Below are positions 1-64,000 of a DNA stretch of 64,000 bases, piece after piece. The position numbers were made by a program, and so were the translations under genes. Under the pieces are notes generated by a model. It ran no database searches. It worked only from the letters and a program-made list of their open reading frames with translations, and had not been told where the DNA came from. Numbering within the stretch: position 1 is the first letter of the stretch; each line of letters begins with the position of its first letter. This stretch comes from Candidatus Pacearchaeota archaeon (GTDB lineage Archaea; Nanobdellota; Nanobdellia; Pacearchaeales; GW2011-AR1), in contig JACPGZ010000017.1 in the NCBI GenBank assembly GCA_016188895.1, positions 2,538 to 66,537 of the forward strand. The letters run 5' to 3'.

Positions 1-2
1 AA

Positions 3-350
3 ACAATGGCCGCGCATATCAGAAACATGTTTGCTGGACTGAATGAGCCATTTGTATATAAATTACAGATAGCTTCTGTTCATTTTCCAATGAATGTTAC
101 CTATGACAGCGCTAAAAAAGAAATCTTGATAAAGAATTTTCTTGGAGAGAAAAATGCGAGGAAGGCCAAAATAAAAGATGGTGTTGATGTAAAAATAGAG
201 AGAGATTTCATTATTTTAACATCATCTGACAAAGAAGCTGCAGGGCAGAGCGCGGCAAACATTGAACAAGCTACAAAAATAAAATCAAGAGACAGAAGAG
301 TGTTTCAGGACGGTTGTTATATTGTTGAAAAAGCAGGGAGGAAATTATAA
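3..350 (+). CDS. rpl6: 50S ribosomal protein L6P, C-terminal part (5' end lies outside the window)
   Basis: ORF track 6..350. Motifs FPMNV...NFLGEK...AKI...GQSAANIEQATKIK...RVFQDGCYIVEK match the archaeal L6 C-terminus. Frame is open to the window edge. Confidence 0.8.
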   Translation, partial: TMAAHIRNMFAGLNEPFVYKLQIASVHFPMNVTYDSAKKEILIKNFLGEKNARKAKIKDGVDVKIERDFIILTSSDKEAAGQSAANIEQATKIKSRDRRVFQDGCYIVEKAGRKL

Positions 351-691
351 TGGCAAAAATATTTCTAAGAAGAAACTGGAACAAATACAAAAGGCTTGGA
401 TTAAGAAACAAGAAGAAGCAGGTTTGGAGAAAACCAAAGGGGATACATAATAAGATGAGGGAAAATAGGAGAGGATATAGTGCAATTGTCAGGATTGGAT
501 ACAGAAAAGGCAGGAAGAACAGAGGCAGGATTGAAGGATTTATTCCTGTGGTTGTGAGAAATTTATCAGATTTAAGCAATGTTGGAAATGATAATATAGT
601 TATAATTGGAAAGGTTGGAAAAAAGAAACGCCAGATTATTCTAGATAAAATTAAAGAATTAAACGCCCATTCCATAGGGCATCGGAGTTGA
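350..691 (+). CDS. rpl32e: 50S ribosomal protein L32e
   Basis: KYKRLG...RKKKQVWRKPKGIHNKMR is an L32e signature. The C-terminus AHSIGHRS-stop is encoded by a dispersed repeat copy. Confidence 0.85.
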   Translation: MAKIFLRRNWNKYKRLGLRNKKKQVWRKPKGIHNKMRENRRGYSAIVRIGYRKGRKNRGRIEGFIPVVVRNLSDLSNVGNDNIVIIGKVGKKKRQIILDKIKELNAHSIGHRS

Positions 692-693
692 TA
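665..693 (+). repeat. dispersed repeat copy (gcccattccatagggcatcggagttga) at the rpl32e/rpl19e junction
   Basis: Same 22-bp core as the other copies, in sense orientation. It supplies the last 8 codons and the stop of rpl32e. Confidence 0.85.
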
Positions 694-1086
694 ATGAATC
701 TTCTAAACAAAAAAAGGCTTGCTGCAGAAACACTTAATGTTGGAGCTGGTAGAATAAAGTTTAATAATGAAAGATTAAGTGAAATAAAAGATGCTATAAC
801 CCGGCAAGATATCCTAGACCTTGTTAAAAGCAAGGCAATAGAGGTAAAAGAGATTAGAGGAAGGAAGCGGAAATATAAAAGAAAGAAAAAAGGGTTCGGC
901 AATATAAGGAAAAAAGTTAAAACGAGAAAGCAGGATTATGTTATACTGACAAGGAAGCTAAGAGCTTATGTTAAAGAACTTAAAAAACAAGGGAGGATAA
1001 CCAAGGACCAATATTATGATATAAGGAGAAGAATAAGAGCAAGGATTTATAAAAGTAAATCTCACTTGAAAAGCTTGTTAGAATGA
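688..1086 (+). CDS. rpl19e: 50S ribosomal protein L19e
   Basis: Basic protein with the L19e pattern (RLAAETLNVGAGRIKF, KRKKKGFGNIRKK). Start overlaps the rpl32e stop (ATGA). Confidence 0.85.
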   Translation: MIMNLLNKKRLAAETLNVGAGRIKFNNERLSEIKDAITRQDILDLVKSKAIEVKEIRGRKRKYKRKKKGFGNIRKKVKTRKQDYVILTRKLRAYVKELKKQGRITKDQYYDIRRRIRARIYKSKSHLKSLLE

Positions 1087-1146
1087 TAAGAGTAAGGTGG
1101 TATATCGCGAGGCATAGAGAACAGGTATCGGAGTAGATCAGACAAA

Positions 1147-1647
1147 ATGAAAACACAAAAACGAAGAAGGAAGGAAAGAAAAACAGATTATAAGAACAGA
1201 TTCAATATTCTGAAATCTGAGCTGCCAAGAGTTGTATTTAGAAAAACTAATCGTTATATTATCGGCCAGTTGGTTGAGAGCAGAGATGCCCAAGATAAGA
1301 TTATTGTTAGTGTAAATTCTAAGGACTTATTAAAATTTGGATGGGTCTGGGCAGGATCGCTAAAAAGCGTTCCAGTATCATATTTGGCTGGAATATTGCT
1401 TGCAAAGAAGATTAAAGACAAGAGTTTTAATACAGCAATTTTGGATATTGGCTTAATACGTGATGTTAAAAAATCAAGGATTTACGCATTCGTAAAAGGT
1501 GTGCAAGACGGTGGAATATCACTAAGGGTTAATGAAAAATATTATCCATCTGAAGAAAGGATAATAGGGATGCATATGAAAAAGGATGTTAAAGGCAAGA
1601 TGGAGGAAATAATTAAAAAAATAGAACATGGAAGACAAAGAGAGTAA
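1147..1647 (+). CDS. rpl18: 50S ribosomal protein L18P (L5e family)
   Basis: N-terminal RRRKERKTDYKNRF... and conserved L18 core. Position in the L6-L32e-L19e-L18-S5 cluster. Confidence 0.85.
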   Translation: MKTQKRRRKERKTDYKNRFNILKSELPRVVFRKTNRYIIGQLVESRDAQDKIIVSVNSKDLLKFGWVWAGSLKSVPVSYLAGILLAKKIKDKSFNTAILDIGLIRDVKKSRIYAFVKGVQDGGISLRVNEKYYPSEERIIGMHMKKDVKGKMEEIIKKIEHGRQRE

Positions 1648-2425
1648 AAAAGCGGAAAAGACAAAGGAAGATAAGAATGACGAAGCTGCAAAAAAAGCAG
1701 AAGAAAAAGAAGAATTAACAGATGAAATAATAAAAGACGTCATTGAAGTAGCAGACGCTCCTGAAAAATTAATAGAGCCTGAAAAAGCGGAGATTGAAAA
1801 ATGGACTCCAAAATCTAAGCTGGGAAGAATAGTGAAATCTGGCAAGATAAAAAATATTGATGAAATATTGGATAAAAATCTCAAAATATTGGAGCCTGAA
1901 ATTGTATCTTCTCTTTTGCAGTTAAAAGCAGATTTAATAAACATAGGGCAATCAAAAGGAAAGTTTGGCGGTGGAAAAAGAAGAGTATGGAAGCAAACCC
2001 AAAAAAAGACGCAGGAGGGAAATATCCCGAAATTTTCCTCTATGGCTGTTGTTGGTGATGAAAATGGCCATGTCGGCATAGGTTATGGTAGTTCAAAAGA
2101 GACTTTGCCGTCACGGGTAAAGGCAGAAAGAAAAGCCAAGTTAAATATAATGCGCATAAAAAGAGGTTGCGGGAGTTTTGATTGCTCTTGCAATAATCCA
2201 CATTCAATTATATCCAGAGTTGATGGAAAGAGTGGGAGTGTAAGAATTGTGTTATATCCTGCTCCCCAAGGAACAGGGCTTGTTGTCGGAGATGAATGCA
2301 AGAAAGTATTAAAGCTGGCTGGAATAAAGGATGTTTATAGCAAAAGATTTGGGCAGAGCAGAACAACTATTAATCTTATCAAAGCTTGTGTTGATGCTTT
2401 GAAAAAGACAATGGAGATAAAATGA
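1628..2425 (+). CDS. rps5: 30S ribosomal protein S5P with a Lys/Glu-rich N-terminal extension
   Basis: GGGKRRVWKQTQKK...AVVGDENGHVGIGYGSSKE...RGCGS core of S5. First ~60 aa are low-complexity KE-rich. Confidence 0.9.
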   Translation: MEDKESKKAEKTKEDKNDEAAKKAEEKEELTDEIIKDVIEVADAPEKLIEPEKAEIEKWTPKSKLGRIVKSGKIKNIDEILDKNLKILEPEIVSSLLQLKADLINIGQSKGKFGGGKRRVWKQTQKKTQEGNIPKFSSMAVVGDENGHVGIGYGSSKETLPSRVKAERKAKLNIMRIKRGCGSFDCSCNNPHSIISRVDGKSGSVRIVLYPAPQGTGLVVGDECKKVLKLAGIKDVYSKRFGQSRTTINLIKACVDALKKTMEIK

Positions 2426-2775
2426 TTGCTGTGATTAGAATCAAAGGCCTAGTTGGAATTCCTATAGATATTAAGGATACACTTGACAAGCTTAGACTTA
2501 GAAGAAAATATGCTTGTGTTGTGCTTGAAGAGAAAAGAGAGCTTATAGGTATGGTTGAAAAAGTTAGGGATTATGTAGCTTATGGTAAGATATCTGATGA
2601 AGATTACAAAGAATTAGTAAAGAAAAGAGGGAAGAAAATAAAAGGAAAAGAATACAAGCCATTTTTCAGATTGCATCCGCCACGCGGTGGAATAAAAAGC
2701 AAATTGCATTATCCAAAAGGTGTTTTAGGAAATCATGGTGATAAGCTCAATGCGCTGTTGAGGAGGATGTTATGA
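2422..2775 (+). CDS. rpl30: 50S ribosomal protein L30P
   Basis: MIAVIRIKGLVGIP...TLDKLRLRRKYACVV is a typical L30P. Follows S5 as in all archaea. Confidence 0.85.
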   Translation: MIAVIRIKGLVGIPIDIKDTLDKLRLRRKYACVVLEEKRELIGMVEKVRDYVAYGKISDEDYKELVKKRGKKIKGKEYKPFFRLHPPRGGIKSKLHYPKGVLGNHGDKLNALLRRML

Positions 2776-3179
2776 TTCATTACCCTAGATTAAGCAGATA
2801 CGCGTCTGAATTTGAGTTAGATTTGAGATTGCCTGATGAATATAATGAATGGGTTAAAAGAATAAATCCGGAAATCAGAGAAAGTGTAGAACAAGGGGCT
2901 AGAAAAATACAAAAAAGTTTTGAGCTAGACGATTATGATGGTAGTTATCCTATATTAAATTGGAGTGAAGATAGGGGATTGGTAGGAATTCTTGTAGGAG
3001 CAAGGTCTGGTGCTGGATTGGCACAAGAGTCTGTTGATAGATTTTACTTTCATCATGTTAATTCTCCATTACAAGCTCTTACTCTTATAGGTATTATATC
3101 ATTTTATTTAAATGGATTGCAGAACTTGTATGAAAAGCAAAAAAGTTCAGGAGCTGAAAATGAAACTCAAAAAACGTAG
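2772..3179 (+). CDS. hypothetical protein inserted between rpl30 and rpl15
   Basis: 135-aa ORF, ATGA-coupled to the L30 stop and overlapping the L15 start. No recognisable family motif. Contains a GxGxG-like stretch GARSGAGLAQE. Confidence 0.35.
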   Translation: MIHYPRLSRYASEFELDLRLPDEYNEWVKRINPEIRESVEQGARKIQKSFELDDYDGSYPILNWSEDRGLVGILVGARSGAGLAQESVDRFYFHHVNSPLQALTLIGIISFYLNGLQNLYEKQKSSGAENETQKT

Positions 3180-3588
3180 AAAATCTGCAAGAATGCGCGG
3201 CTCAAGAACGCATGGCTGGGCGATGAAGAAGCACAAAGGAAAAGGAAATGTAGGTGGAAAAGGAAGAGCTGGAAGCGGAAAAAGAGCTAGCCAGAAGAAA
3301 ACACAAATATTGAATCTTAAGGAAAAGTATTTTGGCAAAAAAGGAATGAAGGCAAAGAGAAAAATAATAAAGATTATTAATGTTGGTGATATTGAGAATA
3401 ATATAGATAAAATGATTGCAAAAGGGAAGGCAAAAAGAGCAGGAGATGGTATTGAGATTAATCTTCCTGATTATAAAATATTGGGAGATGGTGAATTAAG
3501 CTTAAAGCTCATTGTTCATGCTCATGCTGTATCTTCATCTGCTAAGGAAAAGATTGAAAGAAGAGGAGGGTCTGTGATTTTGGAATAA
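3160..3588 (+). CDS. rpl15: 50S ribosomal protein L15P
   Basis: MKLKKRRKSARMRGSRTHGWAMKKHKGKGNVGGKGRAGSGKRA matches L15. Internal start chosen over the ORF-track start at 3112. Confidence 0.85.
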   Translation: MKLKKRRKSARMRGSRTHGWAMKKHKGKGNVGGKGRAGSGKRASQKKTQILNLKEKYFGKKGMKAKRKIIKIINVGDIENNIDKMIAKGKAKRAGDGIEINLPDYKILGDGELSLKLIVHAHAVSSSAKEKIERRGGSVILE

Positions 3589-4973
3589 TGGAATTCCGCA
3601 ATATATTGCAAAATCTTCCTGAAGTAAGGGCTCCCATTGAGAAAAGACTAAGCTTTAATAAGAAATTTAAATGGACGCTTATTATACTTGCTTCATTTTT
3701 TGTTCTTTCTAATATTCCTTTATATGGATTGTCAAGGAATGCATTAGAAAGATTTGAATTTCTTTCTATTATTCTTGGAACTGATTTTGGCTCAATTATT
3801 TCATTGGGAATTGGGCCAATTGTCATGGCTTCTATAATTCTTCAATTGCTTGTTGGCTCGCAAATACTGAAGATTGATACAAAAACAGAGGAAGGCAGAA
3901 AGTATTTTCAGGGATTGCAAAAGCTATTGGTATTTTTCTTTATTATTTTTGAGGCATTGATATATGTTTTAATGGGCGGATTAGAAGCTCTTCCAGGATT
4001 CACACTAATATTGGTATTTCAGCTGATTCTTGGGGGACTGGCAATTATGTTTATGGATGAAGTTGTGAGTAAATGGGGATTTGGCTCTGGAATCAGCTTG
4101 TTCATTATTGCTGGTGTTGGATGGAGGCTTTTTGCAGGATTATTCCAGTTTATTGGGATTAACGGTGAAAACTGTCTTCTTAATTTTTACAGCACTCCTT
4201 GTGCAGGACAGATTTGGATTATTATCCAATCCATATTAAAAGGCGATCCTACTCAGTTGTTTAATGCATCTGCTGTAATTATTATCACAATTTCCATATT
4301 TCTTCTTGTTGTATGGGCCCAATCGCTAAAGGTAGAAGTGCCTCTTTCATATGAAAGGCTCCGTGGATATGGCATAAGATGGCCTTTGTCATTTTTTTAC
4401 TCAAGTGTTATCCCTGTTATTTTGGTTTCAGCTCTTGCTGCAAATATCCAGCTATTTGCCGGCTTGATTGAAAATTACCTCGGAAGGCCAACACTTTTAG
4501 GAGGTTTTTCAGCAGGACAGCCTATTTCAGGGTTTGCTTATTGGCTATCATCCACAAATATTGTCAATGCTCTAATAACAGGAAGCTTCCAATCTTCGTT
4601 TTTTTTGCAGGCAATTACACACACTATTTTTTATATGGCATTATCAGCTGTTTTTGCTGTATTTTGGGTTAAGACAAGCGGGATGGATGCGTCAAGCCAA
4701 GCGCGAAATATTATGTCATCTGGATTGCAGCTTCCTGGATTCAGAAAAGATGAAAGAGTTTTGGAAAGCATATTAAACAGATATATAATGCCTTTAACAA
4801 TCATGGGCGGGATTGCTGTAGGATTGCTTGCATCTGTTGCTAACATTCTTGGTGCATTGACAGGAGGCACTTCAATTCTGCTTGCTGTCATGATAACATA
4901 CCAGCTTTATCAGAACATTGCCCAGCAGCATGTTGCAGATATGCATCCAATATTGAAGAAGTTGACTGGATAA
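3588..4973 (+). CDS. secY: preprotein translocase subunit SecY
   Basis: 461 aa, ~10 TM segments, conserved SecY motifs, immediately downstream of L15. Confidence 0.95.
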   Translation: MEFRNILQNLPEVRAPIEKRLSFNKKFKWTLIILASFFVLSNIPLYGLSRNALERFEFLSIILGTDFGSIISLGIGPIVMASIILQLLVGSQILKIDTKTEEGRKYFQGLQKLLVFFFIIFEALIYVLMGGLEALPGFTLILVFQLILGGLAIMFMDEVVSKWGFGSGISLFIIAGVGWRLFAGLFQFIGINGENCLLNFYSTPCAGQIWIIIQSILKGDPTQLFNASAVIIITISIFLLVVWAQSLKVEVPLSYERLRGYGIRWPLSFFYSSVIPVILVSALAANIQLFAGLIENYLGRPTLLGGFSAGQPISGFAYWLSSTNIVNALITGSFQSSFFLQAITHTIFYMALSAVFAVFWVKTSGMDASSQARNIMSSGLQLPGFRKDERVLESILNRYIMPLTIMGGIAVGLLASVANILGALTGGTSILLAVMITYQLYQNIAQQHVADMHPILKKLTG

Positions 4974-4989
4974 GGATTAATTATAATAT

Positions 4990-5376
4990 TTACTTAATTT
5001 CTAAAATACCTTCCTTAAAATCCAAATGAACATTAAAGTTTCTAAGGAAACTCAAGCCAAGCAAACCATCGACATAACTCTTAGATGGAAGGTCATGTAC
5101 AATCGCTTTAACATTGTGAGCTTCAGATTTATTTACCTTTATACGAGATAATGTAGCAATAGGAACTTTCTCAACGCCCGAAGCAGTCACCATATCTATT
5201 TTTTCTTGTAACAACTGAGGTTGCAAGCTTAATATTTCTGCTACTTCCCACGGGATCATTACATAAGTGGCTCCTGTATCTAAAGCCATTCTTACCTTTT
5301 TTTGTATTCCATTATGTTCGATGAATACATCCACAACTATAACACTCAACTCTCTATCAAAGTTTATTTTTCCCAT
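4990..5376 (-). CDS. retropepsin-like aspartic protease (clan AA)
   Basis: ALDTGATYVMIP active-site motif in a ~125-aa single-domain protein. Confidence 0.6.
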   Translation of the reverse strand: MGKINFDRELSVIVVDVFIEHNGIQKKVRMALDTGATYVMIPWEVAEILSLQPQLLQEKIDMVTASGVEKVPIATLSRIKVNKSEAHNVKAIVHDLPSKSYVDGLLGLSFLRNFNVHLDFKEGILEIK

Positions 5377-5603
5377 ATGATAAAGGCAACAGCATATCCC
5401 TTTTTTGGAATTTCTCCTGTGTAAAAATGATAAGTATATTTATCTGCATACTTTTTCATGGCGACATATGTATCATCCCTGTTCCTGCTATGAGCAAGAA
5501 CCCTGATTTTTATAGGTCTTCCTAAGTCATCTTCTTCTAATACTTCTGCTAACACCCATTCATCTTTATATTTCTCTTTAACCTGCTCTATATTCATTTC
5601 CAT
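5364..5603 (-). CDS. small protein co-transcribed with the retropepsin-like protease (DUF5678-like)
   Basis: 79-aa ORF overlapping the start of the protease gene. Pairing with retropepsin-like proteases is recalled from other archaeal genomes. Confidence 0.4.
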   Translation of the reverse strand: MEMNIEQVKEKYKDEWVLAEVLEEDDLGRPIKIRVLAHSRNRDDTYVAMKKYADKYTYHFYTGEIPKKGYAVAFIIWEK

Positions 5604-5718
5604 AATAATCTAAATACTACCTTATTATTAAAGTTTTCTAAAAGTAACTTCTTAAGAAGATTTTTCTTAATTTAAATGTATTTGGTCACATTTAAAAATC
5701 CTCAAATCATCTAATCTT

Positions 5719-6132
5719 ATGGTGTTTGAGTTCATAGAAAATTTTATTGTTTCTAATCCAAAGATAGGAGTTATAGCTATTGCTGTGTTTATCAGCTTGA
5801 TTGTAACTCTTGCAAATTATTTTTTGATGGATAAGAAAAGGATGAAAGAGATAAAAGAGAGGCAGAAAGAGCTTCAGGCAGAGCTTAAAAAGCACAAAGG
5901 AAATACTGACAAGGAAAAAGAAATTGGGCAGGAATTGATGAGCCATGCTGCAGAGATGCTGAAGCATTCTTTCAAGCCAATGCTTATAACAATCCTTCCC
6001 ATAATATTAATATTTGGATGGATGCGTAAATTGCTTGTAGATACCAGCATTGCTGGGACATGGTTTTGGTGGTATTTGATAGGAGCAATAGTTTCAGGCA
6101 TGATATTCAGAAAGGTCTTTAAACTTCCATAG
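5719..6132 (+). CDS. DUF106 family membrane protein (Oxa1/EMC3-like insertase homolog)
   Basis: TM1, charged coiled-coil (KRMKEIKERQKELQAELKKHK), then TM2-TM3. This is the DUF106/Mj0480 architecture. Confidence 0.5.
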   Translation: MVFEFIENFIVSNPKIGVIAIAVFISLIVTLANYFLMDKKRMKEIKERQKELQAELKKHKGNTDKEKEIGQELMSHAAEMLKHSFKPMLITILPIILIFGWMRKLLVDTSIAGTWFWWYLIGAIVSGMIFRKVFKLP

Positions 6133-6155
6133 CCCGTTGCATAGGACGAGATAAA

Positions 6156-6614
6156 ATGCACCAAGAAGATTTGTACAAATTAAGCTTGCTTGAGCAGCAG
6201 GCAGGACAGATTCAAGAGCAAGTAGCTCTTGTAATCAAAAAGATGCAGGAATTAGATTTGCTTGCATTGTCTCTTAATAAAATTGATAAAAGCAAGGAGA
6301 AAAGAATACTTGCGTCAATTGGAGAGGGAATTTATATTGATACTGACCTGCGCGACAAAGACCTTCTGGTTAATGTTGGAAAAAATATTTTTGTCCACAA
6401 AAATATTGGCGAAACCAGGAAACTGATTGAAAAGCAAAACAAGCTTCTTGATGAACTGAAGAAAAAAATGGAAAGCGATATTGAGAAAATATCAAAAGAA
6501 CTTAATGTTTTAGTTGAAAAAATAAGAAACGAGAATGAGCAGGAATCTGGAGAGCAAGAAAAAGAAAGGAAAAAGCCGAATCAAAAGAAGAATAGTTCTA
6601 AAAACAATGTTTAA
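6156..6614 (+). CDS. pfdA: prefoldin alpha subunit
   Basis: 152 aa with coiled-coil, beta-hairpin region (GEGIYIDTDL...NVGKNIFVHKNIGE), coiled-coil. Acidic/KE-rich tail. Confidence 0.6.
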   Translation: MHQEDLYKLSLLEQQAGQIQEQVALVIKKMQELDLLALSLNKIDKSKEKRILASIGEGIYIDTDLRDKDLLVNVGKNIFVHKNIGETRKLIEKQNKLLDELKKKMESDIEKISKELNVLVEKIRNENEQESGEQEKERKKPNQKKNSSKNNV

Positions 6615-6638
6615 ATATAATATTTAATCTATTCCTGT

Positions 6639-8288
6639 ATGAACAAAAAAGAATTGGAAAAAAAGATATTAGCATATGCACTAGACAATGCTGTTTCTCA
6701 TAATGGCGAAGCTGTTGCAAGCAGTGTTGTTAACCATCTTTTCAGAGAGGGATTGAAGAAAGAGGAGCTGAAAGATGTTATGCTTGTTGTGCAGAGAATT
6801 GTAAATGAAGTCAATAATATGGAACTTGATGAGCAGAAAAAAAGATTTAATGAGTTAAATATTGAACTAAAGAAATTTGAGCAGAAGGAAAAGGAACTTA
6901 CAGAATTACCTAATGTTTCTGAAAATATGGTTTTCAGATTAGCACCATATCCTTCTGGTGATTTGCATATTGGCAATGCAAAAACATACATATTAAATGC
7001 TCTTTACGCTGAAAAATATAAAGGAAGGATAATTCTTGTAATAGATGATACGATAGGAAGCAAGGAGAAGCAGATTGCTCCTGATGCTTATAAATTAATT
7101 CCAGCCAGCTTAAAATGGCTTAATATAAAGTTTGATAAAAAAATCGTATATAAATCAGACAGGCTTGATCTGTATTATCAATATGCTGAAAAAATTATAG
7201 AGCTTGGGCATGCATATGTCTGCACATGTCCTGCAGATATTATGAGAAAGAACAAGATGGGTGGAAAAGAGTGTGAGCATCGCAATCTTCCAATTAAAGA
7301 GCAAAAACAAAGATGGAAGGAGATGTTCCATATGAAAGAAGGCTCTGCAACATTGAGAATTAAAACAGACATGAAGCATGAAAATCCTGCATTTAGAGAC
7401 AGGGTATTATTCAGGATTAGCGAAAGAGCTCATCCAAGGGCAAAGAAAAAATATCGTGTGTGGCCTCTTTTGGAATTTTCATGGGCTATTGATGATGTTT
7501 TGCTTGGTATAACTCATGTTATCAGGGGAAAGGACTTAATGATTGAAACAGAGATGGAAAAATATATATGGAAAATATTTGGATGGAAAGGTCCTGTGAT
7601 TGTGCATTCCGGGCTGGTTAATATAGAAGGGATTAAGCTTTCAAAATCAAAAGCACAGCACGAAGTTGAAACAGGCAAGTACTTTGGATGGGATGATCCT
7701 AGAACATGGGGCATACACTCTTTGAAAAGAAGAGGTTTTAAGCCAGAAGCGTTAAAGCAGTTTGTTTTTGGTATTGGTTTAAATCAAAATGATATTACAG
7801 TTCCTGTAGATGTTTTTTATTCGATTAACCGGAAATTAATAGATAAAGAGACAGATAGATATTCGTTTGTCGAATCTCCGCAAAGATTAGATATTTCAGG
7901 CATTCCAAAAGAAGCAAGCATTCCTGTTCATCCTGAAAAAAAAGAGAAAAGAAAAATTAAGCTTGGGAAGCATGTCTATATAGCAAAAAAGGATTATGAA
8001 ATGTTTAAAGGAAAAGAAATAAGGCTTATGCATTTGTGCAACATAATATTAGACGACAAGCCAAGAATTACATCAATTGAGAGAAAAGAATTGCCTGTTG
8101 TAAATTGGGTTTCAAATGGTGTTAAAACCAAGGTATTGATGGATGATAGCACAAGGAAAACAGGGATTGCTGAAAGTGACATCAAAAAACTTAAACTAGG
8201 AAGTGTTATACAATTTGAGCGAAATTTCTTCTGCAGGTTTGACCGCAGGAATAAGGATGCTTATGAGTTTTGGTTTACTCATTGGTAG
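6639..8288 (+). CDS. gltX: glutamyl-tRNA synthetase (archaeal type)
   Basis: Class I HIGH motif (PSGDLHIGNAKT) and KMSKS motif (IKLSKSK). 549 aa as for archaeal GluRS. Confidence 0.85.
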   Translation: MNKKELEKKILAYALDNAVSHNGEAVASSVVNHLFREGLKKEELKDVMLVVQRIVNEVNNMELDEQKKRFNELNIELKKFEQKEKELTELPNVSENMVFRLAPYPSGDLHIGNAKTYILNALYAEKYKGRIILVIDDTIGSKEKQIAPDAYKLIPASLKWLNIKFDKKIVYKSDRLDLYYQYAEKIIELGHAYVCTCPADIMRKNKMGGKECEHRNLPIKEQKQRWKEMFHMKEGSATLRIKTDMKHENPAFRDRVLFRISERAHPRAKKKYRVWPLLEFSWAIDDVLLGITHVIRGKDLMIETEMEKYIWKIFGWKGPVIVHSGLVNIEGIKLSKSKAQHEVETGKYFGWDDPRTWGIHSLKRRGFKPEALKQFVFGIGLNQNDITVPVDVFYSINRKLIDKETDRYSFVESPQRLDISGIPKEASIPVHPEKKEKRKIKLGKHVYIAKKDYEMFKGKEIRLMHLCNIILDDKPRITSIERKELPVVNWVSNGVKTKVLMDDSTRKTGIAESDIKKLKLGSVIQFERNFFCRFDRRNKDAYEFWFTHW

Positions 8289-8832
8289 ATTTTGACCCAG
8301 TCTTATCAAATAGCTTCTCCAACTTAAGTTCCCTTATCTCGCATAAAGAAAGTGGATAAAGCTTTTTCAGCTTAAGGCTTAATGGCTTTTGAATCTTGTT
8401 GTTTATTACACTTGAAAAAAATGTTTCATAATCTGAATTTTTTATCTCTTCTGTTAATAATTCTTTAACCTTATCCCTTAGCGCTTTTCTTACGCTTCTG
8501 TGGACTTTTTTCCTTGTTATTAAAAATGGTTTAATACGAAGTTGCGCATTTTTACACTGCGTGGAAAATGAATCTTCAATATAGCTCACAGAATCTTTCA
8601 TCATTCTCTGGATAAAATATGGCATTAGTTTCATCCTTACTGGCTTTCCAACTGCCTTTTTATCATCAAGAACAATTTTGAATATGGCTTCTGTGCTCTT
8701 GCCTTTTAACTGTCTTGACAGATCAATCTTCACAAATCTTCCTTCAAGCGATTCTAAAGATGTACTCAGCAATGAAGATTCTTTGTTTAAAATAGGAAAC
8801 GATACATCAAAAAATTTTTTCTTTACGACCAT
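8275..8832 (-). CDS. rps3ae: 30S ribosomal protein S3Ae (S1e)
   Basis: KKKFFDVSFP... N-terminus and ...KLYPLSLCEIRELK C-terminus resemble archaeal S3Ae. Confidence 0.7.
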   Translation of the reverse strand: MVVKKKFFDVSFPILNKESSLLSTSLESLEGRFVKIDLSRQLKGKSTEAIFKIVLDDKKAVGKPVRMKLMPYFIQRMMKDSVSYIEDSFSTQCKNAQLRIKPFLITRKKVHRSVRKALRDKVKELLTEEIKNSDYETFFSSVINNKIQKPLSLKLKKLYPLSLCEIRELKLEKLFDKTGSKSTNE

Positions 8833-8833
8833 T

Positions 8834-9142
8834 TTATTCTAATTGAATCTTGTTTGTTCTTTTTCCTTTTTTCTGATATTTAGATTTTTTGCATACACTG
8901 CATGTGTACATTATATTTGTCTTTTTTGATGATTTTGTTTTTCTCTTCCATTTTGAAATTGGCTTCTTACTCCATTTTCCCAAATTGCCGAGACCAATGC
9001 CTCTGCCCCTCATTGCAGCCCTTTCCTTTGAGCCTTTTTTCAAAGCCCCTCTTTTCGCGCCTGTGCTGACTAAAACAACCTTTTGCTCTGTCTGCTTCCT
9101 GCAATAAGGACAGTATCTGCTTGTTTTTTTTGGTATTTTCAT
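8834..9142 (-). CDS. rpl44e: 50S ribosomal protein L44e
   Basis: MKIPKKTSRYCPYCRK...CSVCKK: C4 zinc ribbon and basic composition of L44e. Confidence 0.8.
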   Translation of the reverse strand: MKIPKKTSRYCPYCRKQTEQKVVLVSTGAKRGALKKGSKERAAMRGRGIGLGNLGKWSKKPISKWKRKTKSSKKTNIMYTCSVCKKSKYQKKGKRTNKIQLE

Positions 9143-9232
9143 ATTAATGAAGAATTGTAATAAGGGGTGTTTTTAAAGTTAATGGATTGGTGCAATAATC
9201 TATTTAAAGTTGAATTTTTAGTCCTTATCATG

Positions 9233-9585
9233 CTAGATATTCAGGAAAAAATCAAAAAATTTAATGATGAAAGAGAATGGAGTTCGCCACACACGATAAA
9301 AGATTTATTGCTTAATATGAATGAGGAGATAGGTGAATTCTGGAACATAATTAAATGGGTTGATACAGAAATGCAGCAAAATTAATTAAACAAGAGAAGG
9401 AAGATGTTGATAATTTTATAGGAGATATGGTATATTTAATCCTTAAGATTTCTTATTTGTGCAATGTTGATTCAAAAAAGGCAGTTGAAGATGTTCTGGT
9501 AGAGTATGAAAAAAGATTTCCTGTAGACAAAGCTAAAGGCAGCCATGGAAATAAGCTGGCTGGAGGTATTGATTTGAAGCAATGA
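9233..9585 (+). pseudogene. MazG-like NTP pyrophosphohydrolase interrupted by a stop/frameshift near 9383
   Basis: Frame 2 gives ...NEEIGEFWNIIKWVDTEMQQN-stop. The +2 frame continues LIKQEKEDVDNFIGDMVYLILKISYLCNVDSKKAVEDVLVEYEKRF (MazG EExxE/D motifs) to the stop at 9585. Confidence 0.5.
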
Positions 9586-9628
9586 GCAAAAAGAAAGCCT
9601 TTTAAACCTTGCTTTTAATGATGTTAGC

Positions 9629-9826
9629 ATGATAATTCCAATTCGTTGTTTTTCATGCAACAAACCCATTGCTCATTTATGGGAGAAATACAAAGAAAGA
9701 ATAGCTAATGGAGAAGAGCCTGCGAAAGTGCTTACTGATCTAGGATTGACAAGATATTGCTGCAGATCAGTGTTCTTGGGGCATGTGGATCTTCTTCAAG
9801 AAATAGCAAAATTCAAGAAGTTTTAG
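9629..9826 (+). CDS. rpoN: DNA-directed RNA polymerase subunit N (Rpb10)
   Basis: MIIPIRCFSCNKPIAHLWEKY...RYCCR: Rpo10 zinc-bundle signature, 65 aa. Confidence 0.8.
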   Translation: MIIPIRCFSCNKPIAHLWEKYKERIANGEEPAKVLTDLGLTRYCCRSVFLGHVDLLQEIAKFKKF

Positions 9827-9858
9827 CCCGGAGTTTAATAACAACCGTTAAACTACAA

Positions 9859-9885
9859 GCCCACTCTGTATGGCATCGGAGTTGG
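9859..9885 (+). repeat. dispersed repeat copy (variant gcccactctgtatggcatcggagttgg) between rpoN and rpl1
   Basis: Core matches with 3 substitutions. Lies in the 5' UTR just before the rpl1 RBS. Confidence 0.7.
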
Positions 9886-9904
9886 ATAGAACGTAGGAGG
9901 TTAT

Positions 9905-10534
9905 ATGAAAGAAGAAATATTGAAAGTATTGAAAGAACTGAGAAAGTCTAAAGAAAGGAAATTTGACCAGAGCATAGATTTTATTCTAAACCTGAAAAAA
10001 TTTGACCCTAAGAAAGAATCTGTAAATCTTTTTGTATTCCTGCCCCATAAAATTTCTGACAGAAAGATTTGTGCGTTTTTGACAAAAAAATCAAAGATTG
10101 TGGATACAATCATTAAGGAAGAGTTTGACAGATTCAAGGATAAAAAAAGCATTAAGAAACTTATAGAGCAATATGACTTCTTTATGGCTTCTTCTTCTCT
10201 TATGCCAGTAATTGCTACAAAATTTGGCAGATACCTTGGACCTGCTGGAAAGATGCCAAATCCGCAGAATGGGGTAATAACAACTGAAACAGACGAGACT
10301 GTTAAAAATGTCCTGGAGAAATTTAATACTGCTATAAGGATAATAACAAAAGAGCCATCTATCAAGCTTAGAATAGGAAAGTTAAGCATGACAGATGAGC
10401 AAATAGCTGAGAATGTGGCTCATGTGTTCAATATACTTATCAATGCTCTTCCTAAAAAACAGGAAAATATAAAGTCTTTGATGATTAAACTAACAATGAG
10501 CAAACCTGTGAGGATAAAATGGGAGTCAAAGTAA
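9905..10534 (+). CDS. rpl1: 50S ribosomal protein L1P
   Basis: Conserved L1 motifs (FDQSIDF, GRYLGPAGKMPNP). Strong RBS AGGAGG at 9894. Confidence 0.9.
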   Translation: MKEEILKVLKELRKSKERKFDQSIDFILNLKKFDPKKESVNLFVFLPHKISDRKICAFLTKKSKIVDTIIKEEFDRFKDKKSIKKLIEQYDFFMASSSLMPVIATKFGRYLGPAGKMPNPQNGVITTETDETVKNVLEKFNTAIRIITKEPSIKLRIGKLSMTDEQIAENVAHVFNILINALPKKQENIKSLMIKLTMSKPVRIKWESK

Positions 10535-11304
10535 AAATCTCTGATAAAAAAAGAACATTGCTGAAAGATATTGTTTCTCTTATTAACAAATATAAAACAA
10601 TTATGGTTTGCTCTATCCAAAACCTTCCATCAAGCCAGTTTCAGTCAATAAGAAAAACATTAAGAGATATATGCATTATAAAAGCATTCAAAAAGAACAT
10701 TGTTGTCAGGGCAATTGATAGCATAAAAAATGATAAAATCTCCAAATTAAAGGACATAATTGAGGCAAATTGCGTTCTTTTATTCTCTGAAAAAGATCCT
10801 TTTGAATTGTCAGCAATACTTAATGACAGCAAAACATCATCTTTTGCCAGGGCTGGAAATACAGCACCCATGGACATAACAATTGAGCCAGGGCCAACAG
10901 AACTTGTGCCAGGGCCTGCAATTAGTGAATTTGGAGCATTAGGAATAAAGATTGCTGTTGAAGATGGAAAGATATCTATAAGAGAGCCTAAAACAATAGC
11001 AAAGAAGGGGGAAGAAATTAATGGTAAAGCTGCAAGCATAATGATGAAGCTTGGCATTAAGCCTATTTTTATTGGATTAGAGCCTCTTGCAGCATATTCT
11101 AGAAAAGATAATGTGTTATATAAAGATATAAAAGTTGATAGGGCTGAAACGCTATCTGAATTGAGAGAAATTTATTCTAAAGCTCTTGCATTTGCAGTAA
11201 GCATATCATATGCATGCAGAGAGACAATATCTTACCTTCTTTTCAAGGCATATAGAAATGAAATGGTTTTGCAAAGATTTTTAAATATTGAAAAATCAAC
11301 TTAA
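10519..11304 (+). CDS. rpl10: 50S ribosomal protein L10 (acidic P0)
   Basis: N-terminal L10/P0 domain. Order L1-L10-L12. Confidence 0.85.
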   Translation: MGVKVKISDKKRTLLKDIVSLINKYKTIMVCSIQNLPSSQFQSIRKTLRDICIIKAFKKNIVVRAIDSIKNDKISKLKDIIEANCVLLFSEKDPFELSAILNDSKTSSFARAGNTAPMDITIEPGPTELVPGPAISEFGALGIKIAVEDGKISIREPKTIAKKGEEINGKAASIMMKLGIKPIFIGLEPLAAYSRKDNVLYKDIKVDRAETLSELREIYSKALAFAVSISYACRETISYLLFKAYRNEMVLQRFLNIEKST

Positions 11305-11315
11305 ACGCAGGAAAA

Positions 11316-11597
11316 ATGGAATATTTATACGCTGTTTTACTTTTACATAAATTAGGAAAGCCTATAGATGAAGAGCATCTAAAGAAGGTTGTATCAGCAG
11401 CTGGAGTAAATGTTGATGAGGCAAAAATTAAGACAGTTGTTGCAAGCCTGCACGGAGTTGACATAGAGAAAGAGCTTGCAAGCGCGTCATTGGCAATGGC
11501 TGTCTCTCAAGAGAAACCGAGCGAGGCTAAGGAAGAGAAGAAAAAGGAAGAAAAGCCGAGTGAAGCGGCAGAGGGTTTGAGCTCATTATTTGGTTAG
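11316..11597 (+). CDS. rpl12: 50S ribosomal protein L12 (P1 stalk protein)
   Basis: MEYLYAVLLLH... N-terminal dimerisation helix, Ala/Glu/Lys hinge, conserved C-terminal GLSSLFG. Confidence 0.85.
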   Translation: MEYLYAVLLLHKLGKPIDEEHLKKVVSAAGVNVDEAKIKTVVASLHGVDIEKELASASLAMAVSQEKPSEAKEEKKKEEKPSEAAEGLSSLFG

Positions 11598-11661
11598 ATT
11601 AATTTGTTCTTATTATAGTTAATACTAAAACTTTAAAAGAAAGGTATCTTCTCATTTGTAT

Positions 11662-11757
11662 GCCGCTGTCGCATAATGGTAGTGCACCAGCCTTGAGTTA
11701 TAAAAATAAGTAAGCTGGGCCCTTCGGGGCTTCCAGGTTCGATTCCTGGCAGCGGCG
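11662..11757 (+). tRNA. tRNA-Ser (anticodon TGA/UGA) with a ~15-nt intron at the canonical 37/38 position and a long variable arm
   Basis: Acceptor GCCGCTG/CAGCGGC, discriminator G. D-stem GCAT/GTGC. Anticodon stem CCAGC/GCTGG with loop CTTGAG, then intron TTATAAAAATAAGTA. Variable hairpin GCCCTTCGGGGC. T-arm CCAGG-TTCGATT-CCTGG. Confidence 0.7.
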
Positions 11758-11758
11758 T

Positions 11759-12277
11759 TCAGTATTGTTCTTGGTAAATCCTGTTTTTCTTGATTGGAAG
11801 ATTAGAATCAAGTCTCTTATGCATGGATTCTAGCTTCTTAATCTCTTTTTCCAACCCATTTTCTGTTCCATTATTTATGCTTTTTAATAAACTTTCTAAA
11901 GCCTTTGTGTATACTATTATAAATGCTCTTTGCTCTTCTAATGCCTTATTCATTCTATTTTTATGCGAGTCTAATCTTGAGTCAATTAATAATTGAATTC
12001 CTGAATTTAGTTTTTCAGCTTCTCTTTTATTTACTTTTGTTTTAATATAATCTCTCGCCATTAATCCTCCTGCAAATAATAATCCTCCTAAAACAGCGAT
12101 TCCTGTATATGGTGCTTTTATTACATCAAGCATATCAATCTGCTGGGAAAGATGATTATAGTATTGATGAAAGATGTTTTTTGCCATTGCTGTAACTCCT
12201 GTAATAAGTCCTGTATATTGCGCCAGATATGCTATGCAATTAGCAGTTCTTTCCAGATTGCCTAAATTTTCAGTCAT
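11759..12277 (-). CDS. hypothetical membrane/coiled-coil protein
   Basis: 172-aa ORF with one hydrophobic segment (IAVLGGLLFAGGLMA) and a coiled-coil tail. No family recognised. Confidence 0.35.
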   Translation of the reverse strand: MTENLGNLERTANCIAYLAQYTGLITGVTAMAKNIFHQYYNHLSQQIDMLDVIKAPYTGIAVLGGLLFAGGLMARDYIKTKVNKREAEKLNSGIQLLIDSRLDSHKNRMNKALEEQRAFIIVYTKALESLLKSINNGTENGLEKEIKKLESMHKRLDSNLPIKKNRIYQEQY

Positions 12278-12345
12278 TTTTAAAAAAATTAAACTATACA
12301 GAAATAAATCTTTATAAAACTTATGGTGATATTACTATTGTCGTA

Positions 12346-12924
12346 TTATTTTTTCAATGCTTTTCTGTGTATAATTGTTCTTCCTTGCTTTGCAACGTGC
12401 TTTTGCTCATGGGCTGTTTTTTCAGCTGTTTTCAATCCTGCTTCAATTGTTGCTTCTTTCTTTTCTTTTTCCTCTATCTTTTGTTCTTCTGTTTTTTCAG
12501 GCTTTTCTTCTAATTTCTCCTCTTGTTTTTCTTTTGTTTCCTCTTTTACTTTCTCTGCCTTTTTCTTTTCCTCTTCAGTTTGTTTTTTCCTTTTTTCTTC
12601 ACGAATCACGCGCCATTTTACAGCTTCTGGAATTATGGCAAGCTCTACATTGACTATGTCTTCTTGTTTTTTTGCTTTGACCTTTATTTTTGTGGGTGGC
12701 TTTGAAATGCCTCTAAACCATATTTCTTCATTTAGATATTTGTTAATCTTAACTTTTCTTATGTCCCTGTCTTGAACTTTCATATGCTTTGCTATGAAAA
12801 TTTTAATTGCCTTGATAGCGCGATTTGTTCTTCTATATCTTGGAACTTTAAGCCACTGCTTTCTTAAAGGTATTACATATTCCCGTTCAAGAACAGCTTT
12901 AGGTTTATCTGCCATTTTATCCAA
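12346..12924 (-). CDS. rpl31e: 50S ribosomal protein L31e with a long Lys/Glu-rich C-terminal extension
   Basis: REYVIPLRKQWLKVPRYRRTNRAIKAIKIFIAKHMKV...EEIWFRGISKPPTKIKV is the L31e core. It is followed by ~90 aa of KE-rich low complexity. Confidence 0.8.
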   Translation of the reverse strand: MDKMADKPKAVLEREYVIPLRKQWLKVPRYRRTNRAIKAIKIFIAKHMKVQDRDIRKVKINKYLNEEIWFRGISKPPTKIKVKAKKQEDIVNVELAIIPEAVKWRVIREEKRKKQTEEEKKKAEKVKEETKEKQEEKLEEKPEKTEEQKIEEKEKKEATIEAGLKTAEKTAHEQKHVAKQGRTIIHRKALKK

Positions 12925-13117
12925 TAAACTCCTTTTTTACTCTTCGTGGCTTGAGCTTCAACTTTCTGGTTCTCCAGTTTCTTCTTACTCTTGTTATTGC
13001 AGAAGGATGCACTCTCTTGCCTTTGCCAAATTTTTTTAATATAATCCAAAATGGAGCCCATTTTGTCCTTCTTTCCAGTTTTGCAAGATGAACTTTTTTC
13101 TGATAATGTTTCGTCAT
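12917..13117 (-). CDS. rpl39e: 50S ribosomal protein L39e
   Basis: 66-aa highly basic protein, ...RVHPSAITRVRRNWRTRKLK. Confidence 0.8.
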   Translation of the reverse strand: MTKHYQKKVHLAKLERRTKWAPFWIILKKFGKGKRVHPSAITRVRRNWRTRKLKLKPRRVKKEFIG

Positions 13118-13398
13118 TTTTTATCAGGTTTAGCAAGAAAATCTAAAATATCTTTTGTAACAACCCCTCCTTGTCTTAATTGTTCTAATATTGATGGATA
13201 ATGTGTTCCTATTACTTCTTCTCTATATATCCTATCATCTGCTGAAGCATTAAATCCTAATCTTGCTCTTCCCTTTTTAATTTCTACCAAAGTTATAATT
13301 ATTGGATTAGCATTTTCTCTTAAGATATATATTTTTTCATCTTGCTCTCTTGCTATAACAAGTCCTATTTTGTCAGGATTATAGTTTTCAGATGTCAT
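13114..13398 (-). CDS. CsrA-like small RNA-binding protein (tentative)
   Basis: IGLVIAREQDEKIYI...IIITLVEIKKGRARLGFNASADDRIYREEV resembles bacterial CsrA (LVLSRK..E.I.I....I.V..V.G.QVKLGI.AP....I.R.EI). Start overlaps the stop of the upstream PDCD5-like gene. Confidence 0.4.
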   Translation of the reverse strand: MTSENYNPDKIGLVIAREQDEKIYILRENANPIIITLVEIKKGRARLGFNASADDRIYREEVIGTHYPSILEQLRQGGVVTKDILDFLAKPDKK

Positions 13399-13613
13399 CT
13401 TAAACTCCTTAATATCTCTTTTAATTTTGCATCATCAATTTCTTCAATTCCAGATTGAACTATTTGCGTTATTTGAACAATTGCCTTTAATGCTCTCTCT
13501 GGATGTGCAAGCTTTAAATTTCCGTATCTTGATATTGCTTCTTTTGTCATATGCTTTTTTGCAAATGACTCTATCATCTCAATGTTCTTTTCTATGTTTT
13601 CTTGTTCTGTCAT
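13395..13613 (-). CDS. PDCD5/TFAR19-like DNA-binding protein (COG2118)
   Basis: ...AISRYGNLKLAHPERALKAIVQITQIVQSG...LKEILRSL matches the PDCD5 C-terminal motif. This is the usual position next to S19e/L39e/L31e in archaea. Confidence 0.55.
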   Translation of the reverse strand: MTEQENIEKNIEMIESFAKKHMTKEAISRYGNLKLAHPERALKAIVQITQIVQSGIEEIDDAKLKEILRSLR

Positions 13614-13618
13614 TTTAA

Positions 13619-14032
13619 TTATTTTAATTTATTTGCAGTTTCTTCTAAAAACTTTGTTCCTTTGTCAGTCAGCTTTCTGCCTGTTCTTTTTCCTTTTACT
13701 TTTTCAAGAAAACCTGCTTTTTCAGCTTGCTGCAAGATAACTCGGATAATTTTTCCGCTTGCTTTTCTGAACATCTCTGGCTTCATTCCTCTAATCTGCC
13801 TTCCTCCGTATCTTGTTCTAAGCCTGTTAACCCCAACAACCCTGTTTTTATGTATCTGCCTTAAGATGCTTGCAGCTCTTTTATACCAGAAGTCATCATC
13901 AGCAGGCGGTCTTGATTTTGACGGGCCTGTTTTAACATAAGACGCCCACTCTGGCATGGTAAACTCTTTCAAATTTTTCAATTCGCTTGCTAGTGTTTCA
14001 TTGAATTTTTGCGCATCAACTTCATATATCAT
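13619..14032 (-). CDS. rps19e: 30S ribosomal protein S19e
   Basis: EWASYVKTG...DDDFWYKRAASILRQI...RLRTRYGG...ASGKIIRVILQQAEKAGFLEK. Confidence 0.85.
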   Translation of the reverse strand: MIYEVDAQKFNETLASELKNLKEFTMPEWASYVKTGPSKSRPPADDDFWYKRAASILRQIHKNRVVGVNRLRTRYGGRQIRGMKPEMFRKASGKIIRVILQQAEKAGFLEKVKGKRTGRKLTDKGTKFLEETANKLK

Positions 14033-14130
14033 GAGAAATCTGGAGAATCTTGGCTTATAAATGTTATGGCTTTGAAAAGGTAAATATTAAATACATATCA
14101 AAATAAGTAGATTAGAGGTAAATAAGGTAA

Positions 14131-14158
14131 GGGGAACTACGTTCCCCCTTAGACCCCC
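14131..14158 (+). promoter_or_regulatory. conserved hairpin motif GGGGAACTACGTTCCCC + CTTAGACCCC upstream of the antiporter gene (second copy at 19905..19935)
   Basis: Perfect 7-bp stem/3-nt loop followed by CTTAGACCCC. A near-identical motif lies ~40 nt upstream of another gene start at 19975. Confidence 0.35.
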
Positions 14159-14178
14159 AATAAACCCTGGACAAAAAG

Positions 14179-15132
14179 ATGGTATATATCAATTTCTTGG
14201 TGCTTGCATTATGGATTGTTTTATTAGTGGGGGGATCTGATTATTTTGTTAAATCTGCATCAAGAATTGCCAAAAGATTAGGGGTATCTGAGCTGGTCAT
14301 TGGTTTAATACTTGTGGCAAATGGCACATCTATTCCAGAGCTTACTGTATCTATATTTTCGGCAATTAAAGGACATACAGAAATTATAGCTGGAAATATT
14401 GTTGGGAGTAATATAGCTGATCTTGCATGGATTGCAGGATTAAGTGCATTGCTATATGGTGGAATGAAGACAAATAAATTAATTTTGAGGAGAGATGGCT
14501 ATATGATGCTCTTTACAACTATTATATTTTTTGTATTTGCACTAACAGGAAGCATAAAATGGTATATGGGTATATTATTTTTGATATTGTATGCAGGATA
14601 TACATATTTTTTATTAAAGAAGAAGCATAGAGGAGAAAAACACCATCTGAAAGAGCATCTCGAGATTAAAGATGGTCTATGGAAGGATATATTAATATTT
14701 ATTATTAGTTGTATAGCAATTTTTATTGGCGGAAAATATCTTGTTGGAGAGATAATATTTATTGCAGCTTTTTTTAGTATTCCTGAAACAGCAATTGGAA
14801 TATTAAATGCAATTGGCACAACACTGCCTGAATTAACAGTTTCTATAATAGCTGGAAGAAAAGGAATGTTAGATTTATTATGGGGCAATATAATTGGAAG
14901 TAATATTACAAACATACTATTTGTTGTTGGAGCATCTTCATTGATTTCTCCCGTTGAAATCATTAAGTTATCTTCTTACTTTACAATTCCGTTTTTGCTT
15001 GGATTGACAATTCTCTCGCTTATATTTATGAGAACCAAATGGAAGGTTTCGCGTTTTGAGGGCGGGATTCTTTTTGCTTTGTATCTGATATTCCTTGCTG
15101 GATTATTTTATTTAAGGACTGGATTGATTTGA
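14179..15132 (+). CDS. Ca2+/Na+ antiporter, CaCA family (YrbG-like)
   Basis: Two alpha-repeat signatures (GTSIPELTVSI...GNIVGSNI and GTTLPELTVSI...GNIIGSNI). ~10 TM segments. Confidence 0.8.
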   Translation: MVYINFLVLALWIVLLVGGSDYFVKSASRIAKRLGVSELVIGLILVANGTSIPELTVSIFSAIKGHTEIIAGNIVGSNIADLAWIAGLSALLYGGMKTNKLILRRDGYMMLFTTIIFFVFALTGSIKWYMGILFLILYAGYTYFLLKKKHRGEKHHLKEHLEIKDGLWKDILIFIISCIAIFIGGKYLVGEIIFIAAFFSIPETAIGILNAIGTTLPELTVSIIAGRKGMLDLLWGNIIGSNITNILFVVGASSLISPVEIIKLSSYFTIPFLLGLTILSLIFMRTKWKVSRFEGGILFALYLIFLAGLFYLRTGLI

Positions 15133-15159
15133 TTAACTCCGATGCCCTATGGAATGGGC
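15133..15159 (-). repeat. dispersed repeat copy (minus orientation) at the YhbY 3' end / antiporter 3' end
   Basis: Reverse complement ggagaaaagcccattccatagggcatcggagttaa. It encodes the YhbY C-terminus AHSIGHRS-stop. Confidence 0.85.
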
Positions 15160-15387
15160 TTTTCTCCATTTTTTTATGAAGATAGTGTAGCCAACAATCT
15201 TGCTTGTGTATTTGTTACCTAGCTCATTAATAATTGACGTATTAATTTCTTTTAACTTTTCCCTGTCCCTGCAGAAATTTTTGAGTACAGTAATCCTTAC
15301 ACTGTCTGAATTTTTAAAGGCATTTTTCACACTCGCCAGAAAACCTGATGTTATGCCTTTCTTTCCAAGCTGAATTGTTATTTGCAT
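15133..15387 (-). CDS. YhbY/CRM-domain RNA-binding protein
   Basis: IQLGKKGITSGFLASVKNAFKNSDSVRITVLKN pattern of the CRM/YhbY fold. C-terminus AHSIGHRS is contributed by a dispersed repeat copy. Confidence 0.6.
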   Translation of the reverse strand: MQITIQLGKKGITSGFLASVKNAFKNSDSVRITVLKNFCRDREKLKEINTSIINELGNKYTSKIVGYTIFIKKWRKAHSIGHRS

Positions 15388-15929
15388 ATTGCGAATCTTC
15401 CTGAAGGCAATGCCTCAATTATCTCTTGCTTGCTGCGTTTTAAAATCTTGCTAATCTGATATGCAAACAGCTCTTTTTCTATTCCGCCGATTGTGATGCA
15501 TAATTTGCTTGTTTTTGCCGGAATAAATCTGGCTTTTCCTTCTTGCTCTTTGTAATATAATTTGAGCTCTATTGTCTTTTTATCAGATATTTTTCTTACT
15601 CCAAATGTGCCTTCTTTCATGCTCTTTTTCTTGTAAATATCCTTTGAATAAAACCAGTGCACTTCTGTAAGTTTCTTGTTGTTTTTCCATGACTTGCTAA
15701 AGCATCCGCAAAAAATAAGGCATTCGTCCAAATCTTTTGCTGAATATTTATCAGAAAGAATAATGCAGAATGGGCTTCCTGGCTCTTTTGTGTGGGTAAT
15801 GACACATTCTGATTTATCTTTCATAACATACTGCATTATTTCCTCGTTCTGCTTGGCATTCTTGCCTCCGATAACTAACTTGCCAGATGAGGTGAAAAAC
15901 CAGCGGTATTTTTGGTAGTTTTGAAGCAT
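15378..15929 (-). CDS. NFACT-R (DUF814) domain protein
   Basis: RWFFTSSGKLVIGGKNAKQNEEI is the DUF814/NFACT-R signature. Confidence 0.5.
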   Translation of the reverse strand: MLQNYQKYRWFFTSSGKLVIGGKNAKQNEEIMQYVMKDKSECVITHTKEPGSPFCIILSDKYSAKDLDECLIFCGCFSKSWKNNKKLTEVHWFYSKDIYKKKSMKEGTFGVRKISDKKTIELKLYYKEQEGKARFIPAKTSKLCITIGGIEKELFAYQISKILKRSKQEIIEALPSGRFAICK

Positions 15930-16025
15930 GCTTGGGAAAGGAATTAAGGATTTTTATGTTTAATGGTTGAGTTCAACAATTTTTAAATATCATCAAATTT
16001 AAATATCATCAAAAAATGATAAGAT

Positions 16026-16544
16026 ATGGCTTTTGATTTTAATTTTCACGGGATTGAAGACAGAACTGATTTGAAAGAACTTATTGACTTTCTTGCATAT
16101 CAGGATTTAGGTTATCCTCGCTATCAAGAATGGGTTCAGAGAACAGAGCATGAATTGGATTCTGGATACAAAAAAGCTATTCTTGCTTTTAGCGAAAGGT
16201 ATTTAGTCGCTGATCTTATATATCAACAGCATAAGGAAGCTGCATGTTTCTTGGAACTAAAAAATCTTCGTATACATCCTGCCTTTCGTTTAAGAGGTTT
16301 TGGAAGATTTATGCTTCGTCAAGTTGAGGTTGAACATGCTGAACAATATGAAGCTATAATTTGTGATGCCAGAGCGAATCAATCTGATACTATCAAATTT
16401 CTTGAATCATGTGGATATTCGCCACTTATTACTTGCCCTCTTTATGATCAAAACACTCCAGAAATAGTCATGATAAAATCCTTAAATAAGGATAAAAAGC
16501 AATTTATTATAGCAACAGCACTTGATTTTATTAAACCCAATTGA
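16026..16544 (+). CDS. GNAT-family N-acetyltransferase (tentative)
   Basis: LELKNLRIHPAFRLRGFGRFML resembles GNAT motif A (Q/RxxGxG/A). Confidence 0.45.
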   Translation: MAFDFNFHGIEDRTDLKELIDFLAYQDLGYPRYQEWVQRTEHELDSGYKKAILAFSERYLVADLIYQQHKEAACFLELKNLRIHPAFRLRGFGRFMLRQVEVEHAEQYEAIICDARANQSDTIKFLESCGYSPLITCPLYDQNTPEIVMIKSLNKDKKQFIIATALDFIKPN

Positions 16545-16595
16545 TTAAATCTCATTTTTCAAAACCTCTTTAAACCCTTAATTCCTCTTATTGGA

Positions 16596-17492
16596 ATGAA
16601 GATAAATATTGTGTTTTTAGGAACAGGCTCGTCAATTCCAACTGCAAAGCGGAATCATCCTGGAATTTTGCTGCAGTATGGTGCAGAGCAGATTCTGATT
16701 GACTGCGGTGAAGGAATTCAAAGGCAGTTCAGGATAGAAGGGCTTAATCCGTGCAATATAACGAGAATATTGATTACTCATTGGCATGGCGACCATGTTC
16801 TAGGCATTCCAGGACTGCTGCAAACACTTGTTCATAATAACTACAACAAGAAACTATTTATCTATGGGCCAAGAGGAACAAAGAAATACATGGAAGTTAT
16901 GATGCAGATGTTTATTTTTCATGGACGGCTTGACATAAAGATTGAGGAAGTTGAAGGCAGATTTCTTGATGCCAGGGATTTTTATATTGATGCTGCTCCT
17001 ATGAAACATAATATTGAGGCGAATGCTTATGCATTTGTTGAGAAAGACAAATTAAGAATTAAAAAAGATGTTCTCAAGAAGAAAAAGATTTCAAACTCGC
17101 CTGAACTTAAAAGTTTGTTGCTGGGAAAGGATGCAAAGATTGGCAGTATTATCTTGAAGGCCAAAGAATCAACATATCTGCAAAAAGGCAAGAAAATCGC
17201 TATTGTTCTTGACACTTTGATGAATGAAAATGTGATAAAGATAGCTAAAGACTCCTCGTTGCTTATATGTGAGTCTAGCTTTTCAAAAGATGAGGAAGAT
17301 AAAGCGGAAGAATATTTTCATTTAACTGCAGAACAGGCTGCGGCAATTGCAGAAAAGGCAAATGCAGAGCAGTTAATTCTTGTGCACTTAAGCCAGAGAT
17401 ATGATAAAAGCGAAAGTAAGATTTTGGCTGAAGCTAAAAAGGTATTTCCTAAAACCAGGATTGCTCATGATTTTATGAAATTAGAAATATAA
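16596..17492 (+). CDS. rnz: ribonuclease Z (tRNA 3' endonuclease)
   Basis: Metallo-beta-lactamase HxHxDH motif (ITHWHGDHVLGIPGLL). N-terminal FLGTGSSIP...GILLQ. ~300 aa. Confidence 0.85.
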   Translation: MKINIVFLGTGSSIPTAKRNHPGILLQYGAEQILIDCGEGIQRQFRIEGLNPCNITRILITHWHGDHVLGIPGLLQTLVHNNYNKKLFIYGPRGTKKYMEVMMQMFIFHGRLDIKIEEVEGRFLDARDFYIDAAPMKHNIEANAYAFVEKDKLRIKKDVLKKKKISNSPELKSLLLGKDAKIGSIILKAKESTYLQKGKKIAIVLDTLMNENVIKIAKDSSLLICESSFSKDEEDKAEEYFHLTAEQAAAIAEKANAEQLILVHLSQRYDKSESKILAEAKKVFPKTRIAHDFMKLEI

Positions 17493-17510
17493 AAACAACC
17501 AGCAGGTCAT

Positions 17511-17529
17511 CAAAAACCTTTGGTTTTTG
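17511..17529. terminator. hairpin CAAAAACC-TT-TGGTTTTTG between convergent rnz and Sm genes
   Basis: Inverted repeat with 8-bp stem flanked by T/A runs, in a 110-bp convergent intergenic region. Confidence 0.3.
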
Positions 17530-17604
17530 ACTGCTGTCAAAAATGCAATTTTGCAACATTTTTGAAGTTTTATGAATCCTGCAACCAGAAATATAGGTGT
17601 GCTA

Positions 17605-17865
17605 TTATGTAGCTGAAGATGCTGTTGATGCTGGCGAGATGAATATAATTGTATCTCCGCGCAAAAATGTTAAGCCGACATTTCTCTTTACTTCTCCATT
17701 ATGCAGCTCTTTGGCATTATCCAATACAATATTGATGTGTATATCAAATGCTTTTAAAGTTCCTGTAACCTGCTTCTCATTCTTTAACTGCACTAAAATT
17801 TCCTTTCCCTTAGAGCTGTTCAATAAATCAAGCGGGCGCTCTATGTTATTTGCCATAAAGTGCAC
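17605..17865 (-). CDS. Sm-like archaeal protein (LSm)
   Basis: PLDLLNSSKGKEILVQLKNEKQVTGTLKAFDIHINIVLDNAKE is the Sm1/Sm2 pattern. Probable start at the second Met. Confidence 0.75.
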   Translation of the reverse strand: MHFMANNIERPLDLLNSSKGKEILVQLKNEKQVTGTLKAFDIHINIVLDNAKELHNGEVKRNVGLTFLRGDTIIFISPASTASSAT

Positions 17866-18053
17866 TCAACAAACTAGTTTTTAAAGCTTTCTACAATTTA
17901 GAGAATTTCAGGCAAAGCCTGCGCAGACAATAGGTTTATAAACCATGAAAATTTGTAATTATATCCGATTTCTAGATTGGTAGAATAAGGAGAAGTAATA
18001 AGGAAAACAATTTCAATTGTTGCTGGATGCTTGATTCCTTATACTACATTAAG

Positions 18054-19283
18054 ATGAAGTTTGAAGAACTAAACATAGACAAAGACGTATTGAAAGTAAT
18101 TAATGAGATGAAATTCTCAGAGATGACTGAAATTCAGGAGAAAGCGCTTCCTTTAATAAAAGCAGGAGAAGATGTTATTGGTGAGTCTGCTACAGGATCT
18201 GGAAAGACACTTGCATTTGCAATACATCTAATAGAGAAAAGCGTAAAAGCAGGGAGTGTTCAATCTTTAGTTCTTGTGCCAACAAGGGAATTGTGCGAGC
18301 AAGTATCAAAAGAGATAAGAAAATTTTCTAAGTACAAAGGCCTTAATATAGCTTCTATATACGGCGGCGTTTCTTATGCACCTCAGAAGGATATGCTTAA
18401 AAAATCTGAGATTGTTGTTGGTACGCCTGGAAGAATACTTGACCATATCAGGCAGGGGACATTTGAAACGCATAATATAAGGATATTTGTAATTGACGAG
18501 GTTGACAGAATGCTTGACATGGGATTTATTCATGATGTTGATCAGATAATAAAAAACATACCCTTAAAAAGACAGACATTGCTTTTTTCTGCAACTATAG
18601 ATTCTGATATTGAATATCTGGCAAGAAAATATATGAAAAACTCAAAATTAATAAGTGCTGAAAATCATGTTGATCCTTTATTATTAAGGCAATATTATTA
18701 CGATGTGCCTGGCAGAAATAAGTTCTCTCTTTTTGTTCATCTTTTAAAAAATGACAGGACTAATTTAGTAATTGTTTTTTGTAACACAAGGCATAATGTT
18801 GATTTTTTATCACGAAATCTGAGAAAACAGGGAATTAATGCCCGCTCACTGCATGGTGGACTGACGCAAAGCAGAAGAAATAACATTATGGATATGTTTC
18901 GGGCCAGCGATATCAATGTATTGGTTGCAAGCGATGTTGCTGCAAGAGGGCTTGATATTAAAAATGTTTCTCATGTCTATAATTATGACATGCCTAAAAC
19001 ACAGGATGAGTATATCCATAGAATAGGAAGAACAGCCAGGGCTGGAAAAGAGGGCAAAGCTATAAGTGTTGTTTCTGAAAGAGATTATGATAATTTTTCC
19101 AAGATAATAAGAGACATTCCAATTGAAAGATTAGAAACACCTAAATTTGACAGAGTTGTGTTCATAGCATATAAAAAAGAGGGATTTGGAGACAGAAATA
19201 GAGGTAGAAGATTTGACAGGCAAAATATTGGAAGAAGAAAAATATTCTTTAAAAGAAGAAGATTTGTTTTTCAGAGACAATAG
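18054..19283 (+). CDS. DEAD-box ATP-dependent RNA helicase with RG-rich C-terminal tail
   Basis: Q motif, Walker A (ATGSGKTLAF), PTRELC, DEVD (variant of DEAD), SAT, HRIGRTAR. C-terminal GDRNRGRRFDRQNIGRRK. Confidence 0.9.
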   Translation: MKFEELNIDKDVLKVINEMKFSEMTEIQEKALPLIKAGEDVIGESATGSGKTLAFAIHLIEKSVKAGSVQSLVLVPTRELCEQVSKEIRKFSKYKGLNIASIYGGVSYAPQKDMLKKSEIVVGTPGRILDHIRQGTFETHNIRIFVIDEVDRMLDMGFIHDVDQIIKNIPLKRQTLLFSATIDSDIEYLARKYMKNSKLISAENHVDPLLLRQYYYDVPGRNKFSLFVHLLKNDRTNLVIVFCNTRHNVDFLSRNLRKQGINARSLHGGLTQSRRNNIMDMFRASDINVLVASDVAARGLDIKNVSHVYNYDMPKTQDEYIHRIGRTARAGKEGKAISVVSERDYDNFSKIIRDIPIERLETPKFDRVVFIAYKKEGFGDRNRGRRFDRQNIGRRKIFFKRRRFVFQRQ

Positions 19284-19353
19284 CGCAAAAATAGAGTTAA
19301 ATTTAAAAACTAATATAACTTTTACTAGATAAATTTTTCAAAAAGAGGGTAAA

Positions 19354-19533
19354 ATGAAAAGATGCATATATTGTAAAACCGATATCTCTGATGATAGTGT
19401 TGTTGATTTTTGCCAGAGATGCGGGCATAATGTATGGGGTGAGAAAATGTTCAATGCAATTATAGACAGCATGACAAAAGCAAGGGATAAAGGCGATTTG
19501 CTTCAGGGTTCTGTTACTGACAATTTCAAATGA
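19354..19533 (+). CDS. small zinc-ribbon protein (59 aa)
   Basis: MKRCIYCKTD...DFCQRCGHNVWG: CxxC...CxxC. RBS-like AAAGAGGGT upstream. Shorter than the ORF-track threshold. Confidence 0.35.
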   Translation: MKRCIYCKTDISDDSVVDFCQRCGHNVWGEKMFNAIIDSMTKARDKGDLLQGSVTDNFK

Positions 19534-19904
19534 AGAAAACAGGATTGATTGTGAGTGTATAACTTTAATTTTTTATATTTTTTATGAATATATTCTGGTT
19601 TCTTATCTTAGCAAGATAAATTTTTCTGATTTTCTAAGTTTTTCTGATGGAATATTTATATTAATATTAAGAATTAATTTAATAATTTCAGGATTATTTA
19701 TAATCTTTCCGATAATTTCTCTTTTATTAGCAACAATAAAACCAAAGAAAGGAAGGGATATTACTTTATTAATTTTAAATATTATAATCATATTAATTGC
19801 GGTATATTTTGCTTTATTGATGGGATTTAGCTAAAAATCTTTCTACCGCAAGCCTTAAAAACAATAGAAAAGCTTTTTAATCTACCTTTAATAAGTAATA
19901 ACAT

Positions 19905-19935
19905 AAGGGAAATTACGTTTTTCCCCTTAGACCCC
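19905..19935 (+). promoter_or_regulatory. second copy of the hairpin + CTTAGACCCC motif
   Basis: AAGGGAAATTACGTTTTTCCCCTTAGACCCC, ~40 nt upstream of the 19975 ORF. Compare 14131..14158. Confidence 0.35.
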
Positions 19936-19974
19936 TTCCTTTAAAGAAGATACCATTCCTTTAAAGAAGGGCTT

Positions 19975-20328
19975 GTGAGTGAGAATAAGCAGGAGTATAA
20001 CATGGAGCTTGAAGGAGTTTTGCTTAGCGGATTTAATGAGCTAGAAGAGATAGACAAAAATGCTGTAAATAGGGTACTAGGCGAATATATGAAGAAGATG
20101 AAAAGGCATCATGACTTCAAGCAGCTGCATATACATATTAAGAAAAATATTAAGGGTAAGGTTGAGCTGTTTGAGATTAAGGCAAACCTCCAGGCAAGAA
20201 AAGTATTAAGCTCAAGTGTTGAGGGATACAATCCTTATAAGACGCTTGCTGAAGTGCTTGAAAATCTGATGAAGGAATTAGAACACGAGCACACAAGAAA
20301 CATAAGGGCAAGCCCAAGAGAATTATAA
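19975..20328 (+). CDS. hypothetical protein (117 aa)
   Basis: ORF immediately upstream of rpl21e. No family recognised. Confidence 0.35.
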   Translation: MSENKQEYNMELEGVLLSGFNELEEIDKNAVNRVLGEYMKKMKRHHDFKQLHIHIKKNIKGKVELFEIKANLQARKVLSSSVEGYNPYKTLAEVLENLMKELEHEHTRNIRASPREL

Positions 20329-20345
20329 TAAAACTAAGCAGAAAA

Positions 20346-20744
20346 ATGTTAAAGAAAAAACCTGTAAAGGAAAAGGGAAAGATCAGGCTTAGTGAATACT
20401 TTAAAGGCCTGAAAGCAGGAGACATGGTAAGCATTGTTAGAGAGCTAAGCCTTGCTACTGGATTTCCTAAAAGATTGCAGGGAAGAACAGGGCAGGTTAT
20501 CAGCAAGAAAGGAGAAGCTTATATAGTGAATATAAATGATAATAAAAAAACTAAACAATACATCATAAGAGCAATACATTTAAGAAAAGCCCATTCCAGC
20601 CCATTCCATAGGGCATCGGAAACACAGAGTACGAGCCCACTGCGTAGGGCATTGCAGACACAGAGAACTGGCCCACTGCGTAGGGCATTGCAGACACAGA
20701 GAACTGGCCCACTGCGTAGGGCATTGCAGACACATCGGAGTTGA
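20346..20744 (+). CDS. rpl21e: 50S ribosomal protein L21e with a repeat-encoded ~45-aa C-terminal tail
   Basis: KIRLSEYFKGLKAGDMVSIV...RLQGRTGQVISKKGEAYIVNINDNKKTKQYIIRAIHLRKA is L21e. The ORF then continues through the 36-bp tandem repeats (HSSPFHRASETQSTSPLRRALQTQRTGPLRRALQTQRTGPLRRALQTHRS). Confidence 0.8.
   Translation: MLKKKPVKEKGKIRLSEYFKGLKAGDMVSIVRELSLATGFPKRLQGRTGQVISKKGEAYIVNINDNKKTKQYIIRAIHLRKAHSSPFHRASETQSTSPLRRALQTQRTGPLRRALQTQRTGPLRRALQTHRS
20589..20744 (+). repeat. tandem array (4 units, 36-bp period, no spacers) of the dispersed CCCAYTSCRTAGGGCATYG repeat
   Basis: Units: cccattccagcccattccatagggcatcggaaacacagagtacgag, cccactgcgtagggcattgcagacacagagaactgg (x2), cccactgcgtagggcattgcagacacatcggagttga. 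Confidence 0.9.
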
Positions 20745-20745
20745 A

Positions 20746-21045
20746 ATGATAAAAGAAAACATGCCATTGAGCCTTTTGGAAGTTAAAGAACTGCTTGACG
20801 AACTGAAGATAGAGAACAAAGAGCTTGATGGATTTTTAAAGAAGTTTATTAAGATAAAATCAGTTGATGAGATTAAAAAGGAACTAAACGGACTTGGGTT
20901 TATCAAGATGAAAGCTGAGCATATTGCAAAGCTCATTGATATCATGCCTGAAAACATACAAGAATTAAACAAGATATTTACAGATGTTACGCTTGATGAA
21001 AATGAGGCAAATAAAATACTTGATATTATTAAAAAACATAAATAA
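20746..21045 (+). CDS. rpoF: DNA-directed RNA polymerase subunit F (Rpb4 homolog)
   Basis: 99 aa. LSLLEVKELLDEL...KIAKLIDIMPENIQELNKIF pattern. Conserved archaeal order rpl21e-rpoF-DUF655. Confidence 0.55.
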   Translation: MIKENMPLSLLEVKELLDELKIENKELDGFLKKFIKIKSVDEIKKELNGLGFIKMKAEHIAKLIDIMPENIQELNKIFTDVTLDENEANKILDIIKKHK

Positions 21046-21047
21046 AA

Positions 21048-21587
21048 ATGACAATCAAAGAAGAACACGCAATCATACTAGATTTCTTACCTTATGGATA
21101 CCCGCTAGAAGGTAAAAGGGTTCCAATAGCCCAGGCTATAGGAATTAATAATTTTATTCTATTGCAGCTTGTTCCAAGAAAGGAAACAGTTTTAGAGATT
21201 AAAGAAAGGGTTTATATTGGAGAAGGAAAAAGAGATAAAATATATTATATTCTTGGAAGACTTCCCAGAGAAAAACTGACGGAAACTGCAAAAAACCAGC
21301 TGAGAGAATTTATTGATAATACTGTTGATGAGAATGAACAAAAATTTGTTGAATTTTTTAATACTTGCCAGCCAATAAACACGCGCTTGCATCAATTAGA
21401 GCTTCTTCCTGGAATGGGAAAAAAGCATACAAGGGAGATTATTGAAGAAAAGAAGAATGGTGAATTTAAATCATTCGAGGATATGAAGAAAAGATTACCT
21501 CACTTGCCAGATCCAAAAACAGCTATAAAGAAAAGAATCTATGAAGAGCTTACGGAATTACAAAGACATAATCTTTTCATAAAATAA
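21048..21587 (+). CDS. DUF655 (COG1491) predicted RNA-binding protein
   Basis: EEHAIILDFLPYGYP...PIAQAIGINNFILLQLVP...ERVYIGEG...FVEFFNTCQPINTRLHQLELLPGMGKK...FKSFEDMKKR. Confidence 0.6.
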   Translation: MTIKEEHAIILDFLPYGYPLEGKRVPIAQAIGINNFILLQLVPRKETVLEIKERVYIGEGKRDKIYYILGRLPREKLTETAKNQLREFIDNTVDENEQKFVEFFNTCQPINTRLHQLELLPGMGKKHTREIIEEKKNGEFKSFEDMKKRLPHLPDPKTAIKKRIYEELTELQRHNLFIK

Positions 21588-21601
21588 CAAGATTTAAGAA
21601 T

Positions 21602-21660
21602 GCCCATTCCAGCCCATTCCATAGGGCATCGGAGTGATGCAGAGCAGAAGCGTCGCGAGG
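21602..21660 (+). repeat. dispersed repeat copy with extended 3' part (…catcggagtgatgcagagcagaagcgtcgcgagg) upstream of rps13
   Basis: cccattccagcccattccatagggcatcggagtgatgcagagcagaagcgtcgcgagg. The 3' extension is shared with the copy at 22696..22743. Confidence 0.85.
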
Positions 21661-21687
21661 CATAGAGGACGGGCGTCGGATTATAAG

Positions 21688-22155
21688 ATGAAGAAAGAAG
21701 ATAATGTAAAGGCAGAAAACGTTTCTCTAGTTAGAATTATGGCGGCAGATATTCCTGGGAACAAGAGCGTCTATGCTGGGCTAACAAGAATAAAAGGTAT
21801 ATCATGGGGCTTATCCAACGCTATTTGCAAAAAACTTGGGATAGATAGATATAGAAAAATATCTAGTTTATCGCACGATGATATCAAAAAGCTGGAGAAA
21901 TATGCTGAAAACCCTGACCTGCCTGTATTTTTAGTTAATAGAAGATATGATAGAGAGACTGGCAAGAATATGCATTTATTTGTGTCTGATTTAGAGCTTG
22001 TTAAAGAGTTTGATATTAAAAGATTAAAACAAATCAGGTCTTACAGAGGATTAAGGCACGCGAGCGGACAGCCTGTAAGAGGGCAGAGAACAAAAAGCCA
22101 TTTTAGAGAGAACAGGGTTGTTGGAGTAATGAAAAAGAAGGTAAAAAGAAAATGA
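21688..22155 (+). CDS. rps13: 30S ribosomal protein S13P (an alternative upstream ATG at 21634 lies inside the repeat)
   Basis: VRIMAADIPGNKSVYAGLTRIKGIS...: S13 N-terminus. The ORF-track start at 21634 would add MMQSRSVARHRGRASDYK, encoded by the repeat. Confidence 0.85.
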   Translation: MKKEDNVKAENVSLVRIMAADIPGNKSVYAGLTRIKGISWGLSNAICKKLGIDRYRKISSLSHDDIKKLEKYAENPDLPVFLVNRRYDRETGKNMHLFVSDLELVKEFDIKRLKQIRSYRGLRHASGQPVRGQRTKSHFRENRVVGVMKKKVKRK

Positions 22156-22607
22156 TGTTCGGAAAAAAACATAGCAAATACAAAAGACCGCGAAAGCTGT
22201 ATGATAAATATAGAATAGAAGCTGAGAAAGAAATTGTCAAGAAATATGGGCTAAAAAATAAGAAAGAGATTTGGAAGGCAGAAGCGGCTATAGAAAGCAT
22301 CAGAAGAAGAGGCAAGATGCTGATAGTTGCTGAGCCTGAAAAACAAAGAAAATTTGTCTCCAAATTGAAAAAAATGAATTTTGATATCAATGAAATTTCA
22401 GATGTCCTTGCATTAAACAAGGAAGATTGGTTAAAAAGAAGATTACAAACTATTGTTTATGAAAAAAAACTTTCTGAAAGCCCTAAGCAGGCAAGACAAC
22501 TTATTGTGCACAAGCATATCGCAGTTGGAGACCATATAATCAATAAACCTTCATACATGGTTGATATGGATGACGAAAAAAAGATAAGGAGGGTTAACAA
22601 TGGCTGA
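22152..22607 (+). CDS. rps4: 30S ribosomal protein S4P
   Basis: KYKRPRKLYDKYRIEAEKEIVKKYGLKNKKEIWKAEAAIESIRRR... and C-terminal S4 domain. Overlaps the S13 stop. Confidence 0.85.
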   Translation: MMFGKKHSKYKRPRKLYDKYRIEAEKEIVKKYGLKNKKEIWKAEAAIESIRRRGKMLIVAEPEKQRKFVSKLKKMNFDINEISDVLALNKEDWLKRRLQTIVYEKKLSESPKQARQLIVHKHIAVGDHIINKPSYMVDMDDEKKIRRVNNG

Positions 22608-23118
22608 AAGCCCACTGCATAGGGCATTGCAGTTGCATAGTACCAGCCCACTGCATAGGGCATCGGAAACACAGAGTACGAGCCCATTACGCTCCCATTC
22701 CATAGAGCATCGGAGTGATGCAGAGCAGAAGCGTCGTGAGGTGGGAGAACGAGAAGGAATTGTTTATATTTTCACATCATTTAACAATACAATTGTTCAT
22801 GCTACAGATTTATCAGGAAATACAATATCGCGCATATCTGGAGGAATTGTTACAAAACAAGATAGACTTAAAGCCAACCCGACTGTTGCTATGTTTGTTG
22901 CAAAAAGGGTGGCTGAAATGTTAAAAGATAACGGGGTAAATGCTCTGTATATTAGAATACGTGCAAAAACAGGAAGCTCTGGGCTAGGACCTGGAGCGCA
23001 TGCTGTTGTAAAGAGCCTATCAAAAGAAGGATTTAGAATTATAAGCATTGTTGATACAACAAGAATACCAAGAGGCGGGCCAAAGCCTGCAGGCGGTAGA
23101 AGGGGAAGACGTGTTTAA
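22600..23118 (+). CDS. rps11: 30S ribosomal protein S11P, either with a ~47-aa repeat-encoded N-terminal extension or starting at GTG 22741
   Basis: GIVYIFTSFNNTIVHATDLSGNTISRISGG is the S11 core. The only in-frame ATG is 22600, upstream of the three repeat units (MAESPLHRALQLHSTSPLHRASETQSTSPLRSHSIEHRSDAEQKRREV...). Confidence 0.8.
   Translation: MAESPLHRALQLHSTSPLHRASETQSTSPLRSHSIEHRSDAEQKRREVGEREGIVYIFTSFNNTIVHATDLSGNTISRISGGIVTKQDRLKANPTVAMFVAKRVAEMLKDNGVNALYIRIRAKTGSSGLGPGAHAVVKSLSKEGFRIISIVDTTRIPRGGPKPAGGRRGRRV
22610..22745 (+). repeat. three tandem units of the dispersed repeat at the rps4/rps11 junction
   Basis: cccactgcatagggcattgcagttgcatagtaccag / cccactgcatagggcatcggaaacacagagtacgag / cccattacgctcccattccatagagcatcggagtgatgcagagcagaagcgtcgtgagg. 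Confidence 0.9.
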
Positions 23119-23119
23119 G

Positions 23120-23815
23120 ATGAAAATAATTGAAAAAAATAAATCAAAAATTGTATTTACACTTGACATAGATGCTTCTTTAGCAAATGCTATCAGAAGA
23201 AGCATTAATGAGATCCCCATTCTTGCAGTTGATGAGGTTGAATTTTATAAGAATGATTCTGTACTTAATGATCAGATAATTGCTCACAGAATTGGGCTTC
23301 TGCCTCTTAAAAGAGTAAATGTCAAGGATAGCAATCCTCTTCAGCTAAAACTTTCTGTTAAAGGTCCGAAAACCGTGTATGCAAGCGAGCTTGGGTCTCA
23401 GATAGTATATCCTGATATGCCCATAATTGTGCTTGAGAAAGGACAAGAACTAGAGTTTGTTGCATATGCGCGAATGGGAAAAGGAATAGAGCATATAAAA
23501 TATTCTCCAGGGCATGCTTATTACAGGCATCTTTATGATATAGATATAAAAAAGAATGTAGATAAAATAAAGGTATTTCTTGAAGATAAAAGAGCGATGC
23601 TAATAGAAAAACAAGAAAAAGAAACCTATCGCTATGACCTTGCAGAATCAATGCTAGATGCTCTAAAAGAGGAATTTAAAGATTCTGTTGATATTAAAGA
23701 ATCTGGCGACATTATATTTTTTATAGAATCATTCGGGCAGATTGATGCTGACAAGATTCTTTTGGAAGCAATAGATGTCTTGCGAGAGAACTTGCAGGAC
23801 ATTGGGAAAGCTTAA
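23120..23815 (+). CDS. rpoD: DNA-directed RNA polymerase subunit D (Rpb3 homolog)
   Basis: MKIIEKNKSKIVFTLDIDASLANAIRRSINEIPILAVDEVEF...IIAHRIGLLPLK. Follows S11 as in the archaeal S13-S4-S11-RpoD operon. Confidence 0.85.
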   Translation: MKIIEKNKSKIVFTLDIDASLANAIRRSINEIPILAVDEVEFYKNDSVLNDQIIAHRIGLLPLKRVNVKDSNPLQLKLSVKGPKTVYASELGSQIVYPDMPIIVLEKGQELEFVAYARMGKGIEHIKYSPGHAYYRHLYDIDIKKNVDKIKVFLEDKRAMLIEKQEKETYRYDLAESMLDALKEEFKDSVDIKESGDIIFFIESFGQIDADKILLEAIDVLRENLQDIGKA

Positions 23816-23866
23816 ACTTTTTCTAAACAGATATACTTAAAAGTCAATTAAATCCTATGTTTTTAT

Positions 23867-23961
23867 GCAGGAGTGCCAGAGCGGTCAAATGGGCTTGGCT
23901 AAGGCCTATGTAGAAACCAAGTGGCTTAGTGCCTGCGAAGGTTCGAATCCTTCCTCCTGCA
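23867..23961 (+). tRNA. class II tRNA, probably tRNA-Leu (A73 discriminator, long variable arm), with an ~11-nt intron in the anticodon loop; anticodon not resolved
   Basis: Acceptor GCAGGAG/CTCCTGC+A. T-arm GAAGG-TTCGAAT-CCTTC. Anticodon stem CTTGG/CCAAG encloses CTAAGG+CCTATGTAGAA+A. Variable arm TGGCTTAGTGCCTGC. Canonical parsing gives anticodon AAG, which is unusual. Confidence 0.55.
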
Positions 23962-23966
23962 TTGAA

Positions 23967-24242
23967 ATGGAAATTAGAAGGCTTGAGGAAATATTTGATG
24001 ATAGGGAAGATGTGATAATGGCGAGAAGAATCTTAAATGCTGTAGAAAACTCTCCATTTAGTGAATATGAGGTAGGGGTTCCAATTTCCTCTATATTAGT
24101 AAAAATTAATGGGTATAATATTAAAAATAATAATTATGCAAAGGGACTAATAGCCGCCTTGGTTGAGTGGAGTTACTTGGAGTATCATGATAATAGCGAA
24201 AAGGGGGCTCCAAGGGTAGCTATTCCAGCAGATCTAAGATAA
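23967..24242 (+). CDS. hypothetical protein (91 aa) between the tRNA and rpl18e
   Basis: ORF MEIRRLEEIFDDREDVIMARRILNAVEN.... The ORF-track version (23865) includes the tRNA and is rejected. Confidence 0.3.
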   Translation: MEIRRLEEIFDDREDVIMARRILNAVENSPFSEYEVGVPISSILVKINGYNIKNNNYAKGLIAALVEWSYLEYHDNSEKGAPRVAIPADLR

Positions 24243-24289
24243 ATTTAAATAACCTCATTTTTCTATATCGCTATTAATTTATATTAATA

Positions 24290-24658
24290 ATGATAAGCAA
24301 AACAAAGATAGACAAGAAGATGAAGAGAAAGACAAATCCCGAATTAGTGAAGCTTGTAAGAAAATTAAGGAAAAGCAAAGGATGGATTGGTGTTGCTAAT
24401 ATTCTATCATATCCAAGAAGGAAAAAAATAGAAAAGAACATTGACGAGCTTAATAAGGAGGCAGAAGAGAATATTACTATTGTTGTGCCTGGAAAGGTAT
24501 TGGGCGGGGGGGATGTTAACAAGAAGATTAAAGTTGTTGCGTTTTCTTTTTCAAAAGAGGCTTTAAGGAAATTAAAAGGAAAACATTGCGAAGCTTTATC
24601 AATTGAAGAGGAATTAAACAAAAACCATGACGGAAAGGGATTGAAGATATTAAAATGA
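24290..24658 (+). CDS. rpl18e: 50S ribosomal protein L18e
   Basis: KRKTNPELVKLVRKLRK...ITIVVPGKVLGGGDVNKKIKVVAFSFSKEA. Confidence 0.8.
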   Translation: MISKTKIDKKMKRKTNPELVKLVRKLRKSKGWIGVANILSYPRRKKIEKNIDELNKEAEENITIVVPGKVLGGGDVNKKIKVVAFSFSKEALRKLKGKHCEALSIEEELNKNHDGKGLKILK

Positions 24659-25065
24659 TTGTCATTGATGCTACAAATGCTATTCTTGGAAGACTTGCAA
24701 GCTTTGCTGCTAAGCAAGCTCTATTAGGGAACGAAATAGCTATTGTCAATGCAGAAAAAGCAATAATAGTAGGCAATGAAAAAAATATTGTTGGGAATTA
24801 TATGGAAAGAAGGCAGAGGGGTGGGAGCTCGCAAAAAGGGCCTAATTTTCCTACATTGCCTGAGATGATAATGAAAAGAACTATAAGGGGAATGATTAAT
24901 TACAAAAGCGGAAGGGGGCAGGTTGCTTTCAAGCGAATTAAATGTTTCAGAGGGATGCCTGATGAATTTAAGGATTCAAACAAAATTGTTTCTAAAAAAA
25001 AGAAACTTAAAAAGTTTACAAGACTTGAGAATTTATCAATGCATTTAAGAGGAAAAGCTCAATGA
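24655..25065 (+). CDS. rpl13: 50S ribosomal protein L13P
   Basis: MIVIDATNAILGRLASFAAKQALLGNEIAIVNAEKAIIVGN.... Confidence 0.85.
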   Translation: MIVIDATNAILGRLASFAAKQALLGNEIAIVNAEKAIIVGNEKNIVGNYMERRQRGGSSQKGPNFPTLPEMIMKRTIRGMINYKSGRGQVAFKRIKCFRGMPDEFKDSNKIVSKKKKLKKFTRLENLSMHLRGKAQ

Positions 25066-25472
25066 AAATTCAAAAAGAAATTATTGTTTCAGGAAAGAGA
25101 AAGACTGCAGTAGCTAAAGCAATTATCAAACCTGGGGGCGGGAAGATCTTGATTAACAATATTCCGTATGAAAATCTAAATATGCTACATATATATGCAA
25201 TAAGAGAGCCTGTTGATATTGCAAAAAATATACTTGGTAATTTCAACTTTGATATTGTTGTAAATGTTAAAGGTGGGGGACACGAGGGGCAGATAGAAGC
25301 GGGCAGGCTTGCAATTGCAAAGGGATTGGTTGCAATTACAAAATCAAATAAACTAAAAGAGGCTTTTTTTAATTATGACAAGCATCTTTTAGTGGCAGAT
25401 ACTAGAAGAAAGGAAACGTATAAACCTGGCGATTCAAAAGCAAGGGCGAAACGGCAAAAAAGCTATCGCTGA
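25062..25472 (+). CDS. rps9: 30S ribosomal protein S9P
   Basis: ...VNVKGGGHEGQIEAGRLAIAKGLV...RRKETYKPGDSKARAKRQKSYR. Confidence 0.85.
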   Translation: MKIQKEIIVSGKRKTAVAKAIIKPGGGKILINNIPYENLNMLHIYAIREPVDIAKNILGNFNFDIVVNVKGGGHEGQIEAGRLAIAKGLVAITKSNKLKEAFFNYDKHLLVADTRRKETYKPGDSKARAKRQKSYR

Positions 25473-25558
25473 AGCAGTAACATATTTATAGAGTTTAATT
25501 TTATAGAATGCACTTTTCACTTTTCACACTTTTTAGGCACTAACAAATTGATGAATAG

Positions 25559-26422
25559 TTAATCTGAAGGTTTTTCTTGTAATTGATTAGCGTCCTTTGC
25601 AATAACATCCTTTAAAGCGTCAAAGGGATTCTTAACCTGTTTTATTTGTTCTTTGCTGATATGGGTGTATAATTGTGTGGTTTGAAGATTACTATGGCCT
25701 AAAATTTCTTGTATTATTCTTATGTCTGTGCCCTGCTCAAGCAAGTGGGTGGCGAACGAGTGGCGAAGTGTGTGCGGCGTAACTCGTTTCTTTATCCCAG
25801 CTTTTTTTGCCACGCTGCTTACTATTTTTTGGATGTTTCTTGTTGTCAATGGCTTGTATTTGGAAAATATATAGCTATTGACGCTGTTTTCTAAATAAAA
25901 AGAAAGTTGTTTTGATATCTCTTTAGACATTATGAACAGGCGATCTTTTTTGCCTTTGCCTCTCCGCACCCATCCTGTGCTTTCCTCGATATCAAGATCT
26001 TCTGGTTTTAGATTTACTAATTCAGAGACCCTTAATCCTGAAGAGTACAAAAGAGATATTATCAAATGAGATTTTTTTGTATCACATGAATTAAGGAGTT
26101 GTTTTACCTCTTCTTTTGTTAATACAGTAGGAAGCTTTTTTTCCTTTTTTGGGATTTTTATATTTGAAAGCTGTTTTTTTAATATCTCCTGGAACATAAA
26201 CCTGATTGCAGAGACTGCTAAAGAAACGGTTGACTTGCTTTTGTCCTTTAATAAATTAGAGAGATAATCTTTAACGTCATTTTCTGTAAGGTTTTCTATA
26301 TTTTTTTGAGAATAAGAAAAGAACTTGTCATTAAAAAAACAATAGTTTCTTATGGTTAATTCAGAGAATCCGCGCAGCCTTAATTCTGATGTCAGTTTTT
26401 CCAATGCCTCTTTATTATCCAT
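25559..26422 (-). CDS. xerA: tyrosine recombinase (XerA/XerCD-like integrase)
   Basis: R...HTLRHSFATHLLEQGTDIRIIQEILGHSNLQTTQLYTHIS: catalytic R-H-R-Y box. 287 aa. Confidence 0.8.
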   Translation of the reverse strand: MDNKEALEKLTSELRLRGFSELTIRNYCFFNDKFFSYSQKNIENLTENDVKDYLSNLLKDKSKSTVSLAVSAIRFMFQEILKKQLSNIKIPKKEKKLPTVLTKEEVKQLLNSCDTKKSHLIISLLYSSGLRVSELVNLKPEDLDIEESTGWVRRGKGKKDRLFIMSKEISKQLSFYLENSVNSYIFSKYKPLTTRNIQKIVSSVAKKAGIKKRVTPHTLRHSFATHLLEQGTDIRIIQEILGHSNLQTTQLYTHISKEQIKQVKNPFDALKDVIAKDANQLQEKPSD

Positions 26423-26504
26423 AAAATATCATAATAAACCGATATTTATAAATTAATTGCCCAATCGCAAGTATATTATAAAAAAGAGATAAATTTAATA
26501 ATGC

Positions 26505-26789
26505 TTGATGCATGGATTATTTAATATGGAAAAGGATATTGGAAGAATTCAGAAGAACGAAAACACTGATATAGTTGTCAGAGTTGATGATTTTGGCGGC
26601 AGGATTGGAGTGACTATAAGAGAGCATGTCAAGGGAGAAAGATATACAGGATTTACAAAAGCTGGAACAAGGGTGCCTGCTGACAAGTTTTTAGAGTTTA
26701 GAGAGCTAATAAATAAGGTTAATTTAGATGACCTGAATTCTTCGCCAAATTCAGAAGAAGTAGTTACAGAGAATATTGATGATTACTAA
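26505..26789 (+). CDS. PC4/YdbC-like ssDNA-binding protein (tentative)
   Basis: VRVDDFGGRIGVTIREHVKGERYTGFTKAGTRVPADKFLEFRELINKV resembles the PC4 C-terminal domain pattern. Confidence 0.45.
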   Translation: MMHGLFNMEKDIGRIQKNENTDIVVRVDDFGGRIGVTIREHVKGERYTGFTKAGTRVPADKFLEFRELINKVNLDDLNSSPNSEEVVTENIDDY

Positions 26790-26831
26790 GATTTTTAAAC
26801 ATCAGATTCTTAAATTTATCAACACTGAAAA

Positions 26832-27230
26832 ATGAAAAAGAGGCAGTTAAAGGCAAGTAAAATAAGTTCTGGCGAGAGTGCTGAAAGCATTGTAAAATTA
26901 ATAGCTATATTGCATTATATCAGCGCTGTGTTCTTGGGGATATTGGGTTTTCTAATGATTGTTTTATCCTCGTTTTTTTGGAGTGTTGTCTCAGGGCTTA
27001 TTAGGATTCCGTTGGCTTTTATGATAATGATTTCTTTATTTATATTTGCTTTTGGTGTGTTTCAGTTTTTTGTAGCAGGCGGATTGTTGAAAAAAGAGTC
27101 ATGGGCAAGAACATCTGCTATTGTGCTTGGAATCCTGATGCTGTTTAGCTTTCCAATAGGAACATTTATTGGGATTATTACAATTTATTTTTTGGTATTT
27201 AACAGAGAAGTGATAAGGATGTTTAGGTAG
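26832..27230 (+). CDS. hypothetical 4-TM membrane protein
   Basis: 132 aa, four hydrophobic segments. Confidence 0.4.
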   Translation: MKKRQLKASKISSGESAESIVKLIAILHYISAVFLGILGFLMIVLSSFFWSVVSGLIRIPLAFMIMISLFIFAFGVFQFFVAGGLLKKESWARTSAIVLGILMLFSFPIGTFIGIITIYFLVFNREVIRMFR

Positions 27231-27280
27231 TTATTCTAAAGTTAAGAAATGTTTATATACGGGCATTTAAAAGCTAAATA

Positions 27281-28204
27281 ATGGAAATTCGTGCTGATCT
27301 TCATATGCATGGACCAATTGGATTTCAGCCATATTGGTTAAGAAAACAGAGCTATGCGGGAAAAAACCTCCTTCAATTGATAGCTGATGAATGCTTTAGT
27401 AAAGGAATTACAATTTGTGCTATTACAAGCCAGGCTGATGAGATTCCTAAAGGAAGTGTGCATGATAGATTGGGTTGTTTGAGAGATTATGAGGCAGGAC
27501 TTCTGCCAAAAGAATATTGTACAGATACTATTGGAAATGATATCTTAGTTGTCGAAATGGGCAAAGAGAGGGTTTATTTAGTAAATGGACAGACTGCCAT
27601 GCCTAAAGAAAATGGAAAGAAATATGATTTACTTATTGTTGGATCTAATCGAGTACCAAATTTTAAATCATTTAGAGATACCCTTAATTACGGAAAAGAT
27701 CATGGTTTAATACAAATTGCAGAGCATCCTTATGTTGAAACTCATAGAGGAATGGGAAAGGAACTTTTAGAGAGATATATTGATGATTTTGATGCAATTG
27801 AAGGGCATAATTCACAGGCTATATTCTGGAATTGGATGACTAAACTGCCGAAGATTGGATCAATGTTCTCAAGAGCTGGAAGGAAGATGAATGAACTGGC
27901 ACAAGAAACAGCTAAAAGATATAATAAACCTTGGATTGCAACATCTGATGCGCACCAAATTGAAGATCTAGGAATTTCCTATATAAGTTGGGATGGGGAA
28001 ATTAATAATTCAAATGAAGATAAATTCTTTTCGGATCTTAAAAATATAATAAGAAGAAATGAGTTTGATATTGATTGTAATTATGAATCAGTATTTCAAT
28101 GGTTTAAATGGATTGGAATATTCCAAATTGGATGCAAGGCAATTAAAGTAGGCAAGTTTGATGTTATTACAGATGCTTATACCCCCTCTAATGAATTGAG
28201 ATGA
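27281..28204 (+). CDS. PHP-domain phosphoesterase (tentative)
   Basis: N-terminal ADLHMHG and later ...TSDAHQIEDLG resemble PHP metal-binding motifs. Confidence 0.45.
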   Translation: MEIRADLHMHGPIGFQPYWLRKQSYAGKNLLQLIADECFSKGITICAITSQADEIPKGSVHDRLGCLRDYEAGLLPKEYCTDTIGNDILVVEMGKERVYLVNGQTAMPKENGKKYDLLIVGSNRVPNFKSFRDTLNYGKDHGLIQIAEHPYVETHRGMGKELLERYIDDFDAIEGHNSQAIFWNWMTKLPKIGSMFSRAGRKMNELAQETAKRYNKPWIATSDAHQIEDLGISYISWDGEINNSNEDKFFSDLKNIIRRNEFDIDCNYESVFQWFKWIGIFQIGCKAIKVGKFDVITDAYTPSNELR

Positions 28205-28878
28205 AATTAGACAACAAGATATTAATAACTGGATCTAGTGGTATTATAGGCGGTATTATTACAGAATATCTTAAGAAGGATGGATATATTGTTACAGAAC
28301 TTGATATAAAAAATCAAGATAATAATGTTGATATTCTTTTATATGATATATTTCCATATTTTTATAATGTTAATACTGTTATACATTTAGCTGCAAATCC
28401 TAATCCCTTTATTGGTAAGATAGAGGCTGATAAGAATATAGAGATAACAAAAAGAGTAATAGATGCTTGTCAAGGTTCAAGGACAGTTAGAAGAATAATA
28501 AATGCAAGTTCAATTAATGTTTATCCTTATAGAACAATTGATAGAATAACAAAAGAAACTCCATTAACATCCAATATACATTTTAATCCAAAAGGATATT
28601 ATGGAAAAGCGAAGATTGAATGTGAAAGATTGTTTGAAGAATTTTGTAGGAATAATAATCTTTATTTATTAAATTTAAGGTTAGGTTGGGTGACAAAAAA
28701 TGATTTGCATCCTCCAAATAACGAGCCTGCTCATACAAGAGATATAGAGGTCGCATTAAAGCATGAAGATTTAAAGAAAATTATAAGCAGGGCAATCAAT
28801 TACAAAGGAATAGGGAATTATGTTTGTGTATCTAAACGAAATGGTTTTATAGATGATAGTATACTATTTCCACTATGA
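28201..28878 (+). CDS. NAD-dependent epimerase/dehydratase (SDR superfamily)
   Basis: ILITGSSGIIGG Rossmann motif and YGKAK catalytic YxxxK. Confidence 0.6.
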   Translation: MKLDNKILITGSSGIIGGIITEYLKKDGYIVTELDIKNQDNNVDILLYDIFPYFYNVNTVIHLAANPNPFIGKIEADKNIEITKRVIDACQGSRTVRRIINASSINVYPYRTIDRITKETPLTSNIHFNPKGYYGKAKIECERLFEEFCRNNNLYLLNLRLGWVTKNDLHPPNNEPAHTRDIEVALKHEDLKKIISRAINYKGIGNYVCVSKRNGFIDDSILFPL

Positions 28879-29327
28879 AAGTCTTATTTTTGTGCAGTTC
28901 AAATGTATTTAGAAGCCAAATAGCAGAGGCTTATTTTAATTTTTATTCTAAAAAGCACAAAGCTCAAAGTGCCGCTTTAATTAAACCTCAAGACAAGATG
29001 CATAAACTTGTTGTTAGAGCTATGCATGAAAATGGAATTAATATTAAAGAAAATAAATCAAAGAAGGTTACAAAAGAGATGCTGCAAAATGCAGATGTAA
29101 TAATATTAATGAATTCTGAACTTAACGAATATGTTGAGAATTTAAAGAAACATTTTAAGCCAAATGTGAAAATTGAAACTTGGAATATTCCAGATGTGAT
29201 TGCTAAAGAAACAGACGAGCATCTTTATCCAGAATTTGTAAAGGCAAGGGATATAATAAAGAAGAAGGTTAAAGAATTAGTAAAAAGATTAGACAAAGGT
29301 TTTAATATAGAAAAGTTGAATATATAA
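28875..29327 (+). CDS. low-molecular-weight protein tyrosine phosphatase / ArsC-like
   Basis: VLFLCSSNVFRSQIAEA: CX5R(S) P-loop of LMW-PTP. Confidence 0.7.
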   Translation: MKVLFLCSSNVFRSQIAEAYFNFYSKKHKAQSAALIKPQDKMHKLVVRAMHENGINIKENKSKKVTKEMLQNADVIILMNSELNEYVENLKKHFKPNVKIETWNIPDVIAKETDEHLYPEFVKARDIIKKKVKELVKRLDKGFNIEKLNI

Positions 29328-29343
29328 TAAAAAAGAGGGAAAA

Positions 29344-29865
29344 ATGCCATTTGCAGTTACTCATATTTTAGCGCCCTTAATATTAGTGGCAATAATAAGA
29401 GATTTCTTTTTAAAAAAGAAATTTTCTTTGCATTATGTTTTGATTGCTGGATTGGCTGGAATTTTGCCTGACATTGATGTTGCTCTCTTTTGGGTGCTTT
29501 ATTTTTTTGGATTTACATTTGAACAAATACATAAAACATTTTTGCACTCGATTCTTATACCGTTATTTTTCTTTTTGCTTTATCTTACATTTTTATCTAG
29601 AAAAGATAAAAACAAAAAATTAAGATTAAGTATTGTATTCTTGATGCTTGCAATCGGTAGTTTAATTCATTTAATCTTGGATGGAATCTTTGGACCGACA
29701 TTTCAATTATTTTATCCTATATCAAATCTTCAGGTTGGATTTTATCTGACTGACTATTTGCCATATGAATTACAAAGTTTATTCCTGCCATCGTTAGATG
29801 CTTTATTGTTGATTATATGGCTTATTTATCTTGAGGTTAAACACAAGATTAGTGATTTTATTTGA
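29344..29865 (+). CDS. DUF457-like membrane-bound metal-dependent hydrolase (tentative)
   Basis: Multi-TM protein with conserved His residues in/near TM helices (THILAPL..., HKTFLHS, LIHLILD). Confidence 0.4.
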   Translation: MPFAVTHILAPLILVAIIRDFFLKKKFSLHYVLIAGLAGILPDIDVALFWVLYFFGFTFEQIHKTFLHSILIPLFFFLLYLTFLSRKDKNKKLRLSIVFLMLAIGSLIHLILDGIFGPTFQLFYPISNLQVGFYLTDYLPYELQSLFLPSLDALLLIIWLIYLEVKHKISDFI

Positions 29866-30865
29866 TTATATTTATCGGCTTTCTTTTAATAAAGGAAGTT
29901 ATATTCTCAAGTGTTGTATCAAGTATTCTGTGCAATGTCTCATTTGAGTTAAATGCATTATGCGGAGTTATTATAACATTGTCCATCTTAATTAATATAT
30001 GATCTTCTAATAATGTTTGTATGTTGCAGGATTTTTTGTATATGTGACTAAGAACTGCTTTTTCTTCTTTAATCTCGCATTCGTCTTCAAGAACATCTAA
30101 ACCTGCTGCTGAAATCTTTTTGTTTTTAAGTCCTTTGACTAATGCATGCGTGTCTATAATTCCTCCTCTTGATGTATTTATTATTATTGCTCCTTTTTTC
30201 ATTTTGTTTATTGTATTTTCATTGAACAAATGATGTGTCTCTTTGTTGTAAGGAATATGCAATGTAATAATATCTGATTGTTTGAGTAATGTGTCAAAAT
30301 TTACATAGCCAAAACCAATGCTTTTTGCTAATTCTTTTTCAGAATGCCTGTCAAATACAATAACATTCATTTCAAATCCAACCCCGATTCTTGCAACATG
30401 TTTTCCTATGTTTCCGCATCCTATGATACCTAGTGTTTTTCCCTTCAGCTCAAATCCTTTTAAATCATGACTTGTTTCAAATGAGTGCTGCTCATGTGTT
30501 CTTTTTATTGAAGGATATAATCTTCTTGACAATGCTAAAATTAGCGCAAATGTATGCTCTGCAACTGTGTTCTCGCCATATCTTGGCACATTTGCTATCT
30601 TGATTCTTTTTTTATTGCAGTGTCTAACATCAATATGGTCATAGCCTGTTGACATTGTCACGATAAATTTAAGAGCTGGAAGATTGTCAATTATTTCTTT
30701 TGTAATAGAAGAATAAATAAATACAACTAAGACTTCTATGTCTTTGATTTGCTTTACATTTTTATTATTTAATGGCTCTTTAAATAAAAGAAGTTTGTAT
30801 TTTTTAAATGAGTTTGATATAATCTCTTTTTCCCAATCCTCTATTTCAAAAAATGCTATTTTCAT
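29858..30865 (-). CDS. D-isomer-specific 2-hydroxyacid dehydrogenase (NAD-binding)
   Basis: GKTLGIIGCGNIGKHVARI Rossmann motif and family catalytic residues. Confidence 0.8.
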   Translation of the reverse strand: MKIAFFEIEDWEKEIISNSFKKYKLLLFKEPLNNKNVKQIKDIEVLVVFIYSSITKEIIDNLPALKFIVTMSTGYDHIDVRHCNKKRIKIANVPRYGENTVAEHTFALILALSRRLYPSIKRTHEQHSFETSHDLKGFELKGKTLGIIGCGNIGKHVARIGVGFEMNVIVFDRHSEKELAKSIGFGYVNFDTLLKQSDIITLHIPYNKETHHLFNENTINKMKKGAIIINTSRGGIIDTHALVKGLKNKKISAAGLDVLEDECEIKEEKAVLSHIYKKSCNIQTLLEDHILIKMDNVIITPHNAFNSNETLHRILDTTLENITSFIKRKPINIIK

Positions 30866-30884
30866 TCTGCCTCTTTTACTTATA

Positions 30885-33305
30885 TTATATTTTTCTTCTT
30901 TTTAAAAGATTGGCATTTGTTACAACTGTTATTGATGAGGAGGCCATTGCAATCTCAGCTATGATTGGATGTAAAATACCGATAATTGCGAGGGGAATTG
31001 CTATTGTGTTATAAGCATATGCCCAGAATAAATTCTGCTTGATTTTTCTGAATGTTGCTTTTGAAAGATTTATTGCTTGAACAACTCCTATTAAAGAGCC
31101 TTTTGCTAAAACAATATCACCTGCTTCAATTGCAATATCTGTTCCAGTTCCAATTGCAATTCCGACATTTGCTTGCTTTAAAGCAGGAGCGTCATTGATT
31201 CCGTCTCCTATAAAAGCTACAAATCCTTGTTTTTGCAATTCTTCTACTTTTTTTGCCTTTTCTTCTGGCAAAACATTTGCAATAACTTCTTTGATTCCAA
31301 CTTCTTTTGCAATTGCCTTTGCTGTTCTTTCATTATCACCGGTTATCATAATTGTGATATATCCTTCTTTATTCAGCGAGGCAATTGCTTCAATTGAATC
31401 TTCTTTAACAGAGTCTGCAATTCCTATTATCCCGATTGCCTTGTTATTTTCTGCAACTGTAATAGTTGTATAGCCATTGTCCTCAAATTCATTGATTTTA
31501 GACTCAAATTCTTTTAATGGAATATTTCTTTCTCTCATTAATGTTGTGTTTCCAATAACAACTTTATTATTTCCTATATTTCCCTCAACACCCCTGCCTC
31601 TTAAAATCTTGAAATTGCTTACTTGATTATATTTCTTTAGAGCTGCTTTTGCTACAATTGCTTTTGATAATGGATGCTCGCTTAATTTTTCTAAACTCGA
31701 TGCTATTTCTAAAAGATAAGATTCATTTATCTTGGAATATATAGCTCTAACCTCTGGCTTTCCTTTTGTTATAGTTCCTGTTTTATCAAAGATAATTGTT
31801 TTGATTTCTTTCATTGTCTGGATTGCCTCTCCCTTTCTGATAAGAATGCCTTTTTGAGCGCCTATTCCAGAGCCAACCATTAATGCAGTTGGTGTTGCTA
31901 ATCCTAAAGCACATGGGCATGCAATTACAAGAACAGCAATTGCTGCAAATAATGCCAAGGTTAAGTTTCCTGCATTTAAGTTAATCCATGGAATAAATGA
32001 AAAAACTCCTACAATGCTTTTCATGGCATCTGGAAAAATAAGCCATGTCAAAAATGTAATTACAGAAACAATAAGAACTATTGGAACAAAATAACTTGTA
32101 ACTCTGTCTGCAAATTCCTGAATTGGAATTTTTGAGCCCTGCGCTTCTTCAACAAGCTTTATAATCTGGCTAAGAAATGTCTCTTTTCCTATTTTTGTGG
32201 CTTTGACATACAATATGCCATCTTGATTTATTGTTGCTCCTATTACAATATCTTTTTTCTTCTTTTCCACAGGCAGGCTTTCTCCTGAAACCATTGATTC
32301 GTCAACACTTGACTCTCCTTTAACAACTTCTCCATCTGTCGGGATTTTTTCTCCAGGCCTTACGAGCATAATATCGCCTATCTTAACCTCATCTATTCTA
32401 ACCTGTTTTTCCTTGCCATTAACTATGATATTTGCTGATTTTGCCTCAAGCTTAAGAAGTGCTTTAATAGCAAGGCTTGCCCTGCCTCTTGCCTTTGCTT
32501 CTACATATCTTCCTGTCAGGAAAAAAGCCATAATCATTCCTCCTATTCCTGAATAGTCTTCTATTGGAAGAAAAAATCTCAATATGCCTGTTAAAAAAGC
32601 AATTAGTGTTCCTAAAGAAATCAAGACATCCATATTAAATGACAAGTATTTTATTGATTTGAATGCGCTTCTTAATGTTGGAAAACCTACAAAAAATAAT
32701 ATGGGGATTGATAGAATTAATGGAAGAACCATAAAAAATGTATTATGTATTCCAAATACTCTCTCAATTATTAAGCTTATTATGGCAATTGGTATTGCAA
32801 AAAGCCATGCAATCCACATTCTTCTTTTTGCCTCGCTCATCTCTTTTATTTCTGTATCTTCCAATCCTGCTTCCTCCCCTATTACTTTATAGCCTGCGTC
32901 TTCAATTGCTTGAATTATCTTTTCTTTTGCAATTGATGAGGTTATTGTAGCTTTCTTCATATTAATATTAAGGGCGAGTTTTTTAACACCTATTTTTCTT
33001 AACGCATTTTCAATAGTCATGGCGCAATGAGGATTATCTAAGCCTTGAACAAGAAATATGTAAGTCGCTTCTCCTTGCGATGCCTTATGCGGGCTTTCGC
33101 TGTCTTTTGTGTCAGAATAAATTTTATAACCCAAATCCTCAACTATATTTTTAATCTTATTTTCATCACCCTCGTCAACATATAATTTTCCTGTTGCAAA
33201 ATTAACACTTGGATTTTCAGCTGTTTTTGCTCTTTTTAATGCAGACTCTATGTTTGCTGCGCAGCTTGCACAATGCATTCCTTCTACCTTAAATATTTTT
33301 TTCAT
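30885..33305 (-). CDS. copA: copper-translocating P1B-type ATPase
   Basis: Two N-terminal HMA domains ([12 protein letters not shown]; second HCAMT), CPC motif, [15 protein letters not shown]. Confidence 0.9.
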
Positions 33306-33314
33306 CTTTTAATT

Positions 33315-33461
33315 TTATGTTTTATTTATAAATTTTTCTGGATTTTCCTTAAATGTAGATTCACAGTTTGAACTGCAAAAATAATATACTCTATCTTTAT
33401 ATTTTGTCTTTAATGATTTTTTCTCATCTAATTTCATTCCGCATACAGGGTCTTTTGTCAT
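33315..33461 (-). CDS. TRASH/YHS-domain small metal-binding protein (48 aa) immediately upstream of copA
   Basis: MTKDPVCGMKLDEKKSLKTKYKDRVYYFCSSNCESTFKENPEKF. RBS GGAGGT upstream. Not in the ORF track (<60 aa). Confidence 0.55.
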   Translation of the reverse strand: MTKDPVCGMKLDEKKSLKTKYKDRVYYFCSSNCESTFKENPEKFINKT

Positions 33462-33473
33462 TTTTACCTCCTT

Positions 33474-33971
33474 TTATTTCTTGTTTTTGATAATAAGATA
33501 AATAAGAATAACAATTAACATAACAATCAATAATGCCATAACCCACGTAAGAGCCCACAAATTATTATATCTGTAATTCTGCATCATTCCTGAGCCCATC
33601 CCTCCATAACCCATCATGCCTCTTCCCATCATCATGCTCATCATTCCTGTGCTCATTGCATCATGCTCTCCGCAATAAAATGCCTTGCCCATGCTGACAT
33701 GAATTTGTTTCAAACTTGCAGAGCCCTCGCCCCCCATCATCTCGTCCATCTGCTCATGTAACTCGCCAGGATGCATCTGCTCCATGTAATATTCTCCAAG
33801 TATTTCAAGCTGCTCTTCGCTAAGATTGCTACATGATATTTTTTGTTTTATAATTTCTTCAGCTTGAGCAAAATCCTCTTCTCCATGAGCGCTGGCAAAA
33901 ATTGCTATGTTTACTGCTAAGATACCAATTATCAAAAAACTTATCAGATATATTTTGTATTTATTTATCAT
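33474..33971 (-). CDS. Met-rich secreted/membrane-anchored protein, paralog 1 (putative Cu-binding)
   Basis: Signal peptide, HGEEDF..., Met/Gly-rich stretch (MMGGEG...STGMMSMMMGRGMMGYGGMGSGMM), C-terminal TM. ~98% nucleotide identity to 48234..48397 over ~170 bp. Confidence 0.6.
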   Translation of the reverse strand: MINKYKIYLISFLIIGILAVNIAIFASAHGEEDFAQAEEIIKQKISCSNLSEEQLEILGEYYMEQMHPGELHEQMDEMMGGEGSASLKQIHVSMGKAFYCGEHDAMSTGMMSMMMGRGMMGYGGMGSGMMQNYRYNNLWALTWVMALLIVMLIVILIYLIIKNKK

Positions 33972-34213
33972 TGTCTTATGCTTTGAATTATTAAATATAA
34001 TCCTAAAATAAATATTGAAATTACTATCAAAAACCAAAATATGCTGAAAAATCCAAAACCATATCCAAAACTAGACATCATTCCAATTCCGCCAAAGCCC
34101 ATCATGCCTGCTCCAAGCATTCCAAGTGCTGGCAGTGAAATTAATACTAAAATAATTCCTATTATCAATCTGAGTGTTTTATCCTGCATCTCTTTTGAGT
34201 TTTCTTTTGCCAT
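33968..34213 (-). CDS. small Gly/Met-rich membrane protein
   Basis: 81 aa, GMLGAGMMGFGGIGMMSSFGYGFGFF between two TM helices. Confidence 0.4.
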   Translation of the reverse strand: MAKENSKEMQDKTLRLIIGIILVLISLPALGMLGAGMMGFGGIGMMSSFGYGFGFFSIFWFLIVISIFILGLYLIIQSIRQ

Positions 34214-34306
34214 TACTACTATAATTCATTGGAGTTTATAAATATATCGGATTCTGATATATCAAAATATGTAAAGTTTTATATAGTTGCATTATCTTTT
34301 AATATC

Positions 34307-34723
34307 ATGAAAATAAATAGTATAACTAAATTATGCATTCTAGCTCTGATTAATAATGAGAAACTGCATGGATATGAAATTCTTAAAGAAGTAGGGAAAA
34401 AAACAGGGATAAAATTGTCTGCGTCACATGTCTACCCATTTCTGAAAGAATTAGAAAAGAATAATTTTGTTGTTGCAGAGGCGTATGATAGAGGGGGGCA
34501 TGAAAAAAATGTTTATCAAATGACTAAAAAAGGGAAAAGATTTTATAGGAATTTTATGAATCGTTTTTCAATTATGCTAGAATCAGGAATTAAGAATAAT
34601 ATCAAAGAATGCCATCATTGTGGATGTGAGGTATATAAAAATCATTATCATGAAATAATAAAAGGCAAAAGATATATATTTTGCTGTATGCATTGTGCAA
34701 AAGCATACAAGCAGGAAAATTGA
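34307..34723 (+). CDS. PadR-family transcriptional regulator fused to a C-terminal TRASH-like metal-binding domain
   Basis: PadR wHTH (LCILALINNEKLHGYEILKEV...SHVYPFLKELEKNNFV). C-terminal CHHCGCEV...YIFCCMHC. Confidence 0.55.
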   Translation: MKINSITKLCILALINNEKLHGYEILKEVGKKTGIKLSASHVYPFLKELEKNNFVVAEAYDRGGHEKNVYQMTKKGKRFYRNFMNRFSIMLESGIKNNIKECHHCGCEVYKNHYHEIIKGKRYIFCCMHCAKAYKQEN

Positions 34724-34725
34724 AG

Positions 34726-35178
34726 ATGTTTCAGCTAAATAAAGATATAAAAAACTTGTTTGAGAAGTTCCCTTTTGGTTTTAGTATTTGGGAGAGGGAA
34801 GATAATAAAATGTATGCTGTTTATAGAAATGCCATGGCTGACAAGCTGATGGGAACAAAAAGAGAGAAAATGGTTGGAAAAGAATTTGAAAAATGTTGGC
34901 CTGATTCAAAAGAAAGTAAAAAAACAGCGTTCAGGGTTCTTGATGAGGGTACTACGCATAAAGTTGAGGAGTCAAGATTTATCAGTAAAAAAAAGGAAGG
35001 ATTGTTTCGTTTTACTTTAATGAAACTTGATGAAAACATGATTGGAGTTGTTATTGAGCCTTTGAATAGGTGCATAAAGATTAATAGGGACGGGACACAA
35101 TGCTCTAATACATCTGTTCTGGGTAATTTTTGCATGAGCCATGCACTTACTCAGCTGAAGAAAACATCGTTAATCTAA
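34726..35178 (+). CDS. PAS-like sensor domain protein with C-terminal Cys cluster (tentative)
   Basis: FGFSIWEREDNKMYAVYRNAMADKLMG...VGKEFEKCWPD: PAS-like. C-terminal C..C......C...H. Confidence 0.35.
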   Translation: MFQLNKDIKNLFEKFPFGFSIWEREDNKMYAVYRNAMADKLMGTKREKMVGKEFEKCWPDSKESKKTAFRVLDEGTTHKVEESRFISKKKEGLFRFTLMKLDENMIGVVIEPLNRCIKINRDGTQCSNTSVLGNFCMSHALTQLKKTSLI

Positions 35179-35333
35179 ATTTCAACGGCATGTTTTGTTA
35201 TCTCAATATTGCAGGAATGGTGCTTTGTGCACCATTCTTCACATCTTTTGGCTAACTCTTTTGTCTTGTAGAAGAAACTGCATGACTCGCATTGAAAATA
35301 TTTATCTCCGTGTTTGTTTATCTCTTTTACCAT

Positions 35334-36344
35334 TTAATTTACTCTTATTTTTACATCTTTATTTACTATATTCTCGGGAATTCTTCCATTTGCAATATCA
35401 ATTATACTCTTAGCAGCGACAACCGCCATTTTTATCCTTGTATCTATTGTTGCTGATGCAATATGAGGAGTAAGAATAGTATTATTAAGATCTTTTAATT
35501 TAATTGGTGAATTAAAATCGCAAGTAATTTCTGGCTCACATTCAAATACATCTAATGCGGCTGCGAATATCTTTTTATTTTTTAAGGCATAAATCAATGC
35601 CTTTTCGTCAACAATTGGGCCCCTCGCTGTATTTATCAAAATTGCTGTTTTTTTCATAATGTTAAATTCCTTTTTACTTATCATATGCTTTGTTTCTGGT
35701 GTCAAGGGCAGATGAATTGAAATAAAGTCGGATTCTTTTAGTAATATTGGTAAGTCAGCAAATCTAGCTCTGTATTCTCCTTCAAATTTCTTATCCCTAT
35801 GTCTCGTATTGTAAATAATCTTCATTTCCATTCCTTTAGCAGCTCTTTTTGCAACTTCATATCCTATTCTTCCTAATCCAAGAATCCCCAAAGTTTTTCC
35901 TTTTAAGTCTTGACCAAGAAATAAGAATGGACTCCATGCCTTGTATTTTCCTTGTCTAGTAAATTTATCAGCTTCTACAATTCTACGGGCTGCAGCCAGC
36001 ATTAATGCGATAGTATGCTCTGCAACTGTCTCTGTGAGAACATCTGGAGTATTTGTAACGATGATTCCTCTTTTTGTTGCTATTTTGACATCAATATTAT
36101 CAAAACCAACTGCATAATTTGAGATAATCTTTAATTTAGGATTTGGTTCAATAACTTCTTTGTCAATATTATCTGTTAATAAACTAAGAAGAGCGTCTTT
36201 ATCTTTAATTTTCTTAATCAATTGCTTTTTTGAAAGAACTCTGTCTTCGCTATCATTAATTTCTACATTAAATCCTGACTTTCTTAATAATTCTATTCCT
36301 GCCTCTGGAATTTTGCGGGCAATAAATACATTAAATTTCTTCAT
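35334..36344 (-). CDS. D-2-hydroxyacid dehydrogenase (glyoxylate/hydroxypyruvate reductase-like)
   Basis: GKTLGILGLGRIGYEVAKRA NAD-binding motif and catalytic R/E/H pattern. Confidence 0.8.
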   Translation of the reverse strand: MKKFNVFIARKIPEAGIELLRKSGFNVEINDSEDRVLSKKQLIKKIKDKDALLSLLTDNIDKEVIEPNPKLKIISNYAVGFDNIDVKIATKRGIIVTNTPDVLTETVAEHTIALMLAAARRIVEADKFTRQGKYKAWSPFLFLGQDLKGKTLGILGLGRIGYEVAKRAAKGMEMKIIYNTRHRDKKFEGEYRARFADLPILLKESDFISIHLPLTPETKHMISKKEFNIMKKTAILINTARGPIVDEKALIYALKNKKIFAAALDVFECEPEITCDFNSPIKLKDLNNTILTPHIASATIDTRIKMAVVAAKSIIDIANGRIPENIVNKDVKIRVN

Positions 36345-37330
36345 TTTTTTCTAATCATATCTTTAACAGCTTTAATAACATCTTGAGCAGTGCAACCAAA
36401 TTTTTTTAATAATTCTTGTGGTTCTCCTGACTCGCCAAATCTATCTTTTATGCCAACAAATCTTATAGGAGTAGGATAATTTTGGCTTAAAATTTCTGCA
36501 ACAGCTCCTCCTAATCCTCCTGTTATTTGATGTTCTTCTATTGTAACTACTGCTTTTGTTTTTTTAACTGCATTTATTATTGTATTTTTATCAAGAGGTT
36601 TTATTGTATGGCTGTTAATGACGATAGAACCGATACCTTGACTCTTAAGTTCGCGTGCTGCTAGAAGAGCTTCATAGACAAGTGATCCGCATCCTATAAT
36701 GGTAACTTTAGGATTTTTTGATTCCCAAAAGATTTCTGCTTTTCCTATCTTAAATGGGGTTTTATTTGTTGTAAAAACAGGTGTTTTTTCTCTTGTAAAT
36801 CTAATATAAATAGGTTTCGCTGTTTGAGCAGCAGATATTGTTGCTTTTGTTGTTTCTATTGAATCGCATGGAGCAATAACCATCATGTTAGGCATTGCCC
36901 TCATAATTGCTATATCCTCTAGTTGTTGATGAGTTGCTCCATCTGGCCCTACAGATATTCCTGAATGTGCGCCTGCTATTTTTACAGGTAGATCATTTAA
37001 TGCAATTGTTGTTCTTATTTGTTCCCAATTTCTTCCAGGAGAAAATGCAGAATAAGATGCAATAAATGGTATCTTTCCATAGTTTGCCATGCCAGCTGCA
37101 AGTGTTGCTAATAATTGTTCTGCAACCCCTACTTCTATAAATCTCTCTGGAAATACTTTTTTAAAATACTCTGTTCTTGTTGATTCTGTAAGATCTGCGC
37201 ATAATGCAACAACTCTTTTATCCTTTTTTCCTGCTTCAACTAATCCTTCTCCATATCCGTTTCTTGTTGGAACTTGTTCTATATCACTAGAAAAAATCTT
37301 TTTTGACAGATGTGCTGATTTTTTAATCAT
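36341..37330 (-). CDS. transketolase, C-terminal subunit
   Basis: PTRNGYGEGLVEAG...ADLTEST, Pyr-binding and C-terminal domains. Split-transketolase arrangement. Confidence 0.85.
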   Translation of the reverse strand: MIKKSAHLSKKIFSSDIEQVPTRNGYGEGLVEAGKKDKRVVALCADLTESTRTEYFKKVFPERFIEVGVAEQLLATLAAGMANYGKIPFIASYSAFSPGRNWEQIRTTIALNDLPVKIAGAHSGISVGPDGATHQQLEDIAIMRAMPNMMVIAPCDSIETTKATISAAQTAKPIYIRFTREKTPVFTTNKTPFKIGKAEIFWESKNPKVTIIGCGSLVYEALLAARELKSQGIGSIVINSHTIKPLDKNTIINAVKKTKAVVTIEEHQITGGLGGAVAEILSQNYPTPIRFVGIKDRFGESGEPQELLKKFGCTAQDVIKAVKDMIRKK

Positions 37331-38205
37331 TCATGCTCACCTCTTATTTTTCCTCCTAATGTTCTTAACTCGTGCAAAGCTTTTTTAGCTTCTTCTACGG
37401 TTGGAGGCTTGCCGTGCCATTCTGGAAGATTTTCCATGAAAGAAACACTTTTTCCTGGAATTGTATGAGCAATAATTACACTTGGTTTTTCGTAAACAGC
37501 TTTTGCATGATTAACAGCATCAATAATTTCTTGCATATTATGTCCGTCAATGTGCAAAACATGCCAGTTAAATGCCTTGTACTTGTCTTCAAGAGGTTCA
37601 AGGGGCATTACATCTTCTGTATATCCATCAATCTGAATGTTATTACGATCTATCACAACTGTTAGATTCGATAGCTTATACTTGCCTGCAAAAAGCACAG
37701 CCTCCCAATGATTTCCTGCATCATGCTCTCCATCTGAACAGAAACAATAAACCCTGAATTTTTTGTTATCCATTCTTGCTGCATATGCGTATCCTGCTGA
37801 TTGAGCTAATCCTGATCCTAATGGCCCAGAAGTTGTTTCAACTCCGGGCAATCTTGTTCTTTCTGGATGTCCTTGAAGACGTGAACCAAGTTTTCTTAAT
37901 GTCATTAATTCCTGCTTTGGAAAATAACCAGCGTGAGCCATTGCAACATATCTTACAGGAGTTATGTGCCCATTTGAAAGTATAAGCCTATCTCTGTCTT
38001 GCCAGCCCGGATTTTTTGGATTGTGATTTAGTATGTTAAAATAAAAAGCAGTAAAAACATCTGCCATTCCTAAGGGGCCGGCTGAATGCCCGGATCCTGC
38101 TTTAACAAGCATTTTTATTATATCTTCTCTAATTCCATTTGCGATCTTCTGTAATTTTTTGATATCTGTAATTTTTTTGAATATAATTTTATCCTCTTTT
38201 TTCAA
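37327..38205 (-). CDS. transketolase, N-terminal (TPP-binding) subunit
   Basis: GHSAGPLGMADV...GDGEHDAGNHWEA thiamine-diphosphate binding motifs. Confidence 0.85.
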   Translation of the reverse strand: MKKEDKIIFKKITDIKKLQKIANGIREDIIKMLVKAGSGHSAGPLGMADVFTAFYFNILNHNPKNPGWQDRDRLILSNGHITPVRYVAMAHAGYFPKQELMTLRKLGSRLQGHPERTRLPGVETTSGPLGSGLAQSAGYAYAARMDNKKFRVYCFCSDGEHDAGNHWEAVLFAGKYKLSNLTVVIDRNNIQIDGYTEDVMPLEPLEDKYKAFNWHVLHIDGHNMQEIIDAVNHAKAVYEKPSVIIAHTIPGKSVSFMENLPEWHGKPPTVEEAKKALHELRTLGGKIRGEHE

Positions 38206-38659
38206 TATATGTTTTAAATTTTTTAAGTGCCTTTATTTGACTGGGTGTTGGATGTGCTGATGGACGCTTGCTTTTTATCTTTTTAATTGCATCCGCAACA
38301 TCCATGCCTTCTGAAATAAAATATGCTGCAGCAAGTGTTGGAGCTCTTGTGTGGCCTTGCCTGCAATGTATATACACTTTAATGTCATTTTCAATTAACC
38401 ATTTGATGAAATATGTCCCAATAATCATCTGTTTCATTGTTGGGGCTTTGTGGTCTTTTGTTGGGAGCCATAGATAATAATCAACTCCAAATGGATGGTC
38501 TAGTCTTATCTCTTCCAAACTTATATCAGCTGTTATTCCTTTTGATAATAAGGTTTTTTTAAAATGGGTTATGCAGCATTTATTTGTTCCAATATAAATG
38601 TTTGGAGTAATTTTTGAGTATTCAAATTCTGATTTTTCTTTATGAAGTTTTTTTCTCAT
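38189..38659 (-). CDS. dual-specificity protein phosphatase
   Basis: VYIHCRQGHTRAP = HCxxGxxR(S/T) active-site loop. Confidence 0.55.
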   Translation of the reverse strand: MRKKLHKEKSEFEYSKITPNIYIGTNKCCITHFKKTLLSKGITADISLEEIRLDHPFGVDYYLWLPTKDHKAPTMKQMIIGTYFIKWLIENDIKVYIHCRQGHTRAPTLAAAYFISEGMDVADAIKKIKSKRPSAHPTPSQIKALKKFKTYIEKRG

Positions 38660-38663
38660 TTTC

Positions 38664-39044
38664 TCAATCCCTTTTTAATTTTTCTTCATTATTTTTTCCT
38701 TCATTACCTCGGTAAGTTACCCAATGACTCTCTGTTTCATAAACTTTTATCTCGTACAGTCCTTCTAATTTTCCTTCTAATTTGTTCCAAGTCCATACTG
38801 CGATGTTTTCGGCACTAGGAACATCGATATGATCATTAAGATAACTATGATCTAATATCTCTATGACTTCTTCTTGAACTATCTCTCTTAGTTTGTTAAG
38901 ATCTACAACCCGACCATTTTTAACTTGGCCCTCTATTGTTATTTCCAGTCCATAAGTATGTCCATGAAGTTGTGTTTCTTTTTTTCCAAAATCTTTCATT
39001 AAAGTGTGGGCTGCATCAAACTTAAATTTTCTTGTAAATTGCAT
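38664..39044 (-). CDS. 6-pyruvoyl-tetrahydropterin synthase family (PTPS/QueD)
   Basis: FKFDAAHTL...HGHTYGLEITIEG and C-terminal H..E motif. Confidence 0.8.
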   Translation of the reverse strand: MQFTRKFKFDAAHTLMKDFGKKETQLHGHTYGLEITIEGQVKNGRVVDLNKLREIVQEEVIEILDHSYLNDHIDVPSAENIAVWTWNKLEGKLEGLYEIKVYETESHWVTYRGNEGKNNEEKLKRD

Positions 39045-39060
39045 TTTTACTTTCTTAAAA

Positions 39061-39885
39061 TCATTTTAATAAATCTTTAGGAGTGAAGCTGGAATTTACA
39101 ACTTCTTCGGTTATGTTTTCCGAATGATAAAAATCTTTAGGTTCGGATGGAAGATATGTCCTTACAATTCCTCTGCCAGGATAGTATCCAATTCGCACGT
39201 CTCTCGTCGGTGTCTTGTCTAAGAGCAAGTCAATAGCAGCATCTACAACCGACTCCAACTTAACAGGGTCTTGGACTTGATTAGCTCTAATAGCATCCAT
39301 CATTTTATCTGTAGCAACGGTGTTTGGGTATAATCTATAAAGCCTAACATTTTCAACGCCTTCTCTTTGTAGTTCTTCCTCGAGATGAAATAGTCCTGCA
39401 ACAAGTCCCATCTTAGCAGGCCCATAGCCAAGACCGGAGTCCATAACTTTAAGTGCGGCTTGGGAAGCAACTGTCAAGATTCTTAGATTATTTTCTTTCT
39501 CGCCACTAAACCTGCTAGTTAAAAAATGCGTTAGTTCGTAAGGTGCCTTCATATCAAATTCAATCAGTTTCCAAATATCTGCAAAGGGTGTATCAAGAGA
39601 TTGTCCTTTCCATGCGCCCGCATTATTAATGAAAAAATCCAAACGACCATTTTCATGATAAACTCCTTCCACAATTTTTTTCATTGCTTCAATATCTGTA
39701 ATATCTGCAGGTTTAATATATGCTTTTCCGCCTTGTTGTATTATTTTTTCTTTTGCTTTTTCTAGTTTTTCTTGCGTTCTAGCAATCAAATAAACGAGAG
39801 CTCCTTTAGAAGCCAAAGCAGATGCTATTCCAAAACCGATGCCTTCGCTTCCGCCTGTTACAATAGCAACCTTATTCTCCAACAT
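39061..39885 (-). CDS. short-chain dehydrogenase/reductase (sepiapterin-reductase-like by context)
   Basis: VAIVTGGSEGIGFGIA (TGxxxGxG), NNAG, Y...K. Located between PTPS and FolE. Confidence 0.7.
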   Translation of the reverse strand: MLENKVAIVTGGSEGIGFGIASALASKGALVYLIARTQEKLEKAKEKIIQQGGKAYIKPADITDIEAMKKIVEGVYHENGRLDFFINNAGAWKGQSLDTPFADIWKLIEFDMKAPYELTHFLTSRFSGEKENNLRILTVASQAALKVMDSGLGYGPAKMGLVAGLFHLEEELQREGVENVRLYRLYPNTVATDKMMDAIRANQVQDPVKLESVVDAAIDLLLDKTPTRDVRIGYYPGRGIVRTYLPSEPKDFYHSENITEEVVNSSFTPKDLLK

Positions 39886-39886
39886 T

Positions 39887-40483
39887 TTAACTATTCCTCA
39901 TTGACTCATAGAATTTTAATTCCATTTCGGGCTGTGTGAGAAAAATACCATTAGCTGCGCTTGTCGTTGTAGCTACATCTTTTTGTTTAACTCCTCTCAT
40001 CTGCATACAATAATGCTCTCCACGAACCATACAGATTGCTCCTTTTGTATGCATATTTTTTTCCATAAGCTCAACAATTTCTTGTGTAAATGTTTCTTGT
40101 AGTGCCGGTTTTTTTGCTAGTAATTCAATTATTCTAACTAACTTACTTAGACCAACGCCACAGCCGTCTGGAATATACCCTACAGCAACTTCATACCTAA
40201 CTGGGAGAAAATGATGTGGACACATAGAAAATACAACTATATTCTTTTCAAACACCATTCCTTTGTAGTCAGTTGGAAAACATGTTTTGAATATTTTTTC
40301 TACATCCTCTTTTGTATGATCCAAACCAGCAAAAATTTCTTTGTATGCCCTAGCAAATCTCGAGGGCGTTTCTTTAAAATTTGGATCATTGATATCTAAT
40401 CCTAGCCCTCTCTCAAGTATTTCTCTAAAATGTTCCCCAATTACCTCTTCATTAATTCCGTTGTTTATATTTGCTTTTTCCAT
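39887..40483 (-). CDS. folE: GTP cyclohydrolase I (FolE type)
   Basis: ...VVFSMCPHHFLPV... (CxHH motif of GCH-I). ~200 aa. Confidence 0.75.
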   Translation of the reverse strand: MEKANINNGINEEVIGEHFREILERGLGLDINDPNFKETPSRFARAYKEIFAGLDHTKEDVEKIFKTCFPTDYKGMVFEKNIVVFSMCPHHFLPVRYEVAVGYIPDGCGVGLSKLVRIIELLAKKPALQETFTQEIVELMEKNMHTKGAICMVRGEHYCMQMRGVKQKDVATTTSAANGIFLTQPEMELKFYESMRNS

Positions 40484-40677
40484 TATCTATATTCCAATTT
40501 TTTGGCTTTATTTAAGTTTGATATCTGGGCATCGTATTTCTTACAAAAAGCTTCATGCTCTTCTGCTAATTTTCTTTTTTTATATATTAATCTACAAAAC
40601 ATACACCTGAAATATTTTCTGCCTCTTATATTAACTTCTTTCACCATTTTATCACTCCACACAGCACGCCATTTCAT
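40483..40677 (-). CDS. small Cys/His protein (possible zinc finger)
   Basis: 64 aa, FRCMFC...H...FC. Confidence 0.3.
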   Translation of the reverse strand: MKWRAVWSDKMVKEVNIRGRKYFRCMFCRLIYKKRKLAEEHEAFCKKYDAQISNLNKAKKLEYR

Positions 40678-42061
40678 CTAAATTTTGGTCAAAGCTTTGA
40701 GCAACTTTCTTTATCATCTCGCTTAATGTAGGAAAAACATGGACTGTATCTCTGATATCGTAGATTGTCATTTTGTTCTTAATTGCATAAGTGGCTGTTG
40801 TTATTATATCGGCAGCCATTGGTCCAACAATATGAACTCCAATAACGACCTTTGTTTTAGGATCAAGCACCATTCTAATTAAACCACGAGTATCTTTAAT
40901 TGCTGCTGCTTTTTCTACATGGTCTAGTGTTATTGTTCTGCACAAGCAAACGTTATATTTTTTCATAAATTCTTCTTCTGTTATTCCAACTGCTGCAACT
41001 TCTGGAGAAGTGAACACAGCATGGGGAACTTCATTATAATTTATTTTTTTCTCTGCGTTTTCAAACATGTTTAGAATAGCAATATTTCCTTCTTTTGCTG
41101 CTGTTGTTTCAAGAGGCAATAATCCTGTAACATCGCCAGCAGCGTAAATATGCTTCTGAGAAGTTTGCATATACTCATTTACTTTGACAAATCCTCGCTC
41201 ATCAAGCTCGATATTGGCTTTTTCTGTTTCAATAAGTTTTGTATGTGGTTGTAAGCCAGCAGCCAGCATTAACATTTCAGCAGATAAAATATTTTCTTTT
41301 CCATCAATTTTTACATTTAATTCTATTCCGTTTTTTGTTTTCTTTACTTCTTGTATATCTGTTTTAGTATAAATTGTAATTCCTTCTTCTTCCAAATATT
41401 TTTGTAACTCCTCGCCAAGCATTGAATCAAATTTTGGTATAATTCTTTCTGAGCGCTGTAAAACTGTAACTTTAATTCCAAAATGATGGAAAATTTGAGA
41501 AAATTCCATACCAAGTGGACCACCACCAATTATAATTACAGATTCTGGTTTTTTCTTTAGATTGAAAATATTAACATTTGTTATGTAATCAATTTTATCA
41601 ATGCCTTTTATTGCCGGGACAAAAGTAGACGCTCCTGTTGCTATAAGAAAGTATTTTCCTTTGAATGTTTCATTGCCTACTTTTACAGTGTGTGAATCTA
41701 AAAAAGAGGCTAACCCTTCTTTAAAGTCAACATATTCTTGTTTTTCAATAACTTTCTCGTAATTTTTACTTCTAAACTTTTCAACCATTTCATGAGTTTC
41801 TTTTAATGCTTCTATAAAATCAGCTTTGCCTTCTAATTTTATTGCCCTAAACTGACCCCTCAATGCGTAAAAATACTCCTCTCCTTGATGAAGCATTATT
41901 TTTGACGGCACACACCCAACGTTTACGCATGTTCCGCCAAGAGGCAGGATTTTCTCATAGTTTATTAGAAGTGTTTTCTTTTTCAGCTTGTTTGCTGTGT
42001 TTGCTGCTGCAAAAGCCCCAGCTCCTCCGCCAATTATAATTAAATCATATTCCTTATCCAT
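40652..42061 (-). CDS. merA: mercuric reductase-like FAD pyridine-nucleotide-disulfide oxidoreductase (no N-terminal HMA domain)
   Basis: LGGTCVNVGCVPSK redox-active disulfide. C-terminal vicinal Cys pair (MACCVE) typical of MerA rather than Lpd. Confidence 0.7.
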   Translation of the reverse strand: MDKEYDLIIIGGGAGAFAAANTANKLKKKTLLINYEKILPLGGTCVNVGCVPSKIMLHQGEEYFYALRGQFRAIKLEGKADFIEALKETHEMVEKFRSKNYEKVIEKQEYVDFKEGLASFLDSHTVKVGNETFKGKYFLIATGASTFVPAIKGIDKIDYITNVNIFNLKKKPESVIIIGGGPLGMEFSQIFHHFGIKVTVLQRSERIIPKFDSMLGEELQKYLEEEGITIYTKTDIQEVKKTKNGIELNVKIDGKENILSAEMLMLAAGLQPHTKLIETEKANIELDERGFVKVNEYMQTSQKHIYAAGDVTGLLPLETTAAKEGNIAILNMFENAEKKINYNEVPHAVFTSPEVAAVGITEEEFMKKYNVCLCRTITLDHVEKAAAIKDTRGLIRMVLDPKTKVVIGVHIVGPMAADIITTATYAIKNKMTIYDIRDTVHVFPTLSEMIKKVAQSFDQNLDEMACCVE

Positions 42062-42392
42062 CTTTAATCACTCCGCAATTTTCTAGTCTTTCTTTGTATT
42101 TCCGAATGTGTTTATCAAATAAATCAACTATTGGAATTATGGTTTCTTCATCAAGAGAATATTCTCTGAAATTGCCATTTTGGGTTACTTTTACAAATCC
42201 GCAATGCTCCAAACATCTAAGATTATGAGATACTCTGCTTTGTTCAAATCCCGTCTTTTCACATATTTCTGTAACTGTGAGAGGTTTCTTTCTTAATAGC
42301 TGAATAATTTCCAATCTCGTGTAATTGGAAAATGCTTTGAAGAATAACCTGTGAAGATTATCCATCTGATGAATTTGTTGTAGTTTAGGCAT
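42054..42392 (-). CDS. ArsR/SmtB-family metalloregulator
   Basis: HTH ...LTVTEICEKTGFEQSRVSHNLRCLEHCGFV. Translationally coupled to the merA-like gene. Confidence 0.7.
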   Translation of the reverse strand: MPKLQQIHQMDNLHRLFFKAFSNYTRLEIIQLLRKKPLTVTEICEKTGFEQSRVSHNLRCLEHCGFVKVTQNGNFREYSLDEETIIPIVDLFDKHIRKYKERLENCGVIKDG

Positions 42393-42442
42393 ATGATAAA
42401 GTTATCATATAGACTATTTAAATGTTTTGTTATGCTTTAAAA

Positions 42443-42892
42443 TTAAAATTCGCATCCACTTATAGCAGATAATCTCTCAAATGTCTGAACCTGTGGATAG
42501 AATTCGTTATTTATCTCCCATGTTGGTGTAACGCCTATTCCTTTTCTATCGCATAATTCTTTATTCTCTGAACACTTTACATAATTAAGATATTGCTTTG
42601 AATTGCCAAAAAAATTTAATTGCTTTGCTGTATATTGGCAGAAATCATTTCCATATACTACAGCGCCTTTTTCAGCCAGGCATTTTGCAAATGCGTCATA
42701 GTCGCCTGGTTTTTTCATGTATGAAAAAACAGAGGCTACAGAGAATATTCCGATTAATATTATTAATGATACTATCGCATATTTTCTGAAATTTGTTTTT
42801 TTAACTGGAGAAGAATGTTTTGCTTGAGCGTGCTGACTTAAAGCTTCTTCTGAATCAAAGCTACGATTACAAATTTGACATATGCTTGCCAT
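42443..42892 (-). CDS. membrane protein with N-terminal cytoplasmic C2H2 zinc finger, one TM, and an extracytoplasmic thioredoxin-like domain
   Basis: CQICNRSFDSEEALSQHAQAKH (C2H2). TM helix IVSLIILIGIFSVASVF. ...VVYGNDFCQYTAKQ...GIGVTPTW is thioredoxin-fold-like (VKOR-partner type). Confidence 0.5.
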   Translation of the reverse strand: MASICQICNRSFDSEEALSQHAQAKHSSPVKKTNFRKYAIVSLIILIGIFSVASVFSYMKKPGDYDAFAKCLAEKGAVVYGNDFCQYTAKQLNFFGNSKQYLNYVKCSENKELCDRKGIGVTPTWEINNEFYPQVQTFERLSAISGCEF

Positions 42893-42911
42893 TTTTCAAA
42901 AATTTTAATGA

Positions 42912-43073
42912 TTAACGACCGCATCCGCCGCCGCCATATTGGCTTGGCACTGATTGTGGTGCTACTGCAGCTCCTGATATCTTGTCTGAATTGTCATTGC
43001 GCAGACTATTTATACCAAAAACAACTACAGCAAGTATCAATATTACAAGCAAGATAACAACTGTTTTGTCCAT
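42912..43073 (-). CDS. small signal/TM peptide ending in GGGGCGR (53 aa)
   Basis: MDKTVVILLVILILAVVVFG... low-complexity tail ...QYGGGGCGR-stop. Below the ORF-track threshold. Confidence 0.3.
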   Translation of the reverse strand: MDKTVVILLVILILAVVVFGINSLRNDNSDKISGAAVAPQSVPSQYGGGGCGR

Positions 43074-43115
43074 ATTAACCTCCTTTCATGTTTCTCATTT
43101 TAATATATCACATAG

Positions 43116-43547
43116 TTATTTAAATATTTGTTTATTTTTTAATTTATCTTTGAGCAAAAATAACATGCTTAAGAAGACAATGCTACCCCCTATTATCCAG
43201 AAGAATATAGAATAATCTTGGAAAAATGGTGTGCCTGCTATAATTATGCCTGCATTAAGTATTATCATATTTTTTGAGATGCATCTGCTTCTGAAATAAA
43301 ATACTAATGCTGTTGCTAAAAGCAAAAGGGCTGCAATCCAAAAAGGAACAGCTACTTTTTGAAGGAATAACAAAGGCATGCCTACAATTGTTATCCCAAT
43401 AACAGATAGCAGGGCAATAATGCCTAAGCAGACATTATGGCAGACTTGATAGCCTCCTAAGAAGCTCAAAACTCCTGATAATCCACTTGATATTCCAATT
43501 GTTTTTTCTTTTAAATTTGATTTTTTCATCTTAATGATCCTTGGCAA
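43116..43547 (-). CDS. 4-TM membrane protein with CxxxC in TM1 (possible MerT-like metal transporter)
   Basis: GGYQVCHNVCLGIIALLS followed by three further TM helices. Confidence 0.4.
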   Translation of the reverse strand: MPRIIKMKKSNLKEKTIGISSGLSGVLSFLGGYQVCHNVCLGIIALLSVIGITIVGMPLLFLQKVAVPFWIAALLLLATALVFYFRSRCISKNMIILNAGIIIAGTPFFQDYSIFFWIIGGSIVFLSMLFLLKDKLKNKQIFK

Positions 43548-44295
43548 AATCAGTTATTGAATTTAATTGTTGTTCAAGAGAGCCATTTCCATCTGTTATT
43601 AAAATTTTATCTAAATCATTAAAGACATAATTTCTGTAATCTGAAATTTCCTTTCCATTGACATATGCTCTTATTCCTTGTGGAAATTCTAATTCAATGC
43701 TGTCAAAGAGTATCCATAAAGGAACTCCTGTTGCATGCATATGTAAGACACTTGAAGCGTCTTCTTTGTTTAGATTATCATCTAAATGAAGAAAACTACT
43801 TTTCATATAATATTTTTCATTTGCAAAATTTATTGTATTTCCATTAACATATACTTTAATATCAGCATGAATATGCTCTGAGCCTAAAATTCCTATAGTT
43901 GATTTTGAATCCATATTGCATTGCATTTGCCCTGAATCTATGCATTGTTCAACAGGCATGCCACAAGCATCACATTTTCCATCATTATCTTTGTCCATAA
44001 ACTGCTTTGCAAGCTCTATGTCAAAGGGTGTAAGAGACATGCGACTCATTCTTCCTGCCATAGGATTAGAAGCTGCTCCTGTAATCTTTTGCGCTAAGAA
44101 TAAAGATTTAGAGGCATAAAAAAGTGCTGATATGGCTACTATGAATACGAATATTATAAAGCCTGTAATTAATTTATCAGCCATGCTTTTATTATCTTTA
44201 ACTGTGCTGACTACTTCCTTATTTTCCATTACTTCATTTTTATCTTGGATTTTTTCTTCTGGAATTATCATTTTATCCTCTTGATTCATATTCAA
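43531..44295 (-). CDS. membrane-anchored protein with extracytoplasmic Cys-rich segment and HxH motifs
   Basis: N-terminal TM. DGKCDACGMPVEQCIDSGQMQC, then EHIHADIKVYVNG...VLHMHATG...WILFDSI. Paralogous pattern to the 44273 gene. Confidence 0.4.
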   Translation of the reverse strand: MNMNQEDKMIIPEEKIQDKNEVMENKEVVSTVKDNKSMADKLITGFIIFVFIVAISALFYASKSLFLAQKITGAASNPMAGRMSRMSLTPFDIELAKQFMDKDNDGKCDACGMPVEQCIDSGQMQCNMDSKSTIGILGSEHIHADIKVYVNGNTINFANEKYYMKSSFLHLDDNLNKEDASSVLHMHATGVPLWILFDSIELEFPQGIRAYVNGKEISDYRNYVFNDLDKILITDGNGSLEQQLNSITDFAKDH

Positions 44296-44941
44296 TAACT
44301 ATTTCGTCTTTGTCTTGCATAATATAATTCTCAAATTCTGTGTTTTCTTCTCCACCAACATACATCTTTAATTCACCTTTGTCTGTGCAATAATCAAAAA
44401 TACATGAAGAACTAAACTGCTTATCCCACACATAAAAGAAATATCCTAAAGTAAGTGTTTCTGGTTTTTTGCTTGGATTATTATTTTCTAAGTGTATAGT
44501 GCCATCGCTCTCATGTGTATGAGTTGGGGACATTCTCATTCCGCTAAGACCTGTATCTATAATTTTTCCAATAGTAATTCCTATTCCTACAGGAATTAGT
44601 TGTTCATCTCCGTCAATAATAATCTTTAATTTTGGATGCCAATGCACTGCCCCTTGAGGAATCTTCTGGAGACTTTCATTAGATAAGATTATATTAAGTC
44701 CGTCATTATTGTTATTTGAAGTTTTATCTTTTCGCACAAGATATACTCCAAAAATAATGAGTATTATAACAATGGCAATTATCCAATTTCTTATCTTCTT
44801 TTTGTTTTGCGGAAAAAGTGAAGTTGATGGTTTAATGGATTGTTTTGTATCTCCATAATGTTTTGCTTTATTATGCATTGCTAAAGCATCTGCTGTTGAA
44901 AATTCTCGATTATTGCATTTTTCACATTTATAATCTGCCAT
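44273..44941 (-). CDS. membrane protein: N-terminal C2H2 zinc finger, one TM, extracytoplasmic His-rich (HxH) domain
   Basis: YKCEKCNNREFSTADALAMHNKAKH (C2H2). TM NWIIAIVIILIIFGVYLV. AVHWHPKLKIIIDG...MSPTHTHESDGTIHLE...LGYFFYVWD. Confidence 0.45.
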   Translation of the reverse strand: MADYKCEKCNNREFSTADALAMHNKAKHYGDTKQSIKPSTSLFPQNKKKIRNWIIAIVIILIIFGVYLVRKDKTSNNNNDGLNIILSNESLQKIPQGAVHWHPKLKIIIDGDEQLIPVGIGITIGKIIDTGLSGMRMSPTHTHESDGTIHLENNNPSKKPETLTLGYFFYVWDKQFSSSCIFDYCTDKGELKMYVGGEENTEFENYIMQDKDEIVIEYESRG

Positions 44942-44943
44942 TT

Positions 44944-45417
44944 TTATGATGTATCTACATTAGTACCATATGGATGAATTAATTTCCATCCCTGAATGAT
45001 ATCTCCTTGCCTGAATTTAAGTGTAAATTTATCGCTAAATTGTCTTTTGCTTCCTTCGCTAAGAATAAATTCAACTGAATATTCAACTGATGCTGTTTCT
45101 CCATCATTTGAAATCTCTTTTATATTTATGACATTGATATTATCTATTCCTTGCAAGGCTGCAAAATTCCTAAATGTGGCTAAATCTTTAGCATTAGGGT
45201 CAAGCTTTTTGAAGCCATCTGAAAAAGTTGCGTACATATTTGCGTAATCCTTATTATTCCATGCTGTGAAATACTGCCTTACAACTTCTTCTGGTGATGG
45301 AAATGTATATGATTCTTGCTGGAGCTTCTTATTTCTTATTGTTACAAAAATGACGCCTAAAACAAAAATAATCATTATAATTATTAATCCAAAATACATT
45401 ATTTTTTTATTGAGCAT
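44944..45417 (-). CDS. NTF2/SnoaL-like domain protein with N-terminal TM anchor
   Basis: VRQYFTAWNNKDYANMYATFSD is an NTF2-like signature. Confidence 0.45.
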   Translation of the reverse strand: MLNKKIMYFGLIIIMIIFVLGVIFVTIRNKKLQQESYTFPSPEEVVRQYFTAWNNKDYANMYATFSDGFKKLDPNAKDLATFRNFAALQGIDNINVINIKEISNDGETASVEYSVEFILSEGSKRQFSDKFTLKFRQGDIIQGWKLIHPYGTNVDTS

Positions 45418-46531
45418 TATCTTCTACTACTTGGTTAGTAGCTAAATTTTTGTAAGTTCCTATAACCTCTGGACTCCGCATAACAAACCATCCATCACTC
45501 TCTACACTGCCAACATCATCCCATGCATTTACAAATGAGATATATACAGATGCGTCTGGCGAAACAATGATTATTGGAACTTTTGTTATTTTATATTTAG
45601 AAATTAACTCCTTGCCTTCTTTTGATGTTATATCATATGTATTTTCTTTATCTATATACATTCCAAATCTAAGAAGTATTTGTTTATTTATTGAGAGATC
45701 ATAACATTGTTGGCATGAACTATCTTTTAGCATTATTAATTCAACAAGCCCTGATATTTCGCCTGATGTTAGATTTCTATATGGAGGAACTGTAGAATGG
45801 ATTGCATAGAATCCATTTTTTTCTCTTGCATTTAGTTGAATTAGTAGTTGCTGTATGCTTGGATAGAAATTAATGTCTTGAGATATTAAAATAGCTGGGA
45901 CATGTTTTATATCAAATTTTTGGATAAGCTCTTGTCCTTCTTGCGAATTATATTCAACAAATCTCTCTTCTTTTACAAAAACACCTCCTTGTTTCAAACT
46001 CTCTGAAAATCCTGTTAGTGAAATACATTCTTTGCAAGAAGAATCAATAACATTAGTAATAGATACCTCGCCAACAATCTTATCAAGGGCATTATCATAA
46101 TAAGGTGGGCTTATTGATGTATATATTACGACATCTTCTTTTACATCGCCAATCTCATGCATATAGTTCATAACTTGCTCTTTATTAATCTCTCCGTTTA
46201 TAATTATTGTTGGCAATTTTTCAATAGAATATTTTTCTATCAGCTCTTGTCCTTCTAGAGAATTAATCTCAATTTCTTGCTCTTTTGTTATCTTAACATT
46301 TTGCTTTTTAAGGTCATTCAGTGCATTTTCAACATCATAGCAATTAGCGCAATCTGATAATAATTTTATTACTTCTAATTCAGCTGGTTTACTTTGTTCT
46401 TCTGCAATCTCTTTAGAATCTTTAACCTTGCTTATTCGTGATTGAAGTATAAAAACATTAATTACAGAGAATAAAACAACAAATATCATCACAACATGCA
46501 AGTATCTACTAATAAAGTTTTCTTTCTCCAT
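45407..46531 (-). CDS. membrane-anchored protein with three tandem thioredoxin/glutaredoxin-like domains (CxxC x3)
   Basis: Three ~110-aa repeats, each with CxxC (CANC, CKEC, CQQC) and a cis-Pro-like motif (KLPTII, HVPAIL, KVPIII). N-terminal TM. Confidence 0.55.
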   Translation of the reverse strand: MEKENFISRYLHVVMIFVVLFSVINVFILQSRISKVKDSKEIAEEQSKPAELEVIKLLSDCANCYDVENALNDLKKQNVKITKEQEIEINSLEGQELIEKYSIEKLPTIIINGEINKEQVMNYMHEIGDVKEDVVIYTSISPPYYDNALDKIVGEVSITNVIDSSCKECISLTGFSESLKQGGVFVKEERFVEYNSQEGQELIQKFDIKHVPAILISQDINFYPSIQQLLIQLNAREKNGFYAIHSTVPPYRNLTSGEISGLVELIMLKDSSCQQCYDLSINKQILLRFGMYIDKENTYDITSKEGKELISKYKITKVPIIIVSPDASVYISFVNAWDDVGSVESDGWFVMRSPEVIGTYKNLATNQVVEDNAQ

Positions 46532-46544
46532 CTTTTATATTAAA

Positions 46545-46751
46545 TCAGCACCCGCCAACCATTGATGGAAGACTCTGCAGGTTTGTTGGAACTGACTGGC
46601 TTGCGCCAGAGCTTGATGGTGCTGACGAGCTAGGACTGCTTGAAACTACAACCTTTGCGCTACTAAGACTCACTAACTGGATTGTTTGTATTGCTGTGGC
46701 TAAAAGCAATATACCAATCAAAGCAATCATCAATAGTTCTTTTCTTTCCAT
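46545..46751 (-). CDS. small signal/TM peptide with Ser/Pro-rich tail ending in GGC
   Basis: MERKELLMIALIGILLLATAIQ...SSPSSSAPSSSGAS...SMVGGC-stop. Confidence 0.35.
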   Translation of the reverse strand: MERKELLMIALIGILLLATAIQTIQLVSLSSAKVVVSSSPSSSAPSSSGASQSVPTNLQSLPSMVGGC

Positions 46752-46776
46752 TTTTGACCTCCTATAAATTTAGATA

Positions 46777-47547
46777 TCATACTAGAGCCTCCTGTATAAT
46801 TCTTTCAATTGTGCCTTTTGGATACCATAATGCATACCATCTCGCCATCTCGCCATAAATCTCTTCATCAGAATATTTATCTCCATAATTTTTAATAAAC
46901 CATTTCGCCATGCCTTGTGCTGCAATTGAGTGAGCACATCCGCAGTGTGTTATGATTGTTGGGTTTTTTGGAGAGCCGCAGCAATAATCACATGTAAATG
47001 AGTTTACTATCCTGTTCCATCTTTCTTGTTCTGAAGAGCTTAATTGCAATGAGCGATAAGTTCCCCAGTTCTTTTGAGAGGTAATTGGATCATCAAATGA
47101 TACTTGCGCTTCTTGTCCGTAAAATGGAGTGCCTGTTGGAACAACATTATTTAGCAAATCTTGGACAGAATCGCCTGTTGATGGTGTTGTTGATAACTCA
47201 CTTATTGTTGGGATTGGTTTTACCTTGCTTTTATATCCTGATATAGCTGGCTCTTCGCCCTGTGCAAGAGGCATTGGCTTTAATGTGATTTTTGAGCCAT
47301 ATTCAAACTTTCCTAGATTGACAGTTCCTCCAATAATTCCAGAGGCATATGCCCTTGGTATTAAAAGCTGATTTATAAAAAGCAAGATAGTCAAAATAAC
47401 CACTCCAGCTAAAATATAATTATTTCTAAATAAAAATGGTTCTGTATCTTGCGATACCCTATGGAATGGGCTCGTGCTCTGTGTTTCCGATGCCCTACGG
47501 AGTGGGCTTTCTTCCATTTTTTCTTCTTTTGTTATGTTGTTTTCCAT
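46777..47547 (-). CDS. membrane-anchored protein with C-terminal CxxCC...HCxCxH cluster; N-terminus encoded by the dispersed repeat
   Basis: FTCDYCCGSPKNPTIITHCGCAHS. N-terminal ...ESPLRRASETQSTSPFHRVSQ comes from the repeat. TM ILAGVVILTILLF. Confidence 0.45.
   Translation of the reverse strand: MENNITKEEKMEESPLRRASETQSTSPFHRVSQDTEPFLFRNNYILAGVVILTILLFINQLLIPRAYASGIIGGTVNLGKFEYGSKITLKPMPLAQGEEPAISGYKSKVKPIPTISELSTTPSTGDSVQDLLNNVVPTGTPFYGQEAQVSFDDPITSQKNWGTYRSLQLSSSEQERWNRIVNSFTCDYCCGSPKNPTIITHCGCAHSIAAQGMAKWFIKNYGDKYSDEEIYGEMARWYALWYPKGTIERIIQEALV
47457..47507 (-). repeat. dispersed repeat copy (two units, minus orientation) inside the 5' end of the 46777..47547 gene
   Basis: Reverse complement cccactccgtagggcatcggaaacacagagcacgagcccattccatagg. 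It is translated as ESPLRRASETQSTSPFHRVSQ. Confidence 0.85.
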
Positions 47548-47548
47548 T

Positions 47549-48103
47549 TTACTTGTTTAGTATATTGCAAGCCTCGCAGTGCCCTGTATAAATACTTTCT
47601 GCTTTAAGGAATAAGGCAAGCCCTAATAATCCTATTGATGATATCTTGAAAACAGATGAGTATTGGGTTAAGAAAGATGTTGGAATATTAAGAAGGGTAG
47701 AGCCAAGTGCAACAACCACAATTCCTTGGCAAACAGGGCATATTGCTCCAAAAAATCCAGCTAATCCTCCGCCAAATCCACCAATAGATGATATAGAAGA
47801 TGAGCGAGTAATATTTTTCTTTTCATATATGAAAAGAACTATGAGAATAGATGCAAATATTGTTATTGCTGCAATAAACACATAATCAAATATACTGACA
47901 GCTGACATCCTGCTAATTCCAAAATCTATGACAGGGATTCTCCATAAACCATATAAAAAGGAGTATGATACTAGAAAAATTAAGATAGTGATGAGCAGAT
48001 TTTTCCTGTGTTGCTTCTCATTCAAAATACTAATAGCATGTTTTATTGCTCCTTCTCCTTTAAATTTGTCTTTCATTTTCTTTTGTTTGTTTTCAATAGC
48101 CAT
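47549..48103 (-). CDS. CPxC-motif multi-TM protein, paralog A
   Basis: GGFGGGLAGFFGAICPVCQGIVVVALGSTLL in a TM helix, C-terminal HCEAC. Confidence 0.45.
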   Translation of the reverse strand: MAIENKQKKMKDKFKGEGAIKHAISILNEKQHRKNLLITILIFLVSYSFLYGLWRIPVIDFGISRMSAVSIFDYVFIAAITIFASILIVLFIYEKKNITRSSSISSIGGFGGGLAGFFGAICPVCQGIVVVALGSTLLNIPTSFLTQYSSVFKISSIGLLGLALFLKAESIYTGHCEACNILNK

Positions 48104-48576
48104 ATTATTATTGCTATAACAACGAGGATTATTAGTATTAATACAAGCAAGACTATAGGATTATTATAATTTGCTCCTTGTTGATTAAACATGCCTTCCA
48201 TCATGCCACTAGAACCTATCATCCCTCTGTTCATCATCATGCTCATCATTCCTGTGCTCATTGCATCATGCTCTCCGCAATAAAATGCCTTGCCCATGCT
48301 GACATGAATTTGTTTCAAACTTGCTGATCCCTCGCCCCCCATCATCTCGTCCATCTGCTCATGTAACTCGCCAGGATGCATCTGCTCCATGTAATACTCG
48401 CCAATTACTTCGAGCTGATCGTCTGTGAGCTGGTTGCATTGAATTTTGCTCTTAATTAACTCTTCTGCCTTTGCAAAATCTTCTTCGCCATGAGCGCTTA
48501 CAATTGCAATTCCTATTAAGAAGATTGCAATAAATACACCTATTTTTGCTTTCATTTTATTCTTATGTTTTATCAT
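48073..48576 (-). CDS. Met-rich secreted/membrane-anchored protein, paralog 2
   Basis: Same architecture as the 33474 gene. Central 56 codons nearly identical at the DNA level. Confidence 0.6.
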   Translation of the reverse strand: MIKHKNKMKAKIGVFIAIFLIGIAIVSAHGEEDFAKAEELIKSKIQCNQLTDDQLEVIGEYYMEQMHPGELHEQMDEMMGGEGSASLKQIHVSMGKAFYCGEHDAMSTGMMSMMMNRGMIGSSGMMEGMFNQQGANYNNPIVLLVLILIILVVIAIIIWLLKTNKRK

Positions 48577-48716
48577 ATTACTATTTTAAATATTAATAAA
48601 TATCTATATATAACTTTTAGGGTTGAAACCATCATAGCTAAAAGGCTTAAAAACCTTGTATATGCAGAAAGGAACGTTTATAAGCCAAATTAATTAATAA
48701 GTTAATTAGTATTTTG

Positions 48717-49223
48717 TTAAAAATTCTCTAAAAAATGCAATGTATAGGTTTTTCCTTTTTTTATTCTTTTAACAAGTTTTTTCTTTTCAAGTTGAGTTAC
48801 AATCTGGCTTGTTTTTGCTTTTGATAAATCAATGCGCAATTTTAATGTATTCTGGGTTATACCATCTTGCTCTCTAATTGATTTTAATGCTTTTTTTTCA
48901 TATTCATCAAGCCCTTTTGAAAGTATAGAGAATTTTTCCTCGCTAAGTTTTTTATTTTTATCATCTTCAAGTCTCTTCAAAATGCTTTCTTCTCCTTTAG
49001 AAAAGAACACAAGATAAATGCCAAGTGAAAGCAGGAATGCTAGTATGCCTATTACTGCATTTGATAATGTAAAGTAGTTTTGTATTCTTATACATTGAGA
49101 ATTTTGAGGAAAACATCCTGAATTGGTGCCGAGTACATTGAGTCTGCTTATAATGCCAATTATAATAATCCCGAGAAGAACACTAAGGATAATAAGTGCT
49201 ATACCTAACCTTTTATTTAGCAT
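48717..49223 (-). CDS. membrane-anchored winged-helix (MarR-like) transcription regulator
   Basis: Two N-terminal TM helices with a CxxxxxxC loop, then ...ALKSIREQDGITQNTLKLRIDLSKAKTSQIVTQLEKKKLVKRIKKGKTYTLHF (wHTH). Confidence 0.5.
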   Translation of the reverse strand: MLNKRLGIALIILSVLLGIIIIGIISRLNVLGTNSGCFPQNSQCIRIQNYFTLSNAVIGILAFLLSLGIYLVFFSKGEESILKRLEDDKNKKLSEEKFSILSKGLDEYEKKALKSIREQDGITQNTLKLRIDLSKAKTSQIVTQLEKKKLVKRIKKGKTYTLHFLENF

Positions 49224-49522
49224 TTACTTAGATTAATTATCAAAATATATAAACTTTATGCAATTATGTTTGTTGAACAGTAATGATACCATGTTGTTCA
49301 TTTCAATTGAGTTTGAGTTTTACTTGGGGGTCGCTGTCAGGTGGCTCCGCCACATATTGCCTCACTTCGTGAGAAATTATGTTTGAATAGCATGCTTTGT
49401 GATTTCAATATTGCAGCTATGATGCTCCTTGCACCACTTTTTTCATTTTTCTGCCCATCCTTTTTCTTTGTATGCAAAATTACATTCAGGATAGGTATAC
49501 AATTTGTTTTTTGTGACTTTGG

Positions 49523-50038
49523 TCATTTACACCACCTACATTTATTCTCTATAGATTTTGAAGTAGTGTATATAGATAGTATAATCAATGCAATTGCCAA
49601 CAAGAGAATCGGTGTTCTATATTCAACTATGAATGTTGTTGCAGTGCTTCCTATAACAGCCGCGATAATTACAAGGCAAGCAGGACAACCTGCAACCGCG
49701 CCTAATCCGCCAAAAAATCCGCTGGATATGCTGCCACCTGCCTCAACTATTGGTATTGGTTGAGCTTTATTTGTCTTAATTTCTTTTCGCAGATAAAGCT
49801 GCATGGCTATCCACATACCAAATAAAATTGTTAGTAGAATAATGAGGGTAACTTGTAAGGAACTGTTGGATAATACCGATTTAATCATCCCTATATCAGT
49901 AAGGATCTTCGGAGTGATAAAAGAAAATGAAATAATATACAGTGATAGCATTACCAATGCCGAGAATACAGCTATAAAGAAATATCTCCTTTTAGATAAG
50001 ACAATATACATGACTTTCAATATATTTATCTCTTTCAT
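49523..50038 (-). CDS. CPxC-motif multi-TM protein, paralog B
   Basis: SGFFGGLGAVAGCPACLVIIAAVIGST and C-terminal CRWCK. Paralog of the 47549 gene. Confidence 0.45.
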   Translation of the reverse strand: MKEINILKVMYIVLSKRRYFFIAVFSALVMLSLYIISFSFITPKILTDIGMIKSVLSNSSLQVTLIILLTILFGMWIAMQLYLRKEIKTNKAQPIPIVEAGGSISSGFFGGLGAVAGCPACLVIIAAVIGSTATTFIVEYRTPILLLAIALIILSIYTTSKSIENKCRWCK

Positions 50039-50060
50039 ATTCTCATATTCATCATTCTAC

Positions 50061-50204
50061 CTTAAGCAAGTTCTTTTAATAGTAATTTTCGTGCTTCTGG
50101 AGAAAGCAGCTTCTTCAACTCTTTTGTACAAATGCAAATACAACATTCGCAACAAGGGCATTTTCCAAAATTGCAGCATGGTTCTCTTTTCTCTTTCTTT
50201 TCAT
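50061..50204 (-). CDS. metallothionein-like Cys-rich small protein (47 aa)
   Basis: MKRKRKENHAAILEKCPCCECCICICTKELKKLLSPEARKLLLKELA. RBS GGAGGT upstream. An ATG 4 nt upstream in another frame gives MNEKKEKREPCCNFGK... which would join this frame if the A5 run were A4. Confidence 0.4.
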
Positions 50205-50277
50205 TCATTTTCTTTACCTCCCTTATAATAGTATATTTTATATACTTAATGAATTATATAAACTAGGCAGTTTCCAA

Positions 50278-50634
50278 ATGGTAAGCATAATAACAACAGA
50301 CGAAAATTGTAAAATGAAATCTGATAGTGGCCATTGCCCCAGACCGTTAGAATCTGTTTCTGATTTTCTCAGTAAGAAATGGGCAATCTCTATTATAATA
50401 ACTATAGGTAATTTTGGTAAATTAAGATTTAATAACATCATAGCAAGACTTGAAAATGCTACTCCAAAAATTCTTACCGAACGCTTGAAAGAATTAGGAA
50501 AAAATGGCATAATTCAACGGCGTTATTATAATGAGATACCTCCGAAAGTAGAATACTCTCTGACAAAGGTTGGAAAAGATTTAATGAATTCTCTTCGTCC
50601 TCTAATTAATTGGGCTGAGAAGAGAATTAAATAA
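50278..50634 (+). CDS. HxlR-family transcriptional regulator
   Basis: CP...SVSDFLSKKWAISIIITIGNFGKLRFNNIIARLENATPKILTERLKELGKNGIIQRRYYNEIPPKVEYSLTKVGKDL. Confidence 0.7.
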   Translation: MVSIITTDENCKMKSDSGHCPRPLESVSDFLSKKWAISIIITIGNFGKLRFNNIIARLENATPKILTERLKELGKNGIIQRRYYNEIPPKVEYSLTKVGKDLMNSLRPLINWAEKRIK

Positions 50635-50670
50635 TCAATAAATTTAAATTAGCAAAATATATACCTTTTT

Positions 50671-51336
50671 ATGCATAAAGAAGCCGGAGTTGAAGATTAC
50701 TTAAAAGACATTGCTGGTCACAGGATTCTTACCAGAGATGAGGAGATTGAACTAACAAATAAGATTAGAAATGGCGATAATTATGCAAGAGAAACAATGA
50801 TTAATTCTAATCTTAAATTAGTGTTTAGTATTGCAAAACATTATGCACACAGAAAGATTGGATTAAATGATGCAATTGAAGAAGGCAACAAAGGCTTGAT
50901 TAAAGCTGTTGAGAGATTTGATCCCAGCAGAGGATATAAATTTTCTACATATGCTACATATTGGATTAGACAAGCTATAGAAAGGGTGTTAGGGCAGGAA
51001 GAAAAAAGGCTTAAAAGATTAGAGTTTATTTTTTATAATATGGAAGATAAGAATAACTTTGTAGACAGCATAGCTGATAATTCTCAAAGCCATGAAGAAG
51101 AGTTATTGAAAAATGAAAGATATTCTATATTAGAAGATTTGATGAATATGCTTGATGACAGAGCCAGGACAATTATTGAAATGAGATACGGACTTAATGG
51201 CTACCATCCTATGTCGCTTGTTGAGATTGGAAAGAGAATATATTTATCTAGGGAGAGAGTAAGACTAATTCAATATGAAGCTGAGCAAAAATTGAGGGGA
51301 ATTGCTAAAAATAGGGGTTTATCTGATATTGTTTAG
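50671..51336 (+). CDS. bacterial-type sigma-70 family RNA polymerase sigma factor (regions 1.2/2 and 4 only)
   Basis: Region 2: [39 protein letters not shown] (compare E. coli RpoD [39 protein letters not shown]). Region 4.2: [28 protein letters not shown]. Confidence 0.75.
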   Translation: [221 protein letters not shown]

Positions 51337-51435
51337 CAAGCGATAAATTTAAATATCTGCATGAATTTTTCATGTCATGAAAAAAGGCAAACATCCTAAA
51401 GGTGGACATCATAAGAAAAAGGGGAAGAAGGAAAG

Positions 51436-52239
51436 CTATGAGAAAAAAGAAGAGACGGAATCTGGTGATGCAATGATGTCTTCTGGCGAAGATATGTAAC
51501 CGGGAATAAAGGTTAAATTATCTGGGCTGAATTTTGAAATATCCTTCAAGTCTAGTGGTGTAACTATTCTTGATGACAAAGAATTAAGTGTATATGGCAA
51601 TCGTATCAGATGGATTCTGCCATGACTAACCCATGGATCAATTGCAAATTTTTTATATTTCTTGTTCAAAGAATTGCGCTGTTTTAATGTCAGGTAATAA
51701 GCATTCTTGTCAAGAACATGAACGTGAGCGCCTCTTCCTGAAAATACAACTTTAACATCGCTGAATTGTTTTTTCAGTTCAAGATAAAAATTATATGTGT
51801 TCTGTATTGCAATTTTTGAGCATGCCTCACAAAAATCATGTGCAGATTTTTTTGCGCATTCCTTGCATTTAATGTTTTCAGGGTCAATGTCAAAAACCAA
51901 TTCCTGGCCAAGATAATTAGTTGACAGATGTGCTTTCTTGAAATCAAAATTTTTAATACATAGATTAGCATCTTTGTATATGTCTCTGTCATAATAGACA
52001 TCTTCTGGCAGATAAAAAATCAATTTTTTCCTAAGCTCTTTTAAAGATAGATTCGGCTTGAAATAAATTAATTTTCCTTTTTTTGATTTGTCTTTGATAA
52101 TTCCAGAGTCTGTTCCGCAGTCAATTGCAAAAAAGCATGGCTTAAATGGAAGCTGATTTAACCATGATTCAACTTTTTTAATATCAAACTCCTTTTCATA
52201 GAATTCTTTTCTCTCTTGAAGAGTTGCTGGGCGGAACAT
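51436..52239 (-). CDS. priS: DNA primase small subunit PriS (archaeo-eukaryotic primase)
   Basis: AEP motifs LVFDIDPE (DxD) and SGRGAHVHV. Zn knuckle CKECAKKSAHDFCEAC. Confidence 0.7.
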   Translation of the reverse strand: MFRPATLQERKEFYEKEFDIKKVESWLNQLPFKPCFFAIDCGTDSGIIKDKSKKGKLIYFKPNLSLKELRKKLIFYLPEDVYYDRDIYKDANLCIKNFDFKKAHLSTNYLGQELVFDIDPENIKCKECAKKSAHDFCEACSKIAIQNTYNFYLELKKQFSDVKVVFSGRGAHVHVLDKNAYYLTLKQRNSLNKKYKKFAIDPWVSHGRIHLIRLPYTLNSLSSRIVTPLDLKDISKFSPDNLTFIPGYISSPEDIIASPDSVSSFFS

Positions 52240-52277
52240 AAAATTAGATGTTGTAATGGTTTAAAATGATTTTGGAT

Positions 52278-52427
52278 TTAACCCAATTTATCAAGAAACA
52301 GCTGCAATATTCCAAATAAGATAAGATAAAAGCCAATTGCAAGCCTTATGAGCTTTGGCCAGATTAAAATCAAAATTCCTATAATTATTGCTAAAACAGC
52401 AGATATTGTTAAGACTATGGTTGGCAT
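52278..52427 (-). CDS. small 2-TM membrane protein (49 aa)
   Basis: MPTIVLTISAVLAIIIGILILIWPKLIRLAIGFYLILFGILQLFLDKLG. Confidence 0.3.
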   Translation of the reverse strand: MPTIVLTISAVLAIIIGILILIWPKLIRLAIGFYLILFGILQLFLDKLG

Positions 52428-52487
52428 GAATGCTAATGGGAGAAGGGATTTATAAAATTATGTAACAACTTTTGAATGCTTTTAATT

Positions 52488-52892
52488 CTAATTTATCAAA
52501 CCTTCTTTTATTAAATCTGGAATTAATCCTTTTTCATTCTCTTCGATCATAGGATACTTCTTTGTAAGAAAGTCATCTTTTCCATACCAAACAATAGATT
52601 CAATTTCCTTATCTGCTTTTGGTTCTCCTTTTGCTTCTACTAAAAAACATTTTGTTTCTGTCATCCAATTATTGCTATAAGGAGATTGCATAAAATACTC
52701 TCTGAAAAATACCATTGATTGTAGATCTAAATTTATTTCTTCTTTTAATTCCCTTTTAAGAGTCTCTTCTTCAGATTCCCCTTCTTCTCTCTTTCCACCT
52801 GGAGTCCAAAGTTCAGAATAACCTTTTCCTTTAACTAAAAGAAGTTTATTATTTTTTATTATAAGAGCTACAATCCTATGCCTAATGTTCAT
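52488..52892 (-). CDS. NUDIX hydrolase
   Basis: Nudix box GGKREEGESEEETLKRELKEEINL. Confidence 0.75.
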   Translation of the reverse strand: MNIRHRIVALIIKNNKLLLVKGKGYSELWTPGGKREEGESEEETLKRELKEEINLDLQSMVFFREYFMQSPYSNNWMTETKCFLVEAKGEPKADKEIESIVWYGKDDFLTKKYPMIEENEKGLIPDLIKEGLIN

Positions 52893-52982
52893 ATTATCTT
52901 AAGAAAGGACTAATTTTATATATTTATTCAATTTCTAAATAACATAGGGAATAAATTTTTATACAAGTATGTATTAATATAA

Positions 52983-53246
52983 ATGCAAAAAAGAGATAAA
53001 ATGCCAAGATTATGGATTCAAAAAACAGGTCTGAAAAAAGATGTATTTAGCAATCAGCTTGGCATTCCTCCTAAACAAAAGATTCCAATGTCCTTACTTA
53101 ACAGGATAATTGCTGCAAAACCTGGAGACATGGTTAAAAATCCTTCAAAGATTGGCAAAAAGTCAATTAAAGTTACTCCTTTACTTAAAAAGAGGGCAAT
53201 TCTTGTGAGGAATTTGAAAAGAATTTCTGAAGCTAGGAAGAGATGA
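52983..53246 (+). CDS. hypothetical basic protein (87 aa)
   Basis: Lys/Arg-rich ORF. No family recognised. Confidence 0.3.
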   Translation: MQKRDKMPRLWIQKTGLKKDVFSNQLGIPPKQKIPMSLLNRIIAAKPGDMVKNPSKIGKKSIKVTPLLKKRAILVRNLKRISEARKR

Positions 53247-53265
53247 TAATTATGAAGCAGAAAAA

Positions 53266-53784
53266 CTAGCCATTCAGTTGCCAGACATTACCATTATGTA
53301 CCATTGGAACATTTCCACAACTATCAAAAGCCTGTGCTTGAATTTCAATACAAACCATAACTTCTGAATAATCTACATCTGGAAGTGTTGCACGCGTATC
53401 AAGCAATTGAATTTCCCATTTATCTGGAAATATCTTCAATTCGAATCTTTCTAAACCTGTTTCAGACCTGCCTAAATCGTTCAATCTGTAAGTTGTTCCA
53501 TCTGTAGTTGAAAGCCCTTCAGCTGGTATAAATCTAGCATAATGTAAGCATGGAGGAAGAGGGCAATCAGCTAGAGTGAAAATTTCAAAAAAACTATCTG
53601 CTGGAGTCTGTGAAAGCGGCGTCACTGGTGTTATTGTAGCGTCTAAAGAAACCTTTTCAGTACCTTCGCTTGTACCACCAATAACTAGTCTTAGATTATT
53701 AACATTAACTGCCAAAGCAGCGAGTACAATAGATGATAGAACTGTTATAGTTAATACAAATGATAAAAGAATGATTTTTTTCAT
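53266..53784 (-). CDS. secreted hypothetical protein with N-terminal signal/TM
   Basis: MKKIILLSFVLTITVLSSIVLAALA signal-like N-terminus. Beta-rich remainder. Confidence 0.4.
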   Translation of the reverse strand: MKKIILLSFVLTITVLSSIVLAALAVNVNNLRLVIGGTSEGTEKVSLDATITPVTPLSQTPADSFFEIFTLADCPLPPCLHYARFIPAEGLSTTDGTTYRLNDLGRSETGLERFELKIFPDKWEIQLLDTRATLPDVDYSEVMVCIEIQAQAFDSCGNVPMVHNGNVWQLNG

Positions 53785-54104
53785 AAATAAAATAGATATC
53801 TGAAATTCTTAAATTTATCGGTGTTTTTTGGCAATGATTATTAAATCGATAGCTTTAAATATAGGATATTTATCAAAATTCCATGGCAAGAAAAGCAAAA
53901 GAAAAAAAACAACCAGAGCAACCACAAGCAGAACAAGAGAAGCCAGCTGAACAAGAAACTCAAGAAGAGATGTAGTTAATTCTGCAGAAACTGGGAATTA
54001 ATTTGAATTAAATGTTAATATGTTAATTGATTTAGTGATTTAAGCGAACTTATTCTTAGAGTGAAGAAAAAAATATTTATATAGTATAGCCTATTGTTTT
54101 ACAT

Positions 54105-54299
54105 ATGGAACAATGGGAAAAAGATAGTGGGAAGTTTAAAAGTGATTGTAGGAAAAGTTATCCAGTACCAAGAGAAGAACAAAGGACTGAATATTGTAAA
54201 ATATGTGAGAAATATTATACTCCTTCTGAAATGTTTAAAAGTGGAATATGCAGGGATTGTGATTTGGATGATTATTTAAATAATTATTCTGAAGATTAA
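54105..54299 (+). CDS. small Cys-rich (zinc-ribbon-like) protein flanked by 20-bp direct repeats
   Basis: C...CKICEKYYTP...CRDCD. Flanked by GAACTTATTCTTAGNGTGNA at 54047 and 54401. Confidence 0.3.
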   Translation: MEQWEKDSGKFKSDCRKSYPVPREEQRTEYCKICEKYYTPSEMFKSGICRDCDLDDYLNNYSED

Positions 54300-54424
54300 G
54301 AATTTGGGCTGGTAAAATAAAGTTTGCAACTAAAACGGCTTTTAATGGCTCAAGGGAACTACCATACACTGAAGTGTATGGCGTCCACAAGTCAATTCAG
54401 AACTTATTCTTAGTGTTAAAAGTT

Positions 54425-54931
54425 TTATTCTAGGATTATAAACCTTTTATCATCTTTGTAATTCTTAAAGAATTCGTCGTCTTTATACTTTTCAAGAATG
54501 ATGTATCCTTTGTCTTTAAGAAATGAGTTAATCTCTTTTCTGAATCTACGGTCATGAATCATTTTATGATGGTTTGGACATAAACCAACTAGATTGGAGT
54601 CAGCGTTATTTTCATGATTATGATCTAAATGATGAAGATCTATAATTTTATCAAAACCACAGATAATACAGCTTGAAGTAATCTTTCTATATTTTTCTCT
54701 CTCAATATTATGGGATTTTATTATATTTTGTTCTTTAACCTTTTCTATATGGAAAACAGAGTTGTAGCAACCATCACATAATCCTTTAGCATGCATTGGT
54801 TTTTCTCTTCCACACCTTTTACAAGTTATTAACTTTGGTTGCCAAATTAATTTTTTATAACAAGTAGTACACATCTGTTTAGCATGATGTTCAACCTCTT
54901 TTTTACAATTTTTACAAATAATAATATTCAT
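54425..54931 (-). CDS. HNH endonuclease with N-terminal zinc ribbons
   Basis: Four CxxC pairs, then DLHHLDHNHENNADSNLVGLCPNHHKMIH (HNH motif). Confidence 0.7.
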   Translation of the reverse strand: MNIIICKNCKKEVEHHAKQMCTTCYKKLIWQPKLITCKRCGREKPMHAKGLCDGCYNSVFHIEKVKEQNIIKSHNIEREKYRKITSSCIICGFDKIIDLHHLDHNHENNADSNLVGLCPNHHKMIHDRRFRKEINSFLKDKGYIILEKYKDDEFFKNYKDDKRFIILE

Positions 54932-55037
54932 AAATTAATTAATCCGTTCGCATATATAAATATTTATTCCAACTTTAGAATGATTACGTTCGCATACTTA
55001 ATTACAGAACTACTCTTAATGGAGCTTGTGCGAAGGT

Positions 55038-55496
55038 TTAGGGATTATAGGGAAAATCAATATAATAAAAACTTATTTTTTGCGATTTTGGGAATCGATA
55101 AGGGTGCTTGATATATTTAATCCATTCTGAATGAATCCTAAAATCAACTAATTCGCTTAATCTTTCAAGTATTTCCTTTTGGCCTACTAACAACTCTTTT
55201 ATTCTATTAACCTTAAAACGTGAAGTATATGCAGGATGTGTTCTACCAAAAATTTTATCTCCTATTGCGAAAGAAGGATAAATCATAATTGGAGAGGGTT
55301 CTTGAGATAATTGAATGGAAGACCAGCCAGATACATCAATGTATGATACTACCCCTAGTGTAAATGGTCTTTGTTCTTTTGTTGTTCTATTTTGTTGTGG
55401 GCAGGGTCTTATCAATACAAGATCTCCTTCATTGACATCTATTGGTTTGGTAATTCTTTCTGGTAAGCTTTGGATGATTAATTCTAGTTGTGTCAT
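55038..55496 (-). CDS. hypothetical protein (152 aa)
   Basis: No confident family. Possibly a PUA/ASCH-like beta-barrel. Confidence 0.3.
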   Translation of the reverse strand: MTQLELIIQSLPERITKPIDVNEGDLVLIRPCPQQNRTTKEQRPFTLGVVSYIDVSGWSSIQLSQEPSPIMIYPSFAIGDKIFGRTHPAYTSRFKVNRIKELLVGQKEILERLSELVDFRIHSEWIKYIKHPYRFPKSQKISFYYIDFPYNP

Positions 55497-55596
55497 GGAA
55501 GAAGTCAGATTAGTTATTTTTAAATTTATCTATTAACACGAACTTTTTGCTGATGCGAAAAGTTCTGCGAGAAGTGAGGAAGTTTTAGCTATAAGA

Positions 55597-55803
55597 TTAG
55601 GTTGTAAGATTTTCAACAGACACATTAGACAGAAGATTTTTTGGAATGTGCTTGCTTACGAAAAGAAGTTCTATGCCTATGACATTGCCCTTTTCATCTA
55701 GATTCAGAATGGTGTTTTGATCTATAATCTTAGTCTTACTAAATTTTTCATTCGTTAATTTGATGTATATTGCATCTGCTTCTTTATCATATGTTATTTT
55801 CAT
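55597..55803 (-). CDS. DUF2283-family small protein (antitoxin-like partner)
   Basis: YDKEADAIYIKL...D.....G..IGIELL pattern. Overlaps the start of the upstream DUF4258 gene. Confidence 0.5.
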   Translation of the reverse strand: MKITYDKEADAIYIKLTNEKFSKTKIIDQNTILNLDEKGNVIGIELLFVSKHIPKNLLSNVSVENLTT

Positions 55804-56009
55804 AGTGGATATACGGTAATGACTTTTATATATTTTTCTCTTATATAAACAACTTCTATAATTGCTCTGCCTATATTCTTCCTTGCATAATAAACATTAT
55901 TGATTTTATTAATCATTTCTGCATATTTAATTGTTGAAATTACCTCGTCTTCCAAGATATTTCTCTCCCTCATTTGCTCTTTTGCATGTTTGGTAAACTC
56001 TATATGCAT
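55800..56009 (-). CDS. DUF4258-family small protein (toxin-like partner)
   Basis: HAKEQMRERNI.E.EV..TI......I.......R.+...........VV.....IKVITVY. Confidence 0.5.
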   Translation of the reverse strand: MHIEFTKHAKEQMRERNILEDEVISTIKYAEMINKINNVYYARKNIGRAIIEVVYIREKYIKVITVYPL

Positions 56010-56047
56010 CGGTGAATAAAATGAAGCTTATATAAATAATTTCTCAT

Positions 56048-56063
56048 CCCGAGCGCGCTCGGG
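56048..56063. repeat. perfect 16-bp GC-rich palindrome CCCGAGCGCGCTCGGG in an AT-rich intergenic region
   Basis: Self-complementary. Embedded in a locally GC-rich ~50-bp stretch. Confidence 0.8.
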
Positions 56064-56152
56064 CTTCGCCCTCGCTTGTTATCACCAGAAATCTTAGGAT
56101 TTTGCTCGGAATTTGAGAATTAAACGAACATTAAAATTGAAAATAAAGAAAT

Positions 56153-56488
56153 TTAGGATTCGCCTGTTATTTCTCTTTTAAGTTTATTTGCCTCTGCTTT
56201 ACGTCTTAAAAACATATAACAATCTAAAAAACCTAGTTTATACCCCTGTGCATGATCGTGTGTTCTCATCCAATCATGAAGCTGTTTGTTGTCTTTTTTT
56301 AATCTCTCTTCTTCTTCATTTCTATATTTTTGTGCTAAAAAATAAGCCATTGATTCCAAATCAACAACTGATAAGCCTTCTGGTGTATATTTTTCATCTG
56401 TCATAAAGTATACAGGAAATCTTTGTTTTAAAAATCTATCGTTTAACCGAACTTTATTGTTATGCTGGAAGTTGTTGGAAAAACGCAA
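56153..56488 (-). CDS. hypothetical protein (111 aa)
   Basis: ORF only. Confidence 0.3.
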   Translation of the reverse strand: MRFSNNFQHNNKVRLNDRFLKQRFPVYFMTDEKYTPEGLSVVDLESMAYFLAQKYRNEEEERLKKDNKQLHDWMRTHDHAQGYKLGFLDCYMFLRRKAEANKLKREITGES

Positions 56489-56842
56489 AAGCTTTAGCTT
56501 AAAAGATATTAAAAAATAAAAATTAGAAGAAGTGGGAAAGAATAAGTTGTATTTATCTTTTCATTAGCTTGTAGTTTCTTAAAAGTTTGGTAATGCCAAT
56601 TACAAGAAATGATAATCCAATAAGCCAATTGCTGACATTAGCTGGGAGATTAACGTTAATTAAAGGCAGTACCCAAAGCACACCTATAAGAGTTATAAGC
56701 CAAGCTGTTGTCTTCGCCATTTTAGTTTATTCTACCTCCTTTTTTAATAATATAATGATGCAAAAGAGGTTTATAAAATCTTGCTTTGTCTAGTATAAAA
56801 TTAGGTTTGAAAAATACGAACTTTTATGATGCTTTATAAAGC

Positions 56843-57000
56843 TTGTGTTGGAAAATGTGTTGGGTTTTGTGTTGGAGTTTATTTGACGACGATAAAATTG
56901 GGTGTTGAAAGGTGTTTAAGGGTGTTTAGACAGCTGTCTAAAGGGTTTTTTCGGTGTTGAAAAGGGTGTTTAAAACAGATTTTTCTGTGATTTTGATGAT
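56843..57000. repeat. iteron-like cluster of GTGTTGG / GGTGTT(T/G)AAA direct repeats plus palindrome TAGACAGCTGTCTA
   Basis: tgtgttggaaaatgtgttgggttttgtgttggag ... ggtgttgaaaggtgtttaagggtgtttagacagctgtctaaagggttttttcggtgttgaaaagggtgtttaaaa. Related motifs recur at 57350-57470 and 58380-58660. Confidence 0.6.
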
Positions 57001-57110
57001 TGGACACTATAAAAACATGATCAAAAATGATTGCTTTAAAATAAACAATTTATCGACGATATTGGCATTGAGTGGAAAAGATTTATAAAGAAGAATTTGG
57101 TTAATTAATT

Positions 57111-57770
57111 ATGTTTAGGTGGCTGTTTAGTGGCAAAAAAGAGATAGATAAGATAAAAGAAGATACTCGAAGAGCTTTTGAATCTGTGAAAAATGATATG
57201 GATAAGGCTGGCAAATGGTTTAAACACCTGTCCAAAACTGATTCTGACCAGGAAGATAAGATTAGTGAGCTAAAATCAAAAATATCGACGCTGGAAAAAG
57301 ATATTGAAAAACTGCATAAAATTGTTTTGTTGAACAAAAGTGAAAATTTTAGACAGGTGTTTAGACAGCCTTCAACAGCTGTCTATAGACAAGCACCTGT
57401 CCAAGCTGTCCAAACAGGTGTTGAAAACGCTGTCCAAACAGGTGTTGAAGGCTATTTTTTGATTGATTTAAATAACTTGTCTGTGATGGAAAGAGCAATT
57501 GTTTATTTATTGTTGAATAGTGACATGAAATTAAGCTATGAGGATATTGCTGCAATGCTTGGAAAAAGCAGGTCAACAATAAGAAGCCAAATAAGTGTGA
57601 TAAAACAAAAAAGTGAGAATTTAATAAAAGAGTATATTGAAAAAAACGGTAAGAAAAGAGTATATATTCCTGATGAAATCAAAGAAAAGATACTTAAAAA
57701 TAAGAAAGTGAAGGAGATTAAACGAAAAAATAAGAAAAATAGTGAGAAAGAAGAGGTGAGTTATGCGTAA
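57111..57770 (+). CDS. coiled-coil / repeat / C-terminal HTH protein (paralog of the 58025 gene)
   Basis: N-terminal coiled-coil. Central repeat (VQAVQTGVENAVQTGVEG) encoded by iteron-like DNA. C-terminal HTH LSYEDIAAMLGKSRSTIRSQISVIKQK. Confidence 0.4.
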   Translation: MFRWLFSGKKEIDKIKEDTRRAFESVKNDMDKAGKWFKHLSKTDSDQEDKISELKSKISTLEKDIEKLHKIVLLNKSENFRQVFRQPSTAVYRQAPVQAVQTGVENAVQTGVEGYFLIDLNNLSVMERAIVYLLLNSDMKLSYEDIAAMLGKSRSTIRSQISVIKQKSENLIKEYIEKNGKKRVYIPDEIKEKILKNKKVKEIKRKNKKNSEKEEVSYA

Positions 57771-58024
57771 GATGGTGATTTGTGTATGTGAAAATGAAAA
57801 AGTGAGGGTAATTAAACGAAATTTAATTAGAAGATTAGATAAAATAAAGTAAAATAAGTTGAAAATAAGTAAGTGAGAGATAAAAATAACCGCTCAAACA
57901 AGTAAAAGTGAGGATTAAAGGGGAGAATAAATTTTAAAATAAAAAGTGAAAATGTAGATAAAAATATCTAATAAGGCTTAGGGAACATTAATAATGCTGT
58001 TGTAGAAGCTATTCGGTATAGCGT

Positions 58025-58816
58025 TTATAGTTCTCTAAGCCTTAATATTGTGTCTAAAGTAGCTATTTTCTTTAGATCAGGTGAAATGTGAAGGAGTATT
58101 TTTTTGTTGTTTATTTTTTCTTTTGATATTGGGATGCCTTTATTAATTAAGTGCTTTATATATTCTCGAATAGAGCTTTCAGATATATTCATTTCAGATG
58201 CAATTAGATGGTAATTCACTTCGCGACCTTCTTCCTCAAGTTGGTAGAGATGTGAAAAAACAAGTAACTCCTTTTTAGTTAATCTTTTAAATTTGAGGCG
58301 GATTTCTTTCTTTATTGTGTCTAAAGAGGCAAGGATTTCAGATGCTTTTTCCATGCTTTCCCTGGTTTTCCGGCTCGATACTTCATCATTAAAGCGAACT
58401 TTATCTGTTGGAAAATGTGTTGGATTATCTGTTGGTTTGTTTGTTGGTTTGTTTGTTGGATTATCTGTTGGAACCCCTCTGTTTCCTATGGAAACATCAT
58501 TATACTGGCTTTTTACAGCTTTTAAAGGCAAATCATCTGTTGGATTTTGTGTTGGATTTTGATTATCTGTTGGAATTTCTATGTTTTGTGTTGGATTTAT
58601 GTGTTGGATTGTTGGAAAATGTGTTGGGTTTTGGGTTTTGGTGTTTTCATCTGGTTTTTTCTGTTTTATCTCGTTAGATACTTCCTGAATCAGTGATATT
58701 AGTGCTGGGAATTCGTCTGTAATTTTATTGATTTTTAGCTTTAATGATTCTATCTCCTGCTCTATTCTATTGATGTCTTCTTTTACTTTTGAGAATGCTT
58801 GTTTTATCTGTTCCAT
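58025..58816 (-). CDS. coiled-coil / Pro-Thr-Asn repeat / C-terminal HTH protein
   Basis: N-terminal coiled-coil. NPTHFPT / PTDNPTNKPTNKPTDNPTHFPT repeats. C-terminal HTH NYHLIASEMNISESSIREYIKHLINKGIP. Confidence 0.4.
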   Translation of the reverse strand: MEQIKQAFSKVKEDINRIEQEIESLKLKINKITDEFPALISLIQEVSNEIKQKKPDENTKTQNPTHFPTIQHINPTQNIEIPTDNQNPTQNPTDDLPLKAVKSQYNDVSIGNRGVPTDNPTNKPTNKPTDNPTHFPTDKVRFNDEVSSRKTRESMEKASEILASLDTIKKEIRLKFKRLTKKELLVFSHLYQLEEEGREVNYHLIASEMNISESSIREYIKHLINKGIPISKEKINNKKILLHISPDLKKIATLDTILRLREL

Positions 58817-58846
58817 GATTATAGATGAGTTTGGGATTTAATAATA

Positions 58847-59113
58847 TTATTGGGTTTTTTTATAAGCATCATATGCTTGAGGAGAAAGCATCCAGCGTTT
58901 TCTTCTGAGATAGATATCACCTTCGCTATTCTTGTTGATTTCAGTTACTAGCTGTTTTTCTTTTAATTCTAAAAGAATTGATTTTATGAATTCCTCGTCT
59001 CGTGCAAGCTCTCTTGCGAGATTTACAGTATACTGCGGTCTTGGGAAATTGTGAAATAAGATTGATAGAATCTGCTCTGATATCTTGTCCTTTTTCTCTT
59101 TTGAGATTTTCAT
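58847..59113 (-). CDS. small winged-helix DNA-binding protein
   Basis: 88 aa, ...TVNLARELARDEEFIKSILLELKEKQLV... wHTH-like. Confidence 0.4.
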   Translation of the reverse strand: MKISKEKKDKISEQILSILFHNFPRPQYTVNLARELARDEEFIKSILLELKEKQLVTEINKNSEGDIYLRRKRWMLSPQAYDAYKKTQ

Positions 59114-59234
59114 TTTCCTGTGAAAGAAAGGTTTAATAAGCTTTTAAAATTTTCAGTTCTGCTATTTTTATGATCAGATGAAAACGAATAAATAATATTT
59201 AATAAATATCCGATTTAGTAAAGTATTTATAGGT

Positions 59235-60281
59235 GTGATATATTATTTTATGATGAAAGTATATAATGGTTTATCTAGAAATCAGGTAATTGAAATTCAT
59301 TCTTTTGTTATGAAAAAACGAAAAGATTTAGGATATGGACAAACAAGGATTTATAGATTAGTTAAGGAAAAATTTGGAGTTGAAATAAAAGAGAATACCC
59401 TATCTGGATGGATTTTTCGAGGAATAAAACCATTTGGAAATGAAAAAACTCAATTTAAACCTAAGCCAAGACCTCAAAAAGAAGAGCTTTACGAATTGTA
59501 TATCAATCAAAAACAAAGCTCTGAAAAAATAGCCAAGAAGTATGATGTTTCAACGATTATTGTAATTAATTGGCTTAAATCTTATAAAATTCCTACCAGA
59601 AATCATCTTGAGTCTATGCGTACTTTGGATGTAAGAAGACAACTTAGAGAAATAAAACTAAGAAGACCAACTAAAAAGTATAATGAATTAATTCCTGAGA
59701 AAGCGTATATTCTGGGGGTCTTATGTGGGGATGCTTGTTTATATAAAAAAACGATTAAATTAGAAATAAGGCGTGATGAAGATTTTATTGACGAATTTGT
59801 TAGATGTTTTGAGAAAGTTTATGGTTTAGAATATAATTATAAATATTATAAACCAAAAAATACATTTGTTGCACAGATTAATTCTGAAATCATATCTCAA
59901 GATATTATCAAATATGGTAATTTTAAAACCCGAAGTTGGGAAGTTCCAAAAGAAATAATAGAATCGAAAAATGAAAAGATTATTGGTTCTTATTTAAAAG
60001 GTTTTTATGATAGTGAGGGAAGTGTTTCACGTTGTGCAATAACTTCTTCTTCGATTAATAAAGATGGTCTAAGAAATATTGCTCTTTTATTGAAAAAATT
60101 GGGAATAGAAACAACTTTAAAAAGCTATGGAAATGGAAAATATTGTGTTTTGTATATATTTAGAAAGGGAAGATTTAAGATATTTAGGGAAAGAGTTGGG
60201 TTTACGATAAAAAGAAAATTGAATAAGATAGACGAAACTTTAAATACAGGTTTTTTTAGTAAAAGATCTATTGCTAATTAG
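59235..60281 (+). CDS. LAGLIDADG-family homing endonuclease (two-motif, free-standing) with N-terminal HTH region
   Basis: Two LAGLIDADG-like motifs: AYILGVLCGDACLY and YLKGFYDSEGSV. Confidence 0.65.
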   Translation: MIYYFMMKVYNGLSRNQVIEIHSFVMKKRKDLGYGQTRIYRLVKEKFGVEIKENTLSGWIFRGIKPFGNEKTQFKPKPRPQKEELYELYINQKQSSEKIAKKYDVSTIIVINWLKSYKIPTRNHLESMRTLDVRRQLREIKLRRPTKKYNELIPEKAYILGVLCGDACLYKKTIKLEIRRDEDFIDEFVRCFEKVYGLEYNYKYYKPKNTFVAQINSEIISQDIIKYGNFKTRSWEVPKEIIESKNEKIIGSYLKGFYDSEGSVSRCAITSSSINKDGLRNIALLLKKLGIETTLKSYGNGKYCVLYIFRKGRFKIFRERVGFTIKRKLNKIDETLNTGFFSKRSIAN

Positions 60282-60321
60282 TTTAATTCCAAATATTTTT
60301 AAATAGTTTAAGAAAAATAAA

Positions 60322-62907
60322 ATGACAATAAGTTATGTTGAAAAACCACATACAAGAGAAGAAGTTGAAAAAACTTTAAATCCTCTTGTAAGAGAATGGT
60401 TCTATAGTAAATTTAGAGAGTTCTCTCTTACACAACTCTATGGAGTAAAAAATATAAGAGATAGAAAAAATATTCTAATCACTGCGCCAACGGGGGGGAC
60501 AAAAACTCTAACAGCTTTTCTGAGTATTATCAATTACTTAGTTGAATTATCATTAAAGAATGAATTGGAGAATAAAGTTTATGCTGTTTACATAAGCCCA
60601 CTTAAAGCACTTTCTTCAGACATCTTCGTTAATCTTGTTCAACCTCTAAAAGAGATAGAAGAGTTGTCACGAAAAAAGGGATTAAAATTACAAAATATTA
60701 GAGTTGGTCTTAGAACTGGAGATACTGATGCAAAGGAAAGAGCACATATGCTTAGAAAACCTGCTCATATATTGATAACCACTCCAGAAACACTCGGAAT
60801 TGTTCTTAATGCGCCAAAGTTTTCCCAGGCTTTGAAAGCTGTTGAGTTTGTCATTATTGATGAGATACATGCTCTTGCTAATAAGAGAGGAGTGTTTTTA
60901 TCATTATGCATTGAGAGATTAGTTGATTTGAGCAGCATTACTCCTGTCAGGATTGGATTAAGTGCTACAATTGCTCCTTTAGAAGAGATTGCTAGATTTT
61001 TGTCGCTGAAAGAGAAATGCATTATAGCTGATGTTCAGTTTATCAAGAAAACAGATATTGATGTTTTTATTCCTGTAAGGCATCTTATTGAGACTGATTC
61101 TAAAGAGATGCATTCTGGATTATATGGGCTAATTGATGAGCTGATTCAGGAGCATAAAACAGTTATTGTATTTACAAATACGAGGTCTGCTACTGAAAGG
61201 GTTGTGCATCATTTGAAAGAGAAATTTCCTAAGAAATATATTGATGCTATTGGAGCGCATCACTCTTCTTTGAGTAAGCATCACAGACAAGGGATTGAGC
61301 AGGGATTGAGAGATGGGAAATTAAAGGTAGTTGTGACAAGCACTAGCTTAGAGCTTGGGATTGATATAGGATATGTTGATTTAGTTATTCTTTTGGGAAG
61401 CCCTAAGAGCAGTGCAAGAGCTTTGCAAAGAATTGGAAGATCAGGGCATAAGTTGCATGATGTTGCAAAAGGAAGATTTATTGTGCTTGACAGGGATGAT
61501 TTGGTTGAATGCGGGATTTTGATGAAGGAGTGTAAGGAAAAGAAAATAGATAAGGTGCAGATTCCTAAAAATTGTTTAGATGTTCTTGCCCAGCAAATTT
61601 ATGGAATGGCTATATATAAGGTTTGGAATGCTGATGAGATGTTTAATCTGATTAGAAAAAGCTATTGCTATGAAACATTATCAAGAAATGAGTTTTTTTC
61701 TGTTGTAAGTTATCTTTCAGGAGGATATAACTTAGAGAACAGGAGTGTTTATGCAAAAATATGGTATGACCCTGATAGTAATGAGATTGGAAAAAGAGGA
61801 AAGCTTGCTAGAATGATTTATATGACAAATCTTGGGACAATTCCTGAAGAGAGTTTTGTCAATGTGGTTATATCTGGCGGAGAAAAGAAAGGAGAAAAGA
61901 TTGGGGTAATTGATGAGGCTTTTTTGGAAAGGATGAAACCAGGAGATGTTTTTGTTTTAGGCGGTGAAAGATATGTGTTTAATTATACAAAAGGAATGAA
62001 TGTTTATGTTTCTCACAGTGTTCATCGCCAGCCAACAATTCCTTCATGGTTTTCAGAGATGCTGCCTTTGAGTTTTGACTCTGCGTTAGAGATTGGAAGA
62101 TTCAGAAGGCTTGTTAATGAGAGGTTTGATAAGAAGTCTGCGAAAAAAGAGATAATAGAGTTTATAAAAAAGCATCTTTATTGCAAGGATGATGTTGCAG
62201 GGTCTATTTACGAGTATTTTTTGCACCAGTATAAGTTTTCAAAGATTCCTCATGACCAAAGAATTATTGTTGAGGAGTATAAAGGTGAAAAGAGATATTT
62301 TGTATTTCATACGCTTTTTGGAAGAAGGGTTAATGATGCGCTTTCAAGGGCGTTTGCAATGACTGCAGCATATTCTGGTGGGAGAGATGTTGAAGTTGGA
62401 ATAAGTGATAATGGATTTTTCCTTTCAGGAGAAAAGATAAATATTCAGAAATGCATTGAGCTTGTTAAGACTAAGAATTTTGATGCCTTGCTGAAAGAAA
62501 GTATTGAGAAAAGCGAGATTTTGAAAAGAAGATTTAGGCATTGCGCAACTAGGGGATTGATGATATTAAGAACATATAAGGGGGTAAGCAAGAGTGTTGG
62601 AAAGCAGCAGATGAAATCTGGTTTTATTTTAGGTGCTGTGAAAAAGATATCTGATGAATTTCCTATATTAAAAGAAGCTCGGCGCGAGGTTTTAGAAGAT
62701 GTGATGGATATTAATAATGCGAGAAAGGTTTTGCAGTGGATTGAGCAAGGAAAGATAAAGATAGAATTGCAAAGGACAGAGCTTCCAAGCCCGTTTGCAA
62801 CTAATTTGATATTGCAGGGCTATAGTGACTTGATAAAGATTGAGGATAAAATTGCATTCCTGAAGAGGATGTATGATGAAGTAAAGAAGAGGATTGGGGA
62901 AGAGTGA
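60322..62907 (+). CDS. lhr: Lhr-family ATP-dependent DNA helicase (superfamily 2, DEIH box)
   Basis: Motif I APTGGTKTL, motif II DEIHAL, motif VI QRIGRSGH. 861 aa with Lhr-like C-terminal domains. Confidence 0.8.
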   Translation: MTISYVEKPHTREEVEKTLNPLVREWFYSKFREFSLTQLYGVKNIRDRKNILITAPTGGTKTLTAFLSIINYLVELSLKNELENKVYAVYISPLKALSSDIFVNLVQPLKEIEELSRKKGLKLQNIRVGLRTGDTDAKERAHMLRKPAHILITTPETLGIVLNAPKFSQALKAVEFVIIDEIHALANKRGVFLSLCIERLVDLSSITPVRIGLSATIAPLEEIARFLSLKEKCIIADVQFIKKTDIDVFIPVRHLIETDSKEMHSGLYGLIDELIQEHKTVIVFTNTRSATERVVHHLKEKFPKKYIDAIGAHHSSLSKHHRQGIEQGLRDGKLKVVVTSTSLELGIDIGYVDLVILLGSPKSSARALQRIGRSGHKLHDVAKGRFIVLDRDDLVECGILMKECKEKKIDKVQIPKNCLDVLAQQIYGMAIYKVWNADEMFNLIRKSYCYETLSRNEFFSVVSYLSGGYNLENRSVYAKIWYDPDSNEIGKRGKLARMIYMTNLGTIPEESFVNVVISGGEKKGEKIGVIDEAFLERMKPGDVFVLGGERYVFNYTKGMNVYVSHSVHRQPTIPSWFSEMLPLSFDSALEIGRFRRLVNERFDKKSAKKEIIEFIKKHLYCKDDVAGSIYEYFLHQYKFSKIPHDQRIIVEEYKGEKRYFVFHTLFGRRVNDALSRAFAMTAAYSGGRDVEVGISDNGFFLSGEKINIQKCIELVKTKNFDALLKESIEKSEILKRRFRHCATRGLMILRTYKGVSKSVGKQQMKSGFILGAVKKISDEFPILKEARREVLEDVMDINNARKVLQWIEQGKIKIELQRTELPSPFATNLILQGYSDLIKIEDKIAFLKRMYDEVKKRIGEE

Positions 62908-62988
62908 TGAATGAAAGACTTTCTTATGATATCGTATATAATCCTCATTTATTATACGATAGCATCGTAAAGTTTAAATAGTCTTCTT

Positions 62989-64000
62989 ATGTCTATATTT
63001 CATGGAAACAGAGCTCTATAAACAAAATCCTTGGTGGGAGGGTAAATCTGAAATTGAAAGCATTCCTAGAGAAGAGCATCTTACTAGACTTATGCAAAAT
63101 TTAGAAAGTAGGGAGATATTATTTTTGATGGGGTTGAGGAGAGTTGGCAAAACAACAATAATGAAACAGTTTGTAGCGAGATTGTTGAATAAAAAAATTG
63201 CTCCTGATGATATTTTGTATGTCAGTTTGGATTCTTTTAATTTATCTGAATTTTCTATCCATGAAATTGTAAAAAAGTATAGAGAAATTCATAAAAAAAG
63301 TGTTGAGAAAAGAGTATACTTATTTTTTGATGAAGTTGTGGAAAAAGAAAATTTTGAGCAGGAACTAAAAAGCTTATATGATTCTGAAAATGTTAAAATG
63401 ATTTGTTCGTCTTCCAAAGCCACATTAATGATGGATAAGAGGGCATATTTGACTGGTAGGACAAAAACAATAGAAGTTATGCCTTTAACATTTCAAGAAT
63501 TTTTGATTTTTAAAAAAGTAGAAATCAAAAAAGCAGATAGGGCTATTCTTGAATCTTATTTTAAGGATTATTTAAAAACCGGAGGAATACCTTATTATGT
63601 GCTGACAGAAGATAGAGAATATTTAAATGAGTTAGTGCAAAATGTTATATATAAGGATATAATTGCCAGATATAATATAACCAATGAGAAAGTGATTAAG
63701 GAGTTGTTTAATTTATTATGCGAAAGAGTTGGGAAGATAACCAGCTATAATAAACTTGCTAATATATTGGGAATCTCTGTTGATAGTGTAAAGAGATATG
63801 TTAGATATTTTGAGAAATCTTATCTCTTTTATGTTGTTGATAGATACTCCAAATCTTTGAACGAGAGGATAACTTCTCCGAAGAAAATTTATATAGGAGA
63901 TGTTGGTATTAAAAACCTAATTACTGGTTATAGAGATCTTGGCGCGAGTTATGAGAATCTTGTTTTTCTTAAGATCAAAAATAAAGATCCTTATTATTAT
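62989..64000 (+). CDS. AAA+ ATPase with DUF4143-like C-terminal region (3' end outside the window)
   Basis: Walker A GLRRVGKTT, Walker B LFFDEV. Frame is open to the window end. Confidence 0.6.

Follow-up and report, generated by a model that had tools for sequence, protein, structure and literature searches.

The window, that is, the whole stretch of DNA that was analysed (64 kb), contains a cluster of archaeal ribosomal protein genes on its minus strand that includes one additional gene, coding for a CsrA-like protein. From high to low coordinates, the genes and elements of this locus are:

14055-14061, minus strand: TTTATAA, resembling a TATA box and located about 23-29 nt ahead of the S19e start codon (read from the sequence)
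13619-14032, minus strand: S19e gene, which opens the cluster (Pfam 155 bits, NCBIfam 162 bits)
13395-13613, minus strand: gene of a short (72 aa) PDCD5-like/COG2118 DNA-binding protein (Pfam dsDNA_bind 32.8 bits, cut-off 26)
13405-13409, minus strand: AGGAG Shine-Dalgarno motif of the CsrA-like gene, 6 nt upstream of its ATG and within the 3' end of the PDCD5-like gene (read from the sequence)
13114-13398, minus strand: CsrA-like gene, 94 aa, ATG start, TGA stop (from the ORF list)
13363-13398, minus strand: N-terminal tail of the CsrA-like protein, residues 1-12, ahead of beta-1 (the Pfam match begins at residue 13)
13210-13362, minus strand: CsrA core domain, residues 13-63 (Pfam match, conserved residues, fold match)
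13117-13209, minus strand: family-specific C-terminal extension, residues 64-94 (two extra helices, motif hP.Iy..L..G..vTkeml)
12917-13117, minus strand: L39e gene, 66 aa (weak Pfam and NCBIfam L39e matches)
12346-12915, minus strand: L31e gene, 189 aa from the ATG at 12915 (Pfam 49.4 bits, NCBIfam 80.4 bits; gene call in L001)

S19e, the COG2118/PDCD5-like gene, L39e, and L31e are adjacent, co-oriented, and arranged in the canonical archaeal order S19e-COG2118-L39e-L31e (PMC10833476), and the CsrA-like gene is an extra cistron. An earlier note on this DNA had proposed that a 94-residue ORF with a CsrA pattern lies between the PDCD5-like gene and L39e and is translationally coupled into the cluster. 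The ORF is indeed present with these neighbours, and ATGA overlaps are found at both of its ends. At 13395-13398 the TGA stop of the PDCD5-like gene overlaps the ATG of the CsrA-like gene, whose own TGA stop overlaps the ATG of L39e at 13114-13117. The encoded protein, MTSENYNPDKIGLVIAREQDEKIYILRENANPIIITLVEIKKGRARLGFNASADDRIYREEVIGTHYPSILEQLRQGGVVTKDILDFLAKPDKK, includes GLVIAR..IYI..ITLVEI..GRARLGFNA..IYREEV and is identical to the NCBI entry MBI2448994.1, 'carbon storage regulator [Candidatus Pacearchaeota archaeon]'. As to the neighbours, the PDCD5-like protein is 85% identical to its counterpart in locus L091, a 66-residue L39e gene is also found behind S19e or behind the ORF in the S19e-L39e slot in 86 related ORF sets, and the C-terminal tail of L31e is rich in Lys and Glu. 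An element similar to TTTATAA ('aagatttataagg') is located at equal distance from S19e in five other loci of the family. TTTATAA is a putative promoter that would give a leaderless or near-leaderless operon mRNA. UUAAGGAGUUUAAGAUG is an example of an internal ribosome-binding site in this S19e-L31e operon.

CsrA is otherwise a bacterial family (PMC7366521), and MAG bins can be contaminated, as in the case of L062, which is labelled Omnitrophota despite its archaeal S19e-L39e. Bacterial contamination or a chimeric assembly might thus have put a csrA gene onto an archaeal contig. However, the gene shares overlaps with its archaeal neighbours on both sides, the gene order recurs when this sequencing run is assembled independently (Logan SRR12113422, 2073-nt contig), the junctions recur in 10 further loci from other samples, and the composition matches the locus, the GC content of the CsrA-like gene following that of its locus in every case. 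Contamination or a chimera is refuted by these data, and the gene is an established, native archaeal gene.

The Pfam CsrA profile (PF02599) matches the window protein with 35.3 bits (E = 1.1e-8; gathering score 27) over residues 13-63, corresponding to profile positions 2-48 of 53. The HMM search that the earlier note had suggested therefore gave a significant match above the curated cut-off. This cut-off is also exceeded by seven of the nine other clade members tested; L004 and L084 score below it. A family-only profile (A5), built from the archaeal relatives alone without bacterial sequences, matches nothing but the 11 solved CsrA/RsmA/RsmE/RsmN/RsmF sequences, each of which it hits (1.3e-8 to 2.7e-6). 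The window protein fails the NCBIfam equivalogs TIGR00202, NF002469, and NF001844 with 22-23 bits against cut-offs of 70-106. For this reason it is best classed as a divergent relative within the family rather than as a bacterial-type CsrA orthologue. R44 of CsrA is essential for RNA binding (PMC7366521). Its equivalent, R59, does not vary among the family members (15 of 15) or within the alignment of 56 sequences. L13, R17, R46, and E61 (E. coli L2, R6, R31, and E46) are at least 90% conserved across the family, and I15, I57, and V62 (E. coli L4, V42, and I47) are conservative replacements. At the positions of E. coli R7 and V40 the window protein has Glu and Asp, respectively, and the R6 equivalent is a Leu in L004. 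Judged from the alignment, the core keeps the residues that RNA binding requires in bacteria.

Canonical CsrA has no N-terminal tail, and its beta-1 strand begins at residue 2. The length of the tail varies from 0 to about 26 residues across the archaeal family, and in the window protein it is predicted with a low pLDDT (mean of 53 over residues 1-10). The core carries a four-residue insertion between beta-2 and beta-3. The C-terminal extension is conserved throughout the archaeal family, and its helices (residues 68-75 and 82-89) have a pLDDT of about 90 in the AF2 model. The extension and the PDCD5-like protein both end with 'Q.G..(I/V)(T/D)...L..(I/L)L', on which the idea was based that the extension could be a PDCD5-like remnant. 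This was rejected because hhalign gave a probability of 0.1% and because the extension, scanned alone against Pfam, had no match.

A single-sequence AF2 prediction was useless (pLDDT 44), and the alignment-based monomer model (pLDDT 86.9) was used instead; its input alignment included bacterial CsrAs, so that the predicted fold partly depends on the evidence from the sequence. In this model beta-2 to beta-4 are formed, while beta-1 and beta-5 have no pairing partner, which is how a single subunit of a strand-swapped dimer should look. In a Foldseek search against the PDB, the top 13 matches are all CsrA/RsmA/RsmE chains (probability 0.90-1.00, and 1.00 for the top 11) with TM scores (target) of 0.59-0.87 and, for the best-fitting chains, an rmsd of 1.6-2.5 A over about 57 columns. 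The structure prediction proposed in the earlier note has thus led to solved CsrA-type chains alone, and a fold inconsistent with that of CsrA, which is made up of five beta strands (beta-1 to beta-5) and an alpha helix, was not seen.

Among 5.8 billion proteins the archaeal CsrA-like family comprises about 16 clusters (90% identity), which were revealed by an exhaustive phmmer search, a word-indexed search with the window protein having matched only itself. Related loci were gathered by anchoring on S19e. All organism labels seen for family members are Pacearchaeota or Woesearchaeota, both of them DPANN archaea. In 11 of 11 distinct loci from different samples, the CsrA-like gene directly follows S19e (with or without COG2118) and precedes L39e, in most cases with 4-nt stop/start overlaps with its neighbours. 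The core RNA-binding residues and the C-terminal motif are kept among members that are 24-57% identical to the window protein, and the dN/dS of the gene is 0.33-0.41, with values far under 1 throughout four comparisons. Purifying selection acts on the ORF, which is a genuine gene for a divergent CsrA/RsmA family member. Its dS is 1.10 compared to 0.97-1.10 for the neighbouring genes in one genome pair, and 0.55 compared to 0.49-0.92 in another. Since these values equal those of the neighbours, vertical inheritance is indicated. The gene is present in three of the 80 species-representative genomes with the closest S19e and is therefore dispensable in the group. In a neighbour-joining tree of S19e, a marker of 137 residues with poor resolution, the CsrA-bearing genomes are not monophyletic and are scattered among deep long branches.

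An ancestor of this archaeal group probably acquired the gene from a bacterium or a phage, after which the gene would have been inherited vertically with the operon and frequently lost. The closest short relatives outside the family share with it a longer beta-2/beta-3 hairpin and an LTLVEI-type beta-3. The contexts of the nearest non-family CsrAs comprise one phage-like contig and one uninformative case; the former belongs to P0039, the nearest short non-family relative with an examined context, which is found near Sipho_Gp157 and P22_Y8K6. A phage-borne short relative of this kind offers a plausible route for transfer across domains. The scanned IMG/VR viral contigs contained no relative of the window protein.

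The slot between S19e and L39e is hypervariable. In about half of 80 related genomes S19e is directly followed by L39e, and the rest hold orphans, namely one or two unrelated ORFs of 60-122 residues that mostly show the same ATGA overlap (ten of these were tested against Pfam and none matches). The CsrA-like gene might be just another passenger of this slot with little or no benefit to the host, maybe slowly decaying, which would fit its fast evolution, the loss of core residues in some members, and the phage-like surroundings of P0039. However, the purifying selection and the conservation of the RNA-binding residues and of the C-terminal motif speak against a passenger, as does the lack of relatives of the window protein on the scanned viral contigs, and a dS equal to that of the neighbours means long retention and no recent insertion. 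We therefore regard a mere passenger as very improbable.

The invariant place within a ribosomal protein operon in all 11 loci and the stop/start overlaps in most of them could also mean that the CsrA fold now serves as a ribosome-associated protein, an assembly factor, or an autoregulator of this one operon, and does not act as a global regulator of mRNAs. A fixed and coupled position would imply that the protein is made in roughly equimolar amounts with S19e, L39e, and L31e, and the clade-specific two-helix extension could provide a new interaction surface. In addition, COG2118, the usual occupant of the slot that is conserved together with ribosomal genes (PMC10833476), is missing from nine of the 11 CsrA-like loci. 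However, it is also missing from the slot in 77 relatives without a CsrA-like gene, and thus there is no sign of a one-for-one replacement. A dN/dS that is 3-5 times or more above that of the adjacent genes, together with the presence in three of 80 genomes, is atypical of a structural component of the ribosome, and concerning an autoregulator, neither a conserved leader nor a conserved GGA site was found. Such a role at the ribosome or in its own operon is possible but rather unlikely.

The best overall explanation, to which we assign a probability of roughly 70%, is a native archaeal CsrA-family gene whose product is a GGA-type mRNA-binding regulator of translation tied to ribosome production. 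RNA binding and translational control are here proposed by analogy with the bacterial proteins. The CsrA-like protein would form the usual strand-swapped homodimer, and the homodimer would bind GGA-type motifs in mRNA. In the known CsrA family such motifs are typically found in hairpin loops or Shine-Dalgarno regions. The expectation that the archaeal protein binds at ribosome-binding sites is carried over from the gammaproteobacterial proteins, and in polycistronic operons that use Shine-Dalgarno sequences the motifs would mainly be those in the ribosome-binding sites of internal cistrons. Occupying these sites would damp or tune translation, and through co-transcription and translational coupling with S19e, L39e, and L31e the amount of the regulator would follow ribosome production. 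A protein partner might dock on the C-terminal extension, in analogy to FliW, which in Bacillus binds CsrA at its C-terminal region.

Autoregulatory GGA sites in the S19e leaders were considered and rejected, as GGA is not enriched there and the final 40 nt contain none in each of 10 CsrA-like loci, the operon looking leaderless. In Csr/Rsm systems the regulator is paired with an antagonist, either a decoy sRNA rich in GGA hairpins or a protein like FliW or CesT. GGA-dense non-coding decoy RNAs were sought in the window and none was found, the densest stretches being coding, and an Rfam scan of the window gave two tRNAs only and no match to a Csr/Rsm sRNA family.

The window also contains an intercistronic repeat with the consensus GCCCAYTSCRTAGGGCATCGGAG, and the earlier note had suggested that the CsrA-like protein could be connected to these repeats and that GGA-motif hairpins should be looked for in them. 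The repeats might constitute a regulon bound by the CsrA-like protein, which would add to the regulator proposed above and not replace it. There are 13 copies in the window compared to 0.03 expected by chance, all are sense-oriented, most are located at junctions of ribosomal protein genes, and many end with GGAG or GGAA a few nucleotides before the next start codon. The assembly from Hainich groundwater in which the closest CsrA-like relative occurs also contains the repeat, with one copy on the contig of that relative (L091). However, only eight of the 13 window copies contain GGA and the rest read GCA, and in the consensus fold GGA is located 3' of a GCCC/GGGC hairpin and outside its loop, or is base-paired in an alternative pairing. 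The repeat is confined to the sub-lineage of the window; the 10-kb samples of four CsrA-like loci that are less closely related (L002, L004, L007, and L008) contained neither this repeat nor an analogous family. Common descent is enough to account for its co-occurrence with the gene in two close relatives. The data do not support the suggested link, and a repeat regulon appears quite unlikely. The same doubt applies to a more far-reaching scenario, in which a DPANN lineage would run a bacterial-style Csr system whose protein, made in step with the ribosomal proteins, binds internal ribosome-binding sites and, in the sub-lineage of the window, the hairpin-plus-GGAG repeats, and so sets the relative translation of ribosomal and other genes. 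If true, this would be the first CsrA-type post-transcriptional regulon in Archaea.

According to a review of the family from 2020, CsrA was 'detected exclusively in ... eubacterial species' (PMC7366521), and we found no report of an archaeal CsrA in the literature, in agreement with the view of the earlier note that CsrA is essentially absent from archaea. The pipelines of NCBI and JGI already label the gene 'carbon storage regulator', and caution is advised against the automatic transfer of this label to these archaeal genes. CsrA is among the best-studied post-transcriptional regulators of bacteria. Here, it forms a native archaeal clade, located in a ribosomal operon and equipped with its own C-terminal module, meaning that the CsrA fold has crossed domains and was kept. 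The gene is a concrete candidate for translational control at the level of the Shine-Dalgarno sequence in genome-reduced DPANN archaea, in which regulators are scarce. For the CsrA field it offers a natural variant with which RNA specificity and partner binding can be assigned to parts of the protein.

Compared to CsrA/RsmA/RsmE of the Gammaproteobacteria (E. coli, Pseudomonas), the window protein has the same core domain (profile E of about 1e-8), the same predicted fold (TM up to 0.87), and a similarly small size, and it shares with them the essential arginine R44 as well as the hydrophobic residues and arginines of beta-1. In contrast to these proteins, it is encoded by an archaeon and within a ribosomal protein operon, has 12 additional N-terminal residues, four additional residues between beta-2 and beta-3, and a two-helix extension of about 30 residues, carries Glu and Asp in place of R7 and V40, and fails the equivalog cut-offs. 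A decoy RNA of the CsrB/RsmZ type, as in the gammaproteobacterial systems, was not found in the window. Among the FliW-regulated CsrAs of Bacillus and Geobacillus (PDB 5dmb and 1t3o), 5dmb_D is the best Foldseek match of the window model; this CsrA is extended at its C-terminus and is bound by FliW, its protein antagonist. Aligned with B. subtilis CsrA, the archaeal family profile matches over nearly the full length. Because the C-terminal region extends past the core in both the Bacillus and the archaeal proteins, an analogy to control through a partner protein is reasonable. However, the archaeal extension shows no detectable Pfam similarity and its context is ribosomal, not flagellar. Among CsrA/Rsm proteins of the kind borne by phages and mobile elements, the closest short relatives resemble the archaeal family in their longer beta-2/beta-3 hairpin and beta-3 strand, but the archaeal genes are chromosomal, fixed in one operon, and encode the C-terminal extension. 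Finally, of the canonical S19e-COG2118-L39e-L31e-eIF6 cluster the window keeps S19e, a short COG2118, L39e, and L31e on one strand, without eIF6 after L31e, and most relatives lack COG2118 in the slot. In M. jannaschii, too, an additional gene stands in this place, between COG2118 and L39e; it is COG2117 there and a CsrA-family gene in the window.

The CsrA-like gene lies within a co-oriented run of genes on the minus strand:

Genes of the S19e cluster (window coordinates, strand, identity)
13619-14032, minus, S19e (Pfam, 155 bits)
13395-13613, minus, PDCD5-like/dsDNA_bind protein of 72 aa (COG2118; 32.8 bits, cut-off 26)
13114-13398, minus, CsrA-like ORF of 94 aa, ATG to TGA (ORF list)
12917-13117, minus, L39e of 66 aa, co-oriented with the CsrA-like ORF
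12346-12915, minus, L31e (NCBIfam, 80.4 bits, cut-off 68)

The CsrA-like ATG shares the ATGA at 13395-13398 with the TGA of the upstream COG2118 gene, and the L39e ATG shares the ATGA at 13114-13117 with the CsrA-like TGA. The ORF between the PDCD5-like and L39e genes and its coupling into the ribosomal cluster, as claimed in the earlier note, are confirmed in full. An AGGAG motif is found 6 nt 5' of the CsrA-like start codon. A TTTATAA element about 25 nt ahead of the S19e ATG, present again in related loci, suggests that the operon transcript may be leaderless.

Judged by its profile scores, the encoded protein is a divergent member of the CsrA family and not an orthologue by NCBI's standard. 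Residues 13-63 significantly match Pfam CsrA (PF02599; 35.3 bits, E 1.1e-8, gathering score 27), while with the NCBIfam CsrA equivalog models, whose cut-offs are 70-106 bits, it scores just 22-23 bits. When 1.84 billion representatives were searched exhaustively with phmmer, 26 matches emerged, the best of which form a subfamily of 88-104 aa proteins with a common C-terminal extension. Searched against the PDB, a profile built exclusively from 15 archaeal sequences of this subfamily matched each of the 11 distinct CsrA/RsmA/RsmE/RsmN/RsmF sequences with solved structures (1.3e-8 to 2.7e-6) and no sequence of any other type. The predicted structure, which the earlier note had proposed as a check, also has the CsrA fold. 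A single-sequence AlphaFold2 model was useless and discarded; the model from a 56-sequence alignment has a pLDDT of 86.9, and a Foldseek search of the PDB with it puts CsrA-type chains in all of the first 13 places (probability 0.90-1.00), followed by noise. The best-fitting CsrA chains reach a TM (target) of up to 0.87 with an rmsd of 1.6-2.5 A across about 57 columns. In the monomer model beta-1 and beta-5 have no pairing partner, as would be expected for half of a strand-swapped dimer. The E. coli CsrA residues L2, L4, R6, R31, V42, R44, E46, and I47 correspond to L13, I15, R17, R46, I57, R59, E61, and V62. RNA binding requires the arginine R44 (PMC7366521), and its counterpart R59 is invariant in the archaeal family; L13, R17, R46, and E61 are conserved there to 90% or more.

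Contamination or a chimeric assembly as the source of the gene is excluded by gene junctions shared across loci, matching GC content, and synonymous divergence equal to that of the neighbours. The identical protein is found in NCBI on a 110-kb contig (MBI2448994.1, 'carbon storage regulator [Candidatus Pacearchaeota archaeon]'), and an independent Logan assembly has the same junctions around the gene. Profile searches of 5.8 billion proteins revealed about 16 clusters of the extended subfamily, below which there is a score gap and then ordinary bacterial CsrAs. The contexts of 11 distinct members were covered (the window and loci L091, L092, L004, L006, L008, L093, L067, which is from the same genome as L002, L090, L061, and L084), and in all 11 the gene stands directly 3' of S19e or, in two of them (the window and L091, its closest relative), of the S19e-dsDNA_bind pair. 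The 66-aa L39e and then L31e follow in every locus that reaches far enough, and most junctions of the 11 loci have ATGA overlaps. NFACT-R and YhbY/CRM genes recur upstream in L002, L006/L007, and L008, and YhbY also in L093. The window likewise has both, but there YhbY and S19e are separated by an oppositely oriented Na+/Ca2+ exchanger gene (14179-15132, plus strand, Pfam 189 bits). Because YhbY and S19e are adjacent and co-oriented in L002, L006/L007, L008, and L093, the exchanger gene appears to have been inserted locally in the lineage of the window. The GC content of the CsrA-like gene follows that of its own locus in every case. Its dS equals that of its neighbours in two related genome pairs (1.10 versus 0.97-1.10, and 0.55 versus 0.49-0.92), and therefore the gene has diverged together with the operon.

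The closest contextualised relative of the CsrA-like protein (P0003, L091:1733-1999) opens with a 10-residue internal duplication (SRKQDEKIYL twice) over beta-1 and beta-2; at a contig coverage of 3x, this may have arisen in assembly or may reflect a true rearrangement. At L007:647-855, in a genome with the CsrA-like gene, two full 87-nt tandem units (98% identical) and the first 35 nt of a third stand upstream of a VKOR-domain gene; a CRISPR array is ruled out since the units are near-identical throughout.

Using S19e as anchor, the 80 closest GTDB species-representative genomes were fetched, 79 of which are labelled archaeal (mostly Pacearchaeota, Woesearchaeota, Nanoarchaeota or Nanoarchaeia, a few just 'archaeon'). 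The exception, L062 (DATJPO010000037.1, 'Candidatus Omnitrophota bacterium'), has archaeal S19e and L39e, 58% identical to those of the window, and is probably a mis-binned DPANN contig. Only three of the 80 genomes have the CsrA-like gene. The S19e-L39e region was surveyed in these genomes (loci L010-L089, about locus positions 2900-3300): in about half L39e follows S19e directly, and the remaining ones have one or two unrelated orphan ORFs of 60-122 aa, mostly ATGA-coupled to S19e. None of ten such orphans scanned against Pfam matched a family. The junction is a hypervariable slot in Pacearchaeota and Woesearchaeota genomes. A recognisable COG2118 gene is found there only in the window and L091, one small orphan family of 92-94 aa recurs (L056, L073, L078, L082), and the L39e-L31e junction is a second variable slot. 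A weaker rival explanation is that the CsrA-like gene is a tolerated passenger in this slot. Its dN/dS is 0.33-0.41, versus 0.008-0.12 for S19e, COG2118, L39e, L31e, and YhbY; it is under purifying selection, which is much weaker than on its neighbours.

In an S19e neighbour-joining tree, a single marker that resolves weakly, the CsrA-bearing genomes are scattered among deeper branches. The sparse spread and the dS values fit an old acquisition followed by many losses; transfer within the archaeal group is possible. Among short relatives outside the family that have a longer beta-2/beta-3 hairpin like that of the archaeal proteins, one has an informative context: P0039, a CsrA homologue of 59 aa (L094:5001-5180), is encoded in a phage-like early-gene region with Sipho_Gp157 and Phage_P22_Y8K6 domains nearby, which is no more than a hint at a possible route of entry. 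The IMG/VR viral contigs scanned contained no relative of the window's protein.

The earlier note had also suggested that the protein could be connected to a sense-oriented repeat family. The window contains 13 copies of CCCAYTSYRTAKRGCATYG, all sense-oriented, versus 0.03 expected by chance. The unit is about 36 nt long (GCCCAYTSCRTAGGGCATYGSAG), and in many copies the end is a GGAG that precedes the following ATG by a few nt.

Repeat copies and ORFs containing the repeat-encoded peptide
666-684, plus, repeat copy
9860-9878, plus, repeat copy
15140-15158, minus, repeat copy
20600-20726, plus, four tandem units, 36-nt period
21613-21631, plus, repeat copy
22611-22712, plus, three units
47452-47506, minus, two units
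20346-20744, plus, L21e ORF with peptide
22600-23118, plus, S11 ORF with peptide
46777-47547, minus, ORF with peptide

Most copies are at junctions of ribosomal-protein genes, the sites being the L32e/L19e junction, 5' of L1, the L21e/Rpb4-like junction, 5' of S13, the S4/S11 junction, and the YhbY 3' end. The consensus folds into a small conserved 4-bp hairpin (GCCC/GGGC). A second pairing of YTSC with GSAR, possibly pseudoknot-like, has one covarying position (CG in seven copies, GC in four, unpaired in two, the copies not being mutually independent). Eight of the 13 copies contain GGA, in no case within the hairpin loop. When metagenomes were scanned, the repeat turned up on 21 contigs, of which 17 belong to the Hainich groundwater well H51 assembly (coverage 1-3x, mostly 2-3x); L091 derives from the same assembly (3x) and its contig holds one copy. 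Samples of 10 kb from four more distant CsrA-like loci (L002, L004, L007, L008) contained neither the repeat nor an analogous family. The repeat is therefore younger and specific to the window's sub-lineage, and its co-occurrence with the CsrA-like gene is explained by shared ancestry. A tie between the two is possible but unsupported.

One frame is open through the units and encodes the peptide repeat SPLHRASETQST / GPLRRALQTQRT, so that the L21e ORF is extended past its Pfam domain by a predicted C-terminal tail of 49 aa and the S11 ORF by a predicted N-terminal tail of 52 aa, its putative ATG being preceded by a strong AGGAGG. Both tails may be translated, or the actual gene boundaries may lie elsewhere. 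Another frame terminates ORFs as ...AHSIGHRS* (L32e, 350-691; YhbY, 15133-15387). Elsewhere in the window, two 300-nt stretches (33597-33896 and 48202-48501) are 85% identical; each is part of a minus-strand ORF with many Gly and Met codons, and the two look like paralogous low-complexity proteins.

Because the CsrA core and the RNA-contacting residues are retained, the protein is most simply modelled as a homodimer that binds RNA and would recognise GGA-type motifs. Internal cistrons in these organisms carry GGAG/AGGAG Shine-Dalgarno sequences, and the protein would thus be placed to compete with ribosomes at internal starts. Through translational coupling to S19e, L39e, and L31e, its amount would follow ribosome synthesis. 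No RNA target was found in S19e leaders, the window, or Rfam: GGA is not enriched in the leaders (none in the last 40 nt at ten of ten loci), the window has no GGA-dense non-coding region, and its Rfam scan gave two tRNAs and nothing else. The main rival to an RNA-binding regulator is a ribosome-associated or operon-specific factor. One of the two Rfam tRNAs (11662-11757, plus strand, 96 nt, 49.2 bits), where ARAGORN made no call, is likely to be an archaeal tRNA with an intron; at 97 nt, the tRNA-Leu at 23866-23962 is long as well.

The NCBI and JGI pipelines already label these genes CsrA, so that the annotation in itself is nothing new. A 2020 family review describes CsrA as detected only in bacteria and anticipates archaeal homologues from metagenomes (PMC7366521), and our full-text literature search found no description of an archaeal CsrA, in agreement with the earlier statement that CsrA is essentially absent from archaea. 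In a groundwater study, csrA is named among genes that ultra-small prokaryotes express highly, where functions conserved between the bacterial and archaeal domains are discussed; an archaeal copy is not described there (PMC9938205). No earlier description seems to exist of the conserved position in the S19e-L39e slot, of the clade-specific extension, or of the evolutionary pattern.

Compared to canonical CsrA, the protein has an N-terminal tail of 12 residues, four inserted residues between beta-2 and beta-3, and a conserved two-helix C-terminal extension (motif hP.Iy..L..G..vTkeml); compared to E. coli CsrA it has Glu at the R7 and Asp at the V40 position. The extension matched no Pfam family, and a relationship to the neighbouring PDCD5-like protein is ruled out (hhalign probability 0.1%). 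The analogy of Bacillus CsrA and FliW suggests that the extension may serve to bind a partner protein; the top Foldseek match of the model is FliW-bound CsrA, in the CsrA-FliW complex 5dmb.

Follow-up and report, generated by a model that had tools for sequence, protein, structure and literature searches.

A GC-rich repeat at gene junctions in a Candidatus Pacearchaeota genome and the extensions it may add to ribosomal proteins

A lineage-specific DNA repeat appears to have colonised cistron junctions both in this archaeon and in groundwater DPANN archaea, where it would have extended the L21e, L32e, YhbY-like and S11 proteins and taken up a position in the 5' leader of S13, the extra peptide segments being tolerated by-products; on the basis of sequence comparison, we put the probability of this reading at roughly 70%. 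A repeat inserted at a gene's end or just behind a start codon would leave the host open reading frame (ORF) open, and a ribosome arriving from upstream would traverse the repeat and stop beside the downstream start, so that translational coupling would be kept, with the element itself often supplying the Shine–Dalgarno (SD) sequence and the stop codon for it. On this account the extension peptides would be tolerated products of a DNA repeat that is selfish or driven by recombination, although its part in coupling and the way it spreads are both inferred. That the extensions are translated is suggested by the ORFs themselves and by preservation of the reading frame among relatives, in a small number of events that are in part non-independent. 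Disorder is predicted for the extension peptides, which show no conservation at the peptide level and would lie at termini that tolerate extension.

The repeat was characterised in a window comprising the whole 64,000-nucleotide stretch of DNA analysed. It is short, GC-rich and sited at gene junctions, with a core sequence of GCCCAYTSCRTAGGGCAT and a consensus of GCCCAYTSCRTAGGGCAT-YGSAG. Thirteen matches to CCCAYTSCRTAGGGCAT are present at seven loci in the window, against 0.30 expected from shuffled sequences, together with a single partial copy, and at all eight window loci the repeat is oriented in the sense direction of the gene. Three forms can be distinguished: single units of ~23 nt, tandem units of 36 nt and composite long forms of ~70–100 nt. 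The ends of the element (GAAAG|CCCA... on one side, ...GGAGT on the other) are not mutually inverted, and the 3' end reads CATCGGAGTTGA/TAA, that is, an SD-like GGAG and then a stop codon. Of the three frames in which the repeat units can be read in the sense direction, just one contains a stop, and the 36-nt tandem unit is exactly 12 codons long. Tandem arrays of this unit comprise 3.8 copies at 20598–20734 and 2.2 copies at 22609–22686. With no spacers between adjacent units, a CRISPR origin was dismissed.

Beyond the L21e, S13 and S11 genes, the window contains the following copies.

661–694, plus strand: single repeat unit at the L32e/L19e junction, adding the tail ...NAHSIGHRS and a stop to L32e; GGAGTTGATA precedes the L19e ATG (694)
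1096–1135, plus strand: partial repeat copy, the 3' half of a long form (GGTATATCGCGAGGCATAGAGAACAGGTATCGGAGT), in the L19e–L18 interval (nhmmer E = 4.1e-05)
9855–9897, plus strand: diverged repeat copy in the RpoN/L1 intergenic spacer, with no CDS overlap
15130–15163, minus strand: single repeat unit at the 3' end of a CRM/YhbY-domain gene (15133–15387, minus strand), giving the tail ...KAHSIGHRS and a stop
47444–47511, minus strand: two in-frame repeat units (...MEESPLRRASETQSTSPFHRVS...) near the N-terminus of a membrane-protein ORF (46777–47547, minus strand), which is without a Pfam match

The repeat family is thus found, with the frame kept, in genes that are unrelated to one another (L21e, L32e, S11, the YhbY-like gene and the membrane-protein ORF) and, in relatives, it is in frame within S13 and a zinc-ribbon gene. 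All four repeat-derived C-terminal tails finish HRS, with the stop (TGA or TAA) provided by the element itself, those of L32e and the YhbY-like protein being 8-aa tails (AHSIGHRS) if translated as the ORFs predict. Different lineages read the repeat in different frames (SPLRRASE versus AHSIGHRS), so that what is preserved is only the openness of the frame. The GGAG at the repeat terminus provides the SD sequence for rpoF and for L19e, the latter with a duplex energy of -9.7 kcal/mol (all such energies were calculated with an assumed anti-SD).

Comparison with relatives reveals both empty and filled sites. In one relative (L120), the L21e/rpoF, DUF655/S13 and S4/S11 junctions are all free of the repeat, whilst two near-identical relatives (L107 and L115) differ from one another by a 96-nt long-form insertion. 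The same junctions are occupied in several species with flanks that are 65–80% identical, these being L32e/L19e (filled also in L104 and L112) and that of a zinc-ribbon gene beside a membrane gene. The element was found on 18 AT-rich DPANN contigs, mostly just 5' of start codons, and among DPANN contigs from groundwater it is widespread. A scan of GTDB genomes with a 17-nt pattern, for which we estimate that ~500 matches would be expected by chance, yielded three informative Woesearchaeota-labelled loci among the matches listed; two other loci (L037 and L079) proved to be unrelated GC-rich repeats in bacterial MAGs, and a scan of viral contigs for the repeat gave no match. The 100% identity of the core at orthologous junctions was rejected as evidence of selection because the loci had been found by exact core match. 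At one locus (L108), TTGAAATGAA flanks a 23-nt unit on both sides, but as GGAGTTGAAATG ends other copies too, this may be either part of the element or microhomology, and none of the other filled sites compared has a clean target-site duplication. Terminal inverted repeats were looked for and not found, internal complementarity being limited to 4–5 bp, and no transposase was found associated with the repeat among the ORFs inspected in the window.

The alternative that survives best, which we nevertheless regard as rather unlikely, is that the element is a functional cis-acting RNA motif, a small hairpin with the conserved loop UAGGGCAU plus an SD sequence, that acts as the target of a protein or RNA in trans or as a portable cassette for ribosome binding and coupling that co-regulates r-protein operons. 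The consistent sense orientation, which is seen at 8/8 loci in the window and at most metagenome loci, is what such a motif would display, as are the filling of the same junctions in several species despite flanks of only 65–80% identity and the use of the element's GGAG as a working SD at two junctions. The folding energies of nine copies (z-scores of -1.95 to +0.48) are no different from those of shuffled sequences, and RNAalifold analysis of ten long forms produced only a 4-bp invariant helix with no covariation; a hand-drawn second stem does display modest covariation (3/500 shuffles reach the same level) in a sample biased by its collection. The compensatory variants of this stem (CTGCG/TGCAG or CGCAG versus TTCCA/CGGAG) include one in a locus found by protein similarity, but the covariation stems from one or two events and many of the loci were found with a pattern that fixes the core. 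Moreover, many loci either have a separate SD after the element or have its GGAG too distant from the start, and neither the number of copies nor the order of modules is fixed, even in near-identical relatives. Searches of Rfam gave no match to the repeat at the gathering threshold across the whole window, and none at E <= 10 for 20550–22800 plus five metagenome loci. The RNA-motif and repeat-colonisation readings partly overlap, the peptide extensions being, under the former, side effects or even selected basic tails.

The high conservation of the core, its strictly sense orientation and a compensatory variant of the stem might point to some function of the element at the RNA level, beyond mere tolerance. 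The string CTCCGTAGGG...CGGAGTTGGAT may resemble helix 45 and the 3' end of 16S rRNA, a resemblance that is weak in the commonest variant.

At S13 the repeat lies 5' of the ancestral start.

21593–21600, plus strand: TATA-like box TTTAAGAA, candidate promoter of the S13 operon
21601–21687, plus strand: long-form repeat copy in the S13 5' leader, from the TATA-like box to the S13 start (nhmmer E = 5.9e-18 with the long-form model)
21688–22155, plus strand: S13 CDS from the ancestral ATG, 155 aa (MKKEDNVKAENVSLVRIM...); NCBI annotation also 155 aa, with the Pfam domain beginning 15 residues later

In alignment with L120, this copy replaces a 23-nt spacer; the S13 orthologue of L120 begins MKKEDITTKAEGVSLVRIM, and the MKKED... 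start is conserved. The S13 profile match itself is strong (1.7e-34). In repeat-free relatives the TATA-like box is 23–24 nt 5' of the S13 ATG, a leaderless arrangement; across the window, TATA-like motifs peak 27–30 nt upstream of the ATG in 21 of 78 ORFs. S13 thus most likely keeps its normal start at ATG 21688, with the repeat confined to the 5' leader, as judged from these alignments. The earlier note had described an ATG pair created by the repeat at 21634, but the sequence there is GTG–ATG (GTG 21634 and ATG 21637, both in frame with S13), and an S13 extension is optional rather than forced, ATG 21688 being both the orthologous and the NCBI-annotated start. It had also posed a choice between repeat-derived tails and unusual initiation; whilst tails would account for L21e and S11, neither branch fits S13, in which the repeat is upstream of ATG 21688.

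It is nonetheless conceivable, though unlikely, that S13 is also extended, by 17–18 residues from ATG 21637 or GTG 21634. No stop codon interrupts positions 21637 to 21688, which are in phase with S13, AUG 21637 would be the first AUG if the transcript starts ~29 nt past the TATA-like box at 21593 and has a GGAG just 5' of it, the SD of ATG 21688 is weak (-3.3 kcal/mol), and one relative (P0163/L123, of the leaderless type) tolerates a repeat unit within the S13 N-terminus, in frame after MKKE. Against this, the GGAG is only 2 nt from ATG 21637 and so too close, the GTGATG module as it occurs at S11 does not share the S11 frame and is hence not a general start, and an open, in-phase stretch of 17 codons has, by our own estimate, a ~15% probability of arising by chance; the conserved, annotated start at ATG 21688 also argues against it.

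A C-terminal change is predicted for L21e.

20346–20744, plus strand: L21e ORF, 132 aa; domain, residues 4–83 (to ~20594); tail, residues 84–132 (20595–20741); stop TGA, 20742–20744
20585–20745, plus strand: repeat array at the L21e/rpoF junction, with a half-unit head, four 36-nt units from 20598, 20634, 20670 and 20706, and the terminus CATCGGAGTTGAA

Homology to the L21e Pfam profile (5.2e-16) covers residues 4–83 and stops at residue 83 of 132; a chain of an archaeal ribosome in the PDB matches the protein at 2e-11 (1.5e-32 for the corresponding S11 chain). L21e proteins of relatives finish at 82–85 aa, after IHLK/RK, and that of repeat-free L120 ends IHLRRIE, whereas the stop now used here sits within the 3' end of the repeat (CATCGGAGTTGA). 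The array terminus provides this stop together with the rpoF SD (GGAG), immediately 5' of the rpoF ATG at 20746, and the resulting duplex energy (-8.7 kcal/mol) is among the strongest in the window. In L120 and L121 the empty site reads ...CATTTGAGGAGAATAGAATGATAAAGG; the former rpoF SD (GAGGAG) has decayed to AAGAAA. The most likely interpretation of the sequence is that L21e carries a 49-residue repeat-derived tail, basic and of Ser/Pro/Arg/Thr/Gln type, which contains ...IHLRKAHSSPFHR... and ends ...LQTHRS. NCBI likewise annotates a protein of 132 aa, and the tail is found in the same register at the same junction in a relative (L119) from an independent assembly. The read-through of about 45 codons proposed in the earlier note therefore stands, the tail quoted there being exact, with its length now set at 49 aa by the end of the Pfam domain at residue 83. 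An AlphaFold2 (AF2) model predicts no secondary structure for the tail (pLDDT ~50). When a 50-aa peptide from the tail was compared with 1.84 billion representative proteins, all 17 matches were to unrelated tandem 12-residue repeats, and the idea that the tail is a protein module was rejected for want of true homologues in that set.

A bolder proposal, which we consider doubtful, is that the repeat is a hitherto undescribed, portable intercistronic module of DPANN archaea, combining a sequence-specific binding site, an SD and a stop, that it sets translational coupling or co-regulates operons of r-proteins, and that its basic, disordered tails have been co-opted as rRNA-contacting segments on eL21, eL32 and uS11.

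For S11 the repeat would be internal, close to the N-terminus.

22587–22593, plus strand: SD sequence AGGAGGG, 6 nt 5' of the S11 ATG and within the end of the S4 gene; duplex energy -10.5 kcal/mol
22600–23118, plus strand: S11 ORF, 172 aa, from the ancestral ATG (Met-Ala-Glu); NCBI annotation also 172 aa
22609–22746, plus strand: in-frame, stop-free repeat insertion of 138 nt (46 codons) in S11, made up of two 36-nt units and a long-form tail module

The open frame has no start codon before ATG 22600, the SD of which is the third best of 79 ORFs in the window; this ATG and its SD are both kept in L001, L002, L003 and L120, that is, in repeat-free relatives as well; comparison of these sequences identifies ATG 22600 as the ancestral start. 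The S11 Pfam match (3.8e-25) covers residues 53–168, and residues 1–50 have AF2 pLDDT values of 42–56. The encoded N-terminus reads MAESPLHR... and the extension also contains ...QKRREVGEREGIVYIF, in contrast to L003, where S11 begins MAEDKEREGIVYIF with no insert, and L120, where it begins MVEEKEGIVYIF with no repeat at S4/S11. The earlier note had predicted a 47-aa leader before S11; it was right that ATG 22600 is the first start and that GTG 22741 is in frame, but the leader is really a 46-codon insert after Met-Ala-Glu and, relative to repeat-free orthologues of 128 aa, the net gain is 44 aa. Stop-free, in-frame inserts are present in three diverged lineages (+44, +19 in L001 and +26 codons in L002), which probably share one ancestral insertion, and the S11 copy is free of the TAG that the S13-leader copy keeps in what is the coding frame of S11. 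The best reading of these data is that the insert is translated by read-through from ATG 22600. That S11 is instead unextended, with a start at GTG 22741 or another non-ATG codon in or after the repeat and a 172-aa ORF that is an annotation artefact, seems very unlikely. GTG 22741 lies 11 codons 5' of the Pfam domain and is overlapped by the SD-like GAGGTGGGAG, but being inside that string it has no spacing from it, and the 20 nt 5' of it pair only weakly with the anti-SD (-4.4 kcal/mol against -10.5 for ATG 22600); thus no SD is at a usable distance, and the forced non-ATG or internal initiation suggested previously finds no support. In addition, L001 and L002 have the insert in frame without any equivalent in-frame GTG or ATG, and an untranslated insert would have no reason to be a multiple of three in length in three lineages.

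Finally, that the extensions are artefacts, whether of a misassembled array, of an indel masking a stop or start, or of BHB-intron-like removal from the mRNA, is highly improbable even though the source is metagenome-assembled, short tandem repeats are hard to assemble and the element sits exactly at gene boundaries: independent assemblies of other samples (Logan SRR22388039 and ENA ERZ27284378) carry these insertions at S11 and L21e with unchanged register, an L32e protein identical throughout, tail included, is found on four contigs, Logan assemblies among them, copy-number errors in a 36-nt unit would be frame-neutral, insert boundaries and lengths vary among lineages, the minimum-free-energy folds of 22600–22745 and 20585–20730 pair locally and leave the insert ends unjoined, which is not BHB geometry, and excision would make the observed preservation of frame unneeded.

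Literature searches on the repeat sequence, on Pacearchaeota repeats and on r-protein extensions in DPANN archaea found nothing specific. The closest analogue is the Rickettsia palindromic elements (RPEs), multicopy short repeats found within unrelated and often essential genes and translated as an extra segment, at positions presumed to be compatible with protein fold and function (PMC10969869). Like RPEs, the repeat described here occurs in several unrelated genes with the host frame kept. RPEs, however, are bacterial, ~100–150 bp in length and palindromic, with a single frame that specifies a conserved peptide, whereas this repeat is archaeal (DPANN), is built of 23–36-nt units in tandem arrays or shuffled composites with no significant palindrome, is read in two frames, and is found almost only at cistron boundaries, in sense orientation and with an SD and stop at its 3' end. 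It also recalls REP/BIME, ERIC, Correia and RUP elements and the archaeal MITEs (with precedents in Sulfolobus and haloarchaea), in that these are short, GC-rich, highly repeated sequences that lie between the cistrons of transcribed operons and can influence the mRNA and translation of adjacent cistrons, but it differs from them in lacking a stable stem-loop, terminal inverted repeats and alternating orientation, its copies all being direct and overlapping coding ends.

Extensions at the same protein termini are known elsewhere. Eukaryotic eL21 chains of 157–166 aa continue for ~60 residues beyond the end of archaeal L21e, eukaryotic uS11 has 25–45 extra N-terminal residues, and in DPANN archaea the length of uS11 varies between 125 and 202 aa owing to variable N-terminal extensions, K/E-rich ones and a tandem duplication (P0067 compared with P0038) among them. 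Those extensions are gene-specific, whereas the ones described here derive from a DNA repeat dispersed through the genome, which unrelated genes have in common and which is present in non-coding spacers too. The view that extensions as such are unusual for universally conserved r-proteins is thus weakened, long N-termini being common in DPANN uS11 and both eukaryotic proteins being extended, but the repeat source is unusual.

If the extensions are translated, the ribosomes of an ultra-small archaeon would have at least three proteins with interspersed-repeat segments, the phenomenon of selfish DNA inside essential genes, best known in Rickettsia, would reach the archaea and the ribosome, and there would be a concrete route to the origin of r-protein terminal extensions; were the tails indeed co-opted, this would be a live example of such extensions arising from mobile DNA. 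An unannotated repeat family of this kind is liable to confuse the calling of starts and stops in DPANN metagenome-assembled genomes, and the 'hypothetical protein' labels that L21e and L32e have at NCBI can be attributed to their repeat-derived extensions.

The motif CCCAYTSCRTAGGGCAT of the junction repeat occurs 13 times at seven loci in the window, compared with 0.30 occurrences expected from shuffled sequence, and an eighth, partial copy is recognised by a profile built from composite long forms of the repeat. All copies in the window share the orientation of their flanking genes, and their settings are as follows.

1096–1135: eighth copy, partial, in the L19e/L18 gap
20.3–23.8 kb: archaeal cluster L21e, RpoF (Rpb4-like), DUF655, S13, S4, S11, RpoD
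20598–20734: 36-nt tandem array, 3.8 copies
22609–22686: 36-nt tandem array, 2.2 copies
Plus strand: six copies in r-protein operons, at L32e/L19e, L19e/L18, RpoN/L1, L21e/RpoF, DUF655/S13 and S4/S11
Minus strand: two copies, one in a CRM/YhbY-domain gene and one in a membrane ORF, both of these genes also lying on the minus strand

The stretch belongs to a metagenome-assembled genome of a Candidatus Pacearchaeota archaeon (DPANN), and the S11, S13, L21e and L32e proteins encoded here are exact matches to NCBI proteins. A possible degenerate 5′ module of the repeat (CTTCCATAGCCCGTTGCATAGGACGAG; nhmmer match weak, E about 2) is found at 6125–6155, in the gap between an EMC3/YidC-like gene and a prefoldin gene. 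The EMC3/YidC-like gene, which lies 5′ of this candidate, apparently ends at the TAG of ...CCATAG, in the sole sense frame where the repeat has a stop.

The L21e ORF (20346–20744) encodes 132 amino acids, with the Pfam domain ending at residue 83. The L21e proteins of 13 relatives are 82–85 amino acids long and terminate 1–3 residues past a conserved IHLK/RK motif, and archaeal L21e chains in solved structures terminate 2 residues past it; the earlier note's proposal that L21e reads through into the repeat is supported. In the repeat-free relative L120, L21e terminates ...IHLRRIE, its TGA overlapping the rpoF ATG and the rpoF SD (GAGGAG) lying within the L21e 3′ end. In the window, the repeat sits between the end of L21e and the rpoF start elements, and the old rpoF SD has decayed to AAGAAA. 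The L21e frame crosses four units (S-P-L-R-R-A-L-Q-T-Q-R-T) before it is closed by the TGA within the repeat terminus CATCGGAGTTGAAATG, which also provides a strong rpoF SD 5 nt 5′ of the ATG (−8.7 kcal/mol, computed, like the energies below, against an assumed anti-SD). That a sequencing error might conceal an earlier stop is disfavoured, since in the closest relative (L119), which comes from another sample, this site holds a shorter repeat that is entered in the same register and gives the tail AHPMPITHRASRGIEDGHRS; with units of 36 nt (12 codons), errors in copy number cannot shift the frame.

For S11, initiation at a GTG at 22741 had been offered as an alternative to an extension read from the ATG at 22600. 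The ATG is preceded by AGGAGGG at 22587–22593, with a duplex energy (−10.5 kcal/mol) that ranks third of 79 ORFs, and the SD-ATG-GCT-GAA arrangement is kept in four relatives. The GTG, by comparison, lacks SD spacing because it sits inside an SD-like string, the region upstream of it pairs weakly (−4.4 kcal/mol) and no equivalent codon is seen in the relatives, all of which argues against initiation there. The conserved strong SD and ATG favour the extension from 22600, although not as the 47-residue leader first described: 46 repeat-encoded codons are inserted after MAE and followed by EREGIVYIF. S11 N-termini without the repeat read MAEDKEREGIVYIF (P0004, from a relative) and MVEEKEGIVYIF (L120), whilst two other relatives have MAED-SPAHSIGHRSEIEQKHRETGD-REGIVYIF (P0002) and MAED-SPLHSPLRRASELDRTGPLRIGHRETGE-KEGIVYIF (P0003). 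One site is therefore filled in three diverged lineages (77–85% protein identity), with net gains of 44, 19 and 26 codons, all stop-free and in frame, and with the core read in different frames. It is the openness of the frame that is kept and not the peptide, as expected if ribosomes from the ancestral ATG must cross the insert.

In the S13 leader, the repeat (21601–21687) stands in place of a 23-nt spacer between the TATA-like TTTAAGAA and the S13 ATG, a spacing that corresponds to a leaderless arrangement. The start codon pair described earlier as two ATGs inside the repeat is in fact GTG-ATG (21634/21637); it is in phase with S13 and a start there is possible, but its GGAG is just 2 nt upstream, which is too close. 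An extension is not forced, since the ordinary ATG at 21688, which is also the NCBI start, gives S13 the N-terminus MKKEDNVKAENVSLVRIM, whose orthologous counterpart in L120 is MKKEDITTKAEGVSLVRIM. The same GTG-ATG module is out of frame in the S11 copy. A relative (P0163, on L123) keeps the short promoter spacing and has a single in-frame unit following MKKE (MKKEESPFNRASENK...), which must presumably be translated.

Only one of the sense frames of the units contains a stop (the loop TAG), and GGAG together with TGA or TAA stands at the terminus. A repeat placed at a cistron boundary would therefore leave the upstream ORF open as far as a stop 1–5 nt away from the following ATG, which a good SD would precede. 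Termination–reinitiation coupling could thereby be maintained in tightly packed r-protein operons, the price being residues gained by the upstream protein or, if a copy lands just past a start, by the downstream N-terminus. All four C-terminal tails (L21e, L32e, the YhbY-like protein and L119 L21e) terminate ...HRS at the element's stop. The S13 leader copy has a TAG in the frame that is coding in the S11 copy, where it is absent, consistent with open frames being selected only where a copy is translated. We infer translation from sequence throughout.

A search with a 22-nt degenerate pattern identified 19 metagenome loci, 18 of them on AT-rich contigs from Hainich groundwater whose gene content is of the DPANN type, and at least three Woesearchaeota-labelled MAGs also carry the element. 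Long forms, [GCCCATTCCAT GCCCATTACGCATA] GCCCAYTCCRTAGGGCATCGGAGTTGGATAGAACGAGGGCATCGCGAGGCATAGAGAACNGGCATCGGAGT, made of shuffled sub-modules, account for many of the copies, and copies lie between co-oriented genes, mostly just 5′ of a start. The L32e/L19e junction and a zinc-ribbon gene are filled in more than one species, and the L13/S9 junction carries the repeat in L108 but is empty in the window and L001. A 96-nt long form, inserted beside an existing unit, distinguishes the otherwise near-identical contigs L107 and L115. This makes the family a dynamic one, in which new copies seem to be drawn to existing ones or to microhomologies (GAAAG left, GGAG right). Neither terminal inverted repeats nor clean target duplications were observed for the element, no transposase was found with it, and a scan of viral contigs gave no copies. 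A tyrosine recombinase gene (XerA-like, Phage_integrase) lies at the same position, 3′ of S9, in both the window (25559–26422, minus strand) and L001 (2956–3789), and appears to be part of the conserved chromosome rather than the sign of a mobile element. Among the matches listed, the exact 17-nt core also occurs in GC-rich tandem repeats of 45-nt and 36-nt period on contigs binned as Bacteriovoracaceae and Anaerolineaceae (L037 2568–2719 and L079 1423–1475); with contigs of 48–55% GC and a different context, convergence or a coding repeat is the probable explanation.

No Rfam family matches the repeat, which folds no better than shuffled sequence. The consensus structure consists of an invariant helix of 4 bp. 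A second stem of 4–5 bp (YTSCR with YGSAR) does show compensatory variants (TTCCA/CGGAG, CTCCG/CGGAG, CTGCG/TGCAG and, in L123, CTGCG/CGCAG). As these reflect one or two events, and the way in which the sample was collected biases it, a role at the RNA level is possible but unproven. The variant CTCCGTAGGG...CGGAGTTGGAT (window 9860–9890; L002 406–440; L102, L113 and L118) may resemble the 16S rRNA helix-45/3′-end sequence CCGUAGGGGAACCUGCGG(C/U)UGGAUCACCUCC; the window has no rRNA gene.

Both extensions are predicted to be unstructured (AF2 pLDDT 42–56 for S11 residues 1–50 and about 50 for L21e residues 84–132). Eukaryotic eL21 runs about 60 residues beyond the archaeal end point and eukaryotic uS11 has 25–45 additional N-terminal residues, in each case at the terminus extended here, and uS11 proteins of DPANN, which have K/E-rich N-termini, vary in length between 125 and 202 amino acids; both termini evidently tolerate extensions in nature. 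Two other DPANN uS11 proteins (P0038 and P0067; 174 and 202 amino acids) are identical save for a tandem duplication of the KKSEAENTEKIERE segment in the N-terminal extension, which marks this end of uS11 as a general hotspot of length change in DPANN. The closest precedent comes from Rickettsia palindromic elements, which are inserted in frame into genes (PMC10969869). The present element differs from these in its host domain and its size. It has no palindrome, is tandem and modular in build, uses two frames, is placed strictly in the sense orientation where cistrons meet, and carries an SD and a stop at its terminus. No description of it was found in the literature.

Elsewhere in the window, TGTTGG-containing 12-nt repeat arrays (56846–56882 and 58401–58675, with six copies at 58401–58472) and further GGGTGTTTA/TAGACAGCTGTCTA motifs (56900–57390) are not related to the junction repeat. 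TATA-like motifs (TTTAAA, TTTATA, TTTAAG) peak sharply 27–30 nt 5′ of the ATG in 21 of 78 ORFs of at least 100 amino acids, and an SD-like motif is absent from 60 of 79 ORFs; most first cistrons therefore look leaderless, with SDs confined to internal cistrons. An Rfam tRNA model match at 11662–11757 (49 bits, 96 nt), where ARAGORN calls no tRNA, could represent an archaeal tRNA that contains an intron or is atypical in another way. Finally, a 300-nt direct repeat (85% identical; 33597–33896 and 48202–48501, 14.6 kb apart) may represent a duplicated gene, since its second copy overlaps the ORF of a Met/Gly-rich small membrane protein (48073–48576, minus strand).

Follow-up and report, generated by a model that had tools for sequence, protein, structure and literature searches.

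The two minus-strand genes at 42443..42892 and 44273..44941 most plausibly encode bitopic envelope effectors carried on a new finger-anchor cassette, the C2H2 finger of which is probably not a sequence-specific DNA reader. We hold this reading with moderate confidence. The genes lie in the 64,000-nucleotide stretch of DNA from a Candidatus Pacearchaeota archaeon that was analysed as a whole (hereafter the window), and both open reading frames listed in an initial annotation were confirmed. The first gene encodes a protein of 149 amino acids (family 1) with a C2H2 finger, a transmembrane (TM) segment and a monothiol (CxxT) VKOR-type thioredoxin-like outside domain, as assigned from the reading frame, homologues, an AlphaFold2 model and a match to PDB entry 3kp8. 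The second encodes 222 amino acids (family 2) with a C2H2 finger, a TM segment and a His-cluster outside domain, as assigned from the reading frame, homologues and an AlphaFold2 model. Homology searches yielded 126 homologues for family 1 and 259 for family 2, and the metal ligands of both families are kept in 100+ DPANN homologues. The two AlphaFold2 models (pLDDT of 90 for family 1 and 90.4 for family 2) each combine a beta-beta-alpha finger with one long TM helix and, at the C-terminus, a folded domain, and agree with hydropathy on the common finger, single TM and outside domain architecture described in the annotation. No finger-plus-TM genes other than these two were found in the window. 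The remaining CxxC/H motifs in the window belong to small soluble C2HC/DUF7128 or HNH-type proteins.

The finger of the family 1 protein (residues 5–26, CX2CX12HX4H; 42815..42880, minus strand; CQICNRSFDSEEALSQHAQAKH) and that of the family 2 protein (residues 6–28; 44858..44926, minus strand; CEKCNNREFSTADALAMHNKAKH) are both cytoplasmic in the topology described below. The former was recognised from its invariant ligands, the model fold and Pfam C2H2 matches, and the latter from alignment, hydropathy, AlphaFold2 and Pfam. All 89 family 1 sequences in an alignment share C5, C8, Q20, H21 and H26, and at least 90% share F12 and L18, giving the classical pattern CX2CX3FX5LX2HX4H. Family 2 and a set of 46 module sequences show the same ligand spacing and Phe/Leu core, and the motif is not a chance occurrence. 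Pfam zf-C2H2_jaz matched 72 of the 89 family 1 members (E < 0.01) and zf-C2H2 matched 66, the top families for the finger being zf-C2H2_jaz, zf-C2H2 and zf-met. The window proteins themselves score under the Pfam gathering threshold (21 vs 27 bits for the family 1 protein; the other score is 14.5 vs 25), while some relatives exceed it (25.7 vs 25.2 for zf-C2H2 and 24.6 vs 22.6 for zf-C2H2_jaz). The AlphaFold2 model of the family 1 finger has strands at residues 3–4 and 11–12 and a helix at 15–25 with pLDDT values of 87–92, and the family 2 finger is equivalent. With invariant ligands and beta-beta-alpha models in both proteins, the classical N-terminal C2H2 finger of the annotation is well founded, and a structural zinc ribbon is not what was found.

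A comparison of the finger profile with the PDB matched DNA-binding fingers (Aart, ZNF568 and Zif268) at 15–23 bits per finger, and poly-finger eukaryotic proteins add up to 70–90 bits. The mean net charge of the finger is −0.02 in family 1 and +1.25 in family 2, while the Zif268 and GAGA fingers range from +1 to +5. Arg, Lys and His are absent from helix positions −1, +3 and +6; the DNA-reading positions are occupied by S/T, E, S and Q in family 1 and by D/E, A/G and M at +2/+3/+6 in family 2. Besides the ligands, the hydrophobic core is conserved, and so is the face of the helix that is exposed. This face is conserved in a family-specific manner (Q20 in 100% of family 1), which implies a specific ligand. 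The N-modules of the two window proteins share 36% identity, which is the background level.

The TM core of family 1 (residues 39–58; 42719..42778, minus strand) follows the basic linker SSPVKKTNFRKY, with a mean linker charge of +3.7, and was located by hydropathy within an AlphaFold2 helix spanning residues 35–60. That of family 2 (residues 53–69; 44735..44785, minus strand; hydropathy and AlphaFold2) follows a KKKIRNW juxtamembrane motif, and KKIRNW is common to several outside-domain families. As family means, the linker charge is +3.7 to +4.6 and the first 15 residues past the TM segment carry about 0 to −1. The tether from finger to membrane is only ~8–18 residues, and finger and linker together have a net charge of ~+4, with the same calculation giving +5 for the single-finger GAGA DNA-binding domain. 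Because the linker is positive, finger-less family 2 homologues carry a signal anchor or lipobox, and the outside domains have disulfide or copper folds, we infer from several independent lines a bitopic N-in/C-out topology with the finger in the cytoplasm. The annotation had also placed the finger inside the cell, and no sign of an outside placement was seen.

The outside domain of family 1 (residues 63–149; 42446..42706, minus strand) is a thioredoxin fold with the active site C85-Q-Y-T88, the cis-Pro loop TPTW at residues 122–125 and conserved cysteines C71, C107, C114 and C147, as defined by alignment and the 3kp8 match. The best PDB match, 3kp8 (E 5.5e-6), is the Trx-like domain of Synechococcus VKOR, with a target TM-score of 0.83 and an rmsd of 1.6 Å over 90 residues at 31% identity, which substantiates the thioredoxin fold noted from the sequence earlier. 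The active site is CxxT and not CxxC, and the cis-Pro loop TPTW is invariant in family 1. Since C85-x-Y-T88 was present in 100 of 100 aligned members, family 1 was classed as a monothiol derivative and not as a working dithiol oxidoreductase; the invariance of CxxT in the subfamily also means that the window protein alone would be unable to cycle as a dithiol oxidoreductase. A sister subfamily, separate from the CxxT proteins, retains CxxC (YGAFWCPHC...YPTWEF) and likewise has the finger anchor.

A 53-residue single-TM peptide ending in QYGGGGCGR is encoded at 42912..43073 (minus strand). A gene for a GGGCGR-type peptide lies within 150 bp upstream of 13 of 14 CxxT genes and of none of 25 CxxC genes (Fisher p = 2.3e-8); one of the 25 CxxC genes is accompanied by another peptide type, ending in MVGGC. 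This genetic linkage suggests that the 53-residue peptide is a dedicated partner of the CxxT thioredoxin. The family 1 protein may be described as a VKOR-type thioredoxin tethered to the membrane, from which the resolving cysteine has been lost. Its most likely partner in trans is the C-terminal cysteine of the membrane peptide encoded just upstream, engaged either through a mixed disulfide or through a shared two-thiolate Hg/Cu site. The tight pairing of a CxxT thioredoxin with a Cys-terminated peptide points to an active site divided between the two or to a metal site common to both.

In the outside domain of family 2 (residues 95–222; 44276..44659, minus strand), alignment identified H100, H102, H143, D146, H150, E152, C180 and C185 as invariant. 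The first six residues account for the His-rich character reported for the second protein, and the metal or redox character ascribed to the outside domains of both proteins is borne out by the VKOR-type CxxT thioredoxin on the one and the His cluster on the other. Neither fold nor sequence gave a significant PDB match for this domain, and it is an uncharacterised His-cluster domain. Its His/Asp/Glu cluster would be exposed outside the cell and is probably metal-binding. A finger-less paralogue of 254 amino acids with the same type of domain (HIHADIKVYVNG..., LHMHATG) is encoded by a reading frame at 43531..44295 (minus strand) that overlaps the family 2 stop codon, and its homologues occur at 19 of 127 loci. 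Among family 2 N-termini, 56 have the finger, 56 a plain anchor and 4 a lipobox, and there were at least six events of finger gain or loss. Since half of the family starts with a plain signal anchor or lipobox and no finger, the outside domain functions by itself.

The annotation had proposed a search for the architecture in other archaea. A degenerate finger DNA pattern was scanned over GTDB genomes and JGI metagenomes and gave at least 119 and at least 120 loci, respectively. An N-terminal finger followed by a single TM segment was present in at least about 100 and 46 of the scan matches (at least about 145 further proteins), and the finger-plus-TM proteins among the matches listed are almost all from Woese-, Pace-, Nano- and Aenigmatarchaeota. 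Their outside domains fall into clusters of His-cluster domains (at least 57), thioredoxin-like domains with CxxC or CxxT (at least 40), Cupredoxin_1 / DUF3105-like domains (at least 24), DsbA (at least 13; Thioredoxin_4, 1.6e-37, active site CSFC), DUF3105 (at least 3), and AhpC/Redoxin, DUF1573, a Cys-rich mini-domain and a 6-TM protein (at least 1–2 each); this census is a biased sample, because the pattern demanded K-H, D/E and K/R at fixed positions and covers the matches listed. Among the matches listed, the domains carried by the finger-plus-TM cassette are envelope redox or copper effectors and not dedicated sensors. At one locus (L122), two neighbouring genes with unrelated outside domains have N-modules that are 85% identical, and the N-module variant CEICDRTFKD..GL..HNKAKHPE.VPKEKKPLPVKKIRNW was found in four outside-domain clusters. 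Of five within-locus pairs in which the outside domains are unrelated, three lie above the 95th percentile of the background seen between genomes. Judged from these sequence comparisons, the N-module moves as a cassette among outside domains. The annotation did not recognise the architecture as described, and we likewise found no description of a C2H2 finger, TM and redox domain combination in the literature searched.

Taken together, finger, basic juxtamembrane linker and TM helix can be viewed as a portable anchor cassette that DPANN archaea use for many exported redox or copper proteins. Judging from the models, the finger would fold around zinc in the cytoplasm near the membrane, where it most likely helps to retain the protein and to dock it onto a partner protein or an anionic surface.

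Both genes occupy mid-operon positions in a tightly packed array of 17 genes, with gaps or overlaps of at most 50 nt flanking each of them. The first gene of the array (49523..50038, minus strand) encodes a MerE-like membrane protein with a GCPAC motif (PF05052, 23.5 bits vs a cut-off of 22.8). A 374-residue membrane-anchored protein with three thioredoxin-like repeats (45407..46531, minus strand), present at 24 of 141 loci, is preceded by a 68-residue peptide ending in MVGGC (46545-46751). An ArsR/SmtB metalloregulator (42054..42392, minus strand; HTH_5, 4.7e-15; NF033788, 74 bits vs a cut-off of 55) overlaps the start of the mercuric reductase MerA (40652..42061, minus strand; TIGR02053, 499.8 bits vs a cut-off of 454), which consists of the core enzyme only and ends in CCVE. 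Over the 141 loci, the neighbours include DsbA (56), DUF7343 (42), CPxC membrane proteins (35 and 26), the three-repeat thioredoxin (24) and ArsR (21). Further neighbours are a multicopper oxidase and membrane proteins resembling CcdA and DsbB, recognised from sequence motifs and, for DsbB at locus L008, from Pfam. Families 1 and 2 probably belong to a DPANN island for extracytoplasmic thiol-redox and copper/mercury handling. Membership in a mer operon in general was considered and rejected: MerA is genuine here, yet just 2 of 127 loci combine it with finger genes, and mercury is a theme confined to this contig and locus L061. PADLOC matched none of four island proteins to anti-phage defence.

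The regulators already in the island are ArsR, HxlR and a 2TM-wHTH protein. The last (48717..49223, minus strand) had been read as a regulator with two TM segments and a wHTH, and Pfam supports this with DUF7343 (35 bits vs a cut-off of 27.6) and a MarR match. Its order is TM1, an outside loop with GC-x6-C, TM2 and a cytoplasmic winged helix, and the Cys pair in the loop is kept by 26 of 33 homologues. With DUF7343 proteins at 42 of the 141 finger-anchor loci, it is the best candidate for a real membrane-embedded regulator. A sigma-70-like gene (50671-51336) lies ~630 bp past the island start, and this position is not conserved.

The initial annotation interpreted the two proteins as ToxR/CadC-style membrane-tethered transcription factors. 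As one-component regulators of this kind, they would sense envelope thiols or copper with the outside domain and bind island promoters with the tethered finger and basic linker. The fold is a classical C2H2, its profile resembles DNA-binding fingers at 15–23 bits per finger, and the charge of finger plus linker (~+4) is near that of the GAGA domain. The helix residues are conserved family by family, the CxxT site of family 1 is degenerate as is often the case in sensor-type enzyme relics, and a conserved N-module on varied outside domains also fits a signalling output with varied inputs. We nevertheless consider this interpretation unlikely and do not adopt it. The same finger is found on catalytically intact DsbA, CxxC thioredoxin and AhpC/Redoxin, and it is dispensable, as many orthologues have an anchor or lipobox and no finger, and gains or losses number at least six. 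It is a single, neutral finger with no base-contact residues, on a tether of 8–18 residues, and the genes sit within a 17-gene array already equipped with ArsR, HxlR and DUF7343. Given a finger that is neither outside the cell nor a zinc ribbon, together with these unfavourable functional indicators, DNA binding is possible but unsupported. A broader version, in which the cassette is a DPANN-specific transmembrane signalling output whose finger binds DNA or RNA or captures the DUF7343 wHTH or orphan sigma-70-like factors, is in our estimate a minor possibility. If true, it would couple the thiol or copper status of the envelope to gene expression and would give prokaryotes their first one-component or anti-factor system built on a C2H2 finger.

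Thiophilic metals displace Zn from Cys2His2 sites, and by this general chemistry the finger, at the inner face of the membrane, could act as a zinc-thiolate switch or metal hand-off site responding to Cu(I), Hg(II) or oxidants in the cytoplasm, and could either adjust how stable the envelope protein is or how it assembles, or pass metal from CPxC transporters to MerA or chaperones. Every cassette protein among the matches listed is in thiol, copper or mercury chemistry, and MerA, the MerE-like protein and CPxC membrane proteins are present in the island. Both outcomes are improbable in our view: a conserved core and exposed helix face are what a structural finger that binds one specific ligand would show, MerA is found at only 2 of 127 loci, and a single TM helix is poorly suited to signal transmission. 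We give little credence to a regulator-sequestering tail of the anti-sigma or ToxS type, which would hold the DUF7343 wHTH, ArsR or the sigma-70-like factor and release it upon an envelope change. It draws on the order of Zn domain, TM and outside domain, which resembles ZAS anti-sigma factors, on DUF7343 as the commonest cytoplasm-facing neighbour (42 of 141 loci), and on N-modules that are alike within genomes, as would fit co-evolution with one partner. The sigma-70-like gene near the island start also fits, and sigma-70 genes have been reported in DPANN with no known anti-sigma (Castelle et al. 2021, PMC8204110). Against it, a tblastn search with the window sigma-70-like protein gave 0/127 matches at the finger loci, the finger has neither the HxxxCxxC motif nor the helical fold of ZAS, and DUF7343 is absent from 70% of loci within the 8–16 kb read.

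Under the preferred reading of envelope effectors on an anchor cassette, exported DsbA, thioredoxin, peroxiredoxin, cupredoxin and metal-binding proteins of DPANN archaea would have an anchor capped on its cytoplasmic side by a C2H2 finger, in hundreds of cases. Prokaryotes rarely have classical C2H2 fingers, which are almost always regarded as DNA readers. The analysis defines a recognisable, portable cassette, presumably for sorting or docking, and delineates a conserved envelope thiol/copper island in a lineage whose cell-surface biology, including host contact, is poorly understood. The DUF7343 proteins, with a conserved Cys pair outside and a winged helix inside, offer concrete candidates for redox or metal regulators embedded in archaeal membranes.

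ToxR, CadC and TcpP have an OmpR-type winged helix, a dedicated sensor domain and a linker of roughly 50–70 residues. The finger proteins resemble them in being bitopic N-in/C-out, with a nucleic-acid-type domain inside and a redox-sensitive domain outside, but have one neutral C2H2 finger, a basic tether of 8–18 residues and enzyme-type domains that also occur finger-less. Pfam and NCBIfam scans gave no match to an OmpR-type winged helix (Trans_reg_C) or wHTH in either protein, and the outside domains are not dedicated sensors that never act as stand-alone effectors. ZAS anti-sigma factors (RsiW and RslA) are similar in their N-terminal cytoplasmic Zn domain, single TM, variable outside domain and modularity. 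However, the ZAS domain is helical, contains HxxxCxxC and binds an ECF sigma factor encoded by the adjacent gene, whereas the finger proteins have a beta-beta-alpha C2H2 fold and no sigma gene near any of the 127 loci; a Pfam scan of the window proteins gave no zf-HC2 or RskA match.

The cassette finger shares its CX2CX3FX5LX2HX4H spacing, beta-beta-alpha fold, and Pfam and profile matches with Zif268/TFIIIA and with the dsRNA-binding U1/JAZ/zf-met fingers. Unlike classical eukaryote-type C2H2 fingers, it is a single copy with a charge of ~0, has no base-contact Arg, Lys or His, is membrane-tethered and is archaeal. Ros/MucR proteins are comparable as prokaryotic single zinc fingers with basic flanks. 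Ros is soluble with an extended globular fold, in contrast to the membrane-tethered finger proteins, and a relationship was rejected as Pfam scans gave no ROS_MUCR match.

The closest counterparts of family 1 are the Trx-like domain of Synechococcus VKOR (3kp8/3kp9) and DsbA/ResA/TlpA-type oxidoreductases, with which it has the fold, TM tether, cis-Pro loop TPTW and YVEC...C structural pair in common. The CxxC sister subfamily has motifs nearly identical to the VKOR-Trx type, with the finger anchor in addition. Family 1 differs from a VKOR homologue in its CxxT site, the lack of a VKOR fusion, the cytoplasmic C2H2 finger and the pairing with a Cys-terminated peptide. Monothiol thioredoxin-fold proteins such as ERp44 (CRFS) and CxxS PDI-like proteins keep the nucleophilic Cys, have the resolving Cys replaced by Ser or Thr, and form mixed disulfides. 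Family 1 has no detectable specific homology to them and its apparent partner is a co-encoded membrane peptide, but it has likewise kept the nucleophilic Cys and lost the resolving one, which by analogy suggests the trapping of a partner thiol.

The two proteins under study are the 149-aa product of 42443-42892 (minus strand; family 1) and the 222-aa product of 44273-44941 (minus strand; family 2). Both ORFs are present in the window with their respective motifs, and the protein sequences match NCBI entries HYV49_01980 and HYV49_02000 exactly (Pacearchaeota MAG, 110-kb contig). TM helices were assigned by hydropathy and AlphaFold. In each AlphaFold2 model (pLDDT 90.0 and 90.4), a beta-beta-alpha finger is followed by one long helix and then by a folded C-terminal domain, in agreement with the architecture described in the initial annotation; no other gene in the rest of the window has the finger and TM layout. 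Family 1 comprises 126 homologues, nearly all of about 150 aa and from DPANN archaea wherever the source is named, and family 2 comprises 259. In the family 1 alignment, C5, C8, Q20, H21, and H26 never vary, conservation of F12 and L18 is 90% or higher, and the pattern reads as a classical CX2CX3FX5LX2HX4H finger. Pfam matches at E < 0.01 were obtained for zf-C2H2_jaz (72/89) and zf-C2H2 (66/89). The few family 1 entries that seemingly have no finger start at a Met inside it ("MKH...") and are thus gene-call truncations.

Several independent lines give good support to a cytoplasmic finger and an N-in/C-out topology. The linker of 14-18 residues between the finger and the TM helix has a net charge of +3.7 in family 1 and +4.6 in family 2, and the 15 residues past the helix have one of about +0.6 to -1.2. 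Half of the family 2 homologues carry a short signal anchor or a lipobox (e.g. LLIVGCSQ) in place of the finger, which indicates that the C-terminal domain is exported. The domains borne by the cassette (finger, linker, and TM helix) are disulfide or copper folds that work outside the cytoplasm. These features all speak against a finger located outside the cell.

In structural comparison, the outside domain of family 1 comes closest to the thioredoxin-like domain found in the VKOR homologue of Synechococcus (3kp8), with 31% identity, an E-value of 5.5e-6, a target TM-score of 0.83, and an rmsd of 1.6 A across 90 residues. Its TPTW cis-Pro loop is invariant, as are four further cysteines, and all members (100%) have C-x-Y-T at the active site. 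A sister subfamily from the genome scan, also finger-anchored, keeps the canonical YGAFWCPHC...YPTWEF. Because of this fold, the invariant C-x-Y-T, and the canonical sister subfamily, family 1 is a monothiol derivative of a VKOR-type envelope thioredoxin. The outside domain of family 2 has invariant H100, H102, H143, D146, H150, E152, and the pair C180/C185, and no significant relative was found in Pfam, NCBIfam, or the PDB (fold and sequence). Its finger-less paralogue (43531-44295) comes next in the operon.

Since a trial on the PDB showed that eukaryotic poly-finger proteins would swamp a protein-profile search, a degenerate DNA pattern encoding C..C.[KR].F...[DE].L..H...KH was instead run against GTDB species-representative genomes and JGI metagenome contigs. 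The scans yielded at least 119 loci in genomes and at least 120 in metagenomes, a sample biased toward fingers fitting the pattern. About 100 of the 120 listed genome matches have an N-terminal finger (position 4-16) with a single TM helix 3-42 residues after it, and nearly all listed records are from Woese-, Pace-, Nano-, or Aenigmatarchaeota or unclassified archaea. The listed genome matches lacking a TM helix are small soluble finger proteins (Thaumarchaeota, Sulfolobaceae, and haloarchaea) and a few bacterial ones. The layout was present in 46 listed metagenome matches, the remainder being eukaryote-like multi-finger proteins or TM-less. Clustering and Pfam annotation of 142 outside domains among the listed matches gave a His-cluster domain (at least 57; no Pfam match), VKOR-type thioredoxins with CxxC or CxxT (at least 40), Cupredoxin_1/DUF3105-like domains (at least 24; Pfam 9.6e-12), DsbA/Thioredoxin_4 with CSFC (at least 13; 1.6e-37), DUF3105 (at least 3; 5.8e-20), a Cys-rich mini-domain (at least 2), and at least one each of AhpC-TSA/Redoxin (1.8e-20), DUF1573 (2.8e-16), and a six-TM protein. 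All identifiable classes belong to the standard extracytoplasmic disulfide/copper toolkit, and no recognised sensor domain was found by Pfam among the 142. The architecture noted in the window is shared by other archaea: finger and TM helix form a reusable cassette on envelope effector proteins of at least eight outside-domain families. There is good support for regarding the outside domains as effectors of envelope thiol/metal chemistry.

The finger proves both dispensable and mobile. A quick neighbour-joining tree was built from the outside domains of family 2 (118 in all; 56 with a finger, 56 with a plain anchor, and 4 with a lipobox). On it, finger presence is clade-coherent yet requires at least six gains or losses. 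The N-module (finger, linker, and TM start) moves across outside-domain families. At L122 (Woesearchaeota contig CAZJDG010000032.1), two finger-anchor genes that lie side by side have N-modules that are 85% identical and unrelated outside domains (17% identity), which is direct evidence of recent duplication or exchange of the cassette. Four outside-domain clusters carry one N-module variant, CEICDRTFKD..GL..HNKAKHPE.VPKEKKPLPVKKIRNW, with 65-73% identity. Of five within-locus pairs whose outside domains are unrelated, three lie above the 95th percentile of the between-genome background (0.47; background mean 0.36); the pair in the window scores 0.36 and lies below it. A conserved juxtamembrane motif, KKIRNW in family 2 and NF[KR]KY in family 1, moves with the finger.

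A 53-aa peptide ending in ...QYGGGGCGR (42912-43073, minus strand) is encoded 19 nt upstream of the family 1 gene. It belongs to a family of single-TM peptides of 47-53 aa ending in ...QY.GGGCG[R/I/L], found in the finger-anchor loci L001 (7807-7962), L003 (7826-7978), L005 (7828-7989), L011, L036, L050, L073, L082, L094, L099, and L114. Such a peptide lies within 150 bp upstream of 13/14 CxxT genes versus 0/25 CxxC genes (Fisher p = 2.3e-8); one CxxC gene has the other, MVGGC-ending type. This linkage suggests that family 1 works together with the peptide and that the lost resolving cysteine may come in trans, the second thiol perhaps forming a mixed disulfide or a two-thiolate Hg/Cu site. 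The second peptide family (62-83 aa, single TM, Ser/Gly/Ala-rich spacer, ...LP.MVGGC terminus) is represented in the window at 46545-46751 (minus strand) and at L001 (4873-5118), L008 (3129-3365), L052, L059, L064, L065, L077, L097, L100, and L127. It matched no database family and is usually encoded directly upstream of a membrane-anchored protein with three thioredoxin-like repeats (45407-46531, minus strand, in the window).

Both genes, both peptides, and the three-repeat thioredoxin protein lie in an island of 17 tightly packed co-directional minus-strand genes, from 50038 down to 39887, with junctions that are mostly overlaps or gaps of at most 50 nt. The array includes an ArsR/SmtB regulator (42054-42392), a genuine MerA (40652-42061; TIGR02053, 499.8 bits against a cut-off of 454), and FolE. 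The 64-aa C2HC mini-protein (40483-40677) overlaps the MerA stop codon by 26 nt and directly adjoins FolE; it is DUF7128 with E 1.2e-5 (25.5 bits, just under the Pfam cut-off of 25.7), and homologues occur in five loci, among them L061, which carries MerA. Of the island genes, the most conserved encodes a 256-aa protein (46777-47547) with CDYCCG...THCGCAH in its C-terminal part; it has homologues in 19/127 loci (70-77% identity in L073, L030, and L005) and no match in Pfam, NCBIfam, or PADLOC. Several small polytopic membrane proteins, unrelated to one another, have CxxC-type motifs within or close to TM helices (CHNVC, CPVCQG, GCPAC, HCPLC, and GCPTC) and are encoded at 43116-43547, 47549-48103, and 49523-50038 (the last weakly MerE-like, with CPAC) and in L001 (5661-6188 and 9081-9434). 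They recur in 13-35 of 141 loci and may be thiol/metal transporters or redox partners of the anchored enzymes. Divergent from the array are an HxlR regulator (50278-50634, plus strand) and a bacterial-type sigma-70 family gene with regions 1.2, 2, and 4 (50671-51336, plus strand). Castelle et al. (2021, PMC8204110) report such genes from DPANN, for which no anti-sigma factor is known. Downstream of the island, an HNH-type endonuclease-like ORF with repeated CxxC pairs (54425-54931, minus strand) and a 348-aa ORF resembling a LAGLIDADG-type homing endonuclease (59235-60281, plus strand), both read by eye, are possibly mobile-element remnants; ORFs that by eye resemble a primase and an Lhr-type helicase lie nearby.

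All-against-all ORF clustering of 141 finger-anchor loci gave DsbA-like proteins (56 loci), DUF7343 (42), two CPxC membrane families (35 and 26), the three-repeat thioredoxin protein (24), and ArsR (21) as neighbours, along with membrane proteins resembling CcdA and DsbB (recognised by sequence motifs, and DsbB at L008 by Pfam), multicopper oxidase, DUF411, cupredoxin, and P-type ATPase/HMA. A soluble protein of ~160 aa ending in ...CC-x-E, like the MerA C-terminus, occurs beside a CPLC membrane protein and DUF411 in 12/141 loci (L001 6190-6672, L005 7255-7752, and L082, among others) and is absent from the window. In separate tblastn searches with the window's proteins, sigma-70-like homologues were found in 0/127 loci and MerA in only 2/127, so the mercury theme is local.

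The island's most convincing membrane-embedded one-component regulator is the DUF7343 protein (48717-49223, minus strand), the commonest regulator beside finger-anchor genes. It bears out the third membrane-tethered regulator of the initial annotation: two TM helices flank a loop of ~25 residues, and after them come a coiled segment and a winged helix like that of MarR. The loop pair GC-x5-6-C is kept in 26/33 distinct homologues. An N-terminus on the inside would place the cysteine pair outside and the winged helix inside, and the protein is a candidate archaeal membrane-embedded redox/metal-sensing transcription factor.

The two finger proteins had been proposed to be ToxR/CadC-style membrane-tethered transcription factors. 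The finger is classical by sequence, its profile matching designed and natural DNA-binding fingers with 15-23 bits each (and trypanosome editosome fingers as well), which speaks for direct DNA binding and against a known non-DNA-binding zinc ribbon. Its other features are unfavourable to DNA binding. The net charge is -0.02 in family 1 and +1.25 in family 2, compared with +1 to +4 for Zif268 fingers and +5 for the GAGA domain in the identical calculation. With the first His numbered +7, position -1 of the family 1 helix is S/T, +2 is E (80%), +3 is S (82%), and +6 is Q (98-100%); in the family 2 helix, +2 is D/E, +3 is A/G, and +6 is M/Q/A. Each protein has a lone finger, and its tether to the membrane spans about 8-18 residues. 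We therefore consider direct DNA binding unlikely. The family-specific conservation of exposed helix residues argues for a specific ligand of the finger. A zinc-thiolate switch or metal hand-off is less probable still than DNA binding, and sequestration of a regulator is the least likely of these alternatives. We lean towards bitopic envelope thiol/metal effectors with a finger-linker-TM docking cassette, family 1 acting with a peptide partner; the cassette may serve as a cytoplasmic retention or docking handle and not as a DNA-reading head.

The combination of a C2H2 finger, a TM helix, and a redox domain was not found described in the literature searched, and NCBI gives the members no names beyond "hypothetical protein", "C2H2-type zinc finger protein", or "thioredoxin domain-containing protein". 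The N-terminal cassette thus appears undescribed; the two proteins themselves belong to known kinds, the membrane-anchored envelope oxidoreductases and metal proteins.
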